DNA of 64,000 bases, from the NCBI GenBank assembly GCA_963832165.1, contig CAWHTE010000004.1:128001-192000 (forward strand). Direction: 5' to 3'. This document shows, piece after piece, positions 1 through 64,000 of this stretch. The position numbers were made by a program, and so were the translations under genes. The notes under the pieces are model-generated. The model did not search any database. It worked only from the letters and a program-made list of their open reading frames with translations, and was not told where the DNA came from. The DNA is from an uncultured delta proteobacterium. Its GTDB lineage: Bacteria; Myxococcota_A; UBA9160; SMWR01. Numbering within the stretch: the first letter of the stretch is position 1; every line of letters begins with the position of its first letter.

Positions 1-438
1 CACCTCGACTTCGACGTCGACCTGGCCAAGGACACCGACTGGAAGAAGAATCCGGCCTACTACGTCCAGTACGCGCACGCGCGCACGCACGCGATCGAGC
101 GCAAGGCGCGCGAGCTCGGCGTGGTGATGCCGGACGCGGCCACCGTCGATGCCGACCCGCTCGTGCTGCCCGAGGAGATCGAGATCTTGAAGAAGATCTC
201 CGAGTTCCCCGAGGTGGTGCAGCGCGCGGCCGACACGCGCGAGCCGCATCACCTCTGCTACTGGGCCCGCGAGCTCGCGGGCCTGTGGAACCCCTATCAA
301 CAGGACGGCGTGCGCCACCGCGTGCTCTCCGACGATCCCGCGATGACGAGCGCCCGCCTGGGCCTCGCGCTCGCGGTGCGGATTGCACTCGCGGGTGCAC
401 TGCGACTTTTGGGCATCTCCGCCCCGGAGCGAATGTGA
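1..438 (+). CDS. argS: Arginyl-tRNA synthetase, C-terminal part (truncated by window edge)
   Basis: Frame 1 reads HLDFDVDLAK...NPAYYVQYAHAR...LLGISAPERM*, the ArgRS anticodon-binding domain with its typical terminal motif. Confidence 0.95.
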   Translation, partial: HLDFDVDLAKDTDWKKNPAYYVQYAHARTHAIERKARELGVVMPDAATVDADPLVLPEEIEILKKISEFPEVVQRAADTREPHHLCYWARELAGLWNPYQQDGVRHRVLSDDPAMTSARLGLALAVRIALAGALRLLGISAPERM

Positions 439-1133
439 TGAACAGAGATCGGCGACATACGGGATGGGTCTCGACGCTCGCGACCCTGGTCGTACTGGTG
501 GTGGTCGGATTCCTGTGCGGTGCGCTCGCGGGTTTCCTCTGGGAGGAGCCCGGGCTCGTGCTCGCCTACCTCTCCGGCGAGACCGAGCCCGTGGAGTTCT
601 CCGAACCGGCTCCGGTCGCCGCGGCGCCGCCGGCCTTCGCCGAGCGCGAGGACCTCGCGTCGGACAGCGCCGCGGAGCTCCCCGCGGACGAGCCCGAGTC
701 CGCGCCGGACGAGCCGCCCGCCGCGGAGTCGAGCGAGGACGTGACCGAAGTCGCGCCCATGCCCGTGCCGGCACCCGTGCCCGCCGCCGAGAAGCCGCCC
801 GAGCGCAAGCCCGCGGAGAAGAAGCCCGCGCCCGCGCGCATCGCGGAGGAGAAGCCGGCGCCCGTGAAGGTCGCCGCGGTCGCCCCGGCGGGCGGGCGCT
901 TCTCGGTGCAGGTGGGCGCGTTCGGAGACAGCGCCACGGCCGAGAAGCTCGCCGCGCGTTTGCGGTCGCGCGGCTATACCACCTACGTGAAGGCCGACGC
1001 GGAGGCGGGTGGCAAGCGCTATCGCGTGCGCGTCGGGCCCGTGAACGGGCGTCCGCGCGCGGAGGAGCTGGCCGCGAAGCTCGCAAAGGGCGAGAAGCTC
1101 CCGACCTGGATTCTCGACGAAAGCAAAGGCTGA
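438..1133 (+). CDS. SPOR-domain cell division protein (FtsN/DedD-like)
   Basis: ATG overlaps argS stop (TGATG); N-terminal TM helix, Pro/Ala/Glu linker, C-terminal SPOR domain (VQVGAF...YRVRVGP); argS-SPOR synteny is common. Confidence 0.9.
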   Translation: MNRDRRHTGWVSTLATLVVLVVVGFLCGALAGFLWEEPGLVLAYLSGETEPVEFSEPAPVAAAPPAFAEREDLASDSAAELPADEPESAPDEPPAAESSEDVTEVAPMPVPAPVPAAEKPPERKPAEKKPAPARIAEEKPAPVKVAAVAPAGGRFSVQVGAFGDSATAEKLAARLRSRGYTTYVKADAEAGGKRYRVRVGPVNGRPRAEELAAKLAKGEKLPTWILDESKG

Positions 1134-1139
1134 GCCCCC

Positions 1140-2039
1140 ATGCATTGGTTCGTGACGGGGAGCCGCGGTCAGCTCGGCTCGGCGCTCATCGAGCGCCTCG
1201 AGCGCGCGGGTGCGAGCGTTTCCGGCTGCGACAGCGCCGAGCTCGACGTCGCCGACCCCGTTGCGGTGAACGCGCGCGCTGCCTCGCTGCCGCGGCCGCT
1301 GGTCTGGGCGAACGCGGCCGGGTTCACGCAGGTCGACCGCTGCGAGCGCGAGCCCGAGCGCGCGCGGCGCTCCAACGCGGTGGCGCCCGCGGTGCTCGCG
1401 CAGGCGTGCGCCGAGGCCGGGGCGCGGCTCGTCCACGTCTCCACCGACTACGTGTTCGCGGGTGATGCGCGCCGGCCGTATCGCGAGGATGACCCGACCG
1501 GTCCGCGCTGCGTCTACGGAAGCACCAAGCTCGAGGGCGAGCGCGCGGTGCTCTCGGCGTCGGACGAGTTCCTCGTGGCGCGCACGAGCTGGGTGTTCGG
1601 CAAAGGGCGCAACTTCATCGCAGCCGTGCTCGATCAGGCCCAGGCGCGGCGCGCGGGCAAGGCCTCGGGGCCGCTGCGCGTGGTCGACGATCAGACCGGG
1701 CGGCCGACCTACGCCGTCGACCTCGCCGAGGCGATCGTCCAGCTCGTGTCGGCGGGCGCGCGCGGCCTCGTGCACGTCGCGAACGAGGGCATCACCACCT
1801 GGTGGGACCTGGCGCGCTGCGCGCTCGACCACGCGGGCTACCGCGACATCGCGATCGACCGGATCAAGACCAGCGACCTGCGGACCGATGCAGTGCGGCC
1901 GGCATGGTCGGTGCTCGACACCGCGCGCGCCGAGTCGTTCGGGGTGAAGATGCGCACCTGGCAGGAGGCCGTGGTGGCCTACCTGCGCTCGGATCATTCT
2001 CCACTCGCGAAGCGCGAGGAGGGCCCGGTCCATGCCTGA
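1140..2039 (+). CDS. rfbD: dTDP-4-dehydrorhamnose reductase
   Basis: [28 protein letters not shown] motifs. Confidence 0.92.
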
Positions 2040-2996
2040 TTGGCCTCGGCGCGTCCTCGTGCTCGGCGGGGCCGGGTTCATCGGATCGCACCTGTGCGCG
2101 CGCCTGCTCGAGGAGGGCGCGCACGTGATCGCGCTCGACAACCTGCTCACGGGGCGCGTGTCCAACATCGCGGCGCTGCTCGGCCACGAGCGCTTCACCT
2201 ACGTGAACTACGACGTCACGAACTACCTGCACGTCGACGGCGAGCTCGACGCGATCCTGCACTTCGCCTCGCCCGCCAGCCCCGCCGACTTCGAGCGCCT
2301 GCCGATCCAGATCCTCAAGGTGGGCTCGCTCGGCACCCACAAGGCGCTCGGTCTGGCCAAGGCCAAGAACGCGCGCTTCCTGCTCGCGAGCACCTCCGAG
2401 TGCTACGGCGACCCCGAGGTGAACCCGCAGCCCGAGACCTACTGGGGCAACGTCAATCCGATCGGCATCCGCGGCGTCTACGACGAGGCCAAGCGCTTCG
2501 CCGAGGCGATGACGATGGCCTATCACCGCCACCACGGCGTCGACGTGCGCATCGTGCGCATCTTCAACACGTTCGGGCCGCGCATGCAGGTGGACGACGG
2601 GCGCGCGATCCCGAACTTCTTCCGCCAGGCGATTCGCGGCGAAGACGTCACGCTCTACGGAGACGGCTCGCAGACGCGGTCGTTCATCTACGTAGACGAC
2701 CAGGTCGAGGGCATCCTGCGACTCCTGCGCTCGAGCTACGTCGGGCCCGTGAACATCGGCAACCCGAACGAGCTGTCGCTGCGCGCGATGGCCGAGAAGG
2801 TGGTGGCGCTGTGCGGCGGCACGAGTCGCATCGTCCACCGCCCGTTGCCGCCCGACGATCCGAAGGTGCGGCGACCCGACATCACGCTCGCGCGGCGCGT
2901 GCTCGACGGCTGGGAGCCGCAGGTGAAGGTGGAGGAGGGACTCGCGCGCACGCACGCGTATTTCGTGAGCGAGCTCGCGGCCCTCTCGAAGGCCAA

Positions 2997-3000
<4 letters not shown>
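2032..3000 (+). CDS. UDP-glucuronate decarboxylase-family SDR (UXS-like)
   Basis: [42 protein letters not shown]. Confidence 0.9.
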
Positions 3001-4789
<1,789 letters not shown>

Positions 4790-4793
<4 letters not shown>

Positions 4794-5521
4794 GCCGCGG
4801 CCGCGATCTGTTCGCGACGTTCGCGATCGCGGTCACCGTTGCGTACGGAACCCGGCTGTTCCTGGCCGAGCCGTTCCGGATCCCGTCCGGCTCGATGCTG
4901 CCGACACTCTGGATCGGCGACTATCTGTTCGTGAACAAGCTCATGTACGGAGCGCGCTTTCCTCTCACGAACCTGCACCTCCCCGAGCTGCGCGCGCCCG
5001 AGCGCGGCGAGGTGGTGGTGTTCAGCGCCGCCGTGAAGGGCGACGAGATCTATCCGGCGGATCGACGCCCGGAGCTGCCGCGCATGGACTTCGTGAAGCG
5101 GATCATCGGGCTGCCGGGCGATCGCATCGACATCGTGGACGGCGTGATATTCGTGAACGGCGAGCCGATCGAGTCGCGGAAGAGCGGAGGCCATTTCGCC
5201 GACGACACGGGCCGCGAGCTCGATCTCCAGGAGGTCGAGCTCGGCGAGCGTCACTTCGCGGTGCTCGACGATCCGAAGATGCGCCCGCGCCCCGGTAAGT
5301 TCGAGGTCGAGCCTGGACGCTATTTCATGCTCGGCGACAACCGGGACTGGTCGAAGGACAGCCGCGCCTGGGGCACCGTGCAGCGCGCAGACATCAAGGG
5401 CCCCGCGTTCGTACTCTACTGGTCGTGGAACTTCTCGGGCGGCTGGCGCGAGCTCGTGGATCCCGCCACGTGGCGCGCTGCGGATGTGCGCTGGGATCGC
5501 ATCGGGCGCCTCATCCAGTGA
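4790..5521 (+). CDS. lepB: Signal peptidase I
   Basis: [10 protein letters not shown] (catalytic Ser), [11 protein letters not shown] (Lys), [11 protein letters not shown]; follows lepA. Confidence 0.95.
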
Positions 5522-5919
5522 CCGTGTGGGCCGCGGTGATCTGGGCCGTGGGACTGTTGACCGCAGTTCCCTACGCAACCTACTACGTGGTCTTCGAGGC
5601 GAACCGCGAGCACTACGCGATGCTCATCACGTGGTTGCTGTTCTGGATCTTCGGCTACTGGGGCGTGGTGGGTCCGGTGCTCGTGGTCGTGAAGACGCGT
5701 CGGGTCTTCCGGGCCATCGGGCGCGCAGCGACGAGCGAAGATCTTCGCTCGGCTCTCGCGAGTCCGGACGCACGGGAGGTCGCGATCGATTTCATCGCGT
5801 CGGAGAACCACGTGCCGCGCTTCATTGCCGCTCGCGTGTACGAGCTGCTGGTCGCCCGGCTGCCGGCGTCGACAGCAGCGCAAGCTGCGCAGGCCCCGCC
5901 CGGCCAGGGATTTCGATAG
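5518..5919 (+). CDS. Hypothetical membrane protein (two TM helices)
   Basis: GTG overlaps lepB stop; two hydrophobic segments; coding-like codon usage. Confidence 0.7.
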   Translation: MTVWAAVIWAVGLLTAVPYATYYVVFEANREHYAMLITWLLFWIFGYWGVVGPVLVVVKTRRVFRAIGRAATSEDLRSALASPDAREVAIDFIASENHVPRFIAARVYELLVARLPASTAAQAAQAPPGQGFR

Positions 5920-6005
5920 GACCGATTCGCCGAACGGCGTTCTGCTGGTGCACGGCGCCGCGCTGGCGATGCCCGCACGAGGCGATATCCTCGGCCACCG
6001 CTGCT

Positions 6006-6036
6006 CTTTTAATTCCGTCCCGCGAGGCGGAGAAAG
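6006..6036 (+). promoter_or_regulatory. PyrR-binding RNA stem-loop
   Basis: CTTTTAATTCCGTCCCGCGAGGCGGAGAAAG matches the PyrR loop pattern (CUUUAA...GUCCnGnGAGGC...AAAG) and sits directly upstream of pyrR. Confidence 0.85.
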
Positions 6037-6046
6037 CGCAACTTCG

Positions 6047-6703
6047 TTGGCACCCTCGACTCCCCAACCGCCCGCCCCTCGACTGCGCGCGTCGTCGACG
6101 GAGGAGGGCGCCCCGCGCGAAGCCGCGCTAGCCGGAGTGAGGACGCTGCTCGACGACGCGGGCATCCAGCGCTCGCTCTTGCGGATCGCCCACGAGATCG
6201 TGGAGCGGACCAGCGAGCCCGAGCGGCTGTATCTGGTCGCGATCCCGAACGGCGGCATTCCGCTCGCGCGCCGGCTCGCGCGCGGGCTGCGCGAAGTCGC
6301 CGACCTCTCGGTCCCGGTGGGCATCCTCGACACCACGCTCTACCGCGACGACCTCTTGACCACGGGCAATCGCCCCGCGCTGCGCCGAACCGAGATGCCG
6401 TCGGCGGTGGACGATCACATCGTGGTGCTCGTCGACGACGTGGTGAAGACCGGGCGCACGATCCGCGCCGCGATGGACGCGCTGATGGACTTCGGCCGCC
6501 CGCGCGCGGTGCAGGTGGTGGGGCTGGTCGACCGCGGGCACCGCGAGCTTCCGATCAAGCTCGACTACGTCGGCAAGAACGTGCCGACGCGCGCGCAGGA
6601 GCAGGTGCAGCTGCGCAACGTCGACGGCGAAGAGAACACGCTCGAGCTCGTGATCATCGGGGCTCCCGAGCACGGTGAGCCCGGAGAGGGGAAGGACCTG
6701 TGA
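6047..6703 (+). CDS. pyrR: Bifunctional pyr regulator / uracil phosphoribosyltransferase (start TTG 6047 or GTG 6137)
   Basis: [47 protein letters not shown]. Confidence 0.93.
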
Positions 6704-7641
6704 TCGGGCGCGACCTGCTCGGCATCGAGGACCTCGACCGCAGCGAGATCGAGCGCCTGCTCGACACCGCGGACCACATGCGCGAGATCGGCGAGCGCGA
6801 GGTGAAGAAGGTCCCCACGCTGCGCGGCCGCACGATCATCAACTTGTTCTTCGAGCCCTCCACGCGCACGCGCGCGAGCTTCGAGATCGCGGGCAAGCGG
6901 CTGTCGGCCGACGTGATCAACTTCTCGCCCTCGTCGTCGAGCACGAAGAAGGGCGAGAGCATTCTCGACACCGCCCGGACGCTCGAGGCCATGGACGCGG
7001 ACGCGGTGATCGTGCGCCACGAGGTATCGGGCGTGCCGAAGCGGATCGCCGCCGTGATCGAGGCGCCCGTGATCAACGCGGGCGACGGCGCCCACGAGCA
7101 CCCGACCCAGGCGCTGCTCGACCTCTTCACGGTGCGCCAGGTGAAGGGTCGGATCGACGGTCTCACCGTGACGATCGTGGGCGACATCCTGCACTCGCGC
7201 GTTGCGCGGTCGAACATCCTCGCGTTCCGGAAGCTCGGCGCCGAGGTGCGCGTGGCGGCGCCGCCGCCGATGATCCCGCCCGCGATCGAGGAGACCTTCG
7301 GCGTGAAGGCCTACACCTCGCTGCGCGAAGCGCTCGAGGGCGCCGACGTGGTGATGGCGCTGCGGATCCAGAACGAGCGGCTCGAGGGTGCGTTCTTCCC
7401 GAGCGTGCGCGAATACTCGGCCACCTACGGAATCGACCGCGCGAAGCTCCACTACGCCAAGGAAGACGCGATCGTGATGCATCCGGGTCCGATCAACCGC
7501 GGCGTCGAGCTCTCGCACGATCTCGCCGATCACCGCCCGGGCGTGATCCTCGACCAGGTGCGCAACGGCGTCGCACTGCGCATGGCCGTGCTCTACCTGT
7601 TCGCGGGGCGCGCGCCGAAGCGCGGAGGAGAGACATCGTGA
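6700..7641 (+). CDS. pyrB: Aspartate carbamoyltransferase catalytic subunit
   Basis: [21 protein letters not shown] motifs. Confidence 0.97.
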
Positions 7642-8930
7642 CGCGGATCCTGATTCGAGGTGGGCGCGTGCTCGATCCGGCCGCCGAGCACGACGCGGTC
7701 GGCGATCTGCTGCTCGTCGATGGCCGCGTGGCGGCGATCGGCGGCAAGCTGCGCGTCGACGACGCGTTCGTGATCGACGCCGCGGGCTGCTGGGTGGCGC
7801 CCGGCTTCATCGATCTGCACAGCCACCTGCGCGAGCCGGGCCAGGAGTACAAGGAGAACATCGCGACGGGCGGGCGCTCGGCCGCGGCGGGCGGCTTCAC
7901 CGCCGTGGCGTGCATGGCAAATACGCATCCCGTGAACGACGACCCCGCCATGACCGACTACATCCTGGACCGCGCCAAGCACGATTCCCCTGTGCGCGTG
8001 TATCCAGTCGCGGCCGCGACCAAGGGCCTCGAGGGCAAGGTGATGACCGAGATGGCCGCGCTCGTGGCGGCGGGCGCGGTCGCGTTCAGCGACGACGGCA
8101 AGACGATCATGGACAGCGGTGTGATGCGCCGCGTGCTCCAGTACTCGAAGCTCGTCGAGGCGCCCGTGATCACGCACGCCGAAGACCGCACGCTCGTGGC
8201 GGGTGGCGTCGTGAACGAGGGTCCGGTCTCGACGCGCCTCGGCCTGCCGGGCAACCCCGGGATCGCCGAGGAGATACACATCTCGCGCGATCTCACGCTC
8301 GCGCGCGCCACGGGCGCCCACCTGCACGTGGCGCACGTCTCGACGCGCGGCGGGATCGAGCAGATCCGGCGCGGACGCGAGCTCGGCATCCACGTCACCT
8401 CCGAGGTGGCACCGCACCACCTCGCGCTCACCGACGAGGCCGCGCTCGACTTCGACACCAACGCCAAGGTTGCGCCGCCGCTGCGCTCGGCCGACGACCG
8501 CGATGCATGTCGCGCAGCGCTCGCCGACGGCACGATCGACGCGATCGCCACCGATCACGCCCCTCACGCACTGCACGAGAAGGAGCTCGATTTCCGCGAG
8601 GCTCCGCCCGGCATGATCGGCTTCGAGACCGCCGTGGCGGTAGTGCTCGACCTCGTGCGCACGAACGAGATCACTCCGCTCGAGCTCGTGCGTCGGCTGT
8701 CGACGAGCCCCGCGCGCATCCTGCGCGTGGCCGGTGGCTCGCTCGCGATGGACACAGTGGCGGACGTCGTGATCGTGGACCCCGCGCGCGAATGGACGTA
8801 CGACCCGGCCAAGGGCTATTCGAAGTCGGTCAACTCGCCGTGGGCGGGTCAGACACTCACGGGCCGCGTGACGCACACGATCGTGGGCGGCCAGCTCGTC
8901 TACGACGTCGAGCGCGGGATCCTTTCTTGA
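7638..8930 (+). CDS. pyrC: Dihydroorotase
   Basis: [24 protein letters not shown]; between pyrB and carA. Confidence 0.95.
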
Positions 8931-10132
8931 GCGCGCGCAAGCAGTCGAAGCCGGCGCGGCTCGCACTCGCCGACGGGACCGTCTACCGCGGCAGCGCGTT
9001 CGGCGCCGCAACGCTCGGCGTGGGCGAGGTGTGCTTCAACACCTCGATCACGGGCTATCAGGAGATCGTCACCGATCCGTCGTACGCGGGGCAGATCGTC
9101 GCGATGACCTACCCCCAGATCGGGAACGTCGGCACGAATGCGGAGGACGAGGAGGCGCGCCGGCCGTTCCTGTCGGGCTTCGTGGTGAAAGAGCTGTTCA
9201 CGCCCTCGAACTGGCGCTCGCGCGAGCCGCTCGACGAGTACCTGCGCCGCCACGGCGTGCCCGGGATCTCCGACATCGACACGCGCGCGCTCGTGCGGCG
9301 CCTGCGCGACGGCGGGTTCCAGGTGGGCGTGCTGTCGACCGACCCCGCGCGCCAGGACGAGGAGGAGCTCGTCGCGATCGCGCGCGCAGATTCGGGCCTC
9401 GAAGGGCGCGACCTCGCCGCCGAAGTCACGTGTGATGCGGCCTATCGCTGGAAGGACGGGCGCTGGGCGGGGATCGCGGGGCAGGTGCCGCGCCCGGGGC
9501 GCCCCACGCCCACGCGCAAGGTCGTCGCCTACGACTTCGGGATCAAGCGCAACATCCTGCGCCTGCTCGTCGAGCAGGGCTTCGAGGTGCACGTGGTGCC
9601 CGCGAGCGCGACCGCCGACGACGTGCTCGCGCTCGCGCCAGACGCGGTGTTCCTCTCGAACGGGCCCGGCGATCCGGCCGCGGTGCAGGGGATCCGCGCG
9701 CACGTGCGCAAGCTCGCGGAGAGCAAGCCCGTGTTCGGGATCTGCCTCGGCCATCAGATCCTCGGCCTCGCGCTCGGCGGAGAGACGCGCAAGCTCAAGT
9801 TCGGGCACCACGGCGGCAACCAGCCCGGCCAGGATCTCGCGACGGGCAAGGTCGCGATCTGCGCGGAGAACCACGGCTACGCGGTCGATGCGGACTCGCT
9901 GCGCGCGGCCGGCGAGCCCGTACGCATCACGCACGTGAACCTGAACGACGGAACCGTCGAAGGGCTCGCACACGAGACGCGGCCGCTCTTCTCGGTCCAG
10001 TACCACCCCGAGGCCTCGCCCGGCCCGCACGACGCGGCCTACTTCTTCGGGCGTTTCCGCGAGATGGTCGACCGGTTCGTCGCAGGCGAGAAGGTGACGG
10101 GCGCACAGATCGCCGCCGGGCGCGGGGACTGA
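8927..10132 (+). CDS. carA: Carbamoyl-phosphate synthase small subunit
   Basis: [34 protein letters not shown]. Confidence 0.96.
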
Positions 10133-10134
10133 CC

Positions 10135-13354
<3,220 letters not shown>

Positions 13355-13358
<4 letters not shown>

Positions 13359-14824
13359 GCCAGGAGCGCACACCGGTACTGATCGGCGTCGGCGCGGTCA
13401 CGCAGCGCGAGAGCGATCCCGCGCGCGCGCTCGAGCCCGTGTCATTGATGGCGCGCGCGCTCGAACGCGCGGCCGACGACGCGGGCTCGCGGCGATGGCT
13501 CGAGCGCGCCGATGCGATCGCGGTGCCGCGCGGATACTGGGCCTATGCCGACCCCGCGCGGCTCGTGGCGGAGCGCGTGAAGGCGGTCCGAGCGCGCACG
13601 CAGCTCGCCGAGATCGGCGTGCTCCAGACCACGCTGTTCGCGCGCGCGTGTTCCGCGATCGCCAGCGGTGAGGCCGAGGTCGTGCTGGTGACCGGCGGTG
13701 AAGCGAAGCACCGCGCGGCGCAGGCCGAGCGCGCCAGTGTGCCGGCCCCGATCACGGATCAGCCGGGCGCCGCGCCCGACGAGGTCTGGCGCCCGGTTGG
13801 CGACATCCTCGCCCCGATCGAGCTCACCTCGCATCTCGGCATGCCGGTGCGCCAGTACGCGGTGATCGAGAACGCGCTTCGATTTGCGGAAGGTCGGTCG
13901 CTCGAGGTGCACCGCAACGAGGTCGCGAGTCTCTGGTCGGAGATGAGTCGCGTAGCTGCAGAGAATCCGGACGCCTGGACCCGCGACTTCGTCACGTTGG
14001 ATCAGATCCGCGCTGCGGGCGCGGGCAACCGCATGCTCGCCTTTCCGTACACCAAGCTGCACAACTCGCAGTGGAACGTCGACCAGGCCGCGGGCCTGAT
14101 CTTCACTTCGGCCGCGCGCGCGCGTGCCGAGGGGGTTCCCGAATCGCAGTGGATCCACCCGCGCGCGGTGGTCGAGTCGAACTACATGCTGCCGCTCGTG
14201 CACCGCGCCGAGCTGCACCGCTGCGCCGCGTTCCGGATCGCGGGCCGGCGTGCCGCAGAGCTTGCGTCGCTGCGGCTCGCCAAGCTGGCCCATCTCGAGC
14301 TCTATTCCTGCTTCCCGGTCGCGGTGCGCGTGCAGCAGCGCGAGCTCGACATCCCGCGCGAGCGCGCCGTGACCGTGACGGGCGGCATGGCTTTCGCGGG
14401 CGGCCCGCTCAACAATTTCGTGCTCCAGGCCGCGGTGCGGCTCGCGCAGCGGCTGCGCGCGGAGCCCGGAGCCAGTGGAATGCTCAACGCCGTCTCCGGG
14501 ATCCTCACGAAGCAGGGCGTCTCCCTCTGGTCGTCGCGCTCCGGGCCCGAGTTCGCGGCGATCGACGTGAGCGACGAGGCGCAACGCGCGACGCGGCGGG
14601 TGGAGGTCGCGGCGGATTTCCGGGGCAGCGCGCGCGTGGCGGGCTACACGGTGCTGTACAACGGGGATCAGCCGGGGTCGACGGTCCTGCTCTGCGACAC
14701 TGCGGACGGTGCGCGCGCAGTGGCCGTGAGCGACGACCCCGGGCTCGCACAGATCGCCACGACGTCCGAGCTCACCGGGCGCGAGTTGGAAATCGCGGGC
14801 GATGGGGTGAAGCTGTCCTCCTGA
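13355..14824 (+). CDS. Thiolase-like acetyl-CoA acetyltransferase
   Basis: [51 protein letters not shown] overlaps carB stop. Confidence 0.8.
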
Positions 14825-14834
14825 CGGGGGCAGC

Positions 14835-17222
<2,388 letters not shown>

Positions 17223-17230
17223 ACGGCTGT

Positions 17231-17301
17231 CGGCGGGATCGCTTCGCTCTCCCGCCCTACGGGTTTCGTAGGGCGGGAGGAGCCGAAGGCGGATCCCGCC
17301 G
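17231..17301. repeat. Inverted pair of GTAG-type REP sequences (REPIN/BIME-like)
   Basis: 17231-17260 is the reverse complement of GTAGGGCGGGAGAGCGAAGCGATCCCGCCG; 17268-17301 = GTAGGGCGGGAGGAGCCGAAGGCGGATCCCGCCG; lies between convergent genes. Confidence 0.8.
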
Positions 17302-17312
17302 TGAGGGATCGC

Positions 17313-18488
17313 TCAGTACGTGATGCCCGCGCCGGCCGCCTGCGCACGCACGGCCTCGAGCACTTTTGCGTCGAATCCGTCGCCCTTGCCGGACTTCGCG
17401 CGGCGATCGCTCTCTTCCGAGACGTACTTGTCGCGATCGGAGGACAGGCGGTCGATGCGCGCCTGGATCTCCTGGCGCTGTTCGAGCTTCTCCTTCACGA
17501 ACTCCTCGCGCGCCGCGGGCGCCATCGCGCGCAGCGAGGCCGGCAGCTCGGGCTCGGCGACCTCGGAGAGCTTCTTTCCCGATGCGATCGCGTCGAGCAG
17601 GTCGGCGCGGCCCGCGTTGAGCCGCCCGCCGATCTTCGAGAGGAAGCCGAGCCGCGACGCCACGGCCGAGGGGCTCGCGGCCGCCGCGCGGTCGCGCTTC
17701 GCCTCGAGCTCGGCCTGCTCGCTCTGCGCGCCGTAGGGCACGAGCGTGCTCGCGAGGTCGCGGTTCAGTGACGAGAGCTCCTCGTCCATCGGCGTGGTGA
17801 GCGCGAGCATGCCGCCGTCCTGCCGGATCGCCGCAAACGTGCCGCCTCCGGTCGACGCGATCTTCTGCCAGATCGGGGTGGTCTCGGCGGAGTCGCCGCA
17901 CTGCACCGCGTTGACCACGATGCCGCGCTGCCGTGCGCGCGAGACGCTGTCGCCGAACGCCACGTCGCCTTGATAGTCGAGGTGCGGCGGCGCATCGCCG
18001 ACCAGGAAGATCGCGCGGTATACGTTCGGGTCGCTCGACCAGGCGAGCTTGGTCACCGCCTCGTGCAGCGCCTGATTCACCGACTCGGGCGTATCGCCGC
18101 CGCCGTCGGCCGTGAGGCGCTGGAGGTCGGCATACACCGCGTCGATGTCGTCGGTGAGGTCGCGCACCTGCGTCACGTAGAGATCGCCGCGGTCGCGGTA
18201 GGCGACGAGCGCGATCCGCACCTGCGGTCTCGGCTGCCCGCTCGCGAGCTGGTTCGCGATCGACCAGATCTTGTGTTTCGCGCCCTCGATCAGCCCCGCC
18301 ATCGATCCCGTGGTGTCGAGCACGAACGCGACTTCGACGCGCGGGGCCGGCTTGGGGACGACCGCGGTCGTCTGCGCGGCGTGGTTCCGCGAGCGGCTGC
18401 CCGCGTGCGCACCCCAGGCCGTGAGCGCGAGCAGGAGGACGAGCAGGCCGACCTGGAACGGCCGCGACACTTGGATTCGTTCGAACAT
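17313..18488 (-). CDS. Secreted vWA-domain protein
   Basis: N-terminal hydrophobic signal; VLDTTGSM, GGGDTPE, VGDAPPH; AAGGAG RBS upstream. Confidence 0.88.
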   Translation of the reverse strand: MFERIQVSRPFQVGLLVLLLALTAWGAHAGSRSRNHAAQTTAVVPKPAPRVEVAFVLDTTGSMAGLIEGAKHKIWSIANQLASGQPRPQVRIALVAYRDRGDLYVTQVRDLTDDIDAVYADLQRLTADGGGDTPESVNQALHEAVTKLAWSSDPNVYRAIFLVGDAPPHLDYQGDVAFGDSVSRARQRGIVVNAVQCGDSAETTPIWQKIASTGGGTFAAIRQDGGMLALTTPMDEELSSLNRDLASTLVPYGAQSEQAELEAKRDRAAAASPSAVASRLGFLSKIGGRLNAGRADLLDAIASGKKLSEVAEPELPASLRAMAPAAREEFVKEKLEQRQEIQARIDRLSSDRDKYVSEESDRRAKSGKGDGFDAKVLEAVRAQAAGAGITY

Positions 18489-18558
18489 GATGATCTCCTT
18501 GTCGAGAATTCTTGTTGGGAACTCACGAGCAGCCTAGGAGCGCGCGGGCCGGACGACC

Positions 18559-18620
18559 GTCAAGGCGCGGTAAAAAGGCCGGCGAATGCGTTTACCTGCG
18601 ATTTACATCTCGCATAGAAT
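18559..18620. promoter_or_regulatory. Divergent promoter region with two TT(T/G)AC-N6-TT(T/G)AC direct-repeat boxes
   Basis: Minus strand TTTAC-N6-TTGAC at 18574-18559; plus strand TTTAC-N6-TTTAC at 18591-18606; TAGAAT at 18615-18620. Confidence 0.45.
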
Positions 18621-18639
18621 GGCGGCGGAGGCGCGCGCG

Positions 18640-19068
18640 ATGTCCAATCCCGACTGCATCTTCTGCAAGATCGTGCGCAAGGAGGCGCCTGCGCACGTGG
18701 TCTGCGAGGACGAACGCACGCTCGTGTTCATGGACATCTTCCCGGTGGCCGATGGCCACACGCTGATCATCCCCAAGGCGCATTGCGACGACATCTTTTC
18801 CGCCGATCCGGAGGATCTGCGCGCCGTGATCGACCGCTCGCGCGTGGTCGCGCACGCGATCGGCCGCGTGCTCGCGCCGGACGGCCTCGGCGTCTTCCAG
18901 CTCAACGGCGCGGCGGCGGGCCAGACCGTGTTCCACTACCACATGCACCTGATCCCGCGGAACCACGGCGCGTCGCTGCAGATCCATGGCCGCACGCCCG
19001 GCGACCCGGCCCGCCTCGCCGAGATCGCGAAGCGCCTCGCAGAGGCTGTCGCCGCGGGCCGGACCTAG
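18640..19068 (+). CDS. HIT family nucleotide hydrolase
   Basis: DCIFCKI, GHTLIIPK, AGQTVFHYHMHLIPR. Confidence 0.93.
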   Translation: MSNPDCIFCKIVRKEAPAHVVCEDERTLVFMDIFPVADGHTLIIPKAHCDDIFSADPEDLRAVIDRSRVVAHAIGRVLAPDGLGVFQLNGAAAGQTVFHYHMHLIPRNHGASLQIHGRTPGDPARLAEIAKRLAEAVAAGRT

Positions 19069-21919
19069 CGGCCGCGCCGCCGCCGATCGAGCCACCGGAG
19101 GAGCGCGATCCCCGCACCGAGCAGCAGCCCGCGAGCGGGCTCGGGGAAGTAGTGCACGGCGAACGTGCCGGCTTGTGATCCCGTGGCGAGATCCGGGAAG
19201 CCGTCGCCGTTCAGAGCGCCCGCGACCGGAGCCGAGTCGTCGCCCACGTCTTCTCCGCTGAGCGGATTCGCAGCGCCCGTGAGCGGCGCGAGAGCCGGGC
19301 CCGTCGCGCTGCCGTGATTCTTGAAGTAGTTGAAGCTGCCGTCGCTCTCGCCCGCCACGAGGTCGAGGTCCCCGTCGCGATCGAAGTCGGCAAGCGTCGG
19401 CGTCGACGAGCTTCCCACGTCTCGACCAGCGAGCGGGTTCAGGCCGTCGATGCGCAGCAGGAAGGCCGGGCTCGTCGCTCCGCCGGTGTTCTCGAAGTAG
19501 CTGAAGACGCCGGTTGACTGGCCCACGAAGACGTCGAGGTCACCGTCGGCGTCGATGTCTCCAAACGCCGGCGCGAAGCTGTTGGTACCGACGTTGCCGA
19601 GTCCGAACGGGTTCGCGAGCGCAGCCGCGAACTGCGGGTTGATCGCATCGCCCGTGTTCGCGAAGTAGGAGAAGTCCCCCGCGAGCCGTCCTACCAGCAG
19701 ATCGAGATCGCCGTCGCCGTCTACATCGCCGAACACCGGCTTGGCTTCGTCGCCCACGTCGCGGCCGTCGAGCGGGTTTGCGGCGCCGGTCCGCCGAGGA
19801 ACGCGGGCGCGGTCGGGCTGCCGGTGTTCTCGAAGAACAGGAACGCGCCGAAGTTCTCGCCCGCGACGAGGTCGGCATCGCCGTCGCGGTCGAGGTCGGC
19901 GAGCGCGGCCCCCGCGCGGGATCCCACGTCCTGGCCGGCAAGCGGGTTCGCCGCACCGGTCAACTCGCGGGCCGGTGGCGTCTGCACGACGAAGCTCTCG
20001 AAGTAGAAGAAGACGCCGAGGCTGTTCCCCGCGACGAGGTCGAGGTCGGCGTCGCCATCGAGGTCGCCGAGCGAGGCCGCAGAGAAGGACCCCACGTCGT
20101 GACCAGCGAGAGGGTTGGTCGTGCTGGTGCGCGCAACGAACGCCGGCGCGATCGCGCTGCCCGTGTTCTCGAAATAGAACAAGGTGCCGTATTGCCCTCC
20201 GGCTACGACGTCGAGATCGCCGTCCCCGTCGAGGTCGCCAAGCGAGGGGCGCGAACTCAAGCCGACAGTCTGGCCATCGAGAGGATTGGCAGCGCCAGTG
20301 CGAGAGACGAAGCCCGGGCTCGTCGCGCTGCCGGTGTTCTCGAAATAGAAGAAGATTCCGTCCCCCGAGCCGGCGACCACGTCGAGGTCACCGTCGCCGT
20401 CGAGGTCGCCGAGGGAGGGCGTGGAGCGAATGAACACGTCTTGGCCTGCGAGAGGGTTGGCAGCACCGGTGCGCGCAAGGAACGCGGGCGCGATTACGCT
20501 GCCCGTATTCTCGAAATAGAAGAAGAGGCCGCCGGATGCGTAAGAGCAGTCGCCCGATACCAGGTCGAGGTCGCTGTCGCCATCGAGGTCACCGAAGGAG
20601 GGTGTCGAGCAGGTGACCACCTCTTGGCCGTCGAGCGGGTTGGCGAGCCCGGTCCGCGAGATGAAAACCGAGTTCGTCGCACTGCCCGTGTTCTCGAAGT
20701 AGTTGAAGACGCCGTCGGACTCGCCCGCGACCAGGTCGAGATCGCCATCCGCATCGAGGTCGCCGAGCGCGGAATGCGATTCGCCTCCCACGTCCGTGCC
20801 GTCGAGCGGGTTGGTCGCGCCGGTGCGCGGTACCAGGCGACCGCCGAGATGCTCGAAGTAGTTGAGGACGCCCTCGGACTCGCCCACGACGAGATCGGGG
20901 TCACTGTCACCGTCGAGGTCGCCGAGCGAGGGAGTCGATCGGAATCCCACGCTCTGACCGTGAAGCGGGTTGGCGGCTCCGGTGCGCGCGGCGAACGCAG
21001 GGCTCGTCGCGCTGCCGGTGTTCTCGAACAGGAAGAAGGCACCGCTGGCCGACTCGCCGGCGAGCAGGTCGAGGTCGCTGTCGCCGTCGAGATCGCCGAC
21101 CGTGGGGACTGAGTAGAACCCCACGTTCTGGCCGTTCAGCGGGTTGGCCGTGCCTGTACCCGCGACGAAAGCCGGGCTCGTCGCGCTGCCGGTGTTCTCG
21201 TAGTAGCGGAAGCCGCCGTTCTGTTCGCCCACGACCAGGTCGAGGTCACCGTCGCCGTCGAGGTCGCCCAGGGACGGAGCGGAGAGAATTCCCACGTCCT
21301 GGCCGCTCAGGGGGTTGGCCGCGCCCGTGCGCGCGAGGAAGGCAGGACTCTCCGCGCTGCCCGTGTTCTCGAAGTAGTTGAAGACGCCGTCGAACTCGCC
21401 TGCGACCAGGTCGAGGTCGCCGTCGCTGTCGAGGTCGCCGAGCGAGGGGGCCGAATCGCCGCCCACGTCCTGGCCATTGAGCGGATTGGCCGTGCCGGTG
21501 CGGTGGAGGAACGCCGGGCTCGCCGCGCTGCTCGTGTTCTCGAAGTAGTTGAAGACGCCGTCGAACTCGCCCGCGACCAGGTCGAGATCGCCGTCGCCGT
21601 CCAGGTCGCCGAGCGCCGCCGTCGAGTCGGATCCCAAATCTTGACCCGCGAGCGGGTTCGCCGCGCCGGTCTGCGCGGCGAACGGCGGCAGCTCCGCGCC
21701 GGCCGGCGTCGCCGAGAGCCCGAGCAACGCCATCGCGAGCGCCGAGGACGCGCCGACACTGCGCACGACCCACCGCAGGTAGCTCGCGTCGCGCCGGTGC
21801 CGCCGCACGAAACGCCGCGCCGCCGCGCGCACCTGCTGGCGCGTTCCGGCGGATCGCGCGCTCGCCACGAGCGCACTCCCGCAGGATGCTGCCAGCCCAC
21901 CGTCCCGTCGCCGCCTCAT
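19065..21919 (-). CDS. FG-GAP/VCBS repeat surface protein with PEP-CTERM-like C-terminus; one frameshift near 19795
   Basis: 15 copies of a GDLDGDGDLD-type motif across two frames; ends FPEPARGLLLGAGIALLRWLDRRRRGR; start codon uncertain. Confidence 0.85.
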
Positions 21920-22058
21920 GACAGCCTGAATAACCCGATTTCGCCGCGACCCCTGTGAACTGCTTCGCGGGTCGTTGCGATCACTACTAACATGCCCGGG
22001 CGGGCAGGAGATAGTGGAGTTCGCAGGTACTGGATGCGAATCCAGTTCGGCGATCGAA

Positions 22059-24302
22059 CTATCGGGCGGCTTCCACCTCGACGGGGATCCCGTTGAGTAC
22101 AGCGGTCCCCGACAGGGGGTCGAGCGCGAGCTCATCGGTCAGCACGTTGCTGTTAGTGCCTGGGCGCTGCGCGGCCACCGAGAGGTTGGTGCCGGGCTCG
22201 TCGTGGCCCCAGCCGTGCGGCAGCGATACGACGCCCGGCGCGATCCCGTCGGTGATCTCGACGGGCGCGAGTGCGGTGCCGACGCGCGACGAGATCCGCG
22301 CGACCGCGCCCGCCGCCAGCCCGCGCTCCGCAGCATCCTTGGGATGGAGCTGCAGCGTGCAGCGCGCGGGTCCCTTCGCGAGCATCGGAAGGTTGTGCAT
22401 CCACGAGTTGTTCGAGCGCACGTGGCGGCGCCCGACCAGCAGCAAGCCCGGCGCGGGGCGCGCGAGAGACTCCTCGAGCCGCTCGAGATCGGCGAGGAGC
22501 AGGTCGGGTGCGAGCTCGATCTTGCCGCTCGGCGTGCGCAGCACCTCGGGAATGCGCGGCTCGAGCGCGCCCAGATCGACGCCGTGCGGAGACGCGGCGA
22601 GCCGGTCCAGCGTCAGGCCGTCGGGCCGCGCGCCGAAGTGATCGCCGTACGGACCCGATCGGAGCCCGAGGTCGACGATGCGGTCGGGGCCGCGCCGCTT
22701 GTCGAGCGCGGCGAGGATCTCGTCCGCATCGCGCCCTTCGATCGGCGACCCCGGCGCGCGCACCGCGCCCTGGACCTGGAGCCGGATCACGAGCGCATCG
22801 AGCGCCTCGACGTCGGCCTTCGGCCCCTGACCCAGCAGCACGCCGAGCAGGCGCAGCAGCACCTCCCACTCTTCGAGCGCGCCGCGCGGCGGCTCGAACA
22901 CGGGCGGCGAATAACGCGCCCAGTTGCGCACCGAGAGCTGCGGGAACGCGATGTCGAAGTGCGACTGCTCGAGCGGCGAGAGGCCGGGCAGGATCACGTC
23001 GGCGTGGCGCGTGGTCTCGTTCAGGTAGATGTCGACGCTGACCATGAAGTCGAGCGAGGCGAGCGCGCGCGAGAGCCGTCCCGCGTTGGGTGTGCTCACG
23101 GCGGGATTTCCCGCGATCGTGATCAGTGCGCGGACCTGTCCCTCGCCGGGCGTCTCGATTTCCTCGGCCAGGCAAGCGCACGGGAACTCGCCGAGCACCT
23201 CGGGTGCGCCGCGCACGCGGCTCTTGTGGCGATGCAGGCCCACGCCCGCACCCACGCCGGGCCTCCCACGCGTGTTGGCCGCGAACGCGGCCGCTTTCGG
23301 GAACATCGCGCCGCCGGGCCGGTCGAGCTGACCCGTGAGCACGTTCAAGACGTCGACGAGCCAGCTCGCCGTGGTGCCGAACTCGGTGGTGGTGGTGCCG
23401 ATCCGGCCGTAGACGCAGCCGCCGTCCGCTGCGGCGAGCTCGCGCGCGAGCCGCCGGATCACCTCGGGCGCGACACCGCAGCGCGTCGCGACCTGCTCGG
23501 GGCCGAATGGGGCGATTGCGCGGCGCACGTCGTCGATCCCGTTCGTCCAGGGTGCGAGAGGACCCGGTCGCACGAGACCCTCTTCGAAGAGCGTATGGAC
23601 CATGCCCGCGAGCAGCAGGGCATCGGTGCCGGGCCGGATCGCGATGTGTTCGTCGGCGATCGCGGCCGTCTCGCTGCGGCGCGGATCGACCACCACGAGC
23701 CGCCCGCCGCGCTCGCGCATGCGCCGCGCGCGGCCGCGGAAGTCGGGCACCGTCCAGAGGCTCCCGTTCGAGGCCATCGGATTCGCGCCGAGCATGAGCA
23801 GGAAGCGGCTGCGGTCGATGTCGGGCACGGGAATGCTGAACGACGTGCCGAACAGCAGCGAAACCGCGACCTGCTTCGGATACTGATCGACGGTGCTCGC
23901 GCTGTAGCGGTTGCGCGAGCGGAACCCGGTCAGGAGCGCCTGGTTGTACAGGAGCAGCGACGTGCTGTGCGCGCCCGGGTTGCCGAGATAGAACGCGACG
24001 GCGTCGGGTCCGTGCTGTTCGACGATCGGGCGCAGGCCGCGGTCGATGGCCTCGAAGGCTTCGTCCCACGAGACCGGCACGTGCACGCCGTTGCGGCGCA
24101 GGAGCGGCTGGCGCAGGCGGTCTGGATCGAGATCGAGCTCGCGCAGCGCGGCGCCCTTCGGGCACACGAAGCCGTGGCTGAACGCGTCGTCCGCGTCGCC
24201 GCGGATCGAGATCACCTCGCGACCCGACACCTCGAACTCGAGACCGCACGCGGCCTCGCAGATCGTGCACTGGTGGTAGCGGATCTCGGTGTCGGGGGGC
24301 AT
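22059..24302 (-). CDS. Molybdopterin-dependent oxidoreductase (4Fe-4S, FdhF/BisC-like family)
   Basis: CTICEAACG...CPKG, VDPRRSETA, RRHVRSNNSW, SLPHGWGH. Confidence 0.9.
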   Translation of the reverse strand: MPPDTEIRYHQCTICEAACGLEFEVSGREVISIRGDADDAFSHGFVCPKGAALRELDLDPDRLRQPLLRRNGVHVPVSWDEAFEAIDRGLRPIVEQHGPDAVAFYLGNPGAHSTSLLLYNQALLTGFRSRNRYSASTVDQYPKQVAVSLLFGTSFSIPVPDIDRSRFLLMLGANPMASNGSLWTVPDFRGRARRMRERGGRLVVVDPRRSETAAIADEHIAIRPGTDALLLAGMVHTLFEEGLVRPGPLAPWTNGIDDVRRAIAPFGPEQVATRCGVAPEVIRRLARELAAADGGCVYGRIGTTTTEFGTTASWLVDVLNVLTGQLDRPGGAMFPKAAAFAANTRGRPGVGAGVGLHRHKSRVRGAPEVLGEFPCACLAEEIETPGEGQVRALITIAGNPAVSTPNAGRLSRALASLDFMVSVDIYLNETTRHADVILPGLSPLEQSHFDIAFPQLSVRNWARYSPPVFEPPRGALEEWEVLLRLLGVLLGQGPKADVEALDALVIRLQVQGAVRAPGSPIEGRDADEILAALDKRRGPDRIVDLGLRSGPYGDHFGARPDGLTLDRLAASPHGVDLGALEPRIPEVLRTPSGKIELAPDLLLADLERLEESLARPAPGLLLVGRRHVRSNNSWMHNLPMLAKGPARCTLQLHPKDAAERGLAAGAVARISSRVGTALAPVEITDGIAPGVVSLPHGWGHDEPGTNLSVAAQRPGTNSNVLTDELALDPLSGTAVLNGIPVEVEAAR

Positions 24303-24396
24303 GCGGGCTCCTCGGAGGATGACGACTGCGAAGATACGGCGTCCGGTCGGGGGTGGCTCCAGTATGCTGGACCCGCTCCGGCCGAGGAGGGTGCCC

Positions 24397-25824
24397 ATGC
24401 CGCGGATCGACGAGTACGAGGGTCAGGATGCGCTCGGGCTCGCCGCGTGGGTGCGCGCGGGCGAGGTTTCGCCGCAGGAGCTGCTCGAGGCGGCGGTGGC
24501 GCGGATCGAGGCGCGCAATCCCGCACTCAACGCGGTGGTGATCCGCGCGTTCGAGGAGGGCCGCAAGGCGATCGAGGCGGGACTGCCCGAAGGTCCGCTG
24601 CGCGGCGTGCCCTGGCTGCTCAAGGATCTCCACGCGGCCTGGAAGGGCGTGCGGCTCACGAACGGTTCGCGCTTCTTTGCCGACAACGTGTCCGACCACG
24701 ACCACGAGATCACGATCCGCTACCGGCGCGCGGGGCTCGTGCTATTCGGGCGCACCGCGTCGCCGGAGCTCGGTGGAACGTCCACCACCGAGTCGATCCT
24801 CTATGGCGAGACGCACAATCCCTGGGAGCTCTCCCATTCGTCCGGCGGCTCCTCGGGCGGCGCCGCGGCGGCTGTGGCTGCGGGGATCGTGCCCGCGGCG
24901 CACGCGACCGACGGCGGCGGATCGATTCGCATCCCCGCGTCGTGCTGCGGCCTGTTCGGGATGAAACCCACGCGCGCGCGCGTGCCGAGCGGCCCGAAGG
25001 CCGGCGAGGGGTGGAGCGGGATGAGCGTGCAACACGCAGTCTCGCGCAGCGTGCGCGACAGCGCGGCGCTGCTCGACGCCGTGCAGGGTCCTGCGACCGG
25101 CGACCCCTACTGGGCGCCGCCGCCCGCGCGACCGTTCCTCTCCGAGGTGGGATCCGACCCGGGCCGGCTCCGGATCGCGCTCCAGACGAGCGCGTTCAAC
25201 GGCGCGGAGGTCGATCCCGACTGCCTCCTGGCCGCGCGCGATGCCGCAGATCTGTGTCGCAGTCTCGGTCACGACGTGGACGAGTCGGAGCTGCTCGTCG
25301 ACCGCGAGCTGCTCGCCCGATCCGCGGGCACGATCATCGGAGCCAACCTGCGCGCCACGCTGCTCGAGCGCGCGGCCGAGCTCGGTCGCGAGGTCACCCG
25401 AGACGACGTCGAGCCGCTCAACTGGATGATCTCGGAGCAGGTCAAGCAGGCCGGCGCATCGGATTACGCCAGCGCGCTGCGCGGCATCCACCGTCTGGGA
25501 CGCGAGGTTTCCCACTTCCTCGAGCGCTACGACGTGATGCTCTCGCCGACGATGGCGACGCCGCCGCTTCCGCTCGGCCGCCTCGCGCTCACGCGCAGCG
25601 ATTTCCCAGGTCTGGTCACGGATCTCGCGCGCACGATCGGCTTCACGCAGCTCTTCAATGCGTCGGGACATCCCGCGATGTCGGTGCCGCTGTACTGGAA
25701 CGCGGCGGGCCTGCCGATCGGTGTCCAGTTCGTGGGCCGCTTTGGCGACGAAGCGTCGCTCTTCCGGCTCGCTGCGCAGCTCGAGAGTGCGCGGCCGTGG
25801 TTCCTACGACGCCCGAAGCAGTAG
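24397..25824 (+). CDS. Amidase signature family protein
   Basis: [41 protein letters not shown]. Confidence 0.92.
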
Positions 25825-26637
25825 CACCGAAACTTCGGGCGGAACGCGGAACCGGATCGGAACGATGCTCGTGCCGAGCCCCGGGCTCACGAACAGATGA
25901 CGCCCGCCCTCGACGACGTGCCCGATCGCAAAGCGATTTCCGTAGAGGGATGGCACGACGGGACGCCCGATCCACGGGAGGTACACCTGGCCGCCGTGGG
26001 TGTGACCCGCGACCGTGAGGCTCACGCGCGCGGGAACGTCGGGGAATACGTCGGGGTTGTGCGTGAATGCGAGGACCGGAGCCGAGTCCGTCACGTGCGA
26101 GAGCGCGCCCGCGACGTCGTGCTTGCTCGTGCGGTAGTCGCTGATGCCCGCGAGCCAGAAATCGCACGCGTCCGCATGGATGCGCGCTGCGGCGTCCTCG
26201 AGCACGGAGATGCCGCTCGTCTCGAGCGCGGCTCGCATGCGCGGTCCGTCGAGCCACCAATCGTGATTGCCGAGCACCGCGAAGACTCCGCGCGGCGCCG
26301 ACAGCCGCGCGAGCCCCGCGGCGATCTCCTCGGGCGGCGTGAAGCGTCCGCCGATCACGCCGTGGATCAGAAAATCTCCCGGAAGCAGGATCAGATCCGG
26401 TCGCGCACGGAGCGTGAGATCGACGATGCGCGAGAGCTTCGCTGTGCCGTTGAACGGCGAGCCGACGTGCAGGTCGGCGAGCACGGCCACGCGCAGTCCG
26501 TCGCAGCCGACCGGCCAGCCTGGAATCGCGAGCTCGTAGTCTTCGTTGCGCAGGCTCGCGGGCTCGACTCCGAATCCCCAGACGAGCGCTGCGGCCGCGG
26601 ACCACGCGAGGGCGAGCAACCCGAGCTTGACTCTCAC
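25804..26637 (-). CDS. Metallophosphoesterase (YkuE-like)
   Basis: ADLH, PGD, GNHD, THNPD, GHTHGGQ. Confidence 0.92.
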   Translation of the reverse strand: MRVKLGLLALAWSAAAALVWGFGVEPASLRNEDYELAIPGWPVGCDGLRVAVLADLHVGSPFNGTAKLSRIVDLTLRARPDLILLPGDFLIHGVIGGRFTPPEEIAAGLARLSAPRGVFAVLGNHDWWLDGPRMRAALETSGISVLEDAAARIHADACDFWLAGISDYRTSKHDVAGALSHVTDSAPVLAFTHNPDVFPDVPARVSLTVAGHTHGGQVYLPWIGRPVVPSLYGNRFAIGHVVEGGRHLFVSPGLGTSIVPIRFRVPPEVSVLLLRAS

Positions 26638-26664
26638 GCGCGCCTAGTCTACACAGCGAACGTC

Positions 26665-26812
26665 ATGGTGAATCAGCGGCGCACTGCTCCTCGCCCTCAT
26701 CGACGGCCTGCTTCTTACGCAGGCGGGAGAGGGCCTGGGCGGCCGTCGCTGAACCGATTCGCCTAGTCACCACCCTCTCCCGCCGAGCCAGGCCGGAGAG
26801 GGTTTCGTGTTT
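26665..26812 (+). promoter_or_regulatory. Leucine-responsive transcription attenuator (Leu-rich leader ORF, antiterminator, terminator)
   Basis: Frame 26672-26752 = ISGALLLALIDGLLLTQAGEGLGGRR* (8 Leu codons); 26722-26733 is perfectly complementary to 26773-26784; hairpin 26772-26780/26795-26803 followed by a T-rich run. Confidence 0.75.
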
Positions 26813-26879
26813 CTAGACCCCGGGAAGTTCCCGGACCCCGCTCCGCGCCGCTCGGCTCGGCCGCAGCCAGGAGCGCGTC

Positions 26880-28040
26880 ATGTCGAGTGTTTCCGAGCGG
26901 ATCGTCGTCTTCGATACCACCTTGCGCGACGGAGAGCAGACCGCAGGGGTCTGCTTCAGCGCGGCGCAAAAGGTCGAGATCGCACAGGCGCTCGCGGCGA
27001 TGCACGTCGACGTGATCGAGGCCGGCTTCCCCGCGGCCTCGGCCGCGGAGCGCCGCGCCGTGAACCTCGTGGCGCGCGAGGTCCGTGGCGCGGCGGTCTG
27101 CGCGCTCGCGCGCGCGGTTCCGTTCGACATCGACGCCGCCGCCGAGGCGCTGCACGGCGCCGAGGCGCCGCGCATCCACACGTTCGTGAACTCGAGCGAC
27201 GTGCACCTCGCGCACCAGCTTCGGAAGGGCAGGGACGAGGTGCTCGGAATGGTCGAGTTCGCGGTGACGCGTGCGCGCAACGCGACAGACGACGTCGAGT
27301 TCAGCCCGATGGATGCGACGCGCGCCGACCCGGAGTTCCTCGTCGACGTGGTGCGCGTCGCGCTCGCAGCCGGCGCGCGCACGATCAACATCCCCGACAC
27401 GGTCGGCTACGCGCTTCCCGACCAGGTGTCGCGGCTGATCGCGCAGCTCTTCGATCGCGTTCCCGAGCTCGCCGAGGCAGTCGTCTCGTTCCACGGCCAA
27501 GACGACCTCGGGCTCGCCACGGCGAACGCGCTCGCGGCGATCCGCGCGGGCGCGCGCCAGGTGGAGCTCGCCGTGAACGGGATCGGCGAGCGCGCGGGCA
27601 ACACCGCGTTCGAAGAGGTGGTGATGGCGATCTCGGTGCACGGCGCCGCGCTCGGCGTCCACACGGGCGTGGATCCGCGCGGGATCTGCGCGCTCTCGGC
27701 GCTCGTCGAGGAGCACAGCGGCGTCGCGGTGCCGCGCAACAAGGCGGTGGTCGGCGCCAACGCGTTCCGCCATGCCTCGGGCATCCACCAGGACGGCGTG
27801 CTCAAGTGGCGCGAGAACTACGAGGTGCTCGACCCGGCTGCGATCGGCCACGCGCGCGGCAGCGAGATCGTGCTGGGCAAGCTCTCGGGTCGCGCGGGCT
27901 TCGTGGCGCGTGCGAGGCAGCTCGGGTTCTGCCTCTCGGATGCGGCGCTCGATTCCGCGTTCGAGCGCTTCCAGCGCCTCGCCGACGGCAAGCGGGTGGT
28001 GGAGGACGACGATCTTCGGGCGATCTGTGCGGCGGCGTGA
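26880..28040 (+). CDS. leuA: 2-isopropylmalate synthase, short form without C-terminal regulatory domain
   Basis: FDTTLRDGEQ, IEAGFP, INIPDTVGY, GIGERAGN, SGIHQDG, LGKLSGR; 386 aa. Confidence 0.88.
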   Translation: MSSVSERIVVFDTTLRDGEQTAGVCFSAAQKVEIAQALAAMHVDVIEAGFPAASAAERRAVNLVAREVRGAAVCALARAVPFDIDAAAEALHGAEAPRIHTFVNSSDVHLAHQLRKGRDEVLGMVEFAVTRARNATDDVEFSPMDATRADPEFLVDVVRVALAAGARTINIPDTVGYALPDQVSRLIAQLFDRVPELAEAVVSFHGQDDLGLATANALAAIRAGARQVELAVNGIGERAGNTAFEEVVMAISVHGAALGVHTGVDPRGICALSALVEEHSGVAVPRNKAVVGANAFRHASGIHQDGVLKWRENYEVLDPAAIGHARGSEIVLGKLSGRAGFVARARQLGFCLSDAALDSAFERFQRLADGKRVVEDDDLRAICAAA

Positions 28041-28767
28041 GCGGCGCGCGCGGCGCCCGCTCCGAGGGCGGGCGCCGCAGCGCGGTGACCAACACGTGGC
28101 GGGCGGCGCGGTAGATCTCGGCCTGGTCGATCTTCGAGTCACCGAGCCGCCGGTCCTCGAAGACGATCGGAATCTCGCGGATGCGAAAGCCCGCGCGATG
28201 GACGCGCCAGACCATCTCCTCGAGAAACGAGTAGCCCGATGCGCGAACCGAGAACGGATCGATGGCCTCGAGCACGGCGCGGCCGTAGCAGCGGAAGCCC
28301 GCCGTGCAGTCGCGTACGGGCACACGCAAGAGCACGCGTGTGTAGAGATTGGCGAAGCGCGACAGCAGGCGGCGGCGGCGCGACCAGTTCGCGACGCCGC
28401 CTCCCGGCACATAACGCGAACCGATCACGAGGTCGGCCTCCGCCGAGACCTCGATCATGTGCGGTAGATAGCGGGGGTGATGGCTGTAGTCGCAGTCCAT
28501 CGTGAGCACGCGGTCGTAGCCGTGGTCGAGCCCATGGCGGAAGCCCGCGAGGTAGGCGGTGCCGAGCCCGAGCTTGCCCGCGCGGCGCAGCAGGTGCAGG
28601 CGCGGCTCGATCCGCTGCGCCGCCTCGACCAGATCCCCGGTGCCGTCGGGGCTGTTGTCGTCGACCACGAGCACGTCGAGGTCCGGATCCTGCGCCAGCA
28701 CGTCGGCGCTGAGCGGGAGCACGTTCTCCGCCTCGTTGTAGGTGGGCAGGACGACCAACGAGCGCAT
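27802..28767 (-). CDS. Polyprenol-monophosphomannose synthase-like GT2 (domain ends ~28060; ORF runs on antisense to leuA)
   Basis: [40 protein letters not shown]. Confidence 0.88.
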   Translation of the reverse strand: MRSLVVLPTYNEAENVLPLSADVLAQDPDLDVLVVDDNSPDGTGDLVEAAQRIEPRLHLLRRAGKLGLGTAYLAGFRHGLDHGYDRVLTMDCDYSHHPRYLPHMIEVSAEADLVIGSRYVPGGGVANWSRRRRLLSRFANLYTRVLLRVPVRDCTAGFRCYGRAVLEAIDPFSVRASGYSFLEEMVWRVHRAGFRIREIPIVFEDRRLGDSKIDQAEIYRAARHVLVTALRRPPSERAPRAPLTPPHRSPEDRRPPPPACRRRGAGSARTRNRAPHPRGRTRAASHAPRSPRDPRACPARSRCRARGRSQPGRAPRSSRAT

Positions 28768-28831
28768 GAAGCGGCGCAAGATACCCGAATCGACGGCTCG
28801 CGGCCCCGCGCAAAGACCCGGCCAGGTCGGC

Positions 28832-29743
28832 TCAGCGAGCGCGTGCGATCGCGAACAGGCGGTTCTCGAGGCCGGTGAGTCGCGCCGCGGCGAACAGCGT
28901 TTCGAGCACGAGCCGCTCGGCGAGCGAGAGAGAGAGCCGGCGCAGCTCGGTGAGCTCCCGATCGAGGTGGACGAGATCGAGCGAGGCGCGCCCGAGCGCG
29001 TCGCGCAGCGTGTGCGGGCTGAAGTAGAGGAAGTGCTGCTCGATGTAGAACTTCTCGAGCGGTCGCGTGAGGCGGCCGCCCGATACGCGGTAGAGCAGGC
29101 CCGCGACCACGTCGAGGATGCTGCGCTGGTTCGGGGTGGAGATCCCGATCACGCCTCCGGGTGCGAGCACGTCGCGCGCGGCCGCGAGCAGATCGACCGG
29201 CGCTCGCGAGTGCTCGATGATGTCCCACATCGTGATGGCATCGAAGCGCAGTCCCTTCTCCGCCGCGAAATCGGTGAACTGACCGTCCCACACCTCGAGC
29301 CCGAAGTGGTCGCGCGCATGGGCGGTCGCGGCGCCGCAGTCGTCGACGCCGTAGGGCTGCCAGCCGCGCCGGCGTGCAACGGCGAGGAACAGGCCCGTGC
29401 CGCACCCGATGTCGAGCAGGCGCCCTGGCGGCCGCTCGCGCTCGACCGCGTCGAGCCAGCGCTCGTAGAGGCGGACCAGTGGGTTGTCCGGTGTATCGGT
29501 GTAGGTGAAGTCGTAGTAGGTCGCGAGCTCGGGCACCGAGCCTTCGCCCTCGGTGTACAGACGGTCGAACAGCTCGCGTACCTCGTCGTCGCTGATCTGC
29601 GGCCAGAGATACACGAGCGTGCACCGCGCACAATCGTAGATGCGGAAGCGCGTGATCACGTAGCGGAGCCGGCTCGCGGGCTCGCCGCACACCGGACAGC
29701 GCGCGTCGCGGTCCGGAACGCTCACGACGGTCGCGACCGCCAT
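28832..29743 (-). CDS. Class I SAM-dependent methyltransferase with N-terminal Zn-ribbon
   Basis: CPVCG...CARC, LLDIGCGTG, MWDIIEH, STPN. Confidence 0.88.
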   Translation of the reverse strand: MAVATVVSVPDRDARCPVCGEPASRLRYVITRFRIYDCARCTLVYLWPQISDDEVRELFDRLYTEGEGSVPELATYYDFTYTDTPDNPLVRLYERWLDAVERERPPGRLLDIGCGTGLFLAVARRRGWQPYGVDDCGAATAHARDHFGLEVWDGQFTDFAAEKGLRFDAITMWDIIEHSRAPVDLLAAARDVLAPGGVIGISTPNQRSILDVVAGLLYRVSGGRLTRPLEKFYIEQHFLYFSPHTLRDALGRASLDLVHLDRELTELRRLSLSLAERLVLETLFAAARLTGLENRLFAIARAR

Positions 29744-30517
29744 CAGCGTGCTCCCCGGCACACCGCGAGCCAGTCGAGGCTCGTCGCGTCGTCGGCGCGC
29801 TCGATCGGGAAGTCGCGCCAGCTGGCGTTCGGGGTGCCCTCGGCGCGCGCACCCGCGCGGCGCACGAAGCGCGCGCCCTGCGCGAACAACCACTCGACCC
29901 ACGCGCGCGGCAGGCGATCGCGCAGCCGAAGCGGGTCGAGCCGCATCACGCGGCGGATCCGGCCGAGAGCGGGCCGCGAGATGACTGCGCACGGGCTCGC
30001 TCATTCCCACACCGAGCACCTCCACCTCCGCGAAATGGCGCGCGAGCACGTCGCGCAGCTCCGCGCAGAGATACTCGCGCACGTGATAGGGGTTTACTCC
30101 GTCCGACAGCCGTCGATTCGGAGTCGACAGGAGCGCGGTGCCGCCGTCGCGGAGCAGTTCGCCGATCGCGCGCAGGTACGGAGCCGGATCGGTCAGATGC
30201 TCGATCACCTGAAAGCTCACGACCGCGTCGAAGCGCCGCGCTCGCAGCGGCAGGGCCGCGATGTCGGCGCGGCAGTAGGACGCGCCCCCCACGCGGCTAC
30301 TCGGGTCCGGTGCCACGCGGTCGATCCCGAGCACGCGCGAGGCCGCGCTCGCGAGCAGCGCGGTGCCCGCGCCGCTGCCGCAGCCGAGGTCGAGCACGCG
30401 TGCGCCCGTGACCCGCTCGCGGGCAAACTCGTACGCCGCGCGGTGGCGGGCGAGGTCGAGCCCGAACAGCGAGAGATCCTCGTGGAGGCGCTCGCCCGTG
30501 AAGCGGGTCTCGCTCAC
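29743..30517 (-). CDS. Class I SAM-dependent methyltransferase; frameshift near 29960
   Basis: FTGER, VLDLGCGSG, SFQVIEH, LSTPN, NPYHVREY; C-terminus continues in ORF 29743..29949. Confidence 0.8.
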
Positions 30518-31452
30518 GTCTCTGCGATCCGCGCATCTTTGAGCGCCTCGCGCGTGAGCTCGCGCGCGAAGCAGATTCCCATCGCCGCGCGCAGCGTGAT
30601 GATCCCGAACGAGAGCACGAGGCTCATCGCGAGCAGCCGCTCGGCCGGTGCGACGTCGGCGAACAGATACACGAACGCGGCCTGGCTCGTGCCGAGTCCC
30701 GCGACCGCGATCGGCAGCGCGGCCACGAGCGCCACGAGCATGATCCCTCCGATCAGACGCGCGGGCGGCGCAGGAATCTCGAACGCCGCGAACGCGGAGG
30801 CGCAGCCCGCCACGAAGCAGGCGGAGAACAACACGCGCAGCGTGAGCAGCTCGACGAGCCGCGCGAGCGGAACGCGGCGCAGGCTCTCGAAGATCGAGAG
30901 CGCGCGCACGGGCTCGAGCACGCCCAACGGGGCGCTCGAGCGCAGCAGCGCGAGGCCGCCCGCGAAGGCCACGATCAGGAACGCGATGAGCCCCGTGCGC
31001 ATGCCGCGCGCGTCGACGCCGAGCACCGCGGCCGACCCGCTGGCCGCGGCGAGCACGACGATCAGATCGCTCGACGAGATCAACAGCACGAGCCCGAGCG
31101 CCTCGCCGAGCGGGAGACCCGTGCGCCGGCGCAGGAGCACCGCGAGCCCGCCGACGCCGAGCGTGTAGTGCACGAGGCCGGGCAGGTAGCTCGCGCACTT
31201 GATCCGGGCGGCCTCCCAGAGGCCGAAGCTCGCGGGCGGGCTCGCCACGAGCCGGTGGATCGACAGCGCCTCGATCCACAGCGTCACCGCGCAGAACGCG
31301 ACCAGTGAAGGGAAGAACACCGTGACCACGCGCAGGTTCAGCGCGTCCGCGAGCGAGGGGAGGTGGACGCCGCGCAGCAGCCACACCAGCACCCCCAGGC
31401 TCACCGCGATCGGGAGCAGCTGCGGCAGCCTGGCCCGCCATCTCGACATCAT
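30514..31452 (-). CDS. Flippase-like membrane protein (lysylphosphatidylglycerol synthase TM / UPF0104-like)
   Basis: Multiple TM helices; [16 protein letters not shown]; glycosyltransferase context. Confidence 0.75.
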
Positions 31453-31485
31453 CGACGCGGAACGTACAAGCGCGGCGCGAGGGAA

Positions 31486-32595
31486 TCACGCACTCGACGC
31501 GGCGATCCGGGCCAGCGAGCGCCCCATCTCCGCTGCAGCGATGTCCCAGTCGAAGCGCTGCGACCACGCGAGCGCCGCACACGACATTCGCTCGGCGAGC
31601 GCGTCGTCCCCCAGCAGCGAGTCGATGCGCTGGGCGAATGCCGCTGCGCCGCCCTCGGCGACCAGGAAGCCCGTCTCGCCGTGCCGGACGGTGTCGCGCA
31701 GCCCGGGCGCATCGCTCGTGACGTTGGGCGTGCCGACCGCATTGGCCTCGATCACGGTGAGCCCGAAGCCCTCTTTGCGCGAGGCGCATACGCATACCCG
31801 CGATTCCGCGAGCCACGCGTCCCGCTCCGCGTCGGAGACGAAGCCCGCGAACTCGACCCGCTCGCGGACACCAAGCGTGGCCGCGAGGTGCTGGAGCCGG
31901 GGGCGAGCCGAGCCGCGGCCGAGCAGCACGAGCTTGACGTCGGGCCGGCGCATCGCGACGTAGGCGATCGCCTCCATCACGAGCTCGATGCGCTTGTAGG
32001 GCTCGAGCCGGCCTACGTAGACGACGAGCGGTTTGCGCTGCGCGATCGGCACGAACGGCGCCTCGGGGCGCCGGATGCCCGGAGGCTGCACCTCGATCTG
32101 CTCGCTCGCGATGCCGCGCGCGACGAGGTCGTCGCGCGTGCTGTCGGAGATCGCGACGATCGGCGCGCTGCGATAGGCGAGCGGGATCGCGCGCTCGACG
32201 GCCACGACGGCCGCCGCCACGGGCCACGAGACCTGGCGAAACGCGGTGCCGCCGAACAGGTGGTGACACAGGCCGAGCACGGGGCGCGCGGCATAGAGCG
32301 GGGCGAGGAACGGCATCTTGTTGAGACACTCGACCACCACGTCGAATTCGCCGCTGCGGGTCGCTCGAGCGCAGCGCAGGGCCGCGCGCGGGTAATAGGT
32401 GGGCACGGGGCCCATCCGCTCGAATCGGATCGCGTCGATCTCGTCGTGGGCCGTGGAGCCCGGGAACGAAGAGACGTACTCCGTCACCGAGTGTCCGAGC
32501 GCGGCGAGTCGCCTGAACACTTCGTGCACGTGCGTCTCGGCACCGCCGGATCGGGGGTGGCGCGGGTCGCGCTCGTTGAGGATGAGAATCCGCAC
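31486..32595 (-). CDS. Glycosyltransferase family 4
   Basis: [30 protein letters not shown]. Confidence 0.93.
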
Positions 32596-32607
32596 CCGGC
32601 CTCGTGG

Positions 32608-33324
32608 CTAGAGAAGACCTGCCGCGTCCGCGACGCGCAGGCGCAGCGCCACCCAGACCGCCTCGAAGCCGATCTGCCAGGTGAGCTTCGAGGTGCCGCG
32701 GCGCCGGTCGACGAAGAAGAAAGGGATCTCCTTCACCTGGGCGCCCGCGCGCGCGAGCCGGTAGTTGAGCTCGATCTGGAACGAATAACCGTTCGCGCGC
32801 ACCTGTTCGATTCCAATCCGCTCGAGCAGCTCGCGGCGCATGCAGCGGAAACCGCTCGTGGTGTCGGTGACCGCGAGCCCCGTCACCCGCTTCACGTAGG
32901 CGTTGCCGAAATAGCTGATCAGGATCCGCTCGATCGGCCAGTTCACGACCGTGATGCCCTCGAGATAGCGCGATCCGCTCACCACCTCGTGGCGCTCGAT
33001 CTCCTGGAGCATGGTCGGGACCATCGCGGGCGGGTGCGAGAAATCGGCGTCCATCTGCATCACGCACTCCGCCCCGAGCTCGAGCGCGCGCGCGATGCCC
33101 GCGCGATAGGCGGGCCCGAGGCCCTGCTTGTGCGGGCGGTGCAGCACGTGGACGCGCGGGCTCGCGAGCGCGAGGTCGTCGGCGCACTTGCCGGTTCCAT
33201 CCGGCGAGTCGTCGTCGACCACCAACACCTCGATGCGATCGTCCTGCGCCAGCAACTCGGGAACGAGCAGGGGCAGGTTCTCCGCCTCGTTGTAGGTGGG
33301 AATCACGGCGATGCAGCGCGACAA
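32608..33324 (-). CDS. Polyprenol-monophosphomannose synthase-like GT2
   Basis: [43 protein letters not shown] start with CAGGAG RBS. Confidence 0.9.
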
Positions 33325-33460
33325 AACGGGCTCCTGAACCGGAGTTTGGCGTTCGGGCCGCGTGTGCGTCAACGCGGCGCGCGGCCGCGCCGGGCGGCTG
33401 GAAATTCCGGGTCCGCTCTCCTAGCTTCCCGCGCGCCCCGAGGCCGGGGCACGCCGAAAA

Positions 33461-33542
33461 CAAGGTTTGCGCAGCGAGCGCAAGCTTCGCGCAGCGAGCC
33501 GCAGGCGAGCGAAGCTCATCGGGTCGGGCGAGCGAAGCCCAT
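33461..33542 (+). repeat. Short palindromic repeat family, copy 1 (partly tandem)
   Basis: CAAGCTTCGCGCAGCGAGCCGCAGGCGAGCGAAGCTCAT...GGCGAGCGAAGCCCAT, closely similar to 46044-46104 and to 47581-47645 (minus). Confidence 0.8.
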
Positions 33543-33585
33543 TCAGCCAGGCCTCTTGCGGCCCATCCCCGGAGACCCGACATCC

Positions 33586-35619
33586 ATGTTCCAGATCGTC
33601 CTTTCTCTGATCGCCGCGATCGCCGCCATCGCCGTGGGCGTGGGGCTCTACCGGCGCGTGATCGCCGCCCCGACCAGCACCGAGCGCGCGAACGAAATCG
33701 CCGCGGCGATCCGCAGCGGCGCGGAGGCGTTCCTGTCGCGCCAGTATCGAACGGTCGCCAAGGTCGGGGTGCCGATCTTCCTGATCGTGTTGGTGTTCCT
33801 GGGCAAGTGGTACGCGTTCGGATTCCTGGTCGGCGCGCTCGCGAGCGCGGCCGCGGGCTTCATCGGGATGAACGTCTCCGTGCGCGCGAACGTGCGCGTC
33901 GCCGAAGCGGCCAAGACCGGCTTCGGCCGCGCGTTCCAGCTCGCGTTCCAGGGCGGCACGGTGACGGGACTCATGGTGGTAGGAGCCGGGCTCCTCTCGC
34001 TCGCGCTGCTCGTGCTGTGTATGCAGCTGGCCCGCCAGACCGATCCCGATGCACTGGTCGGCCTCGCATTCGGCGGGTCGCTGATCTCGGTGTTCGCGCG
34101 ACTCGGCGGCGGGATCTTCACCAAGGGCGCCGATGTCGGTGCCGACCTCGTGGGCAAGGTCGAGGCGGGCATCCCCGAGGACGATCCGCGCAACCCCGCG
34201 GTGATCGCGGACAACGTGGGCGACAACGTCGGCGATTGCGCCGGAATGGCCGCGGACCTGTTCGAGACCTACGGCGTCACCGCGGCGGCCGCGATGCTGC
34301 TCGCGCACATCATCTTCGCGGGCAGCGAGAGCATGTTCCTGTATCCGATGCTCGTCGGCGTCGCCGGCATCGCGGGCACGCTGCTCGCGCTCGGCTTCGT
34401 CACGATCGACGAGCCGGCTCCGGGCGAGGAGCCGGCCGTGATGAGCGCGATGTACAAGGGCCTCGCGATCGCGACGGGCGTGATGGTGGTGCTCGTCGCG
34501 GTGTTCAATCTCTTCGTCTCGTTCCCGGCCGCAGATGCCAACAACCACGCCGTGGGCGGCTTCCGGTTGCTCCTGTGCGCGGTCGTCGGCGGCGCGGTCA
34601 CCGCGGCGATGATGTGGATCACCGACGTCTACACGGGCTCGGGCTCGCGCTTCGTCGAGCGGATCGCGCGCGCGAGCGAGGGCGGTCACGGCACCAACGT
34701 GATCAGCGGGCTCGCGGTCGGCATGCAGGCGACCGCCGTCCCGGTGGTGGTGATCGTGCTCGCGATCATGGTTAGTTTCAGCCTCGCGGGTCTGTTCGGC
34801 GTCGCGATCGCCGCGATGTCGATGCTCTCGCTCGCGGGGATCGTGGTGTCGATCGACGCCTACGGCCCGATCACCGACAACGCGGGCGGCATCGCCGAGA
34901 TGGCGGAGCTCGGGGACGAGGTACGCCGCGTCACCGATCCGCTCGACGCGTTCGGCAACACCACGAAGGCGGTGACGAAGGGCTATGCGATCGCCTCGGC
35001 CGGGATCGCCGCCGTGGTGCTGTTCGCAACCTATCTGGAAGACCTCCGCGCAGCCGGCAACGCGGTGTCCTTCGGGGTGGGCGAGCCGCTCGTGCTCGCG
35101 GGCCTGTTCATCGGCGCGATGATCCCGTTCGTGTTCGCTTCCTTCGCGATGGATGCAGTAGGCCAGGCAGGGACGGCCGTGGTCGAGGAGGTGCGGCGTC
35201 AGTTCCGCGAGATCCCCGGCATCATGGAGGGCGTCGGCAAGCCCGACTATCGCACCTGCGTCGACATCGTCACGAAGGCCGCGCTGCGCCTCATGATCGC
35301 ACCCGCGCTGATCCCGGCCGCGATCCCGATCGTGGTCGGGCTCATGTTCGGCCCGCGCGCACTCGGCGGACTCTTGATCGGCTCGATCGTATCGGGTGTG
35401 TGCGTGGCGCTTTCGATGACCACGGGTGGCGCGGCCTGGGACAACGCCAAGAAGTACATCGAGTCGGGTCAGATGGGCGGAAAGGGCTCGGACGCGCACA
35501 AGGCTGCGGTGACGGGCGATACCGTGGGCGATCCGTACAAGGACACGGCAGGTCCCGCGATCAACCCGATGCTCAAGCTCGTGAACGTGGTCGCGCTGCT
35601 GATGGTCCCGTTCCTGTAG
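33586..35619 (+). CDS. hppA: Membrane H+-translocating pyrophosphatase (probably K+-independent)
   Basis: [44 protein letters not shown] (Lys signature), [11 protein letters not shown]. Confidence 0.95.
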
Positions 35620-35649
35620 CCGCGAGGTGGGTCGCGCCGGCGAGTCCGC

Positions 35650-35699
35650 TCAGCGCTCGGCTTCGCCTCGCTGACCGTCGGCCGACTCTCGAGTCGGCC
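35650..35699. repeat. Variant repeat hairpin plus CCGACT...AGTCGG hairpin downstream of hppA
   Basis: TCAGCGCTCGGCTTCGCCTCGCTGA shares the CAGCGAG..GAAG..GAGCG core on the minus strand; GGCCGACTCTCGAGTCGGCC palindrome at 35680-35699. Confidence 0.55.
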
Positions 35700-35756
35700 T
35701 CCTAGCTGGCGTTGGAAATTTCCAATAATCTTGCGGGATTAGGAGATTTCCGCGCG

Positions 35757-36962
35757 ATGAGCGACGGCGTCCACCATCACTTCGACAAGCTCAAGCGCCT
35801 CCCGCCCTACATCCTGGCCGAGGTGATCGATCTGATGAAGTCGGCGCGCCGCGCGGGCGACGACATCATCGATCTCGGCATGGGCAACCCGGACCTGCCG
35901 ACGCCGTCCCACATCGTCGAGAAGATCGCCGAGGCGTCGCGCAACCCGCGCAACCACCGCTATTCCGCGTCGCGCGGCATCCCGAATCTGCGCGCGGCGT
36001 GCAGCGAGTGGTACCAGCGCAACCACGGCGTCGAGATCGATCCCAACAGCGAAGCCATCGCGGTGATCGGCGCGAAGGAGGGGCTCTCGCACTTCGTGCT
36101 CATGACGATCGGCCCCGGCGACGTCGTGTTGTGCCCCGACCCCGCGTATCCGATCCACCAGTACTCGGTGATCATCGCGGGCGGCGACCTGCGCCACGTG
36201 CCGCTCACGCCCGACACGGACCTGATCGCGAACCTCGAGGTGGCGATCTCGCGCACGTGGCCGAAGCCGAAGATGCTCATCATCTCGTTCCCGCACAATC
36301 CGACCACGACCGTAGTCGACCGCGGATTCTTCGAGCGCATCATCGCGTTCGCGAAGGAGCACGACCTCATGGTGCTCCACGACTTCGCCTACGCCGAGGT
36401 CTGCTACGACGGCTACAAGCCGCCGAGCATCCTCGAGGTGCCGGGCGCGAAGGACGTGGCGATCGAGTTCCTCTCGCTCTCGAAGAGCCACTCGATGGCG
36501 GGCTGGCGCGTGGGCTTCGCCGCGGGCAACCGCGAGATGGTGCACGCGCTCGCGCGCATCAAGAGCTACCTCGATTACGGCATGCCGCAGGCGATCCAGA
36601 TCGGTGGGATCGTGGCGCTGCGCGGACCGCAGGACGTCGTGGCCGAGAACTGCGCGATCTACCGCGAGCGCCGCGACGCGCTGATCGACGGCCTGGGACA
36701 TCCCGGCGAGGGCGCATGGAAGATCGAGAAGCCGCTCGGGACGATGTTCGTGTGGGCGCAGATTCCCGAGCCATTCCGCGCACTCGGATCGATGGAGTTC
36801 TCGAAACGCTTGATCCGTGAGGCGAAGGTGGCCGTGTCGCCCGGGCTCGGCTTCGGCCAGAACGGCGAGGGCTACGTGCGCTTCGCACTCGTGGAGAACA
36901 AGCACCGCATCCGGCAGGCGGTGCGCGGCATCCGGCGGTTCCTGCGCGAGTCGGGCGCGTAG
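35757..36962 (+). CDS. Class I/II aminotransferase (AlaC / LL-DAP aminotransferase-like)
   Basis: [38 protein letters not shown]; precedes hom-thrC. Confidence 0.9.
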
Positions 36963-36972
36963 GAAGGCTGAC

Positions 36973-38307
36973 GTGGGGGAGCGGGGCGTCGGAGTCGGTC
37001 TGATCGGGCTTGGAACGATCGGCATCGGAGTTGCGAAGGTGCTGAGCCGCAACGGCGCGGTGATCGAGCAGCGGCTGGGCTTTCCGCTGCGGCTGGTTCG
37101 CGTCGCGGAGCTCGACCTCGCGCGCGCGAACGGGGTCGACCTGGGCTCTGCGCGCGTCGATGGCGATGCCGAGGGGCTGATCGCGGATCCCGACGTCGCG
37201 ATCGTGGTCGAGCTGATCGGCGGCTACGACGTGGCGCGGCGGCTGATCCTGCGCGCGATCGAGGCCGGCAAGCACGTCGTCACCGCGAACAAGGCGCTGC
37301 TCGCGCTGCACGGGTCCGAGATCTTCGGCGCCGCGGCGCGCCGCGGCGTCGACGTGGGGTTCGAGGCGAGCGTGGCGGGCGGCATCCCGCTCTTGCGCTC
37401 GATCCGCGAGGGGCTCGTCGCCAATCGCATCGAGAGCGTGCACGGAATCGTGAACGGCACCACCAACTACGTGCTCACGCAGATGGAGCGAACGGGCGAG
37501 CCGCAGGAAGCGGTGGTGAAGCGCGCCCAGGGCCTGGGTTACGCGGAGGCCGATCCGAGCTTCGACCTCGACGGCATCGACGCGGCGCACAAGCTCACGC
37601 TGCTCGTGGCGATGGCATTCGGCGCCGAGCTCACGTTCAAGGAGATCCCGACCGAGGGCATCCGCGGGATCGAGCCGGTCGACTTCGAGGCGGCTGAGGA
37701 GTTCGGCTACCGGATCAAGCTGCTCGCGATCGCCAAGAGCCGTATGGATGGCGCGCAAGAGCGCATCGAAGCGCGAGTCCAGCCGACGCTGATCCCGCGC
37801 GAGAGCCTGCTCGCGAGCGTGGACGGCGCGATGAACGCGGTGGCCGTGACCGGCGACGCGGTCGGGCCGACGCTCTTCTACGGCGCGGGCGCGGGCGAGC
37901 TTCCCACCGCGAGCGCAGTGGTCGCCGACCTCGTGGAGATCGCGCGCGAGATCCGGCGCGGGGGAGGGGGCGCACAGCGCGTGGCGCCGCTGTCCTATCT
38001 GCCCGAGGAGCTGCGCCGGCTGCCGCTCGTTCCGCTTGGCGAGCTCGAGGGCCGCGCCTACCTGCGCTTCACCGCACTCGACCGGCCCGGCGTGCTCGGC
38101 CACATTGCGGGTGGGCTCGGCGAACACGGGATCGGGATCGAGTCGGTGATCCAGAAGGGCAGGGGCGGCCACGACGACAGCGTGCCGGTGCTCGTGCTCA
38201 CCCATCCCGCGCGCGAGGATGCCTTGCGCGCGGCGCTCGAGCGCATCGACACGCTGCCCGACGTGACCGCGCCGACGCGCCTGGTCCGGATCGAGGAGAG
38301 ATTGTGA
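36973..38307 (+). CDS. hom: Homoserine dehydrogenase with C-terminal ACT domain
   Basis: [45 protein letters not shown]. Confidence 0.95.
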
Positions 38308-39659
38308 TGGCCGCCTCGAAGCCCGCGCATCGCGCCTGGTTCCGCAGCATCGCGGATCACGACGAGGTGTATCCGCTCGACGAAGTCGTATACACCGCGC
38401 GCGACGGATCGCTGCTCGAAGTCGCGCACGACATGCAAGAGCTCGCCAAGACGCCCGCTGCGGAGTGGAAGCGGCTGTTCCGCGACCGCGCGCACTCGAG
38501 CACCTGGCCGTACGGATCGGGCGTATGGGGGAAGAAGGAGTGGGTGCTGCCCAACGTCGACAACGAGAACGTCGTGTCGATGTACGAGGGCCACACGAAC
38601 CTGTTCTGGGCCGAGCGCTACGGCCGTCAGCTCGGCCTCGACGAGCTCTGGATCAAGCAGTGCGGGAACTCGCACACGGGCTCGTTCAAGGACCTCGGGA
38701 TGACCGTGCTCGTGTCGATGGTCAAGGACATGATCCATCGCGGCCGCGAGATCCCCGCGGTCGCGTGCGCGTCGACGGGCGACACGTCGGCGGCGCTCGC
38801 GGCCTACGCGGCGGCGGCGGAGATCCCTGCGATCGTCTTCCTGCCGCGCGGCAAGGTGTCGGTGGCGCAGCTGATCCAGCCGGTCGCGAACGGCGCGATC
38901 GTGTTCGCGCTCGACACCGATTTCGACGGCTGCATGGAGATCGTGAAGGAGATCTCCGCCCGCGACGGCATCTACCTCGCCAATTCGATGAACAGCCTGC
39001 GCATCGAGGGCCAGAAGACCGTCGGGATCGAGATCATCGAACAATTCGACTGGGAGGTGCCCGACTGGATGGTGATCCCGGGCGGCAACCTCGGAAACGT
39101 GTCGGCGCTCGCGAAGGGACTCGACATGCTGGTCGAGCTGGGACTGATCGACCGCACGCCGAGGATCGTCTGCGCGCAGGCCGAGGCCGCCAACCCGCTC
39201 TACCTGTCCTATCAGCGCAACTTCGAGGTTTTCGAGCCGATCGCGGCGCGCCCGACGCTCGCCAGCGCGATCCAGATCGGCAACCCGGTCTCGATCGAGA
39301 AGGCGATCGACGCGCTCCAGCGCTACGGCGGGATCGTCGAGCAGGCGAGCGAAGAGGAGATCGCGGAGTCGTGTGCGCGCGCCGATCGCACGGGGCTGTT
39401 CAACTGTCCGCACACGGGCGTGGCGCTCGCCGCGACCGAGAAGCTCGTGGCGCGTGGCGTGATCCGGAAGAGCGATCGCGTGGTGGCGATCTCGACCGCG
39501 CACGGGCTCAAGTTCGTCGACTTCAAGGTGAAGTACCACGAGATGACGCTCGACGGGATCGTCTCGCAGCGGCCGAATCCGCCGATCGAGCTGCCGGCCG
39601 ACTACGACGTGGTGCGCGACCGCATGCACCGCGAGATCGAGCGCCGGTTCGGGAAGTAG
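38304..39659 (+). CDS. thrC: Threonine synthase
   Basis: [34 protein letters not shown]. Confidence 0.95.
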
Positions 39660-39663
39660 CCGT

Positions 39664-40260
39664 TTGTTCACGGGGATCATCGAAGCGGTGGGCACCGTCG
39701 CGGCGCTCGAGCCGCGGGGATCGCAGGTGCAGGTGGTGGTCGAGGCGCCGTCGATCGCGTCAGGCGTGCGCGTCGGGGACAGCATCGCCGTGAACGGCGC
39801 CTGCCTGACCGTCACGAAGATCGCGGGCGCGCTCCTCCACTTCGACGCGGTGCGCGAGACGCTCGAGTGCACTTCACTCGGCGACCAGCGCGTGGGCGCG
39901 CGCGTGAACGTGGAGCGCGCGATGCGCGCGGACGGCCGGCTCGATGGTCACATCGTGCAGGGACACGTCGACGGCACCGGCCGCGTGGACGCGCTCGCGC
40001 ACGACGGCGACGACGTGCGCTTCCACGTGCGCTGCGACGCCGAGATCGCGCGCTACCTGGTCCCGAAGGGCTCGATCGCGATCGACGGGGTGTCGCTGAC
40101 GGTGGTCGGCGTCACGGACACCGGCTTCGACGTCGCGCTGATTCCGCACACGCTCGCGGAGACGAATCTCGGCGACCGCCGCCCCGGTGACCGCGTGAAT
40201 CTCGAGGCCGACGTGCTCGGGAAGTACGTGGTGCGCTACCTCGAGCGCACGCGTCCTTAG
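39664..40260 (+). CDS. ribE: Riboflavin synthase (alpha chain)
   Basis: MFTGIIE, SIAVNGACLT, GHIVQGHVD, KGSIAIDGVSLT, VNLEAD. Confidence 0.96.
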   Translation: MFTGIIEAVGTVAALEPRGSQVQVVVEAPSIASGVRVGDSIAVNGACLTVTKIAGALLHFDAVRETLECTSLGDQRVGARVNVERAMRADGRLDGHIVQGHVDGTGRVDALAHDGDDVRFHVRCDAEIARYLVPKGSIAIDGVSLTVVGVTDTGFDVALIPHTLAETNLGDRRPGDRVNLEADVLGKYVVRYLERTRP

Positions 40261-40271
40261 CCGTCTGAAAT

Positions 40272-40556
40272 GCTTACCCTGACCGGGCGGATGTTGTCGC
40301 TCCGGCCCGGGCTTCGGCAGTGGACCCGGAGCCGCGCGGCGTTCCAGCTCCGACCCGACGGGCTCGCTCGCAGCGCCCGCTTGCGACTGCCGCGTCATTG
40401 AGAGGTTCACGCTTCCAGCGGCGATTCAGTCCGGAGCGGCTTGCTGCGGCGAAGTAAAGCGCAGCCGGCCACGGGCCCGTGCAGGCTCGGTGACACTTTG
40501 GAGCGTGAGCGGTCGCCGGCCCGGCGAAAGTCGACGTCCGCCCAGGCCTGGCGAGC
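40272..40556 (+). ncRNA. Candidate structured RNA of unknown family
   Basis: 12-bp closing stem 40285-40296/40532-40543 and nested stems whose non-Watson-Crick pairs are G-U on the plus strand; fills the gap between convergent genes. Confidence 0.4.
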
Positions 40557-40605
40557 CATGAGCGCAGCAAGTTAACCACTCCCCGCGCTCGACTTCGAGT
40601 CGGGA

Positions 40606-41388
40606 CTACAGCTCCGCGACGACGTGGCCGCCGTCGACGACGATCGTGGAGCCCGTCATCCAGGCGGAGGCGTCGGACGCGAGCAGGAGTAGCGGGCCGT
40701 CGAGGTCTTCGAACCGCCCATAGCGGCGCATCGGGATCCCCTTCTCGAACGCCTCGGACAGCGGGCTCTCGAGCAGCACGCGGGAGACGTCGGTGAGGAT
40801 GTAGCCCGGCGCGAGCGCGTTCACGCGGATCCCGAACTTGGCGCCCTCGAGCGCCATCACCTCGGTCGCCTTGACCAGGGCCGCCTTCGAGACCGCGTAC
40901 GGAAACTGCCCCTTGATGGTCCGGAACGCCGAGATCGAGGCGATGTTGACGATGTTGCCGCCTGTTTTTCGCGCAGCGACGCGCTCGGTGTAGAGCTTCG
41001 AGCCGAGCCAGACGCTCTTGAGGTTGGTGTCGAGCACGGAGTCCCAGTCGCCTTCATCAATCATGGCGTAGGTCTTGGGGCCAGGCTCGATGCCCGCGTT
41101 GTTCACGAGCACGTCGAGCGAACCGAACTCGTCCCAGGCGGCGTCGAGGAAGTGCGCGAGGCTCGCGGAATCGAGCACGTCGAGCGCGACGCCGTGCGCC
41201 TGCGCACCCGCGCTGCGCAGCTCTTCCACGCGCTCGGCGATCTTCTCCACGCGCCGCGCACCCAGCACGACGCGGGCCCCGGCCGATGCGAGGACGCCCG
41301 CGAAGTGGTGCCCGAACCCCGAGGACGCACCCGTGATCGCGACGGTCTTGCCGTCCAGGCGGAAGCGATCGAGGGGCGCGGTCGCCAT
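40606..41388 (-). CDS. Short-chain dehydrogenase/reductase
   Basis: TGASSGFG, NNAG, YAVSK, NALAPG, VDGG. Confidence 0.93.
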   Translation of the reverse strand: MATAPLDRFRLDGKTVAITGASSGFGHHFAGVLASAGARVVLGARRVEKIAERVEELRSAGAQAHGVALDVLDSASLAHFLDAAWDEFGSLDVLVNNAGIEPGPKTYAMIDEGDWDSVLDTNLKSVWLGSKLYTERVAARKTGGNIVNIASISAFRTIKGQFPYAVSKAALVKATEVMALEGAKFGIRVNALAPGYILTDVSRVLLESPLSEAFEKGIPMRRYGRFEDLDGPLLLLASDASAWMTGSTIVVDGGHVVAEL

Positions 41389-41417
41389 GCGTGCGGGTCT
41401 ATTCTAATCGTCTCGGT

Positions 41418-42113
41418 ATGAACCGGCTCCTCGATGTGACGACTTCCGTGTTCACGACCATTGGGCGCCTCGGCAGCGGCGCACGGGTGGGGGCGCTCGG
41501 CGCGAGGCCGGCGCGTCCTCTCGAGCTCTACGAGTTCGAGGCGTGTCCGTTCTGCCGCAAGGTGCGCGAGGCGCTCTCGATCCTCGATCTCGCGGCGATC
41601 GTGTATCCGTGCCCGAAGGGCGGCCCGACCTGGCGTCCCCGGGTGCGCGCCCAGGGTGGTCGCGAGCTGTTCCCGTACCTGGTCGACCCGAACACTGGCA
41701 AGGCGATGTACGAGTCGAGTGACATCGTCCGATATCTGTTCGCCGAGTACGGAGACGGGCGTGTGCCGCTCGCGCTGGGCGCCGGGGTGCTCACGGATGC
41801 GTCGTCGATCGTTTCCGGGTTGTGGCGCCTCGGGGAAGGCAGCCGGTACCGGCGCGCGCGCGTCCCCGAGCAGTTCCTCGAGCTCTACTCGTTCGAGGCG
41901 TCGCCGTTCAGCCGCATCGTGCGCGAGGAGCTCTCCAGCCTCGAGCTCGCGTACCGCCTCCGCAACGTCGCCGCGGGCAGCGAGCATCGCGAAGCGTTCG
42001 TCGCGCGTTCGGGCAAGATGATGGTGCCGTGGCTCGCAGATCCGAACACGGGCATCGAGATGTTCGAGTCGGCGGACATCGTCGCGTATCTGAACGAGAC
42101 CTACGCGCTGTAA
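41418..42113 (+). CDS. Tandem glutathione S-transferase N-terminal (thioredoxin-like) domain protein
   Basis: Two repeats: FEACPFCRKVRE...PYLVDPNTG...ESSDI and FEASPFSRIVRE...PWLADPNTG...ESADI. Confidence 0.88.
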   Translation: MNRLLDVTTSVFTTIGRLGSGARVGALGARPARPLELYEFEACPFCRKVREALSILDLAAIVYPCPKGGPTWRPRVRAQGGRELFPYLVDPNTGKAMYESSDIVRYLFAEYGDGRVPLALGAGVLTDASSIVSGLWRLGEGSRYRRARVPEQFLELYSFEASPFSRIVREELSSLELAYRLRNVAAGSEHREAFVARSGKMMVPWLADPNTGIEMFESADIVAYLNETYAL

Positions 42114-42245
42114 TCGTCACGTGCCGAGCAGTTCAGGGGCGCGCTGCCGCGCGCCGCCGCCCGACAGGCCGAGGCCCGTGCGCGATCGCATGAGCTCGTC
42201 ATCGGTGCGGCCGTGGCGCGCCCGAGCGTAGTACTCTCCGACGCG

Positions 42246-43089
42246 ATGTCGGATCCGGATCCGGGCCTCCGCGTCGTCGACGGCGAGATGGACCAGGTGG
42301 CCCTTCACGCGCTGCCGGCCGGCGAGGTCGCCGTGTTCAGCTGCCGCTCGCCGGGCCGCGAGGGTCCGAACGAGGACTCGGCCGCGGTGCTCCCGTTCGG
42401 TGACGGCGCCTGCGTGCTCGCGGTAGCGGACGGCCTGGGCGGCGGCCGCTCAGGTGCGCGCGCCTCTGCGCTCGCGATCGAGGCTCTTGCCGCGGCGCTG
42501 GTCGAGGCGCAGCGCGAGCAGTGGCCGATTCGCACCGCGATCCTGAACGGGATCGAGCGCGCGAACGAGGCGATTCGTGGACTCGGGATCGGCGCGTGCA
42601 CGACGCTCTCGGCGGTCGAGGTCGCAGACGGAGCGATCCGCCCCTATCACGTGGGCGACTCGATGATCCTGCTGATCGGCCAACGCGGCCGGCTCAAGCT
42701 CCAGACGGTCGCGCACTCGCCGGTCGGCTTCGCGGTCGAAGCGGGGCTGCTCGACGAAGTCGAAGCGATGCACCACAAGGAGCGCCACCTCGTGTCGAAC
42801 GTGCTCGGCGCTCCGGACATGCGGATCGAGGTCGGCTCGCAGCAGCGGATCGCGCCTCGCGACACGCTGGTGCTCGCGAGCGACGGACTCTCGGACAACC
42901 TGCGCACCGACGAGATCGCCGCGCTGCTCCGCACGGGTCCGCTCGACGCCGCGTGCGATCGCCTCGCCGAGCTCGCGCGCGCGCGCATGTGCGCGCCATC
43001 GGAGGGCGAGCCGTCGAAGCCCGACGACCTGACGTTCGTGGCGTTCCGGTCGCAAGGAGGCCGACGAAGTCGGCCGACGCGCAGCGTAG
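42246..43089 (+). CDS. PP2C-family protein phosphatase (3' end uncertain; in-frame stop missing)
   Basis: NEDS, AVADGLGG, HVGDS, ASDGLSD, DDLT; domain ends ~43050, nearest TAG (43087-43089) is one frame off. Confidence 0.8.
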
Positions 43090-44051
43090 GCGAGCTTCGT
43101 GGAGCGCCGCTCGATCGTCGCGCGCGCGTCGCGCATCACCCGATCGATGATCTCGGCGCAGGTCGGGATGTCGTTGATGCCGCCGGCGCCCTGGCCGCAC
43201 GGCATGCACGCGCGCTCGGCCTCGAAGTCGTCCGCCTCGGCCGTGGCGAACAGCAGCACGCCTTCGCGCGCGGCCAGCGACATCTGATCCGGGAAGCGCC
43301 GGATCTCGTTCGGGCGGCGCTCCCAGTCGTCGACCCACGCGTTGCGCACCACGCGCATCGGCTTGCCCGAGTAGGAGCGCGTGATCGCCGTGTCCGCCGA
43401 GCTGATCTCGGTGATGCGCTTCTTGTAGCCCTCGTTGGCGCGCGCCTCCTGCGAAGCGATGAAGCGCGTGCCCATCCAGACGCCCTGCGCGCCGAACGCA
43501 AGCGCCGCGGCGAGCCCGCGTCCGTCGACGAATGCGCCCGCGGCCAGCACCGGAATCTTCACGGCGTCGACGATCTGCGGGATCAGCGCGACGCCGCCGA
43601 TCTGGCCCGTGTGTCCGCCGGCCTCGGTGCCCTGCGCCACCACGACGTCGCAGCCCGCTTCCTCGGCCGCGATCGCGTGGCTCACCTTGCCGCACATGCT
43701 CATCACGAGCAGGCCCGCGTCGTGACAGCGCTGGATCACGGGTCCCGGTACGCCGAGCCCCGCGATGAACGCCTTCGCGCCGCCTTCGATGATCGCGTCG
43801 ATCGACGCGAGCATGCTCTCGGGAAGGGCTGCGAGCAGATCGACGCCGAACGGCTTGTCGGTCAGGTCGCGCACTTTGCGCATCTCTTCGCGGATCCCGT
43901 CCGTGGTGGCGGCCGCCATGCCGAGCGTGCCGAAGCCGCCGGCCTCGGATACCGCGGCGCAGACGTCGGCGTAGGCGACACCGCCCATGCCCGCGAGACA
44001 GATCGGAACCTCGATGCCGAGCAGATCACAAAGGGGGGTTCGTAGATTCAT
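43086..44051 (-). CDS. Nitronate monooxygenase / FabK-like flavoprotein (3' end uncertain)
   Basis: PICLAGMG, AQGTEAGGH, LAAGAFVDGRG, MGTRF, CGQG; in-frame TAC at 43088-43086 where a stop is expected. Confidence 0.85.
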
Positions 44052-44350
44052 CGCGCGCATTGTAGCCGCAGTGAAACCCGCGCGAGGTCGAGCCTTTGCG
44101 TCTATCCCCGCCAGACGGGATCAAGGTCGGCGAATACCGGTGTTTGTTTTTGGCCCCGTTCCGTTCCGGGCGCAGGATTCTTGGAAAAGTGAATGATCGC
44201 GGGCCAGTTAAGCGCAAAGTCGCGTCTTGGAATTGCGCGCGTTGCGCTATCGTGCGTGTGTGACCAGCATCGCGCCGAGCGACACCGATGGCGCCTCGCG
44301 GGGGGCGGGTCGCCAGGACGGTTCGCACGAAGCAGGTGTGGAGGGCGCTG

Positions 44351-44584
44351 ATGAAGTCGCTGATCACGGCCATTGTTCAAGCTCTTGTTGACAAGCCCAA
44401 TGAAGTCCAGATCAAGGAAGTAATTGGCGAACACGCGCATGTGCTCGAGCTGCGCGTCGCCAAGGAAGATCTGGGCAAGGTGATCGGGAAGGGGGGAGCG
44501 CACGCTTCGGCAATCCGCACGCTGATGGCAGCGGCGAGTGGCAAGGAGAAGAAGCGCTACATCCTGGAGATCATCGAGTACTGA
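44351..44584 (+). CDS. khpA: Single KH-domain RNA-binding protein (KhpA family)
   Basis: ALVDKP, LELRVAKEDLGKVIGKGG, AIRTL, LEI. Confidence 0.88.
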   Translation: MKSLITAIVQALVDKPNEVQIKEVIGEHAHVLELRVAKEDLGKVIGKGGAHASAIRTLMAAASGKEKKRYILEIIEY

Positions 44585-44714
44585 TCCGGATTACAGGATC
44601 GCACTCGAAAGTACGGTTTCGAACTTCACCTCGCGAAAGCGGGTGATGCGCACCCACGTCGAAAATACGTGCGCGCGCGTGGGGGTTCCCGCCCGTATGC
44701 GGCGAGTCTGCATA

Positions 44715-44729
44715 CGGCACGGGGCTTGC
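44715..44729 (+). promoter_or_regulatory. Sigma-54 (-24/-12) promoter
   Basis: CGGCACGGGGCTTGC, with GG-N10-GC spacing, ~60 nt upstream of the TPR gene ATG. Confidence 0.65.
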
Positions 44730-44787
44730 GATGTGATCGGGGACACCGAATTGGGCCGCCGCCGGGCGGCGAGGAGTCCGTCCCCCG

Positions 44788-45267
44788 ATGAGCAGCCACG
44801 CCAGTGCGCAAGAGCACTTCCGCCACGGTCGCGACGATCTACGCGAGGAAGCGCTGGATCGCGCGCTCGGACATTTCCGCGCCGCGCATCGCCTCGACCC
44901 GGGCAACGCGCGCTACCGCTCCTTCTACGGTCTAGTGCTCGGACTTTGCGAGCGGCGCTGGGAGCAGGCGCTCGAGCTGTGTCGGTCCGCTGCGCGCGAG
45001 GAGTTCTTCGACCCGATCCACTACCACAACCTCGCGCGCCTCCACCTCGCATTCGGATTCAAGGCGGAGGGGCTGCGACTGCTCAAGCGCGGTCTCATGA
45101 TCGCGCCCGATCACGAGGAGAGCCTCGACGCGCTGCGCCGCCTCGGCGTGCGCCGTCGCCCGCCGCTCTCGTTCCTGCGGCGCGACAACAAGCTGAACCA
45201 GTGGCTGGGCAAGCTGCTCGACCGCGTGCGCGTGTCTCCCGAGCCCGAGCCTTCGCCGAGCGCGTAA
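44788..45267 (+). CDS. Tetratricopeptide repeat protein
   Basis: Helical repeats (AHRLDPGNARYRSFYG, YHNLARLHL...G). Confidence 0.75.
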   Translation: MSSHASAQEHFRHGRDDLREEALDRALGHFRAAHRLDPGNARYRSFYGLVLGLCERRWEQALELCRSAAREEFFDPIHYHNLARLHLAFGFKAEGLRLLKRGLMIAPDHEESLDALRRLGVRRRPPLSFLRRDNKLNQWLGKLLDRVRVSPEPEPSPSA

Positions 45268-45284
45268 CCCGCGACCGAATCGGC

Positions 45285-45377
45285 TCAGCGCTTGCGCTTG
45301 TGGCGAGCGCGCCGGAGCAGCTTGCGCTTCTTGTGCTTGCGCATCTTCTTCCGGCGCTTCTTGATGACGCTGCCCAA
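45285..45377 (-). CDS. 30-aa basic protein, bS22 / AURKAIP1-COX24 domain family
   Basis: TTG start with GAGGG RBS; MGSVIKKRRKKMRKHKKRKLLRRARHKRKR*; too short for the ORF track. Confidence 0.88.
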   Translation of the reverse strand: MGSVIKKRRKKMRKHKKRKLLRRARHKRKR

Positions 45378-45610
45378 AGGCCGTCCCTCGATGAACCGCG
45401 CGATCGCGGCGGCGACTGGTTAGTCGCTCGTCGCTGCGAAGTCAACTGCGCGCGCACATGCGGTGCGATCTGCGCGCGCACGCGATCGCGGAAATCGCAC
45501 CGCTTCGGAAACGCCGTTTGAGCGCGTACGAGCGCAGCATTTTCGGCGCGATTCCGATTCCGGGGCCGCAATTTCAGAGCGCATCGTGTTGATTTTTTTG
45601 TGATTGTGTC

Positions 45611-45640
45611 TTGACGAAGTCGAAAAGTCGGTGTTAGCGT
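45611..45640 (+). promoter_or_regulatory. Sigma-70-type promoter
   Basis: TTGACG-N18-TAGCGT with extended -10 TG; AT-rich tract upstream. Confidence 0.65.
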
Positions 45641-45651
45641 CACCCGCAAGA

Positions 45652-45819
45652 GTTGCTCTAGGCCCGCGGTTTATGGAGAGATCGAAGGCAAATTGCCTTC
45701 AAGTAGTGTGTTGAGGGCTCCGATAGGAGGCGAACCAAAGGCTGTCAGGTCCATGCGACAGCGCGGAGATTCGTTTCCGCGTCGCAACCCAGGACGCACA
45801 GCCGTGGGCAACGAGCAAT
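45652..45819 (+). ncRNA. Multi-branched structured 5' leader or ncRNA of unknown family
   Basis: Eight mutually compatible stems, several with plus-strand G-U pairs, between the promoter and the basic peptide gene. Confidence 0.55.
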
Positions 45820-45841
45820 CCAAACAGGGGGGTGTACCCGT

Positions 45842-45928
45842 ATGGCAGCTCGCAAGAAGGCCTCGAAGAAGAAGGCTCGCAAGGCCAAGAAGGCCACTCG
45901 CAAGAAGGCCCGCCGCAAGAAGCGGTAG
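45842..45928 (+). CDS. 28-aa Lys/Arg/Ala-rich peptide (histone H1 / protamine-like composition)
   Basis: MAARKKASKKKARKAKKATRKKARRKKR*; AGGGGGG RBS; all Lys codons AAG; followed by terminator. Confidence 0.75.
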   Translation: MAARKKASKKKARKAKKATRKKARRKKR

Positions 45929-45957
45929 GTCCCATCGGCCTTCTTCGGAAGGTCCGA

Positions 45958-45999
45958 GGACCCCGGCCGGCGTACTAACGCCGGCCGGGGTTTCCTTTT
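45958..45999 (+). terminator. Rho-independent terminator
   Basis: CCCCGGCCGGCGT-ACTA-ACGCCGGCCGGGG then TTTCCTTTT; preceded by a cUUCGg hairpin at 45937-45954. Confidence 0.9.
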
Positions 46000-46043
46000 G
46001 TGGAGCCGTGCTAGCTTCCGGGCCCGCTCTCAGCCCCTCGGGT

Positions 46044-46104
46044 GCAAGTTCGCGCAGCGAGCCGAAGCCGAGCGAAGCCCATCAGGTGGGCGAGCGAAGA
46101 CGAT
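46044..46104 (+). repeat. Short palindromic repeat family, copy 2
   Basis: GCAAGTTCGCGCAGCGAGCCGAAGCCGAGCGAAGCCCATCAGGTGGGCGAGCGAAGACGAT, immediately upstream of rpoZ. Confidence 0.8.
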
Positions 46105-46115
46105 AAGGGGTCCCA

Positions 46116-46325
46116 TTGGCACGAATCACGGTCGAAGACTGCACCGAGAAGGTTCCGAATCGCTTCCATCTCGTGCAGATGGCATCGATCCGGACCAAGC
46201 AGCTCAAGAAGGGCGCGCGTGCGCTCGTCGCTTCCGAGGACAACAAGGAAGTCGTCGTCGCGCTGCGCGAGATCGCGGCGGGCTTCATCAAGCCCGACTA
46301 TCCGGAAGAAGAAGCGGAAGACTGA
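46116..46325 (+). CDS. rpoZ: RNA polymerase omega subunit
   Basis: MARITVEDC...NRFHLV...ALREIAAG. Confidence 0.95.
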
Positions 46326-46336
46326 ACGCGCAGCGT

Positions 46337-47584
46337 TCAGGCGCTGAGCGGGATCGTGAAGGCCACCGTCGTGCCGTGGCCGATGTCGCTCTGGACCGAC
46401 ACCTCGCCGCCGAGCAGCGTGATCAGGTCGCGCACGAGCGTGAGGCCGAGCCCCGCGCCGCGGTACTTCTGAGACAACGGCTCGTCGACCTGGAAGAACT
46501 CGTCGAACACGAGCCGCAGATCGTCGTGGCAGATTCCGATGCCCTCGTCCTGGATCGCCACCTGTAGCGTTCCCTCGTTCACGCGCCCGCGGATCACGAT
46601 CCGGCCCTGCGGGGTGAACTTGGCGGCGTTGTCGAGCAGCAGGAACAGGATCTGGTTCAGCTTGGTCAGGTCGGTGCGCAGGCGCGGGAACGGCTCGACC
46701 AGCTCGGTCTCGATGTGCAGCGGCTTGTCGCCGATCGAGTCCTGGATGCTGAAGATCGCCTCGTCCACGAGCTCGCGGAAGTTGACGTCCTGACACTCGA
46801 CCGGCAGCTCGCCCTGCTTGATCTTCCACAGGTCGAGGATGTTCTGGAGCGTGCGCAGGAACGCGCTGCCCTCGTCGAGCGCGCTGCGCAGCGTGGTCTT
46901 CGCGCCCTCGGAGAGCGAATCGTTCTCCCCGGTCAGCACCGCGATGATCGCCTCGATGATGCTGTTGAGCGGCGTGCGCAGCTCACGGCTCATCTTCTCG
47001 ATGAAGTCGTTCTTGAGGCGCTCGATCTTTCCGAGCTTCTCGGTACTGCGCAGTAGCTCGATGTCCTGGGCGAACAGCGCCTCGGAGAGGCGCAGCACCT
47101 CGTCGCTCTGAGCCGCGCCGTCCGGCTCGGTGGGGTCCGCCTTCGCGCTGAGCTCGGCGATGAGCCGGGCGTGATCGAAATGGATCGCGATCGTTTCGAC
47201 GATCTCCGCGACGCGGTCGATCTGCTCGGCGGTGGGCACCTCGGGCGATCCGACCACGACCGCGCCGTGCAGCTGCGATCCCGCGATCACGGGGTGCACG
47301 CGCACGCCACCCGCCGCGCGCGTGCCGAGGCCGTTCGCCTCGATCTCGCACACGCCGGTTCCGCGCATCGCCTCGAGCATGTGGGGCGCGAGCGCGACGC
47401 CCGCGGCGCGCGCCTGATCCGGCGCGGCAAATCCCGCGGCTGCGCGCAGCCGGAGGTCGTCGGGACCGCTGTCGCCGACCGCAAACACGAGCGCGACGCC
47501 ACCGCCGGTCGCGCGCGCAGCGCGCGACGCGCCAACACGCAGCGCCTGGGCCAGCGTCGGGGACGGATCTGCGGGTCCGCTCAC
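46337..47584 (-). CDS. GAF-like sensor plus histidine-kinase-like protein lacking the phospho-acceptor His
   Basis: H-box reads MSRELRTPLN; HATPase motifs DNAAKFT, DEGIGI, GAGLGL present. Confidence 0.85.
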   Translation of the reverse strand: MSGPADPSPTLAQALRVGASRAARATGGGVALVFAVGDSGPDDLRLRAAAGFAAPDQARAAGVALAPHMLEAMRGTGVCEIEANGLGTRAAGGVRVHPVIAGSQLHGAVVVGSPEVPTAEQIDRVAEIVETIAIHFDHARLIAELSAKADPTEPDGAAQSDEVLRLSEALFAQDIELLRSTEKLGKIERLKNDFIEKMSRELRTPLNSIIEAIIAVLTGENDSLSEGAKTTLRSALDEGSAFLRTLQNILDLWKIKQGELPVECQDVNFRELVDEAIFSIQDSIGDKPLHIETELVEPFPRLRTDLTKLNQILFLLLDNAAKFTPQGRIVIRGRVNEGTLQVAIQDEGIGICHDDLRLVFDEFFQVDEPLSQKYRGAGLGLTLVRDLITLLGGEVSVQSDIGHGTTVAFTIPLSA

Positions 47585-47645
47585 CTGGATCTGCCTCTCC
47601 GCTTCATGGTCTTCGCTCGCCTTCGGATCGCTGCGCGAAACTTGC
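47581..47645 (-). repeat. Short palindromic repeat family, copy 3
   Basis: Minus strand GCAAGTTTCGCGCAGCGATCCGAAGGCGAGCGAAGACCAT...CAGGTGA fills the whole pilT-kinase gap. Confidence 0.8.
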
Positions 47646-48791
47646 TCAGAAACGCTCGTCCGACTCGAGCTCCATCGGCGCGAGCACGCGCTCCACCGCG
47701 CCGCGGTCGTCCGGATCGCCGCCCTCGAGGGCGAGCTTGGTCTTGAAGTCGGTCGGATTCGAAGCCGCAGCCATCGCGGTCTCGACCGAGATCTTGTTGG
47801 CGCGCAGCAGATCGAGCAGGTGCTGGTCGAAGGTCTGCATGCCTTCGGGCCGTGCGCGCCCGATGAAATCGGTGATCTCGTGGGTTTTCGCGGGATCCTT
47901 GATGCATTCCTGGATGCTGCGCGTGCTCACCATGAGCTCGACCGCCGGCACGCGCGCGGTTCCCTTCTTGTTCGCCAACAGGCGCAGCGAGACGACCGCG
48001 CGGAGGTTGTCTGCGACGCGGGCGCGCACCTGGAGCTGCTCCTCGGCCGGAAAGAACGAGACCAGGCGGTTGATCGTGGACACGACGTCGGCGGTGTGGA
48101 TCGAGGAGAACACCATGTGCCCGGTCTCGGCCGCCTTGAGCGACGTGTCGACCGTCTGGTGATCGCGCATCTCGCCGACCATGATCACGTCGGGGTCCTG
48201 GCGCAGCGCCGAGTGGAGCGCGGACGGGAACGTGCGCGTGTCGGTGCCCACTTCGCGCTGCGTGATGATGCTCTTGTCGTGCTTGAACACGAACTCGATC
48301 GGGTCCTCGATCGTGACGATCTTGGCCTTCCGGACCTTGTTCACCTCTTCGATCATCGTCGCGAGCGTGGTCGACTTGCCCATGCCGGTTGCGCCCGTCA
48401 CGAGCACACAGCCGCGGCGGATCTGTGCGAGATCGCGCAGGACGTTCGGGAGGTTCAGCTCATCGAAAGTGCGGATCTGGAGCGGGATCACGCGCAGCAC
48501 GACGTTGTAGTAGCGGCGCTGCCGGGAGATGTTGACGCGGAAGCGGCCCTCGTTCGGGAGCTCGTAGGCGAGGTCCACCTCGTCGAAATTCATCGACGCC
48601 GTGCGCGGATCGTCCGCGAGCAACAGCCTCGCGATCGCCTCGGTGTCGGTGTCGGTGAGCACCTTGTAGCGGAGCTCGACCAGATCGCCGTTGAAGCGAT
48701 AGAGGGGCAGGTATCCGACCTGGAAATGGATGTCCGAGGCACCCTTTTCGAGGCCCAGACGCAGGAGGCGGTACAGCTTCTCCCGATCCAT
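47646..48791 (-). CDS. pilT: PilT/PilU-family type IV pilus retraction ATPase
   Basis: ASDIH, TGATGMGKSTT, TIEDPIE, QREVG, LRQDPDVIMVGEMRD, AAETGH, GMQTFDQ. Confidence 0.9.
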   Translation of the reverse strand: MDREKLYRLLRLGLEKGASDIHFQVGYLPLYRFNGDLVELRYKVLTDTDTEAIARLLLADDPRTASMNFDEVDLAYELPNEGRFRVNISRQRRYYNVVLRVIPLQIRTFDELNLPNVLRDLAQIRRGCVLVTGATGMGKSTTLATMIEEVNKVRKAKIVTIEDPIEFVFKHDKSIITQREVGTDTRTFPSALHSALRQDPDVIMVGEMRDHQTVDTSLKAAETGHMVFSSIHTADVVSTINRLVSFFPAEEQLQVRARVADNLRAVVSLRLLANKKGTARVPAVELMVSTRSIQECIKDPAKTHEITDFIGRARPEGMQTFDQHLLDLLRANKISVETAMAAASNPTDFKTKLALEGGDPDDRGAVERVLAPMELESDERF

Positions 48792-48962
48792 CGCTTCCGC
48801 ACCCTCCGCGGATAGATTCCCTGCCGAAGGCCCTCGCTCGCGGTCGGGCCCCGCATGGTTATCGGCGGATCGCGAGCCGCCTTGACCCGGAACCTGCACA
48901 TGACCCGCGCGTACCCCTCGGGAACCGCGGTCTTCGAACGACCTCCTCGCTAGACTGGCTCC

Positions 48963-49487
48963 GTGGCGATTCGTGCACCGTCACTGCGTCTGCTCGTCGA
49001 GTGGATCGGGATTGCGATGCTGCTGATCCTCACGGGGCGCGCTGCGGCCTCGGACGAGGAGAAGGCGCCCGCACCCGCGGTGGACCCCGCGCCTCCGGTC
49101 GCCTACGACGCGCTGTTCCGACTCCCGAGCGACAGTGGCGCGAAGCCCACTGAGGGCGCTGCGCTCGACCGCAAGCGCTGGGAAGAGCGATTCACTGCGG
49201 TGCGCACCGATCTGGACGGCGCGCGGGAGCAGCTCGCGAAGTCCCAGGCCGAACTCGAGGCGATGGCCCGCAAGACCGAGAGTTGGCAGATGGCCGCGCC
49301 GGGCGCAAAGGCGAACAGCGAGAACTCGCCCGTGAGCTACAAGCTGCGGCAGGACATCCGCCGCTATCGCGAAGAAGTGGGGCGCGCGGAGCGCCGGCTG
49401 CGCGAGCTCGAGGTGGAGGCGAGCCTCGCGGGTGTGCCGGCGGATTGGCAACAGCCGGCCCATACCGACGCGGCGCCGGGGTCGTAG
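48963..49487 (+). CDS. Hypothetical exported coiled-coil protein
   Basis: N-terminal hydrophobic signal, coiled coil, C-terminal AGVPADW. Confidence 0.65.
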   Translation: MAIRAPSLRLLVEWIGIAMLLILTGRAAASDEEKAPAPAVDPAPPVAYDALFRLPSDSGAKPTEGAALDRKRWEERFTAVRTDLDGAREQLAKSQAELEAMARKTESWQMAAPGAKANSENSPVSYKLRQDIRRYREEVGRAERRLRELEVEASLAGVPADWQQPAHTDAAPGS

Positions 49488-49490
49488 CGA

Positions 49491-50204
49491 TTGGCAGAGC
49501 AGCGCGCGCGGCGGCTGACGCTCAGCTTCGACAACGGCCCGTTCCGCGACGTGACGCCGGGCGTGCTCGATGCGCTCGATGCGGCGCGCGCGACGGCCAC
49601 GTTCTTCGTGTGCGGCAAGGAGGCCAGCGACGCGCAGCGCCGCCCGCTGCTCGAGGCGATTCGCGCGGCGGGACATCGGATCGGGAATCACACGCAGAGC
49701 CACCGCGTGGAGCTGGGCGCGAGCGACGACCCCGACGCGCCGCGCCGCGAGATCGAGGACGCGCAGGCTGCACTGGCCGGTTTCTGCGACGGCGACAAGC
49801 TGTTCCGCCCCTACGGCGCGGGCGGCGTGCTCGGCCCGCGCCTGCTGTCCGCGGCCGCGGTGAGGCATCTGTGCGAGGGCGGCTACACGTGCGTGCTCTG
49901 GAACAGCGTGCCCCGCGACTGGGAAGACGTGACCGGGTGGCCTGATCGAGCCCTGGCCGATCTCAGCGTCAACGATTGGACGCTGCTCGTGCTGCACGAC
50001 ATTCCGAGCGGCGCAATGCGCGTGCTGCCGGAATTCCTCGCGCGCGTGCGCGATGCGGGCGTCGAGCTCACGGCGGAGCTTCCGCCCGCGTGCGTGCCGA
50101 TCCTGCGCGGCCGCGTGGTCGGCTCGCTCGACGGGCTCGTCGCGGATGAAGCTACGAGCGGGTCTCTTCCGATACCGGCTCGATCCAGCGCGCCGCGCGC
50201 GTGA
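49491..50204 (+). CDS. Polysaccharide deacetylase (NodB/CE4) family
   Basis: LSFDNGP, ATFFV, IGNHTQSH, FRPYG, LVLHD. Confidence 0.85.
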   Translation: MAEQRARRLTLSFDNGPFRDVTPGVLDALDAARATATFFVCGKEASDAQRRPLLEAIRAAGHRIGNHTQSHRVELGASDDPDAPRREIEDAQAALAGFCDGDKLFRPYGAGGVLGPRLLSAAAVRHLCEGGYTCVLWNSVPRDWEDVTGWPDRALADLSVNDWTLLVLHDIPSGAMRVLPEFLARVRDAGVELTAELPPACVPILRGRVVGSLDGLVADEATSGSLPIPARSSAPRA

Positions 50205-51348
50205 GGAACGCGAACGCGGGCGCCGCGAACGCGGCCGTGAGCGCGAAGTAGCTGGCGTAGCCGGTCGCCTCGGTGATCCGGCCCGAGCCGCTTGCGAGCA
50301 GCGTGCCCACGGACGCGTACAGACCCGTGAGCACCGCGTACTGCACGGCCGCGTGCTCGCGCTCGCAGATCCGCATCAGGTACGACACGAACGCGGCGCC
50401 CACCGCGCCGCTGCTCACCGCCTCGAGCATCGACGCGACGTACACGCCGAGGCGTCCGCTCTCGGGCCACGCGGCGGCCGCGGCGTAGACGAGGTTCGAC
50501 GCAAGAGCGAGCGCTCCCGTCGCCCACAGCGCCGGAACGATCCCGGCGCGCGCCACGCACCAGCCGCCCGCGATCGCGCCCGCGATCGTCGCACCCGCGC
50601 CGAGCAGATTCGCGAGCAGCGCGAGCTCGGTGTCGCTGAAGCCGCGGTCGACCCAGAACGTGGGAAGCATCGGTCCCATGGCCTTGTCGCCGATCCGGAA
50701 CAGGATCACGAACGCGACCACGGGCACCACGCCCGGGCGCGCGAGCCACGTGCGCAGCGAGTGCAGCGGCTTGCGCTCGGCCGGTGCCGGCAGCGCGATC
50801 GGTGGCGTCAGCGCGAGCGCTGCGGCGAACCCAGCCGTGATCACAGCCGCAACGAGGAAGGTCTCGCTCCATCCGATCCACGCCGGCAGCAGCAGGAGCC
50901 CGCTTCCCGACGCGGCGAGCCCGACGCGATAGGCCGTGGTCCGCACGGCGTTGGCGGGACCTTCGCGGCCGCGGTCGACGAGTCCGATCGTGTAGCCGTC
51001 GATCGCGATGTCCTGCGTCGCGGACGCGATGCAGTACACCGCGAGCACGGCCGTGAGCGCGGCGCCGATCGGATTCGCGGGCAGCGCTGCGAGCGCCGCG
51101 AGCGCGGCGGCCATCGCGAGGAGCGCGCCGCGGATCCAGTCCTGGCGCGAGCCGAATCGCTCCACGAGCGGCGACCACAACGGCTTCGCGGTCCACGCGA
51201 AGCCCAGCGCGGCAAGCAGCCCGATCTCCGTCAGCGATACCCCGTGCCGGCGGAAGTACACGGAGAGGACGTGCTGATACACGCCCATCGGATAGCCCTC
51301 GATCACATAGACGAGTGCGACGACCGCGAGCTGACGGCGCAGGTCCAC
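50152..51348 (-). CDS. AmpG-like MFS permease
   Basis: WTAKPLWSPLVE, SATQDIAIDGY, AVQYAVL; multiple TM helices. Confidence 0.85.
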   Translation of the reverse strand: MDLRRQLAVVALVYVIEGYPMGVYQHVLSVYFRRHGVSLTEIGLLAALGFAWTAKPLWSPLVERFGSRQDWIRGALLAMAAALAALAALPANPIGAALTAVLAVYCIASATQDIAIDGYTIGLVDRGREGPANAVRTTAYRVGLAASGSGLLLLPAWIGWSETFLVAAVITAGFAAALALTPPIALPAPAERKPLHSLRTWLARPGVVPVVAFVILFRIGDKAMGPMLPTFWVDRGFSDTELALLANLLGAGATIAGAIAGGWCVARAGIVPALWATGALALASNLVYAAAAAWPESGRLGVYVASMLEAVSSGAVGAAFVSYLMRICEREHAAVQYAVLTGLYASVGTLLASGSGRITEATGYASYFALTAAFAAPAFAFLTRAARWIEPVSEETRS

Positions 51349-51393
51349 TCGATCCCCCCCTGCGAGACCCCTGCGAGACGCTAGGTTAATTGG

Positions 51394-52233
51394 ATGTATA
51401 CGGGCCAGTTCGCGGACGACGAGGCGCTGTGCGCGCACGCGGGCATCGATGCATCGATTCCGGCGCGCGAGGGGTTGTTCCGCGAAGACGGTTGGCTGCG
51501 GCGCGTGGGTCGCGAGCCCGCGGTGCTGTTCGGCGGCGGGTGCGCTCTGCTGCTCGAGGTGGCCCATCCGCTGGTCGCGGCCGGTGTCGCCGAGCACTCC
51601 GATTTCCGGCGCGATCCGTTCGGGCGCCTGCAGCGGACACTCGCGGCGGTCACGGCGCTCGCACACGAGCCGCGCGACAAGGCGCTCGCGGCGGCGCGCG
51701 GAGTTGCGCGCGCGCATGAGCGCGTGCGCGGAACGCTACCCACCGCGGTCGGCCCGTTCGCGGCGGGGACGAGCTATTACGGACGCGACCCCGACCTCGT
51801 GTTGTGGGTGTGGGCGACGCTCGTCGACACGGCACTCGCGGTCTACCGCGACTTCGTGGGACCGCTCGGTGACTCGGCGCTCGCGGAGTACCACCGCGAT
51901 CAACGCTCGCTCGCGCTGCTGCTCGGTGCACCCGCCGACCGCACGCCCGGCGACCCCTCGTCGTTCCGGCGCTGGTTCGACGACGTCCTCGCCGGGGACA
52001 CGCTCACGGTCGGTGAGACCGGGCGCGATATCGCTCGCGCGGTGCTCGAAGGTCCGGGCGTTCAGCGCGGCCCCGTTCCGCTGATCACAGCCGCGCTGTT
52101 GCCCCCGCGGCTGCGCCGCGATTTCGGGCTCGCGTGGAACGACGACCGGGAGCGCCGCTACCGCGAGCTCGTGGCCGGCGTACACGCGCTGCGGCCCGCG
52201 TCGCCCGTCGACGCGCACGGCGAGTGCCGCTAG
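51394..52233 (+). CDS. DUF2236 / MpaB-like oxygenase family protein
   Basis: LLEVAHPLVAAGVAEHS, RLQRT, DPDLVLWVWATL. Confidence 0.85.
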   Translation: MYTGQFADDEALCAHAGIDASIPAREGLFREDGWLRRVGREPAVLFGGGCALLLEVAHPLVAAGVAEHSDFRRDPFGRLQRTLAAVTALAHEPRDKALAAARGVARAHERVRGTLPTAVGPFAAGTSYYGRDPDLVLWVWATLVDTALAVYRDFVGPLGDSALAEYHRDQRSLALLLGAPADRTPGDPSSFRRWFDDVLAGDTLTVGETGRDIARAVLEGPGVQRGPVPLITAALLPPRLRRDFGLAWNDDRERRYRELVAGVHALRPASPVDAHGECR

Positions 52234-52262
52234 GCTCCGCGCCGCTTGCCACCGGAGGGCGC

Positions 52263-52406
52263 ATGGGACCGGGACCCGAAGACGAAGAACCGCGCGGCCG
52301 GGTCGACGTCGTCTCTCTGCTGTACATCTTCGGCGGGATTCCCGTCATCGTGCTCTATCTCGTGGTGCTGTTCGCGTTCGCGCGCTCCTGTAACGCGCCG
52401 GCGTAG
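52263..52406 (+). CDS. Small single-TM protein (47 aa)
   Basis: GGAGGG RBS; VSLLYIFGGIPVIVLYLVVLFAFA hydrophobic stretch. Confidence 0.6.
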   Translation: MGPGPEDEEPRGRVDVVSLLYIFGGIPVIVLYLVVLFAFARSCNAPA

Positions 52407-52555
52407 CGCCAGGCCCACGACCGGTTCGTTTTCCGGCAGCGCCCCGGCAAGAGTCGCGCTGGTTGCGCGTCGTGCAACGGAATCGCCGCGATCCGATAAA
52501 AGCACGCAATATCAGGTGCTTAGGTATCCGGCTCTAGACGCCGATACAACCTCGC

Positions 52556-53263
52556 ATGTGGTTGGGAAGCGGGAAGGTTGGATATTCCCGGGCTGCGCTC
52601 GCGCTGCTGTTCGGCAGCGTGCTCTTGCTCGCGGTCGGTGGCTGCCGCACGGTGATGCCGCAGGAGAACCACCTCAGCTACTTCGCGGCTCCGGCGCCCG
52701 ATGACGCGTGGAGCCGAAAGATCCGTGGCTGGCAGCAGCGCGAGCAGGTCGCGCACGCGGGTCCGGCTCCCGTGGCTGCGGAGCCGCCGCGCGTCGATCC
52801 CGCCGAGCGCGGCGTGCTGCGCGACAAGTACAACGAGTTCATCTCCGCGCGGAAGCGCGAGGTCGCGAGCGAGCTCGCCACCTGGATCCAGGAACAGTCG
52901 CGCGATCACTACATCCCCGACGGGGCCGTCGATCACTGGGCCACGTTCGAGGAGACGTTCAAGAACAACGGCGACGACTGCGACGGCCTCGAGCTGCTCG
53001 CGTATAACTTCCTGCTCGAGCTCGGCTTCGGCGAGAACGAGGTCTTTCGCGCCATCGTCGTGCGCCCCTCCGACGGGCAGCACCACATGGTCACGCTCTG
53101 GTTCGAGAGCCCGAACGATCCCTGGGTGATCGATCCCACGGGCGCGATGACCACGGGCATGCCGCGGATGTCGCAGGTTCCGGGCTGGAAGCCGCTCAAG
53201 GTGTTCAGCGAGAAGCGCGACTACACCGTCGCTCCGAGCTCGCTCCACACCGCCGCGCGCTAG
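52556..53263 (+). CDS. Transglutaminase-like cysteine peptidase (BTLCP/LapG-like), probable lipoprotein
   Basis: Lipobox-like VGGC; DHWAT, GDDCDG (Cys), HMV (His), WVIDP (Asp). Confidence 0.78.
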   Translation: MWLGSGKVGYSRAALALLFGSVLLLAVGGCRTVMPQENHLSYFAAPAPDDAWSRKIRGWQQREQVAHAGPAPVAAEPPRVDPAERGVLRDKYNEFISARKREVASELATWIQEQSRDHYIPDGAVDHWATFEETFKNNGDDCDGLELLAYNFLLELGFGENEVFRAIVVRPSDGQHHMVTLWFESPNDPWVIDPTGAMTTGMPRMSQVPGWKPLKVFSEKRDYTVAPSSLHTAAR

Positions 53264-55308
53264 CTACTCGTCTTCGCCTTCGAGGTCGAGCTGCTTGCGC
53301 TGTTGATCGGCCCGCTCGCGCGCCCGCTGCCGCTCGCGCTCGATCTCCGCCTGCAGCGCGCGCCGGATCTCCTCGTTGCGCTCGCGCTCCCGGTCGAGGC
53401 GCTGCTGGCGCGCGATCAGCAGGCAGTCCTCGAGCAGCCGATTGCGCTGCACGACCAGGTCGACGGGCAGCTCGGGGTCCTTGGCACCGTCGACGAGTGA
53501 TACCTCGATGCGGCGCTCGGCCTTTGCGCCTTCTTCGGCCAGCGCCGTCGCGCGGATCGTGTTGGCGCCCGGCTCGAGCGCGAGAAAACCCGCCCACGAG
53601 CCGTCTGCGGCGAGCCGGAACGGGCGCGCCTCGACGCGCGTCTTCGCCTGCACGAGTGTGACCTTCTCGACGTCGGCGAAGCGGACCTGCTCGACGATGT
53701 CGGCGAGTTCGCCCGGCGTGCGCACGGGGGTGAAGTAGCCGTGCGTGCGGCTGGCCATCTCCACGGCCGCGATCGGACCCGCGAGTGCCTCGGGCCCGAT
53801 CGCAAACGAGTGGATTCGGATGTTCGCGCGCTGCGCGCGGTTCGCGGCGCGCAGCACGGCGCGCACGTTGTCGGCTTCGCGATCCGGGTACGGCAGCGTC
53901 GGCTGCCCGTCCGTGAAGAAGAACACGACCTTCTCGTGGTCCGGCTCCGGCTTCGATCGCGCGCCGCGGAAGCCCATCAGCTCGATCGTGGCTTGATCGA
54001 CGCCGGCGGACATGTGGGTGTTGCCGTTCGGTCCGGTGTTCAACAGCTCGTCGAGTCCGCGCTCGATCGCGGCGAAGTCGCGCGTGAGCGCTGCAACCGT
54101 GAATGCGGGCTTGCGCGTCGAACCCGAGCCGGGCGGCTCGCCCGCGAACGCCACGAGACCGACGCGAGTGCTGCGCGGATCGAGGCCCGCGAGCACGCGC
54201 CTCGCGGCAGCCACTTCCGCGGCGAGGATCGAGTCGCCCTTGTCGGTGAGACCCGCACCGACCGCCGCTCCGAGCTCTCCGAATACCGGCTCGCCGATCT
54301 CGCCATTGCCGTTCACGTCGGTTCCGGCCGCATCGAGCGTCGAGCGCGAGGTGTCGATCACGACCATCACGTCGAAGCGGCGCGGCGCCCCGCGTGTCGC
54401 TTGCGCGCGGCCGGCCACGAAGGTCCCGCACACGGTCGACGACACCTGGGCGCCCTCGCGCGGGTACTCGATCGATAGATCGAGGTTCGTGGCCTTTCCG
54501 GCGGTCGGCTGGATCAAGGGGCGGCGAGGCGCTGGTGCGGCGGGCTTCGCGGGTGCGTCCGTCTTGGCCGCGGCAGGTGCAGGCGCCGCGTCGCGAACGC
54601 GGCGAAGCGGCGGCCCTTGCCACCGTCGAGCGGTTCGCGCAGCGCGTCGATGACTCCGCCGATCGGCGCCGCGAGCACGCTCGTCACTCCGTCGCCGGGC
54701 ACCGCGGCCTCGACGATGCCCACGACGTGATTCGTATCGGCCGCGAGCACGGGCGCGCCGCCCCAGCCTTCGAGAGAGCCCGCACGGTCGAGCTGAATCT
54801 GGATCCGCTCTGCGGTGGACGCGGTGACCGTGCCGAGCAGCTCCTGCTCGTGTTTCTTGCCCTCGCCGGGCCCGAGCACGCGCACGCGTGCGCCCGACGC
54901 GATCAGGCCCCGCGTATCGGCCGCGAGCGCGCGCACGCCGCGCGGCTTGGCCGTGAGCAGAAACACCGCGTAGTCCTCGCGTACCGTTCCTTCGGCGGCG
55001 TTGAAGGGTCGACCCGGCGCGACGGCATAGCGCTCCGACACCGCGACCTGCGCGAGCGAGCCGGGCAGTGCGAGCTCCATTCGCTGCGCGCGCGCGAGTG
55101 CCTCGGGCGCGGTCGTGTGCGCGGTGCCCACCGCCACCATGCCGGCCGCCACCTTGGCCTCGAGGAAGAACACGACGCCGCGAGCATGGGCGGGGGAACT
55201 CCCGATCCGCGCGAGGCCCGGACGTGCGATTGCGGGCGCTTCGGCGCTCGACGCGGCAGTGGCGAGCAGTCCCGTGACCGCCGCTGCCAGGAACGTGAAA
55301 CCTCGCAC
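53264..55308 (-). CDS. Secreted trypsin-like domain plus vWA-domain protein; frameshift near 54590
   Basis: Signal peptide, TAH / DYAV / GWGGAP in ORF 54514..55380; IDTSRST, FTDGQP and C-terminal coiled coil in ORF 53264.. Confidence 0.7.
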
Positions 55309-55511
55309 CAGCCCTCCACAGCCAATCGGCACACGCGGCTCGCAACCGCGCGTGATACGATCGGCGAAACCACCCCCCACCTGAACGCGAGAAGCCCAGC
55401 GAGACTGCCTCCCGCCCGGTCCTCGAGACCGCGGTTGATGGTGCGTTCAGTGCCCCGAGCCTACCTCCGCCCGATGCGCGCGCGAGGATAAGCGAGATCG
55501 GCAAGAGCGCT

Positions 55512-56400
55512 GTGGACGGCGGAGAGGCGACGCTCGAAACGGGTACGAGCTCCGCGTTGCCCGAGGGCATGCGCCGCGCGCTCGGCGCGCTGCGCGCAGA
55601 GGGCGCGCCCTTGTCGCCCGTCGAGCTCGCGCGCCGGCTGCTCGCCCTCGACGGCGTGCCTTCGGCACCGATCGCACGGCGTCTGGTCGCGGGCCTGCTC
55701 GGCGCGCGGGCCGAGTCGCTCCCGGAGGAGATCCCGCCGCGCGCGCTGCGACCCGCCGAGGAGAGCGCGGTGGCCGCGACGCCGCTCGCGCAGGCCGGCT
55801 TCGTGGTCGTCGACGTCGAGACCACCGGGCTCTCCAGCGCGCGCGATGTGATCATCGAGATCGGCGCGGTGCGCGTCGAGTGCCTGTGCGCCACGTCGCA
55901 GATTCGAAACCCTGGTCCGGCCCCCGGGACCGGGCCCGCTCTCCGCGGCGATCATCGCGCTCACGGGGATCGACGACGCGCTGCTCGCGCCGGCTCCGCC
56001 CGCACACCGCGCGCTCGCGCGATTTGCGAGCTGGCTCGGCGAGGCGCACGGCGCGCCGTGGGTGGCCCACAATGCGCGCTTCGACAGCACGTTCCTGCGC
56101 CGCGCGTTCGAGGGGCAGGGCGCGCGCGCACCGGCCGTCGCGGTGCTGTGTACCCAGCGGCTCGCGCGGCGTCTGTTGCCGCGGCTCGGTCGCTACGACC
56201 TCGACCACGTCTGCGCGCAGTTCGGCGTGGGCAACCGCGCGCGCCACCGCGCGCTCGGCGACGCCGAGGCCACCGCGCGCGTGTGGATCGAGCTGCTCGG
56301 TGTGGCCGCTGCGCGCGGCGTCGAGACGATTGGCGATCTGCTCGATCTCCAGGAGACGCCGGTGCGCCGCCGACGTCGCCGGCGCTCGTCCACGGCCTAA
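55512..56400 (+). CDS. DEDDh 3'-5' exonuclease (DnaQ/PolC-like); frameshift near 55900
   Basis: VDVETTG, IIEIGAV in the first frame; LTGI, VAHNARFD, HRALGDA in the second frame. Confidence 0.85.
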
Positions 56401-57014
56401 TCACTCGCGCGCGGAAATTCCTGCTCGCGGGTCTTGTTGCCGCGCTGGTAGACCGCGACTTTGCGCGTCGTTCCGTCCTCGTACCAGCCGGTCCAGGTGC
56501 CGTCGAACGCGCCGCGATCGAACGAGCCCTCCGACTGCTTCTGGCCGTTCTCGTAGTAGGCGATCGCGCGACCGTGGCGCTCTCCGTTGGCGTAGCGCTC
56601 CTCGAAGCGGAGCTGCCCGTTCGGATACCACTCCTTCGAGGTGCCGTGGAGCTCGCCGGCGCGATATTCCTGGCTGCGCGCGCGCGTGCCGTCGGGATAC
56701 CAGACCTCCCAGAGCCCCTCCCGCCGATCGTTCTGATAGGCGCCCGACATCGCAGCTCGTCCGTTCTCGTGCCAGGTCCGATAGGTGCCCTGCATCGCGC
56801 CGTGCTCGAAGTGGGCCTCGACCCGGCGCCGGCTCTGCTCGTCCCAGGCGACGCTCGGGCCGTGCTGGCGCTGTTGCGCATCCTCGCACCACTGGCGCTG
56901 GCCCGCGGGCGGAGCCTCCCCGCGGATCTCGGCGCCGGCAGGGCAAGCCATCTCGCCCGCCAGCGCGAGCTGTGGGAGCGCGAGCGTCCAGAGGAGCGCG
57001 AGCGCGCGACTCAT
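56397..57014 (-). CDS. Exported MORN-variant repeat protein (YwqK-like)
   Basis: Signal peptide; repeated W(Y/H)xNG...G.Y units. Confidence 0.8.
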   Translation of the reverse strand: MSRALALLWTLALPQLALAGEMACPAGAEIRGEAPPAGQRQWCEDAQQRQHGPSVAWDEQSRRRVEAHFEHGAMQGTYRTWHENGRAAMSGAYQNDRREGLWEVWYPDGTRARSQEYRAGELHGTSKEWYPNGQLRFEERYANGERHGRAIAYYENGQKQSEGSFDRGAFDGTWTGWYEDGTTRKVAVYQRGNKTREQEFPRASD

Positions 57015-57107
57015 GACTCGCGCGACATTGACCGAGACGATGGCGAATCGCAAGCGCAATGGATTCGTCCGATGCGTTACGTTGGCGGCCGTGTCCGGGG
57101 GGAGCGC

Positions 57108-57917
57108 GTGAGACGATTTCCGAGTGCGAACCGGAGCCGGTGCCTCGCTGCTGCCGCGCTCGCACTCGCCATGGCCACGCCCGCGTCGGCCGCGGAGCGA
57201 TTCGACACGGTCGTCATCGACGCGGGTCACGGTGGCTCCGACATCGGCGCGAAGGGCTTCTCGCGCGCGCTCGAAAAGGATGTCGCCCTCGCGGTGGCGC
57301 GGAATCTCGCCGCGCGGCTGCGCGCGCGCGGCTTGAAGGTGGTCATGACGCGCGACGCCGACGTACGCGTCCCGCTCGAGCAACGGACGGCGATCGCGAA
57401 CGACGCGCGCGGCGATCTGTTCGTCTCGATCCACGCCAACGCGTCGCCCGACGCGAGCATCCACGGCAGCGAGACGTACTTCCTCGCACTCGAAGCGAGT
57501 GACTCCGGCGCCGCGGGAGTCGCGCAGCGCGAGAACAGCGCGTTCGCCACGGAGGGCGATCCCGAGATCGATGCGCTGTCGGATCCGTTCATCGCGCTGC
57601 TCGGCGACCTGATCTCGACCGAGCACCTCGACGAATCGAGCGCGTTCGCACAGCGCGTGCAGCAGGAGTTCGGGCGCATGCCCGTGAAGTCTCGCGGCGT
57701 GAAGCAGGCGCTGTTCGTCGTGCTTGCGGGCGTGCAGATGCCCGCCGCGCTCGTGGAGATCGGCTTCGTGACCCATGCCGGTGACGAGGGCATGATGAGC
57801 GGCACCGAGGGGCGGAAGGCGATCGTGGAATCGCTCGAGAAGGCGGTCGTCGCGTTCGGCGAGCGCTACGATGCGCGCCGCGGCCTGGGTTCGACGGCGG
57901 CCCCTGCGGCACGCTGA
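57108..57917 (+). CDS. N-acetylmuramoyl-L-alanine amidase (Amidase_3)
   Basis: VIDAGHGG, EKDV, FVSIHAN, ALVEIGF; signal peptide. Confidence 0.92.
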   Translation: MRRFPSANRSRCLAAAALALAMATPASAAERFDTVVIDAGHGGSDIGAKGFSRALEKDVALAVARNLAARLRARGLKVVMTRDADVRVPLEQRTAIANDARGDLFVSIHANASPDASIHGSETYFLALEASDSGAAGVAQRENSAFATEGDPEIDALSDPFIALLGDLISTEHLDESSAFAQRVQQEFGRMPVKSRGVKQALFVVLAGVQMPAALVEIGFVTHAGDEGMMSGTEGRKAIVESLEKAVVAFGERYDARRGLGSTAAPAAR

Positions 57918-57932
57918 GCGTCGGGGTGACAA

Positions 57933-58658
57933 GTGAGGAGCGACGGCCGCGCAGCCGACGCGCTGCGCGCGGTTCGATTCGAGGTGGACTTCACCGAGCA
58001 GCCGCTGTGCTCGGTGCTGTGCCGCGTCGGACGCACGACCGTGCTGTGCACGGTCTGCGAGGAATCCGGCGTGCCGCGTTTCCTCGCGGGCAGCGGGCGC
58101 GGCTGGCTGACCGCCGAGTACTCGATGCTTCCGGGCGCCACCGATACGCGCGGGGAGCGCGAAGCGTCGCGCGGGCGACCCTCGGGCCGGACCCAGGAGA
58201 TCCAGCGCCTGATCGGACGCAGCCTGCGTGCGGTCGTCGATCTCGAAGCGCTCGGCGAGCGCACGCTGTGGGTCGATTGCGACGTGCTCCAGGCGGATGG
58301 CGGGACGCGCTGCGCCTCGATCACGGGCGCTTCCGTGGCGCTCTCGATCGCGGGGGCGCGGCTCGTCGCGCGCGGCGCGCTCGCGCGCAACCCCGTGCGC
58401 GACTCGGTGTCCGCGGTGTCGGTCGGAATCGTGAAGGGCGAGCTGCTGCTCGACCTGCCGTACGCGGAAGACGCGGGCGCCGAGGTCGACATGAACGTGA
58501 TCGCGACCGGCGCGGGGCGATTCGTGGAAGTGCAGGGAACCGGGGAGCAGGGCACGTTCTCGCCCGACGAGCTCGCGAGGCTCACCGAGCTCGCGCTGCG
58601 CGGCACCGCGGAGCTCGCGCGCTTGCAGGCGCGCGCGGTCGCGGGGGCAGCGGGTTGA
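57933..58658 (+). CDS. rph: Ribonuclease PH
   Basis: GWLTAEYSMLP, GRTQEIQRLIGRSLR, QADGGTR, EVQGTGE. Confidence 0.96.
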   Translation: MRSDGRAADALRAVRFEVDFTEQPLCSVLCRVGRTTVLCTVCEESGVPRFLAGSGRGWLTAEYSMLPGATDTRGEREASRGRPSGRTQEIQRLIGRSLRAVVDLEALGERTLWVDCDVLQADGGTRCASITGASVALSIAGARLVARGALARNPVRDSVSAVSVGIVKGELLLDLPYAEDAGAEVDMNVIATGAGRFVEVQGTGEQGTFSPDELARLTELALRGTAELARLQARAVAGAAG

Positions 58659-59816
58659 ACGCTCCTGCCGTGGGCGGCCCCGTGCTCGTGGTCGCGACGC
58701 AGAACCCCGGCAAGCTGCGCGAGATCCGCGAGATCCTCGCAGACGCGCCCGTGTTGCTTCAGTCGCTCGCGGATTTTCCCGAGGTCGCACTGCCCGAAGA
58801 GGGCCATGACTACACCGCGAACGCGGCCGCGAAGGCGAGGGCGGTGGCGCGCGCTACGGGCCGCGCAGCGATCGCAGACGATTCGGGGCTCGAGGTCGAT
58901 GCGCTCGCGGGCGGGCCGGGTCCGCACTCGGCGCGCTACGGCGGGCCCGGCCTCGACGACGCGGGACGCGCCGCGCGTCTTCTGCACGAGATCGCTGCAG
59001 TGCGGAACGGTCGAGCGCGGGGCGCGCTTCGTGTGCGTGGCGGCGCTCGCGACACCCGACGGAGCGGTCGAAACCGCCCGCGGCGAGTGCGAGGGCGAGA
59101 TCCTCGCGGCGCCGCGCGGCAGTGGTGGCTTCGGCTACGACCCGGTGTTCCGGCCGCGCGGCGAAGCGGTCTCGATGGCGGAGCTCTCCACCCAGCGCAA
59201 GAACGAGATCTCGCACCGCGCGATCGCGTTTCGCGCGCTGCGCGCCGGGATCGCGCGCGCGGTGGCAAGCGCCCCCACCACGTTCGTGCTGATCCGCCAC
59301 GCCGAGTCGGTCTGGAACGCGCAGGACCGCTGGCAGGGGCACGCCGATCCGCCGCTGTCCGAGCGCGGCGTCGCGCAGGCGCGGGGGCTGGCGCCGATGC
59401 TCGCCTCCGACCGCGCGGACGCGCTCCTGTGCAGCGATCTCTCGCGCGCGCGCCAGACCGCGGAGATCCTGGGCGCGGCGCTCGGGCTCGCGCCGCGCTC
59501 TGATGCGCGTCTGCGCGAGCTCGACGTCGGATGCTGGGCCGGTCTCACGCGCGCGGAGATCGAGGCACTCGATCCAGAGCTGCTGCGCCACTTCGAAACC
59601 GAGGATCCCGCAGTGCGCGCGGGGGGCGGTGAGTCGCGTGCTGAGATTCGCGCGCGCGTGCGCACCGCATTCCGCGCGCTCGCGAACGAGCATCCGGGCG
59701 CGCGTCTGATCGTCGTGACCCATCTCGGTGTCGTGCGCGCGCTGCGGCCCGGCGCCGAGCTCGAGAACGGCGAGTGGATCTCGGTCTCCGCCGCGGAGCT
59801 ACCCGAACCGGAGTGA
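58655..59816 (+). CDS. rdgB: RdgB/HAM1 non-canonical purine NTP pyrophosphatase, apparently fused to a histidine phosphatase; frameshift near 59005
   Basis: ATQNPGK, ADDSGL, SARY; then GFGYDPVF, KNEISHR; same frame continues into LIRHAES, SDLSRARQT, LRE, VTH. Confidence 0.8.
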
Positions 59817-59859
59817 GCTCCTGATCGCGCGTGCGTTAGTCGACGCTCGCATACACGAC

Positions 59860-60290
59860 ATCCCGGGCATCCCGGGCTCAACGGGGCGCCGGCCGGGGTA
59901 TCCGAGGCGGCGGGGTCTTCCCGGGCCTCCGTCGGGGCGGCCCAGTTTGGGTTGGCGGAGTGGCTTTTTCTTTCCCGACATGCTGCAAGGCATGTGGTTG
60001 GCCATTGACGGTGGGATCTACCCGTGTCACCCGGCCGATCCGTTCGAAAATCGACCGGAATGCGCCCGTCTCATTCTCCGCGCATTTATGTGGAAGCTCC
60101 CGGGTCCGGGAAGTACTTCCCCCGCGCCATGAATTTCGGTGGGGTACGGCTCCGCGCCGCTGGCGGCTATTCGCCGCGGATCGGGGTCGTGCTCCCCGAA
60201 CTCTGCCCGATTCCACCGTCGCCGAAGGGCGGTCACGGCCTTTCGCGGCCGGATGATTTCGGCGGCGGAACCGAGACCTCGGTCTCCTTG
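59860..60290. ncRNA. Candidate large structured RNA or non-autonomous element of unknown family
   Basis: ~600-bp gap between convergent genes containing a 12-bp long-range stem, a 14-bp stem with four G-U pairs and several hairpins; strand unresolved. Confidence 0.4.
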
Positions 60291-60316
60291 CACCGCGTGC
60301 CGCGACCGTCGAAGTC

Positions 60317-60344
60317 AGTGTACTCCGATGCATCGAGCTTGCAA
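60317..60344 (-). promoter_or_regulatory. Sigma-70-like promoter pointing into the structured region
   Basis: Minus strand TTGCAA-N16-TACACT with an AT-rich upstream tract. Confidence 0.5.
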
Positions 60345-60419
60345 TCGAAATATTCGCGAAATGCACCGCGCGCAGGGTGTGCGGATGCAACGCGAGCGGA
60401 ACTTTGCGGGGAGCGGCTG

Positions 60420-62123
60420 CTACGAGCTCCCGGAGACGTCGAACGGAACCGCACCGCGCCCGCGCAGGGCGTTCTTGAGCAGCTTGCCGGCCGGATTGCG
60501 CGGCAGCAGGTCGTCCGTGAACTCGACGAACTCCGGCACCTTGAAGCTCGCGAGATGTGCCGCGACGTGCGCGCGCACGGCTGCTTCGCCGAGCGCGGAT
60601 CCCGGCACGCGGCGCACGATCGCCTTCACGCGTTCGCCTAGCTCGGTGTCGGGCACGCCGACCACCGCCGCTTCGTCGATCTCCGGATGATCGGCGAGGC
60701 AGTTCTCGATCTCGGTGCAGTACACGTTCTCGCCGCCGCGGATGATCATGTCCTTCGCGCGGTCGACTACGAAGTAGAAACCCTCGGTGTCGCGGTAGCC
60801 GAGATCGCCGGTGTGGAGCCAGCCGTCGCGGACCGCATCTGCGGTGGCGTCGGCGCGGTTCCAATAGCCGGGCGTGATCGTCGGACCGTAGATCAGGAGC
60901 TCGCCGAGCTGGCCGTCGGGCAGCTCCTTGCCATCGGAGTCGATGATCTTCATGTCGAGGATCGGCAGCGGCCGGCCGATCGACGTCTTGCGCTGGAGCA
61001 GGTCCTTGCCGCCGTTGACCGTGGCCACGCCGTGCGTCTCGGTGAGACCGTAGGCGTTCGCGAAGCTCGGCTCGATCGGCAGCACCTCGCGCGCGCGGTC
61101 GATCGTCTCGGGCGGTGTCGGCGCGCCGCCGAACGAGATCCCGCGCAGCGAGGAGAGGTCGTAGTCGCGAACCTTCGGGTGGTGCACCACGCGGTGCAAC
61201 ATGGTCGGGATCGCGCCCCAGATCGAGATCTTCTCGTCCTGGATCAGCTGCAGCACCTCCTCGGCGTCGAACCGGCCGCGGTTGAACACGAGCTTCGAGC
61301 CGATCGTCATCTGCGTACACACGATCGAGTGCAGTCCGCCGACGTGGAAGAGCGGCGACGTGAACAGCGCCGCGGGCTGCGTGCCGCTCGGCGGCAGGAG
61401 CGATCCGCCCGACAAGGCCGCGTTCACGATGTTCGCGAACAGGATCCCGGTAACCTGCGCGATCGTGCCGCGATGGGTCGTGATGCAGCCCTTCGAGCGC
61501 CCCGTGGTGCCCGAGGTGTAGAGGATCACGAACGGATCGTCCTCGTCGATCGCGATCGTGGGCGGCGTGTCGCTCGGCTCGATCAGCTCGTCGATCGGCA
61601 CGGTGCCCGACGGCGCGTGCTCGCCGATGTAGAACACCGTCTCGAGTCCGGAGATCCGGCCGAGCAGCGGCTCGACGCGCGGATACAGGCGTTCGTCGAC
61701 CACGAGGAATCGGCTGCCCGAATCGACGAGCCCGTATTCGAGCTCCTCGGTGGCCCACCATCCGTTGAGACCGACCGCGATGCCGCCCGCAGAGGTGGCA
61801 CCGAACAGTGCGATCATCCAGTCGGGGCAGTTGTAGGACAGGATGGCGACGCGGTCGCCCTTGGCCATGCCGTGGTCGCGCGCGAGCGCGTGGGCGGCGC
61901 CCCAGACGCGGCGCCCGAAATCGCCGTAGGTGAACCGCCGCTCTCCTTGAACGAGGAAGTCGACGTCGCCGCGCGCTGCGGCCGCTGCGACCTTCTCGCG
62001 CAGCGAGCGCTCGCGATTCTTGAACATCTTCATCGCGCGGCCGCGCACGGTCTCCGTGATCACTTCGAACGGGGCACCCGGTCCCGTGAGGCCGCGGACC
62101 ACATCTTCGTAGCGCTGTGTCAT
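60420..62123 (-). CDS. Acyl-CoA synthetase (class I adenylate-forming enzyme)
   Basis: YTSGTTGRSKG, AYGLTE, GWLHTGDLG, DRAKDMIIRGGENV, PRNPAGK. Confidence 0.94.
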   Translation of the reverse strand: MTQRYEDVVRGLTGPGAPFEVITETVRGRAMKMFKNRERSLREKVAAAAARGDVDFLVQGERRFTYGDFGRRVWGAAHALARDHGMAKGDRVAILSYNCPDWMIALFGATSAGGIAVGLNGWWATEELEYGLVDSGSRFLVVDERLYPRVEPLLGRISGLETVFYIGEHAPSGTVPIDELIEPSDTPPTIAIDEDDPFVILYTSGTTGRSKGCITTHRGTIAQVTGILFANIVNAALSGGSLLPPSGTQPAALFTSPLFHVGGLHSIVCTQMTIGSKLVFNRGRFDAEEVLQLIQDEKISIWGAIPTMLHRVVHHPKVRDYDLSSLRGISFGGAPTPPETIDRAREVLPIEPSFANAYGLTETHGVATVNGGKDLLQRKTSIGRPLPILDMKIIDSDGKELPDGQLGELLIYGPTITPGYWNRADATADAVRDGWLHTGDLGYRDTEGFYFVVDRAKDMIIRGGENVYCTEIENCLADHPEIDEAAVVGVPDTELGERVKAIVRRVPGSALGEAAVRAHVAAHLASFKVPEFVEFTDDLLPRNPAGKLLKNALRGRGAVPFDVSGSS

Positions 62124-62184
62124 GAGCTCCTCGCCGTGCGACGCGGAACCACGCTACCACGGGCCGGTGAGCGGCCGCGATGCT

Positions 62185-62673
62185 TCAGGCGCCCTGCGGC
62201 GAGGGGCGCGCGCGGCGGCGCAGGTAGGCGAGCCCCGCGAGCGCGACGGAGGCGCCGGCGGTGTCGAGCACGACGTCGGACGCCGCTCCCGTGCGGGTGG
62301 ACGTCTGCGCCTGGCGCAGCTCGTCGAGCCCCGCGATCGCGATGGCCATCGCGAGCGCCACGGCCGCGCCGCGCATCAACCCCGAGACACCCGACAAGAG
62401 GGCGGCGCGGAACGCGAGCGCCGCGAGCACTGCGTACACGGACGGGTGCGCGAACTTCCGGAGGTTCATCGCGAGTGCGAAATGCTGCTCGGGGGAGCCG
62501 GTCGGCCACAGCCACTGGATCATCGGCAGGAGATAGGCCGACGTAGCCCCCGCGCCGAACGCATCGCTACCGAGCCACCACACGATCACGGCCCAGACCG
62601 CGACGAGCAGCCACGCGAGGGCTACGCGCTCGGGCGGCGCTTCGGTGCCGGGCATGGATTGCACATCGGACAT
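62185..62673 (-). CDS. VanZ-like membrane protein
   Basis: LRKFAH, DELRQ, RTG...DVVLDTAG; TM helices. Confidence 0.82.
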   Translation of the reverse strand: MSDVQSMPGTEAPPERVALAWLLVAVWAVIVWWLGSDAFGAGATSAYLLPMIQWLWPTGSPEQHFALAMNLRKFAHPSVYAVLAALAFRAALLSGVSGLMRGAAVALAMAIAIAGLDELRQAQTSTRTGAASDVVLDTAGASVALAGLAYLRRRARPSPQGA

Positions 62674-62731
62674 GGGCGATCCGACCTTAGCGCCCGCCGG
62701 GGGGTGGGGTCGGGAGCGGTATCCTGCCGCC

Positions 62732-63733
62732 GTGACGGCCCTCCGCTTCGGTCTCGTGTTCGATCTGCTCGGAACGCATCCGCCGAGACCGGCTGCGCCC
62801 GCGGATCTCGATGCCGAGTACGAGCCCGAGGCGACCGTCGAGCTGCTCGAGGACTCGGTGCGCCGGCTCGGACACGTTCCGGTGCGACTCGGCAATCCGC
62901 ACGCGCTGCTCGCGACGCTGGGCAAGGGCGAGCTTCCGCCGCTCGATGTCGCGCTCTCGATCGCGGAGGGATACGGCAGCCGCAACCGCGAAGCGTGGGC
63001 GCCTGCGCTGCTCGAGATGGCGGGTGTTCCCTGTCTCGGATCCGATGGGCTCTGTCTCTCCGCGTCGCTCGACAAGGCGTGGGCACATCGGCTCGTCGCA
63101 GCGGCCGGCGTGCCGGTGCCGGATCCGCGCGTCGTCGTCTCGGCCGCTCTCGAACGCGGCGCGTGGGAGTTCCCCGTGTTCGTGAAGCCGAGATGGGAGG
63201 GCAGCGCGAAGGGGATCGGCCCTCACTCGCGCGCCGACGATCTGGCGTCGCTCGCGCGCGCCGTGTCGCGCATCGAGCGCGACTACGATCAGCCTGCGCT
63301 CGTCGAACGATTCCTGCCCGGCGCCGAGTACACGGTGGCCGTGGTCGGACACGCGCCGCCACGCGCACTGCCGGCGCTCCAGCGCGCGCTCGAGCCGACC
63401 ACCGGGATCGGCCTGCACGCGGTCGAGCGGCATCCGGCGCCCGCGGGAGGCTGGCGCTCGCACACGCCCGGCGCGCTCGACGCCGCACTCGAGAGCGAGC
63501 TGGCTCGACTCGCGGTGCTCGCGTTCGAGGCGCTCGAATGCCGCGACTTCGCGCGCGCGGACTTCCGCCTCGACGCCGCGGGCCGCCCCCATTTCCTCGA
63601 GATCAATCCGCTGCCGACGTTCGCGCCAGACGGCTCGTTCGCGATCCTGGCCGAGCTCGCGGGCCGCGAGCCGGCGGAGCTGATCGCGGAGGTTCTCGCG
63701 GAGGGGCTGCGGCGCCTGGGGCTCGACCGATGA
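62732..63733 (+). CDS. D-Ala-D-Ala ligase-like ATP-grasp protein
   Basis: AEGYGSRNRE, SLDK, VKPRWEGSAKGI, ERFLPGAEYTV, RADFR, LEINPLP. Confidence 0.85.
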   Translation: MTALRFGLVFDLLGTHPPRPAAPADLDAEYEPEATVELLEDSVRRLGHVPVRLGNPHALLATLGKGELPPLDVALSIAEGYGSRNREAWAPALLEMAGVPCLGSDGLCLSASLDKAWAHRLVAAAGVPVPDPRVVVSAALERGAWEFPVFVKPRWEGSAKGIGPHSRADDLASLARAVSRIERDYDQPALVERFLPGAEYTVAVVGHAPPRALPALQRALEPTTGIGLHAVERHPAPAGGWRSHTPGALDAALESELARLAVLAFEALECRDFARADFRLDAAGRPHFLEINPLPTFAPDGSFAILAELAGREPAELIAEVLAEGLRRLGLDR

Positions 63734-64000
63734 GCGCGCACGCGGGAGCCGCGCCGCTGCGTGCGAGCGCGGACTGGTACGACTGGACCTGGCAGATGCG
63801 CAACCGCGTCCGCACCGCGGATGAGCTCGAGCGCTTCCTCGAGCCCACGGCCGAGGAGCGCGCGGGCATCGAGCAGCTCGCGGAGCGCTTCCACTTCGTG
63901 ATCACGCCGTACTACGCGTCGCTGATGGATCCCGGCGATCCCGCGTGCCCGATCCGCCGCCAGGTCGTTCCGCACGTCGCCGAGCTCGGCGATCCGGCCG
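63730..64000 (+). CDS. KamA-family radical SAM aminomutase, N-terminus (truncated by window edge)
   Basis: ATG overlaps ligase stop; WYDWTWQMRNRV...ITPYYASLMDP.DP.CPIRRQVVP. Confidence 0.85.
   Translation, partial: MSAHAGAAPLRASADWYDWTWQMRNRVRTADELERFLEPTAEERAGIEQLAERFHFVITPYYASLMDPGDPACPIRRQVVPHVAELGDPA

Follow-up and report, generated by a model that had tools for sequence, protein, structure and literature searches.

What does a long, branched RNA leader do in front of a gene for a tiny protein composed mostly of lysine and arginine? The question arises at one locus in the window, by which we mean the whole stretch of 64,000 nucleotides that was analyzed, taken from contig CAWHTE010000004.1 of an uncultured myxococcote. 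A sequence-only reading had described the locus as a self-contained unit consisting of a promoter, a structured leader, a 28-aa polycationic peptide and a terminator. Each of these parts was located, as was a 3′ hairpin, and their order indicates that positions 45593-46001 are one compact single-gene transcription unit, running on the plus strand from promoter through leader and ORF to terminator. The same reading had remarked that the region is less GC-rich than its surroundings, and this is the case: the G+C fraction is 0.535-0.60 over 45500-45900, compared with 0.65-0.72 in the flanking genes.

Promoter and distribution of the unit

The promoter, read from the sequence and from its conservation in relatives, occupies positions 45593-45640 of the plus strand. 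It comprises a T tract resembling an UP element (45593-99), a -35 hexamer TTGACG (45611-16) and, after an 18-nt spacer, a -10 hexamer TAGCGT (45635-40), with a TG inside the spacer (45632-33) forming an extended -10 element. Both hexamers had been proposed at this spacing. A strict sigma-70 consensus scan returned zero promoters at 45593-45640, TAGCGT being a 3/6 match, so that the call rests on conservation instead. In 72 relatives the available sequence reaches far enough upstream; TTGAC is kept in all of them, the arrangement TTGACN-N18-TAnnnT in 63, a TGn before the -10 in 54, and a T run of at least six in 70. The promoter looks strong, and transcription would begin near 45646-48.

The leader RNA, which we modelled as R1, was found in 87 of the 119 genomes sampled from one order of uncultured Myxococcota, with one match per genome; in a single genome of the 87 that match is accompanied by another, weak one next to it. 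Sequence comparison indicates that the unit is conserved in this order and occurs in a diverged form in a sister order of the same class. For every checked R1 match with downstream sequence, the next ORF starts with MAAR/K or MAVR, and for two weak matches the basic-protein ORF lies ~120 nt further downstream. The RNA recurs before this one gene family only, with one locus in each genome. Synteny around it is kept in the order KhpA-like gene, TPR gene, bS22, leader-peptide unit and rpoZ, with the basic-protein gene sitting between bS22 and rpoZ. A blastn-short comparison with the whole genome, looking for other copies of the leader or for rRNA mimicry, returned only chance matches of 13-23 nt (rRNA genes being included if assembled). 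The P5 and P1 motifs described below are unique in the genome, and the P3 motif occurs three times.

A conserved fold in the leader RNA

The structured leader spans about 195 nt (45647-45841, plus strand), and its recognition draws on fold energy, covariation and its occurrence as one copy per genome. The R1 model scores the window copy at 144.6 bits. Its minimum free energy is -87.4 kcal/mol, compared with -68.5 ± 4.3 kcal/mol for 200 shuffled sequences, none of which folded as well (z = -4.39). Because the minus strand gives the same z, folding energy cannot pick the strand of the leader. All eight stems named in the sequence-only reading are complementary in the window, their wobbles being G-U on the plus strand. 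Relatives separate these stems into two groups: P1-P5 are conserved, whereas the inner hairpins between 45730 and 45785 fall in a variable region. The conserved parts of the leader are only P1-P5 and a hairpin at the Shine-Dalgarno (SD) site.

P1 (45652-58/45813-19) and P2 (45662-71/45800-09), both identified by sequence, fold prediction and covariation, are predicted to form a closing rod of ~17-20 bp, interrupted by a 3x3 internal loop. Pairing across relatives reaches 87% in P1, where five of the seven pairs show compensatory changes, and 80% in the P2 segments, where eight of ten do. The P3 hairpin (45684-90/45694-700; 85% paired, 5/7 pairs compensatory) belongs to an element at 45684-45704, marked by invariant columns, whose 3′ strand and linker, UGCCUUCAAGU, hardly vary. 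P4 (45706-12/45793-99, within 45706-45799), to which sequence reading adds a GGG/CCC extension (45715-17/45788-90), encloses P5 and the variable hairpins. All ten of its pairs show compensatory changes, yet pairing is limited to 64% of cells, as clades differ in the register of the helix; its duplex energy is -12.15 kcal/mol for a leader's own strands, compared with -8.94 kcal/mol for strands from other sequences. P5 (45718-45729) is a CUCC-GAUA-GGAG hairpin, 93% paired, with the consensus CUCCGAUAGGGG. It is the most conserved motif of the leader, its CCGA is invariant, and it is retained in the diverged leaders of genomes that R1 missed. One side of the hairpin, the 5′ strand, looks like an anti-SD sequence, and the other, the 3′ strand, like an SD.

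The lineage-variable inner hairpins (45730-33/45782-85, 45741-46/45757-62 and 45763-68/45775-80), which are complementary in the window, occupy a region (45730-45785) that aligns poorly and is absent from short variants of 123-169 nt. Invariant nucleotides lie in junctions and loops, namely UAG between P1 and P2, CAAGU after P3, and GAUA in the P5 loop. In another family of the order, short leaders (123-166 nt) favor a local hairpin at the 5′ end in place of long-range P1/P2 pairing, and these variants without the rod still retain P3 and P5.

Covariation among related leaders had been put forward as the check on the fold, and it was found in pair statistics covering 73 distinct leaders and 43 pairs. 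In an alignment that was fitted to the R1 model and is thereby biased towards pairing, 80.1% of cells pair, compared with 38-46% when partners are slid by 1-3 columns. Compensatory changes occur in 32 of the 43 pairs, compared with 20.6 ± 2.2 in shuffles (0 of 500 reach 32), and the covariation score is 0.215, compared with 0.135 in shuffles and at most 0.064 with slid partners. RNAalifold, run independently, recovers P1, P2, P3, P5 and the SD hairpin. The alternations seen at individual pairs (UG 43/UA 14; GU 31/AU 28; GU 26/GC 20) identify the plus strand as the RNA strand, because G-U/A-U and G-U/G-C alternations would be mismatches on the opposite strand. On a raw MAFFT alignment RNAalifold gave just eight pairs, since the variable middle misaligns. 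One helix in that prediction pairs the CUCC of P5 with the G run of the SD, a pairing beyond the reach of covariation because both sides are invariant.

Several other contacts were considered. A helix between the 5′ tail (CGCAA) and the P2-P3 junction (UUGCG) was rejected, its own strands giving -3.53 kcal/mol, worse than the -4.04 kcal/mol for strands of other sequences; so was a helix between the 5′ strands of P1 and P2, which gained no support (-7.48 kcal/mol for own and -7.30 kcal/mol for other strands). A helix enclosing P3 gained weak support (own -7.37, other -6.72 kcal/mol). U variants at the third pair of P1 are compensated in the long-range P1 and uncompensated in the local hairpin. 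The idea of a tetraloop-receptor contact was dropped as well, given that the SD-hairpin loop varies (UGA 34, UAA 16, AAA 6) while P1 is invariant, leaving no covariation signal. A search for tertiary pairs by mutual information with average-product correction yielded nothing convincing outside the known helices.

Searches against known RNA families

The proposal of an undescribed structured RNA is supported: the fold is conserved and covaries, and in Rfam, the database named at the outset as the place to check, the leader matches no family at either threshold applied. Across the whole window Rfam 15 gave zero matches at gathering score; at E<=10 over 45400-46150 it gave nine chance-level matches of at most 18 bits, none over the conserved helices. 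A weak match to Atu_Ti3 (minus strand, 45811-45877) is the only one touching the 3′ end of the leader. A tRNA or tmRNA was excluded, as ARAGORN found none in 45300-46200.

6S RNA (RF00013, cut-off 46.4 bits) was excluded by two relatives that have separate 6S or 6S-like loci. One of them (G044) has a 6S match of 50.3 bits at another locus in addition to a basic-protein gene whose leader carries the P5 motif, and the other (G048) has a near-threshold, 6S-like match of 43.4 bits at another locus in addition to an R1 match of 86.7 bits. In the window genome, 6S is absent at E<=10 over 45400-46150, the 6S model is silent across the whole genome, and the spot matching the relatives' 6S locus, upstream of a small membrane ORF (L091), holds no 6S.

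A repeat protein rich in lysine and arginine

The leader is followed on the plus strand by an ORF at 45842-45928 (stop codon TAG at 45926-28), identified by translation and conservation. The composition given earlier for its 28-aa product was correct: 12 lysines and 6 arginines make up 18 of the 28 residues, or 64% of the window copy, and the sequence repeats about every five residues. Its homologues are repeat proteins of roughly (RKKAT)n that measure 28-155 aa across 64 complete ORFs following the model's AUG, lengths that may be distorted by repeat collapse in short-read MAG assemblies. The ends of the protein are conserved as MAAR(R)KK at the start and ...RKKARRKK(A/R) at the end. Because start context, SD, frame and the two protein termini are retained despite the varying number of repeats, we regard the peptide as the product of a real conserved gene, and these sequences indicate that the 28-aa window copy is the minimal member of the 28-155-aa repeat-protein family.

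Neither the 28-aa peptide nor two homologs of 110-111 aa matched a Pfam family at E<=1. NCBIfam NF038053 gave 14.7 and 17.8 bits, compared with a cut-off of 80, and left the 28-aa peptide unmatched. A word-based protein search found only compositional likenesses, to the lysine-rich tails of Hc2, SWIB and HU-type DNA binders, and the passages returned by a literature search held no description of the leader RNA or its basic protein.

Translation start, 3′ end and expression

The SD sequence AGGGGGG (45826-32, within 45826-45839 of the plus strand), whose G run is invariant, lies 7-20 nt downstream of the P1 3′ strand. Sequence and spacing are conserved from the P1 3′ strand through the invariant AGGGGGG to the AUG. 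The SD is partly buried in a 3-bp GGG/CCC hairpin (45830-32/45837-39; 97% paired) that ends 2 nt before the AUG and has a G-N-R-A loop in 56 of 69 relatives and UGUA in the window copy. In predicted thermodynamic ensembles the SD is ~0.57 unpaired on average and pairs mainly within its own hairpin; the conserved fold leaves it unsequestered, and no off-state is visible in silico. A terminator scan found no terminator-like site on the plus strand of the leader. With no attenuator in the leader, control, if any, would act at translation or mRNA stability.

Downstream of the ORF, both the UUCG hairpin and the strong terminator of the sequence-only reading were found. The hairpin, GGCCUUC-UUCG-GAAGGUC at about 45937-45954 on the plus strand, is present in relatives, with compensatory variants as judged by eye. 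The intrinsic terminator, located by scan at 45958-45993 on the same strand, has a 16-bp stem with 12 G-C pairs, followed by a T run that gives a U-rich tail, CCTTTTGTGG, to 46001; its stem sequence is nearly invariant among relatives. P3, the 3′ hairpin and each repeat of the coding sequence share recurring GCCUUC and GAAGGC strands.

Leader and ORF are both represented in contigs of four RNA libraries from soil or rhizosphere, in which DNA carry-over is possible. These include matches to 45635-45785 (2 differences), 45836-45909 (0) and 45841-45972 (6, without gaps). The contigs leave 45374-45632 and 45966-46039 uncovered, gaps that are not evidence of transcript ends.

Possible roles of the leader

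The reading that we favor, with confidence a little short of even, is that the leader is a cis-acting operator of its own gene, exerting translational or mRNA-stability control, probably through feedback by the basic protein. The product would be a charge-driven nucleic-acid binder, like the tail of histone H1 or chlamydial Hc2, and a surplus of the free protein would be harmful to the cell. Free protein in excess of its normal DNA and RNA targets would bind and compact the P3-P5 core, the SD hairpin or both, and protein on the leader would keep the 30S subunit off the SD, a translational feedback like that of ribosomal-protein leaders. Starting ~4 nt from the inferred 5′ end, the P1-P2 rod would probably also shield from 5′-end-dependent decay an mRNA that is presumably highly transcribed and purine-rich. 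Against such an operator, a low-complexity peptide is not expected to recognize one specific RNA fold, the conserved fold leaves the SD largely unsequestered in predicted ensembles, the closing helices are not shared by all leaders (those of 123-166 nt prefer the local hairpin), and the conserved loop and junction nucleotides would fit a small-molecule aptamer equally well.

We think it unlikely that leader and product are a co-evolved RNA-peptide 'charge-stat', in which the product would be a disordered nucleoid or RNA coat protein of variable repeat length and the pair would represent a new class of autoregulation. The mRNA fold would then read free polycation by way of its own protamine-like peptide and set synthesis to match. 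The docking site would perhaps be the P5 hairpin or the GNRA-type SD hairpin, and the GCCUUC and GAAGGC strands would let an untranslated coding region re-pair with the leader.

Two explanations dispense with feedback by the protein. A ligand-sensing riboswitch would use the P3-P4-P5 core as its aptamer, and binding of a small molecule or ion (for example Mg2+, polyamines or a nucleotide alarmone), a candidate ligand that would reflect polyanion/polycation balance or growth state, would alter SD access. The nucleotides that stay invariant in junctions and loops while the helices covary are as expected of an aptamer, as are the length and the multi-helix junction, and the leader matches no Rfam family. 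A metabolite riboswitch usually governs a set of functionally linked genes, however, and R1 occurs at one locus in each genome, only before the basic-protein gene family; no alternative helix that would sequester the SD has covariation support, the leader is without a terminator, and the gene offers no metabolic hint of a ligand, all of which make a riboswitch distinctly improbable. The other explanation is a constitutive element for mRNA stability or processing, in which the P1-P2 rod and the 3′ hairpin would protect a purine-rich mRNA, presumed to be unstructured and heavily translated, or would provide an RNase III site, and nothing would be sensed. This is consistent with the start of P1 ~4 nt after the inferred start site, with the stacking of P1 and P2 into a rod of ~17-20 bp, with conserved hairpins in both UTRs, and with an SD that is mostly accessible in predicted ensembles. 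Sequence-invariant loops and a five-helix architecture kept across the order exceed the needs of a simple stabilizer, though, and short variants lacking the long-range rod still keep P3 and P5, so we consider a pure stabilizer rather unlikely.

The strong conservation of the RNA and the resemblance of its closing rod to a processing stem would also suit a processed leader that persists as a stable small RNA or as the RNP partner of the peptide, making the gene a dual-function one. The unit adjoins rpoZ, and the Rfam 6S model is silent in 29 of 31 genomes (the window genome and 30 relatives), the window genome included. Such a role nevertheless appears very unlikely: the leader was never found apart from the ORF, its fold is branched, unlike a 6S-type rod with a central bubble, and G044 and G048 have their 6S or 6S-like match at a separate locus, in addition to the basic-protein gene or R1 match. 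Even less can be said for an RNA thermometer or cold-shock-type leader that tunes synthesis of an RNA-chaperoning basic peptide. Although a long structured 5′ UTR with a weak SD hairpin stands ahead of a small nucleic-acid-binding protein, known thermometers melt an SD-blocking helix, and in this leader just 3 bp of pairing involve the SD, the G+C-rich main helices are stable (-87 kcal/mol), and nothing is specific to temperature; we hold this explanation to be barely probable.

The locus adds a new, well-supported structured RNA family, absent from Rfam, in a lineage without cultured members, and links it to an unusual gene whose product of 28-155 aa consists almost entirely of positive charge. 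Should the leader sense the product of its gene, as the favored operator reading would have it, the unit would show how bacteria can keep a check on a potentially toxic protamine- or H1-like polycation, and it would offer a compact RNA-peptide model for specific recognition by low-complexity basic peptides. On the plainest reading, it marks a probably abundant microprotein that coats the nucleoid or RNA and is without a name in standard family annotation.

Comparison with known systems

The E. coli 6S gene is transcribed together with an ORF that follows it, and the leader resembles 6S RNA in size (~190 nt) and in its long closing stem. It differs in being a multi-branched junction, not a rod with a central bubble. 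With the autoregulatory leaders of L20, S15 and the rne 5′-UTR it shares the pattern of a conserved structured 5′ UTR serving one gene for a basic nucleic-acid-binding protein; here the structure adjoins the SD, is without a terminator, and has translation and transcription genes, bS22 and rpoZ, as neighbors. Unlike those systems, it has no match to an Rfam leader in sequence or structure, and its product, a candidate binder only, is a low-complexity repeat of variable length instead of a folded ribosomal protein.

The product itself resembles Hc2 (HctB; PF07382) and other bacterial H1-like proteins (NF038053; Pseudomonas AlgP) in its Lys/Arg/Ala-rich units of about five residues and its variable repeat number. 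Chlamydial Hc1 is regulated by IhtA, a small RNA acting in trans, and is not known to be under a cis leader. Hc2 is described as 165 to 237 aa long, depending on the count of lysine-rich pentamers (PMC2848022). The protein encoded behind the leader differs from the Hc2 and H1-like proteins in that it fails their profile cut-offs, is much smaller (28 aa here), has conserved ends of its own and is preceded by a dedicated structured leader.

Pairs of an arginine-rich peptide and an RNA hairpin exist in phage lambda N-boxB and HIV Tat-TAR. The unit is like these in combining a short, highly basic peptide with a small hairpin whose loop is of the GNRA type (56/69 relatives); it differs in the UGUA loop of the window copy and in a peptide that is lysine-rich and repetitive. 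By analogy with such pairs, the GNRA-type SD hairpin could be the docking site of the peptide.

A promoter, a leader and a short basic open reading frame

We re-read window positions 45300–46300 to check the elements that a sequence-only reading had assigned to a self-contained unit (45593–46001). On the plus strand, a T tract (45593–45599) precedes a −35 TTGACG (45611–45616) and, after an 18-nt spacer ending in TGT, a −10 TAGCGT (45635–45640), the very promoter that had been proposed; a strict sigma-70 scan did not call it. The eight stems claimed for the leader are each complementary at the positions assigned to them, and the region is indeed lower in G+C (0.535–0.60) than its flanks (0.65–0.72). 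Sequence and translation give a 28-codon open reading frame (ORF; 45842–45928) with 12 K and 6 R, and the expected UUCG-loop hairpin (45937–45954) and strong terminator (45958–45993, from a terminator scan) follow it on the same strand. A 206-nt stretch of the region folds at −87.4 kcal/mol against −68.5 ± 4.3 in shuffles (z = −4.39), but since the opposite strand gives an identical z, the strand assignment must come from comparative data.

Among the 72 relatives with sufficient upstream sequence, TTGAC lies upstream of the leader in all 72, a T run of at least 6 near the promoter in 70, TTGACN-N18-TAnnnT, with an 18-nt spacer every time, in 63, and TGn preceding the −10 in 54. The GCAA directly 3′ of the −10 is invariant and appears, on sequence grounds, well explained as start-site context, which would put the predicted 5′ end of the RNA ~4 nt before helix P1.

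The leader is a conserved, covarying fold

When 27 leaders were aligned with MAFFT, the middle proved variable, and several blocks were invariant or nearly so: P1's 5′ strand together with the flank on its 5′ side; CCGCGG within P2; UGCCUUCAAGU, which is the 3′ strand of P3 and a linker; CUCCGAUAGGGG, which is P5; and the end of the leader, from P1's 3′ strand past AGGGGGG up to the AUG. On this raw alignment RNAalifold failed to give a consensus (8 pairs), so the helices were taken from single-sequence folds: P1 (45652–45658/45813–45819), P2 (45662–45671/45800–45809), P3 (45684–45690/45694–45700), P4 (45706–45712/45793–45799), P5 (45718–45729) and an SD hairpin. From these folds we wrote by hand the structure of R1, a covariance model of the leader with 209 positions and 43 pairs.

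A search of 76 loci with R1 gave 73 matches, 54 of them distinct, in which 81.7% of cells were paired, against 37–46% with partners slid, and the covariation score, 0.197, was reached by none of 500 shuffles (0.138 in shuffles). For a larger set, R1 was given 73 of 116 loci, with same-genome duplicates and element-free loci left out; all 73 leaders were distinct. Here 80.1% of cells were paired (38–46% slid), the covariation score was 0.215 (0.135 in shuffles, at most 0.064 slid), and compensatory changes were seen at 32 of the 43 pairs, a number that none of 500 shuffles attained (20.6 ± 2.2 in shuffles). The pair counts of both sets come from alignments fitted to R1 and are thus biased towards pairing. 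By helix, paired cells and compensatory pairs amounted to 87% and 5 of 7 for P1, 80% and 8 of 10 for P2, 85% and 5 of 7 for P3, 64% and 10 of 10 for P4, 71–93% and 3 of 6 for P5, and 97% and 1 of 3 for the SD hairpin. As a partial check, free prediction by RNAalifold on the model-aligned columns recovered P1, P2, P3, P5 and the SD hairpin. Duplex energies were lower for a leader's own strands than for strands from other sequences, both for P4 (−12.15 versus −8.94 kcal/mol) and for P1 and P2 together (−22.0 versus −19.7 kcal/mol). At many pairs of the 73 leaders G-U alternates with A-U or G-C, which fits the plus strand only. For P1–P5, the fold proposed from a single sequence is supported by its homologs: the leader is a conserved, covarying structure.

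The architecture varies between clades. In some, the segment after P3 pairs with the P2–P3 junction and so encloses P3, instead of or beside the base of P4; own-strand against other-strand energies (−7.37 versus −6.72 kcal/mol) lend this helix weak support. A different family of the order has short variants (123–166 nt) that retain P3, P5 and the SD hairpin, and in their predicted folds a local 5′ hairpin replaces the long-range P1 and P2; one variant of 143 nt is without the entire variable middle. Comparison of the variants leaves P3, a CAAGU linker, a P5-enclosing helix and the SD hairpin as the core common to all forms. In two relatives of one genus (loci L101 and L102 of genomes G114 and G138), the leader is ~320 nt long: an insertion of ~120 nt separates the conserved fold from a second site resembling the SD hairpin, which precedes the basic ORF.

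The leader matches no known RNA family

The suggestion that the leader was undescribed agreed with the database searches. Rfam 15 gave no match at gathering score over the whole window and only chance-level matches at E ≤ 10 over 45400–46150, ARAGORN found nothing at 45300–46200, and we found no published description of the RNA or the protein in the literature.

We considered 6S RNA and rejected it, because 6S is a bubble-bearing rod whereas the leader is branched, and because two relatives, G044 and G048, have a separate 6S or 6S-like match. These were the only 2 of 31 genomes (the window's own and 30 relatives) that the Rfam 6S model matched, with none in the own genome. In G044 the 6S match scores 50.3 bits and its locus is unrelated to the unit, and the genome also has a basic-protein gene whose leader carries the P5 motif; G048 has a 43.4-bit 6S-like match alongside an R1 match. 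In both, the 6S match is followed by a small membrane ORF that starts MNDSSR. The window's own genome has an ORF of this type (locus L091, 68% identity) with no 6S-like RNA before it, and its own 6S was not found. At 1290–1375 of L091 (contig C5), a near-exact ~45-nt tandem duplication sits directly upstream of the promoter-like TTGACA of this ORF.

The peptide belongs to a repeat-protein family

BLAST of 45600–46000 against 61 related genomes matched 55, and in relatives the coding part of the unit matches many times in tandem. Thirty loci were fetched (3 are cut by contig ends), and 27 have an ORF starting MAAR/K or MAVR, with 28–129 aa of RKKAT-like repeats. The 64 complete ORFs after the model's AUG range from 28 to 155 aa, lengths that repeat collapse in short-read MAGs may distort; the 64 include two spurious short ORFs at weak R1 matches, with the real ORF ~120 nt further downstream, and one doubtful 16-aa ORF at a weak match. 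Both ends are conserved, MAAR(R)KKA at the N terminus and ...RKKARRKK(A/R) at the C terminus, and repeat number alone varies, so the 28-aa ultra-basic peptide, rightly read as to its ORF and its composition (18 of 28 residues K or R), is the minimal form of a longer repeat protein. An RNA-library contig of a close relative spans 45841–45972 with 6 differences and no gaps, supporting the short form in the window.

Pfam has no family for the 28-aa peptide or for two homologs of 110–111 aa, the NCBIfam Burkholderia-type H1-like model gives 14.7–17.8 bits against a cut-off of 80, and a word-indexed protein search returned compositional relatives only (Hc2-type PF07382; SWIB and HU with K-rich tails).

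The strand pair GCCUUC/GAAGGC recurs in P3 (45684–45700) and the 3′-UTR hairpin (45937–45954), and GAAGGC, as Lys-Lys-Ala codons, occurs four times in the ORF. The 5′ end of the leader resembles a Thr-Arg-Lys coding repeat, and that of R1 aligned weakly to coding repeats at another locus (L115). Inverted copies of the coding repeat may have given rise to the UTR hairpins, or the hairpins may pair with the repeat.

Distribution and gene neighbourhood

R1 occurs once per genome, one genome having a second, weak match that adjoins the first. In a class sample, searched with stricter filters that may lose weak matches, it was found in 87 of the 119 genomes from the window's order and in 0 of 32 of the class's other order; in a phylum sample it was found in 17 of 151, every one of them from the window's order, which contributed 24 genomes to that sample. 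Scanning 185,579 species genomes with a strict pattern gave 46 loci, all in MAGs; the titles of 36 name Myxococcota, Myxococcales, Myxococcaceae or Deltaproteobacteria. The remaining 10 bear other submitter labels: Spirochaetales (6) and Opitutales, Gammaproteobacteria, Desulfobacterales and 'uncultured bacterium' (1 each). Several of these match loci of genomes that GTDB places in the window's order exactly in R1 score and length; the labels look unreliable.

The basic-protein gene reaches further than R1. Four same-class genomes missed by R1 under strict filters all carry, between bS22 and rpoZ, a MAARKK... ORF of 29–139 aa, which a TTGAC promoter precedes in three; their leaders have diverged, with a CCGAUA motif in two and CAAGU in one, and with filters off R1 gave 19 bits on one of the four. 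A MAARKK-type ORF is absent upstream of rpoZ in one genome of a different family of the phylum.

Related loci keep the gene order, with neighbours named from Pfam and NCBIfam: a KhpA-like KH-domain gene (44288–44584 in the window), a TPR gene (44788–45267), bS22 (a 30-aa ORF at 45285–45377, minus strand; 41.4 bits to NCBIfam NF047430, whose cut-off is 34, and E = 1.8e-6 to Pfam COX24_C), the unit, rpoZ (46116–46325) and an opposite-strand histidine kinase gene (46337–47584, minus strand). In the window bS22 is divergent to the unit, and some relatives have both on one strand, indicating that the tiny bS22 gene has changed orientation between genera.

Expression and proposed function

Four RNA libraries from soil or rhizosphere contain Logan contigs that overlap the leader and ORF in part: they span 45635–45785 with 2 differences, 45683–45870 (from relatives), 45836–45909 with no differences, and 45841–45972, the contig described above. 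Possible DNA carry-over makes this weak support for transcription, and contigs cannot give transcript ends.

The leader is tied exclusively to one gene, at a conserved spacing to an invariant SD, contains no attenuator terminator, and would act in cis on translation, mRNA stability or both. A structured RNA that serves just one gene, for a protein binding nucleic acids, is typically autoregulatory, and a polycation left unbuffered would plausibly harm the cell. For these reasons we favour feedback on the leader by the basic protein itself, tentatively and at somewhat less than an even chance: in predicted ensembles the SD is paired in its own 3-bp hairpin only, no comparative support was found for an alternative SD-blocking helix, and a low-complexity peptide is an unlikely specific reader of RNA, all of which count against feedback.

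Both UTRs carry conserved hairpins, and a constitutive stabilising or processing element is the first of the alternatives, though an unlikely one. A ligand riboswitch comes next, and we rate its chance as low. That the leader is instead a processed small RNA or ribonucleoprotein strikes us as improbable, and an RNA thermometer as more improbable still.

The basic protein is predicted to work as an H1/Hc2-type polycationic tail. It resembles Hc2, whose repeat number varies (PMC2848022), in that its own repeat number also varies, but it is not a member of the H1 or Hc2 families. Among cis-acting structured leaders, a known kind of RNA, we regard this one as a new family; the microprotein family to which it is coupled, H1/Hc2-like, is in our view new as well.
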